From a virus (lineage: Duplodnaviria; Heunggongvirae; Uroviricota; Caudoviricetes): 7,427 nt of DNA. The stretch lies in IMG/VR virus record IMGVR_UViG_2740892035_000002; one strand, written 5' to 3'. Made by a program: the position numbers and the translations under genes. Of this stretch, positions 1-7,427 are shown in pieces. Position 1 is the first letter of the stretch. Each line of letters begins with the position of its first letter. The notes under the pieces are model-generated. The model did no database searches and was not told the origin of the DNA. It saw nothing but the letters and a program-made list of their open reading frames with translations.

Positions 1-114
1 AATCACAAAATTTCCATTGCCACCAGTAACCGTCCAGAAAGACATATCAGGGATTTGGTTTTCCCCGTTGCCCACATTCCGTTTTGCCGCTTCTCCCAAA
101 CCAACGTTTATGAA
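1..114 (-). CDS. Possible partial tail-fibre variable segment (alternative, currently unfused cassette); no start codon in window
   Basis: Minus-strand frame is open across the whole stretch and through the crossover site (hand translation FINVGLGEAAKRNVGNGENQIPDMSFWTVTGGNGNFVI), Gly/Asn-rich like tail-fibre sequence. In Gin/Cin/Pin systems the crossover site lies inside the fibre coding sequence. Weak: the + frame is also open here and 38 stop-free codons can occur by chance. Confidence 0.3.
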
Positions 115-116
115 AA
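91..116. other. hix/gix/cix-like 26-bp invertase crossover site
   Basis: TTCTCCCAAACC-AA-CGTTTATGAAAA: two imperfectly inverted 12-bp half-sites around an AA core. By hand, 20/26 identical to Salmonella hixL as I recall it (TTCTTGAAAACCAAGGTTTTTGATAA). Sits 55 bp upstream of the invertase start. Confidence 0.6.
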
Positions 117-171
117 TGCAGAGATAACGGGCAACTGGCATCATCTCCGGTTTTTATTCAGGGGGATGCTC

Positions 172-765
172 ATGCTTATTGGCTATGTACGCGTGTCAAC
201 AAATGACCAGAATACGGAATTGCAGCGTAACGCGCTGGAGTGCGCAGGATGTGAGCTGATTTTTGAGGACAAAATCAGCGGCACGAAGTCCGACAGGCCG
301 GGACTGAAAAAACTGCTCAGGACATTATCGGATGGGGATACACTGGTAGTCTGGAAGCTGGACCGGCTGGGGCGTAGTATGCGGCATCTGGTCATTCTGG
401 TTGAGGAGCTGCGCGAACGCGGCGTTAATTTTCGCAGCCTGACGGATGCTATTGATACCAGCACGCCGATGGGGCGTTTTTTCTTTCATGTGATGGGTGC
501 CCTGGCCGAAATGGAACGAGAACTCATTGTCGAGCGGACACGCGCCGGACTGGAAGCGGCCAGAGCCAAAGGTCGTATTGGTGGCAGACGTCCGAAACTC
601 ACCGCGAGTGAGTGGGAGCAGGCCGGGCGGTTGTTGGCTGCAGGGGAATCACGTCAACGCGTGGCACTGATTTTTGATATTGGCCTGTCCACGCTCTATA
701 AAAAATTCCCCGCCTCCGTGACAAAAAATAAATTGTGTCATCCCTTAGCCAACCGGGAAAAATAG
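172..765 (+). CDS. Serine DNA invertase, Hin/Gin/Cin/Pin family
   Basis: Begins MLIGYVRVSTNDQ with the catalytic Ser in the resolvase/invertase N-terminal motif; conserved VVWKLDRLGRS and GRFFFHVMGALAEMERELI; C-terminal HTH (ALIFDIGLSTLYKK). GGGGGA Shine-Dalgarno 5 nt upstream of ATG 172. The track ORF from 55 uses a TTG start and adds a non-homologous N-extension, so I prefer 172 (166 also possible). Confidence 0.9.
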   Translation: MLIGYVRVSTNDQNTELQRNALECAGCELIFEDKISGTKSDRPGLKKLLRTLSDGDTLVVWKLDRLGRSMRHLVILVEELRERGVNFRSLTDAIDTSTPMGRFFFHVMGALAEMERELIVERTRAGLEAARAKGRIGGRRPKLTASEWEQAGRLLAAGESRQRVALIFDIGLSTLYKKFPASVTKNKLCHPLANREK

Positions 766-824
766 CCTGACATCTCCGGCACAACTGAAAATATCACTCA
801 CCCATTAACCACGGAGTTAAACGG

Positions 825-2015
825 ATGAGTGACTATCATCACGGCGTGCAGGTGCTGGAGATTAACGACGGCACCCGCGTCATTTCCACCGTATCCACTG
901 CCATTGTCGGCATGGTCTGCACGGCCAGCGATGCGGATGCGGAAACCTTCCCCCTCAATAAACCTGTGCTGATTACCAATGTGCAGAGCGCAATTGCAAA
1001 GGCCGGTAAAAAAGGCACGCTGGCGGCATCGTTGCAGGCCATCGCTGACCAGTCAAAACCGGTCACCGTTGTCGTGCGCGTGGAAGACGGCACCGGTGAT
1101 GACGAGGAAACGAAACTCGCGCAGACCGTTTCCAATATCATCGGCACCACCGACGAAAACGGTCAGTACACCGGACTGAAAGCCCTGCTGGCGGCGGAGT
1201 CGGTAACTGGTGTTAAACCGCGTATTCTCGGCGTGCCGGGACTGGATACCAAAGAGGTGGCTGTTGCACTGGCATCAGTCTGTCAGAAGCTGCGCGCTTT
1301 CGGGTATATCAGCGCATGGGGCTGTAAAACTATTTCCGAGGTGAAAGCCTACCGCCAGAATTTCAGCCAGCGTGAGCTGATGGTCATCTGGCCGGATTTC
1401 CTCGCATGGGATACGGTCGCCAGTACCACCGCCACCGCGTATGCCACCGCCCGTGCGCTGGGTCTGCGCGCTAAAATCGACCAGGAGCAGGGCTGGCATA
1501 AAACGCTGTCCAACGTCGGGGTAAACGGTGTTACCGGCATCAGCGCGTCCGTATTCTGGGATTTGCAGGAGTCCGGCACCGATGCTGACCTGCTTAACGA
1601 GTCTGGCGTCACAACGCTGATTCGCCGCGACGGTTTCCGCTTCTGGGGTAACCGTACCTGCTCTGATGACCCGCTGTTCCTCTTTGAAAACTACACCCGC
1701 ACCGCGCAGGTGCTGGCCGACACGATGGCTGAGGCGCACATGTGGGCGGTGGACAAGCCCATCACCGCAACGCTGATTCGCGACATCGTTGACGGCATTA
1801 ATGCCAAATTCCGTGAGCTGAAAACAAACGGCTATATCGTGGATGCGACCTGCTGGTTCAGCGAAGAATCCAACGATGCGGAAACCCTTAAGGCCGGAAA
1901 ACTGTATATCGACTACGACTATACCCCGGTGCCTCCTCTTGAAAACCTGACCCTGCGCCAGCGTATTACCGATAAATACCTGGCAAATCTGGTCACCTCG
2001 GTTAACAGCAATTAA
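825..2015 (+). CDS. FI: Contractile tail sheath protein (P2 gpFI-like)
   Basis: 396 aa starting MSDYHHGVQVLEINDGTRVISTVST, matching P2 FI in length and sequence from memory; GGAG 8 nt upstream of ATG; first gene of the FETUD operon order. Confidence 0.93.
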   Translation: MSDYHHGVQVLEINDGTRVISTVSTAIVGMVCTASDADAETFPLNKPVLITNVQSAIAKAGKKGTLAASLQAIADQSKPVTVVVRVEDGTGDDEETKLAQTVSNIIGTTDENGQYTGLKALLAAESVTGVKPRILGVPGLDTKEVAVALASVCQKLRAFGYISAWGCKTISEVKAYRQNFSQRELMVIWPDFLAWDTVASTTATAYATARALGLRAKIDQEQGWHKTLSNVGVNGVTGISASVFWDLQESGTDADLLNESGVTTLIRRDGFRFWGNRTCSDDPLFLFENYTRTAQVLADTMAEAHMWAVDKPITATLIRDIVDGINAKFRELKTNGYIVDATCWFSEESNDAETLKAGKLYIDYDYTPVPPLENLTLRQRITDKYLANLVTSVNSN

Positions 2016-2027
2016 GGAGCCTGACCG

Positions 2028-2546
2028 ATGGCAATGCCGCGCAAACTCAAGTTAATGAACGTCTTTCTGAACGGCTACAGCTATCAGGGCGTTGCAAAGT
2101 CCGTCACGCTGCCAAAACTGACCCGTAAGCTCGAAAACTATCGCGGTGCGGGGATGAACGGCAGCGCACCGGTAGACCTCGGCCTTGATGACGATGCGCT
2201 GTCAATGGAGTGGTCGCTCGGGGGCTTCCCGGATTCGGTTATCTGGGAGCTTTACGCCGCAACCGGTGTGGATGCCGTACCGATTCGTTTTGCAGGCTCT
2301 TACCAGCGCGACGATACCGGCGAAACGGTGGCCGTCGAGGTGGTCATGCGTGGCCGTCAGAAAGAAATCGACACCGGCGAGGGTAAACAGGGAGAAGACA
2401 CCGAGTCGAAAATCTCCGTGGTCTGCACCTATTTCCGGCTGACGATGGACGGTAAGGAGCTGGTCGAAATCGACACCATCAACATGATTGAGAAGGTGAA
2501 CGGCGTCGACCGGCTGGAGCAACACCGCCGGAATATCGGCCTGTAA
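2028..2546 (+). CDS. FII: Tail tube protein (P2 gpFII-like)
   Basis: 172 aa (MAMPRKLKLMNVFLNGYSYQG...), immediately after the sheath gene with AAGGAG 8 nt upstream; size and sequence match P2 FII. Confidence 0.93.
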   Translation: MAMPRKLKLMNVFLNGYSYQGVAKSVTLPKLTRKLENYRGAGMNGSAPVDLGLDDDALSMEWSLGGFPDSVIWELYAATGVDAVPIRFAGSYQRDDTGETVAVEVVMRGRQKEIDTGEGKQGEDTESKISVVCTYFRLTMDGKELVEIDTINMIEKVNGVDRLEQHRRNIGL

Positions 2547-2553
2547 TTTTCAT

Positions 2554-2574
2554 CCGGTCAGCCAGGCTGACCGG
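2554..2574 (+). promoter_or_regulatory. GC-rich perfect hairpin between tube gene and E (possible partial terminator / mRNA structure)
   Basis: CCGGTCAGCC-A-GGCTGACCGG is a perfect 10-nt inverted repeat starting 8 nt after the FII stop; no U-tract follows, so not a canonical intrinsic terminator. Confidence 0.3.
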
Positions 2575-2602
2575 TTAACCCTGATTCAGAAGTGAGAAAA
2601 CC

Positions 2603-2878
2603 ATGAACAAAGAAAATGTGATTACCCTGGACAATCCGGTCAAGCGTGGTGAGCAGGTCATCGAACAGGTCACGCTGATGAAACCCAATGCCGGGACGCT
2701 GCGCGGTGTCAGTCTGGCAGCGGTCGCGAACTCCGAAGTCGATGCACTGATTAAGGTGCTGCCGCGCATGACGGCACCGATGCTGACCGAGCAGGAAGTC
2801 GCCGCGCTGGAACTGCCTGACCTTGTGGCGCTGGCCGGTAAGGTGGTCGGTTTTTTGTCGCCGAACTCGGTGCAGTGA
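2603..2878 (+). CDS. E: Tail assembly chaperone gpE (lambda G analogue)
   Basis: 91 aa (MNKENVITLDNPVKRGEQ...VVGFLSPNSVQ); position between tube and tape measure; matches P2 E. Confidence 0.9.
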   Translation: MNKENVITLDNPVKRGEQVIEQVTLMKPNAGTLRGVSLAAVANSEVDALIKVLPRMTAPMLTEQEVAALELPDLVALAGKVVGFLSPNSVQ

Positions 2879-3030
2879 CGTTTCCGAAAAATCTGTCGGT
2901 CGATGACCTGATGGCGGATGTGGCAGTGATATTTCACTGGCCGCCATCAGAACTGTATCCCATGAGCCTGACCGAACTCATCACATGGCGCGAAAAGGCG
3001 CTCCGGCGAAGCGGAAACACGAATGAGTAA
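2603..3030 (+). CDS. E+E': gpE+E' frameshift fusion product (lambda GT analogue), made by -1 slip at 2851-2857
   Basis: Hand translation of the -1 frame after the slippery site gives a 58-codon extension ending at TAA 3028-3030, overlapping the T start (ATG 3023) by 8 nt; this arrangement is the one described for the P2 FETUD operon. Confidence 0.8.
2851..2857 (+). other. Programmed -1 ribosomal frameshift slippery heptamer T TTT TTG
   Basis: The heptamer lies in the E zero frame (codons TTT 2852-2854, TTG 2855-2857), 8 codons before the E stop. The -1 frame is open from here to TAA 3028-3030 and encodes ...FFVAELGAVTFPKNLSVDDLMADVAVIFHWPPSELYPMSLTELITWREKALRRSGNTNE. Confidence 0.8.
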
Positions 3031-5470
3031 CAATGTAAAATTACAGGTATTGCTCAGGGCTGTTGACCAGGCATCCCGCCCGTTTAAATCCATCCGCACA
3101 GCGAGCAGGTCGCTGTCGGGGGATATCCGGGAAACACAAAAATCACTGCGCGAGCTGAACGGTCAGGCATCCCGTATTGAGGGATTTCGCAAGACCAGTG
3201 CACAGCTCGCCGTGACTGGTCATGCACTTGAAAAGGCTCGGCAGGAAGCCGAAGCACTTGCCACACAGTTTAAAAACACTGAACGTCCGACCCGTGCTCA
3301 GGCGAAAGTGCTGGAATCCGCAAAGCGTGCGGCGGAGGACTTACAGGCGAAATATAACCGCCTGACGGATTCCGTTAAGCGCCAGCAGCGGGAACTGGCC
3401 GCTGTGGGAATTAATACCCGCAATCTTGCACATGATGAGCAGGGACTGAAAAACCGTATCAGTGAAACCACCGCACAGCTTAACCGGCAGCGTGACGCGC
3501 TGGCGCGTGTCAGTGCGCAACAGGCAAAACTTAATGCAGTAAAACAGCGTTATCAGGCCGGAAAGGAACTGGCCGGAAATATGGCCTCGGTGGGCGCTGC
3601 CGGTGTGGGGATTGCGGCGGCGGGAACGATGGCCGGAGTTAAGTTGCTGATGCCCGGTTATGAGTTTGCGCAGAAAAACTCAGAATTGCAGGCCGTGCTC
3701 GGAGTGGCAAAAGACTCCGCCGAAATGACCGCACTACGCAAACAGGCGCGCCAGCTCGGCGACAATACCGCCGCCTCGGCGGATGATGCGGCCGGTGCAC
3801 AGATAATCATCGCGAAAGCGGGTGGGGATGTTGATGCCATTCAGGCGGCAACGCCGGTCACGCTGAATATGGCGCTGGCGAACCGCCGCACGATGGAAGA
3901 AAACGCCGCCCTGCTGATGGGGATGAAATCCGCCTTTCAGCTTTCAAACGATAAGGTCGCTCATATCGGGGATGTTCTCTCCATGACGATGAACAAAACC
4001 GCCGCCGATTTTGACGGCATGAGTGATGCGCTGACCTATGCCGCACCTGTGGCAAAAAATGCCGGTGTCAGCATTGAAGAAACCGCCGCAATGGTCGGGG
4101 CGCTGCATGATGCAAAAATCACAGGCTCAATGGCGGGGACGGGAAGCCGTGCCGTGTTAAGCCGCCTGCAGGCACCGACGGGAAAAGCATGGGATGCACT
4201 CAAAGAGCTTGGAGTGAAAACCTCAGACAGCAAAGGAAACACCCGGCCAATATTTACCATTCTGAAAGAAATGCAGGCCAGTTTTGAGAAAAACCGGCTC
4301 GGTACTGCCCAGCAGGCTGAATACATGAAAACCATTTTCGGGGAGGAGGCCAGCTCAGCCGCCGCTGTGCTGATGACTGCCGCCTCAACCGGAAAGCTGG
4401 ACAAACTGACCGCTGCGTTTAAAGCCTCAGACGGGAAGACCGCAGAGCTGGTAAATATCATGCAGGACAACCTCGGCGGTGACTTTAAGGAGTTTCAGTC
4501 CGCTTATGAGGCGGTGGGGACTGACCTGTTTGACCAGCAGGAAGGCGCACTGCGTAATCTCACGCAGACGGCCACAAAGTATGTGTTAAAACTCGACGGC
4601 TGGATCCAGAAAAACAAATCACTGGCGTCAACCATCGGCATCATTGTCGGTGGTGCACTGGCACTGATTGGTGTCATCGGTGCCATTGGCCTCGTAGCCT
4701 GGCCGGTTATCACCGGCATCAATGCCATCATCGCGGCAGCAGGCGCAATGGGGGCAATCTTCACGACGGTTGGCAGTGCTGTTATAACCGCCATCGGGGC
4801 GATTAGCTGGCCGGTTGTGGCCGTGGTGGCCGCCATTGTCGCCGGGGCGTTGCTTATCCGTAAATACTGGGAGCCTGTCAGCGCATTCTTTGGCGGTGTG
4901 GTGGAAGGGCTGAAAGCGGCATTTGCGCCGGTGGGGGAACTGTTCACGCCACTTAAACCGGTGTTTGACTGGCTGGGTGAAAAGTTACAGGCCGCGTGGC
5001 AGTGGTTTAAAAACCTGATTGCCCCGGTCAAAGCCACCCGGGACACCCTGAACCGTTGCCGTGACACGGGCGTCATGTTCGGGCAGGCACTGGCTGACGC
5101 GCTGATGCTGCCGCTTAATGCGTTCAACAAACTGCGCAGTGGTATTGACTGGGTACTGGAAAAACTCGGTGTTATCAACAAAGAGTCAGACACACTTGAC
5201 CAGACCGCCGCCAGAACTCAAGCCGCCACGTATGGCAGCGGTGGTTATATTCCGGCGACCAGCTCTTATGCAGGCTATCAGGCTTATCAGCCGGTCACGG
5301 CACCGGCTGGCCGCTCTTATGTAGACCAGAGTAAAAACGAATATCACATCAGCCTGACGGGTGGTACTGCGCCGGGGACACAGCTTGACCGCCAGTTACA
5401 GGATGCGCTCGAAAAATACGAGCGGGATAAACGTGCGCGCGCCCGTGCCAGCATGATGCATGACGGTTAA
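3023..5470 (+). CDS. T: Tail tape measure protein (P2 gpT-like)
   Basis: 815 aa; N-terminal Gln/Ala/Arg-rich predicted coiled-coil region, central Ala/Gly-rich region and a long hydrophobic Gly/Ala/Ile segment; position after E/E'. Confidence 0.93.
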   Translation: MSNNVKLQVLLRAVDQASRPFKSIRTASRSLSGDIRETQKSLRELNGQASRIEGFRKTSAQLAVTGHALEKARQEAEALATQFKNTERPTRAQAKVLESAKRAAEDLQAKYNRLTDSVKRQQRELAAVGINTRNLAHDEQGLKNRISETTAQLNRQRDALARVSAQQAKLNAVKQRYQAGKELAGNMASVGAAGVGIAAAGTMAGVKLLMPGYEFAQKNSELQAVLGVAKDSAEMTALRKQARQLGDNTAASADDAAGAQIIIAKAGGDVDAIQAATPVTLNMALANRRTMEENAALLMGMKSAFQLSNDKVAHIGDVLSMTMNKTAADFDGMSDALTYAAPVAKNAGVSIEETAAMVGALHDAKITGSMAGTGSRAVLSRLQAPTGKAWDALKELGVKTSDSKGNTRPIFTILKEMQASFEKNRLGTAQQAEYMKTIFGEEASSAAAVLMTAASTGKLDKLTAAFKASDGKTAELVNIMQDNLGGDFKEFQSAYEAVGTDLFDQQEGALRNLTQTATKYVLKLDGWIQKNKSLASTIGIIVGGALALIGVIGAIGLVAWPVITGINAIIAAAGAMGAIFTTVGSAVITAIGAISWPVVAVVAAIVAGALLIRKYWEPVSAFFGGVVEGLKAAFAPVGELFTPLKPVFDWLGEKLQAAWQWFKNLIAPVKATRDTLNRCRDTGVMFGQALADALMLPLNAFNKLRSGIDWVLEKLGVINKESDTLDQTAARTQAATYGSGGYIPATSSYAGYQAYQPVTAPAGRSYVDQSKNEYHISLTGGTAPGTQLDRQLQDALEKYERDKRARARASMMHDG

Positions 5471-5484
5471 GGAGGTAACGAAAA

Positions 5485-5964
5485 ATGATGCTCGCGTTAG
5501 GTATGTTTGTTTTTATGCGCCAGACGCTGCCACACCAGACCATGCAGCGTGAATCAGATTATCGCTGGCCGTCAAATTCCCGTATCGGTAAACGGGACGC
5601 TTTTCAGTTTCTCGGTGTGGGTGAGGAAAACATCACGCTTGCCGGTGTGCTTTATCCCGAACTGACCGGCGGCAAGCTGACGATGACCACGCTCAGGCTG
5701 ATGGCAGAGGAGGGGCGGGCGTGGCCGTTGCTGGATGGCACCGGCATGATTTACGGCATGTATGTCATCAGCAAGGTGAGTGAAACAGGGAGTATTTTCT
5801 TTGCAGACGGCACACCCCGGAAAATTGATTTTACGCTGTCGCTCACCCGCGTTGATGAATCACTGGCCGCGCTTTATGGCGATATCGGTAAACAGGCGGA
5901 ATCGCTCATCGGTAAGGCTGGCAGTATGGCGACTAAATTCACGGGTATGACGGGGGCGGGATAA
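5485..5964 (+). CDS. U: Tail protein gpU-like
   Basis: 159 aa; GGAGGT 8 nt upstream of ATG; position between T and D; matches P2 U by order and size. Confidence 0.88.
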   Translation: MMLALGMFVFMRQTLPHQTMQRESDYRWPSNSRIGKRDAFQFLGVGEENITLAGVLYPELTGGKLTMTTLRLMAEEGRAWPLLDGTGMIYGMYVISKVSETGSIFFADGTPRKIDFTLSLTRVDESLAALYGDIGKQAESLIGKAGSMATKFTGMTGAG

Positions 5965-7127
5965 TGCTGGATGCACTGACATTTGATGCAGGCAGTACGC
6001 TGACGCCGGATTACATGCTGATGCTCGACAGCAGGGATATTACCAGCAATATCAGCGACCGTCTGATGAGCATGACCCTGACGGATAACCGGGGCTTTGA
6101 GGCTGACCAGCTTGATATTGAACTGAACGATGCCGACGGGCAGGTCGGACTACCGATTCGTGGCGCTGTCCTGACGGTGTATATCGGCTGGAAAGGTTTT
6201 ACCCTGGTATGCAAAGGGAAATTTACCGTTGATGAGGTTGAACACCGGGGCGCACCGGATGTGGTCACCATCCGCGCCCGGAGTGCAGATTTTCGCGGGA
6301 CGCTCAATTCCCGCCGTGAAGGCTCATGGCATGACACCACGCTCGGTGCGATTGTTGAGGCGATAGCCTCCCGTAACAGGCTGGAAGCCAGTGTCGCTCC
6401 GTCACTGGCCGGAATTAAAATCCCGCACATCGACCAGTCGCAGGAGTCTGATGCGAAATTCCTGACCCGTCTTGCAGAACGCAACGGCGGTGAGGTGTCG
6501 GTAAAAATGGGAAAATTGTTGTTTCTCAAAGCGGGGCAGGGGATGACGGCCAGCGGTAAAAAAATCCCGCAGATTACCATCACCCGCAGCGACGGCGACC
6601 GTCATCATTTTGCGATTGCTGACCGTGGAGCCTACACCGGCGTAACGGCAAAGTGGTTACACACCAAAGACCCGAAGCCGCAAAAGCAGAAGGTAAAACT
6701 GAAACGCAAAAAGAAAGAGAAACACCTGCGCGCACTGGAGCACCCGAAAGCGAAACCGGTCAGGCAGAAGAAAGCGCCAAAAGTACCGGAAGCGCGCGAA
6801 GGTGAATACATGGCCGGTGAGGCTGATAACGTTTTTGCCCTGACCACGGTATATGCCACGAAAGCGCAGGCCATGCGCGCCGCTCAGGCGAAGTGGGATA
6901 AACTGCAACGGGGTGTAGCGGAGTTCTCCATCAGCCTGGCTACCGGTCGGGCAGATATTTACACGGAAACACCGGTCAAAGTGTCAGGCTTTAAGCGCGT
7001 CATAGACGAGCAGGACTGGACAATCACTAAGGTGACACATTTTCTGAATAATAGCGGCTTCACGACGTCCTTGGAGCTTGAGGTAAGGCTTTCTGATGTG
7101 GAGTACGAAACAGAAGATGATGAGTGA
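5964..7127 (+). CDS. D: Tail protein gpD-like (tail/baseplate hub-type protein)
   Basis: 387 aa; start ATG overlaps the U stop (ATAATG); contains an internal Lys/Pro-rich basic linker; matches P2 D by order and size. Confidence 0.88.
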   Translation: MLDALTFDAGSTLTPDYMLMLDSRDITSNISDRLMSMTLTDNRGFEADQLDIELNDADGQVGLPIRGAVLTVYIGWKGFTLVCKGKFTVDEVEHRGAPDVVTIRARSADFRGTLNSRREGSWHDTTLGAIVEAIASRNRLEASVAPSLAGIKIPHIDQSQESDAKFLTRLAERNGGEVSVKMGKLLFLKAGQGMTASGKKIPQITITRSDGDRHHFAIADRGAYTGVTAKWLHTKDPKPQKQKVKLKRKKKEKHLRALEHPKAKPVRQKKAPKVPEAREGEYMAGEADNVFALTTVYATKAQAMRAAQAKWDKLQRGVAEFSISLATGRADIYTETPVKVSGFKRVIDEQDWTITKVTHFLNNSGFTTSLELEVRLSDVEYETEDDE

Positions 7128-7145
7128 TGTGGTTTGTTTATCTGT

Positions 7146-7174
7146 TTGTTTTATAAGGATAAATTAACTAAAAT
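7146..7174 (+). promoter_or_regulatory. Candidate sigma70 promoter for ogr (TTGTTT -17 bp- TAAAAT)
   Basis: AT-rich D-ogr intergenic region; -35-like TTGTTT at 7146-7151 and -10-like TAAAAT at 7169-7174 with a 17-bp spacer, located by hand; ogr is known to have its own promoter in P2. Confidence 0.3.
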
Positions 7175-7208
7175 GGCACCATCAACAAAACCGGAAGAGG
7201 TGCTCGCG

Positions 7209-7427
7209 ATGTTTCATTGTCCTTTATGCCAGCATGCCGCACATGCGCGTACAAGTCGCTATATCACTGACACGACAAAAGAGCGTTATCACCAGTGCCA
7301 GAACGTGAATTGCAGCGCCACGTTCATCACTTATGAGTCGGTACAGAGATACATCGTGAAGCCGGGAGAAGTCCACGCCGTAAGACCGCACCCGTTGCCG
7401 TCAGGGCAGCAAATTATGTGGATGTAA
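7209..7427 (+). CDS. ogr: Late transcription activator Ogr (Cys4 zinc-finger protein, Ogr/Delta family)
   Basis: 72 aa MFHCPLCQHAAHARTSRYITDTTKERYHQCQNVNCSATF... with Cys-X2-Cys-X22-Cys-X4-Cys; GGAAGAGG 8-9 nt upstream of ATG 7209. The track ORF from 7134 starts at TTG with no RBS and ATG 7173 also lacks one. Stop TAA is the last codon of the window. Confidence 0.88.
   Translation: MFHCPLCQHAAHARTSRYITDTTKERYHQCQNVNCSATFITYESVQRYIVKPGEVHAVRPHPLPSGQQIMWM

Follow-up and report, generated by a model that had tools for sequence, protein, structure and literature searches.

The closest described systems to the locus reported here are the P segment of e14 with its invertase PinE, the G segment of Mu with Gin, the C segment of P1 with Cin, and the fibre loci of P2-like prophages. 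In e14, a defective lambdoid element, the constant part of the fibre is followed by two convergent cassettes, each with a fibre tip and a Tfa chaperone, and then by the invertase gene. Mu has the organization Sc-[gixL-Sv-U / U′-S′v-gixR]-gin, with the invertase gene outside a 3 kb segment and reading away from it, whereas the cin gene of P1 points toward the C segment and has cixL at its 3′ end. The Min system of p15B is a multi-site shufflon, and in Salmonella the hin gene, which belongs to the same subfamily and is paired with 26 bp hix-type sites, lies inside the invertible H segment and switches a flagellin promoter rather than fibre coding sequence. The fibre hotspot of P2-like phages often carries a DNA invertase (bioRxiv 10.1101/2024.10.15.618418), and phase-variable inversions have been shown experimentally both in e14 and in EPEC P2-like prophages, in the latter by sequencing and PCR (PMC4272514).

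The stretch of DNA analysed here, which we refer to as the window, is 7,427 nucleotides long and contains ten genes, all on the plus strand: an invertase gene and nine P2-type genes, eight of which are listed with their coordinates in Table 1. The order invertase-FI-FII-E/E′-T-U-D-ogr matches that of P2, and in Megablast searches this arrangement recurs in numerous Peduovirus records and E. coli chromosomes; the longer order H, tfa, tfa (reverse), fibre fragment (reverse), invertase, FI is likewise seen in many Peduovirus records and E. coli prophages. Its gene content and order place the window in the right-hand late region of an E. coli prophage of the P2-like (Peduovirus) kind. The tail operon is intact throughout, and no Rfam family matches anywhere in the window at the gathering threshold. 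The window very probably starts about 100 bp inside a working invertible tail-fibre segment of this prophage, in which inversion, aided by Fis and an enhancer, would exchange one fibre tip for another. Two minor points emerge from the comparison with P2 (L012): it carries fun(Z) where the window has the invertase module, and a G-TTTTTT-G slippery run is present at window 2850–2857, at the point where the −1 programmed frameshift giving E+E′ is annotated in P2 (L012 3186, corresponding to window 2858). This run is a conserved tail-chaperone frameshift.

Table 1. Features of the 7,427-nucleotide window, with positions counted from its first base.
Feature	Position	Strand	Sequence or basis
Start of silent alternative tail-fibre C-terminal cassette (H′v)	1–102	-	Minus-strand translation GLGEAAKRNVGNGENQIPDMSFWTVTGGNGNFVI, first 34 codons, outward from the site
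Inner half-site	91–102		TTCTCCCAAACC
Central dinucleotide	103–104		AA
Outer half-site	105–116		CGTTTATGAAAA
Invertase	172–765	+	Pfam and alignment
Candidate Fis core, 15 bp, G-N13-C	193–207		GTGTCAACAAATGAC
Candidate Fis core, 15 bp, G-N13-C	242–256		GCGCAGGATGTGAGC
Tail sheath FI	825–2015	+	P2 comparison
Tail tube FII	2028–2546	+	P2 comparison
E	2603–2878	+	P2 comparison
E′ frame	2875–3030	+	P2 comparison
Tape measure T	3023–5470	+	P2 comparison
U	5485–5964	+	P2 comparison
D	5964–7127	+	P2 comparison
ogr	7209–7427	+	P2 comparison

Close to the left end of the window, at exactly positions 91–116, is the 26 bp sequence TTCTCCCAAACC-AA-CGTTTATGAAAA, in which two 12 bp half-sites form an imperfect inverted repeat (8 of 12 positions matching) around the central AA. 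This is a crossover site of the pix/gix/cix/hix type, and there are several features to be noted. First, it is present in a single copy in the window when up to three mismatches are permitted, with none expected from 200 shuffles. Second, none of its bases differs from the e14 site that lies 67 bp upstream of pinE in E. coli K-12 (L011 5606–5631), and it is similar to the gixL/R sites of Mu and the cixL/R sites of P1; the P1 sites (TTCTCTTAAACC-AA-GG...) share the AA core, and the Mu site (TTATCCAAAACC-TC-GGTTTACAGGAA) differs in having TC at this position. Third, its centre is 68.5 bp from the start codon of the invertase gene, compared with 67.5 bp in Mu and e14 (a site-to-ATG distance of 67–68 bp in e14 and the window alike), and, like those of Mu and e14 but unlike that of P1, it is located 5′ of the gene. 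A preliminary description made from the window sequence had recognized a hix/gix/cix-like 12-2-12 site at precisely this position and had placed the window edge on an invertible tail-fibre switch. The site and the switch both stand, but not the placing of the edge: with the crossover point at 103/104, positions 1–103 are already within the invertible segment, and the edge is about 100 bp inside it.

The sequence to the left of the site behaves accordingly in alignments with relatives, in which about 50 bp are conserved and are followed by divergence, as expected of a cassette. The minus-strand peptide encoded there (Table 1) is found as an in-frame fusion to the constant part of H (...DVAGLLAYL joined to GLGEAAKRNVG...) in three genomes with the segment flipped (L013, L007 and L008). 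In RefSeq this silent cassette appears as a ‘hypothetical protein’ or ‘gp53-like domain-containing protein’ of 163 aa (window 1–141, minus strand; L005 6650–7141); the start codon used is an ATG (window 141, minus strand) from the spacer that separates the site from the invertase gene, and the frame reads from there through the crossover site. The RefSeq ORF with this start is most likely an annotation artefact of the silent cassette.

The invertase is encoded by an intact ORF of 197 aa from ATG 172 to the stop codon at 763–765; a longer ORF from TTG-55 in the mechanical ORF list was rejected as an artefact. Its N-terminal part matches the Resolvase domain (Pfam PF00239, E 4.6e-52, profile positions 2–144 of 145) and its C-terminal part the HTH_7 domain (PF02796, E 5.5e-13), which is also matched by Hin's DNA-binding domain (1hcr, E 9e-9). 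Amino acid identity is 86% with PinE of e14, 79% with Cin and 77% with Gin, and chains from the Gin crystal structures 3uj3 and 4m6f align without gaps over residues 1–182 (E 1.7e-94). When the protein is aligned with Gin, Cin and Pin, no substitution occurs at Y5, R7, S9, D33, R42, D64, R65 or R68; Ser9 is the predicted nucleophile. Residues specific to Fis-dependent invertases comprise a Fis-contact patch (Hin Q151, R154 and L155) and a basic helix B (Hin 47, 48 and 51) (McLean et al., PMC3798978). Both are conserved here, the former as Q150, R153 and L154, which are invariant columns in the alignment with Gin, Cin and Pin, and the latter as the basic residues K46, K47 and R50. By its sequence, then, the protein is a small serine recombinase of the Hin/Gin/Cin/Pin subfamily, closer to invertases than to resolvases over its full length, and the earlier account of it as a complete member of this family is borne out.

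The name ‘Resolvase’ carried by the Pfam domain is generic, but it invites a quite different reading, in which the 26-mer is a chance palindrome-like sequence beside a resolvase-type gene left by a transposon or plasmid and has nothing to do with tail fibres. We consider this scarcely credible. Chance does not account for the 26-mer (see above), which is identical to a known crossover site; Gin is the best structural relative (317.8 bits, E ~1e-94) with gamma-delta resolvase far behind (115.5 bits, E 1e-32); and there is no transposase among the genes of the window. As described below, the partner site is inverted rather than direct, and the inversions seen in natural isolates break exactly at the sites. 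Together with the e14-identical site, the inverted partner and these flips refute both a resolvase or transposon origin and a chance match.

A partner site is present in a near-identical genome, that of E. coli EC9952 (NZ_CP104595; L005), in which the prophage adjoins yegQ/trhP. This genome has the window at 7426 of 7427 bases, plus an IS insertion; the single mismatch is at position 759 (A in the window versus C, Glu to Asp). An exact look-up of the window's invertase protein gave no match, which this one amino acid difference from the twin explains, and a scan of genome_contigs for the exact 116-mer gave none either, so that the sequence upstream of the window is taken from the twin. The partner, TTCTCGCATACC-TT-GGTTTGGGAGAA, is located upstream in inverted orientation at L005 5158–5183, within the tail-fibre gene H (4344–5630), and 1905 nt separate the two arms. 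A search with the 26-mer allowing three mismatches missed this partner because the outer half-sites differ, and it was located with an inverted-repeat finder and a half-site search. The inner half-site and core (the first 14 bases) are the same in both EC9952 sites as reverse complements, the partner core TT being the complement of AA, and the half-site 12-mer occurs in 24 kb of the EC9952 locus at these two sites only, compared with 0.10 expected. The same inverted pair is found in four further relatives (L001–L004), and the prophage from which the window derives would be expected to have its partner at the equivalent place in H.

The organization between the two sites is that of a fibre switch. 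The left site encodes ...LLAYLGLGE... in frame within H, and marks the boundary in H between constant N-terminal and variable C-terminal parts. Two cassettes converge between the sites, each consisting of a fibre C-terminus and its own chaperone. The plus-strand cassette has the C-terminus of H (Hv; Phage_tail_fib plus Collar domains are found in H) and then a 200-aa Caudo_TAP chaperone (Tfa), and the minus-strand cassette has a 147-aa Caudo_TAP chaperone and the fibre C-terminus H′v, whose match to Gp53-like_C is weak and below the Pfam cut-off. Both fusion products of H are open reading frames, one of 428 aa (L005) and the other of 426 aa (L007, L008 and L013). The preliminary description had expected an inverted partner and alternative fibre C-termini with their chaperones to lie upstream of the window, and in the twin genome they do, although window 1–102 is itself already cassette sequence. 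The EC9952 copy of the invertase gene is interrupted by ISEc12 (IS21 family, istA/istB) after about codon 6 (L005 7189–9768, corresponding to window 183–188), with an apparent 5–6 bp target duplication (CTATGT). The twin is therefore not a demonstration of an active switch, and its copy is probably locked in one orientation, barring the action of another invertase in trans.

Both orientations of the segment, which the earlier description had anticipated, occur among public genomes. The two junctions expected after inversion were built synthetically and searched for in complete E. coli genomes. The flipped left junction, joining the H constant part to the window's cassette, is present at a coverage of at least 80% in 29 complete genomes as one continuous ‘phage tail protein’, and the native, window-type junction, in which the gp53-like cassette is silent, in 161; biased inversion, selection and clonal sampling are candidate causes of this skew. 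In L007 the entire segment of 1940 nt aligns in reverse with that of L005 while the flanks are collinear. The most informative pair is that of two sister isolates from one study, 23CRST027 and 23CRST031, in which the flanks are 99.9% identical and a segment of 1915 bp, a close relative of the window's segment, is inverted at 99.95% identity. Since these isolates differ by a clean flip, the inversion must be recent in this lineage of elements. In addition, the inner half-site is polymorphic (T/C) at its position 4, and the variant is in the right site of one isolate and the left site of the other, while the outer half-sites stay in place. The polymorphism thus travels with the segment and strand exchange occurred between position 4 and the outer half-site, consistent with exchange inside the site at the central dinucleotide. 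These natural flips, bounded by the sites in near-identical genomes, indicate that the sites support inversion and not resolution, and the same would be expected of the source strain and of this exact protein. The invertase of 23CRST027 is annotated as frameshifted, with one alignment gap (L014 4299–4891 versus L013 6192–6785), so the gene may truly have been inactivated once the flip had occurred, or a homopolymer may have been misread in sequencing.

It might be argued that the site and the invertase are present in the window as a frozen relic, with the segment no longer inverting because of poor expression or decay of the prophage, its orientation fixed and without current function. Inactivated copies are indeed common among the relatives (ISEc12 in the twin, frameshifted or interrupted invertases in L007 and L014, and a shorter annotation in the P2-T22 phage described below), a simple scan of window 1–900 detected no sigma-70-like promoter for the invertase, and the 161 to 29 distribution is uneven. 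Nonetheless, we think this unlikely. The invertase of the window is full length with its catalytic and Fis-contact residues all conserved, the crossover site is perfect, the tail operon is wholly intact, and near-identical sister isolates differ by a clean, recent flip. A working switch is probably the better description of the locus.

An enhancer had been predicted within the first ~150 bp of the invertase ORF, and a homologue of a known one is present there. The P1 record annotates an ‘enhancer of Cin-mediated C-segment inversion’ at nucleotides 19–90 of cin, and this aligns without gaps to window 190–261. Two candidate Fis cores within it (Table 1) are nearly invariant among gin, cin, pin and the window, and are spaced 49 bp apart from start to start; the spacing of the Fis sites of Hin is 48 bp. 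Synonymous conservation among the four sequences (window, gin, cin and pin) is higher in codons 7–30 (5/19) than in codons 31–180 (14/96), but not significantly so (Fisher p = 0.31), and the assignment is for this reason made by homology. Window 190–261 is thus a predicted Fis-dependent recombinational enhancer inside the invertase ORF, in the part of the ORF named in the earlier description.

These components suggest how the switch would operate, and the steps from synapsis to host range are established for the Hin and Gin systems. Dimers of the invertase would bind the two inverted 26 bp sites, one at 91–116 and the other about 1.9 kb upstream, where the source genome should have an inverted copy of TTCTCCCAAACCAA within gene H. 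Host Fis bound at the enhancer (~190–261) would assemble the sites into a synapse, or invertasome, in which double-strand cuts at the 2 bp AA/TT core, a 180-degree rotation of subunits and religation would invert the segment of ~1.9 kb. The fibre tip would then be translated from the cassette lying next to the constant 5′ part of H, with that cassette's own chaperone co-expressed: either the collar-domain C-terminus with the 200-aa chaperone, or the gp53-like C-terminus with the 147-aa chaperone, the latter cassette being silent in the orientation of the window. As the tip would be set by the cassette that faces H, a population of lysogens is predicted to yield phage of two receptor specificities, and hence of two host ranges.

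The invertase may not be confined to this segment. Gin, Cin, Pin and Hin cross-complement one another, and Fin of the P2-like prophage Fels-2 reportedly flips the H segment of Salmonella. With a site identical to that of e14, and with up to eight matches to the invertase region per genome, the enzyme could act mainly in trans on other segments, such as the P segment of e14 or the fibre switches of other prophages, with the neighbouring site as just one substrate among several. We regard this as a tentative possibility, one that would supplement the main explanation and not displace it. The layout in cis, with a site 68 bp upstream of the gene and a partner in H, is conserved in all of the relatives examined, and we retain the local fibre switch as the principal role.

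At the 3′ end of the invertase gene, homology to P2 starts near window 733, and the last 38 nt of the gene overlap the sequence homologous to the pF activator site of P2; the binding site for the activator, Ogr (L012 1056–1084), corresponds to window 728–756, and the start of F-operon transcription to about window 799–801. The invertase ORF therefore reads into P2 late-promoter DNA, which encodes a C-terminal tail of ~15 aa that Pin, Cin and Gin do not have. Since the ORF ends in the Ogr-activator site and the two orientations are unequally represented (161 versus 29), a switch that is biased or coupled to late-gene activation may be imagined, for example one in which transcription or translation across the activator site (728–756), or the binding of Ogr, modulates the supply of invertase, with one fibre as the default and the other as a rare variant, as opposed to a neutral 50:50 bet-hedge, but we judge such a refinement to be quite improbable.

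With e14 the locus shares the adjacent site, the layout of the fibre segment and a homologous tfaE-type chaperone cassette (89–92% DNA identity). It differs from e14 in belonging to a complete P2-like prophage, in the tail on its invertase, and in having P2 gpH with a Phage_tail_fib domain as the constant part of its fibre. Mu has the same disposition of segment and invertase gene, although its segment is longer (3 kb versus ~1.9 kb) and it differs in phage family and cassette content. Unlike the p15B shufflon there are only two sites here, and one EPEC locus also departs from this in having three inverted repeats and four variants. Among P2-like prophages (EPEC E2348/69, Fels-2 with Fin, pro483, S164 and MET_P1_103_31) both the type of element and its position between the tail-fibre genes H/G and FI are the same, DNA identity in the invertase region is 94–97%, and the only difference is allelic, in the pair of cassettes carried. 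Nothing at the locus departs from the picture given by e14, Mu, P1 and the P2-like prophages, and we therefore rate it as a system of an already known kind, real but ordinary.

Its relevance beyond annotation is slight, and it advances no open question. What RefSeq calls a ‘hypothetical protein’ beside the invertase is a tail-fibre cassette in its silent state, and the prophage's fibre gene can end in either of two C-termini; both orientations must be considered in predicting host range or in making use of the fibre or of a tailocin-like tail. The pair of sister isolates provides a clean natural flip with the crossover mapped within the site.

Two relatives illustrate other changes at the sites. 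E. coli 02B21CPO003B (L006, 4649–7063) has a prophage backbone that shares 99.9% identity with the window from window position 82 on, but the pair of fibre and chaperone cassettes is wholly different from the window type, with the change starting at the site; there is also slight divergence in the sites themselves (CTCTCCCAAACC... on the right, TTCTCGCATACCTTGGTTTAGGAGAT on the left). The cassettes have been replaced here, with the crossover site as the boundary. In P2-T22 (phage P2 from E. coli O157:H43 T22, KC618326), in which the annotated invertase CDS is shorter (495 nt), a 16 bp insertion is present beside the right-hand site (L002 6048–6078); the outer half-site is replaced by a copy of the left outer half to give a perfect 31 bp inverted repeat, and the displaced old half-site CGTTTATGAAAA follows it.
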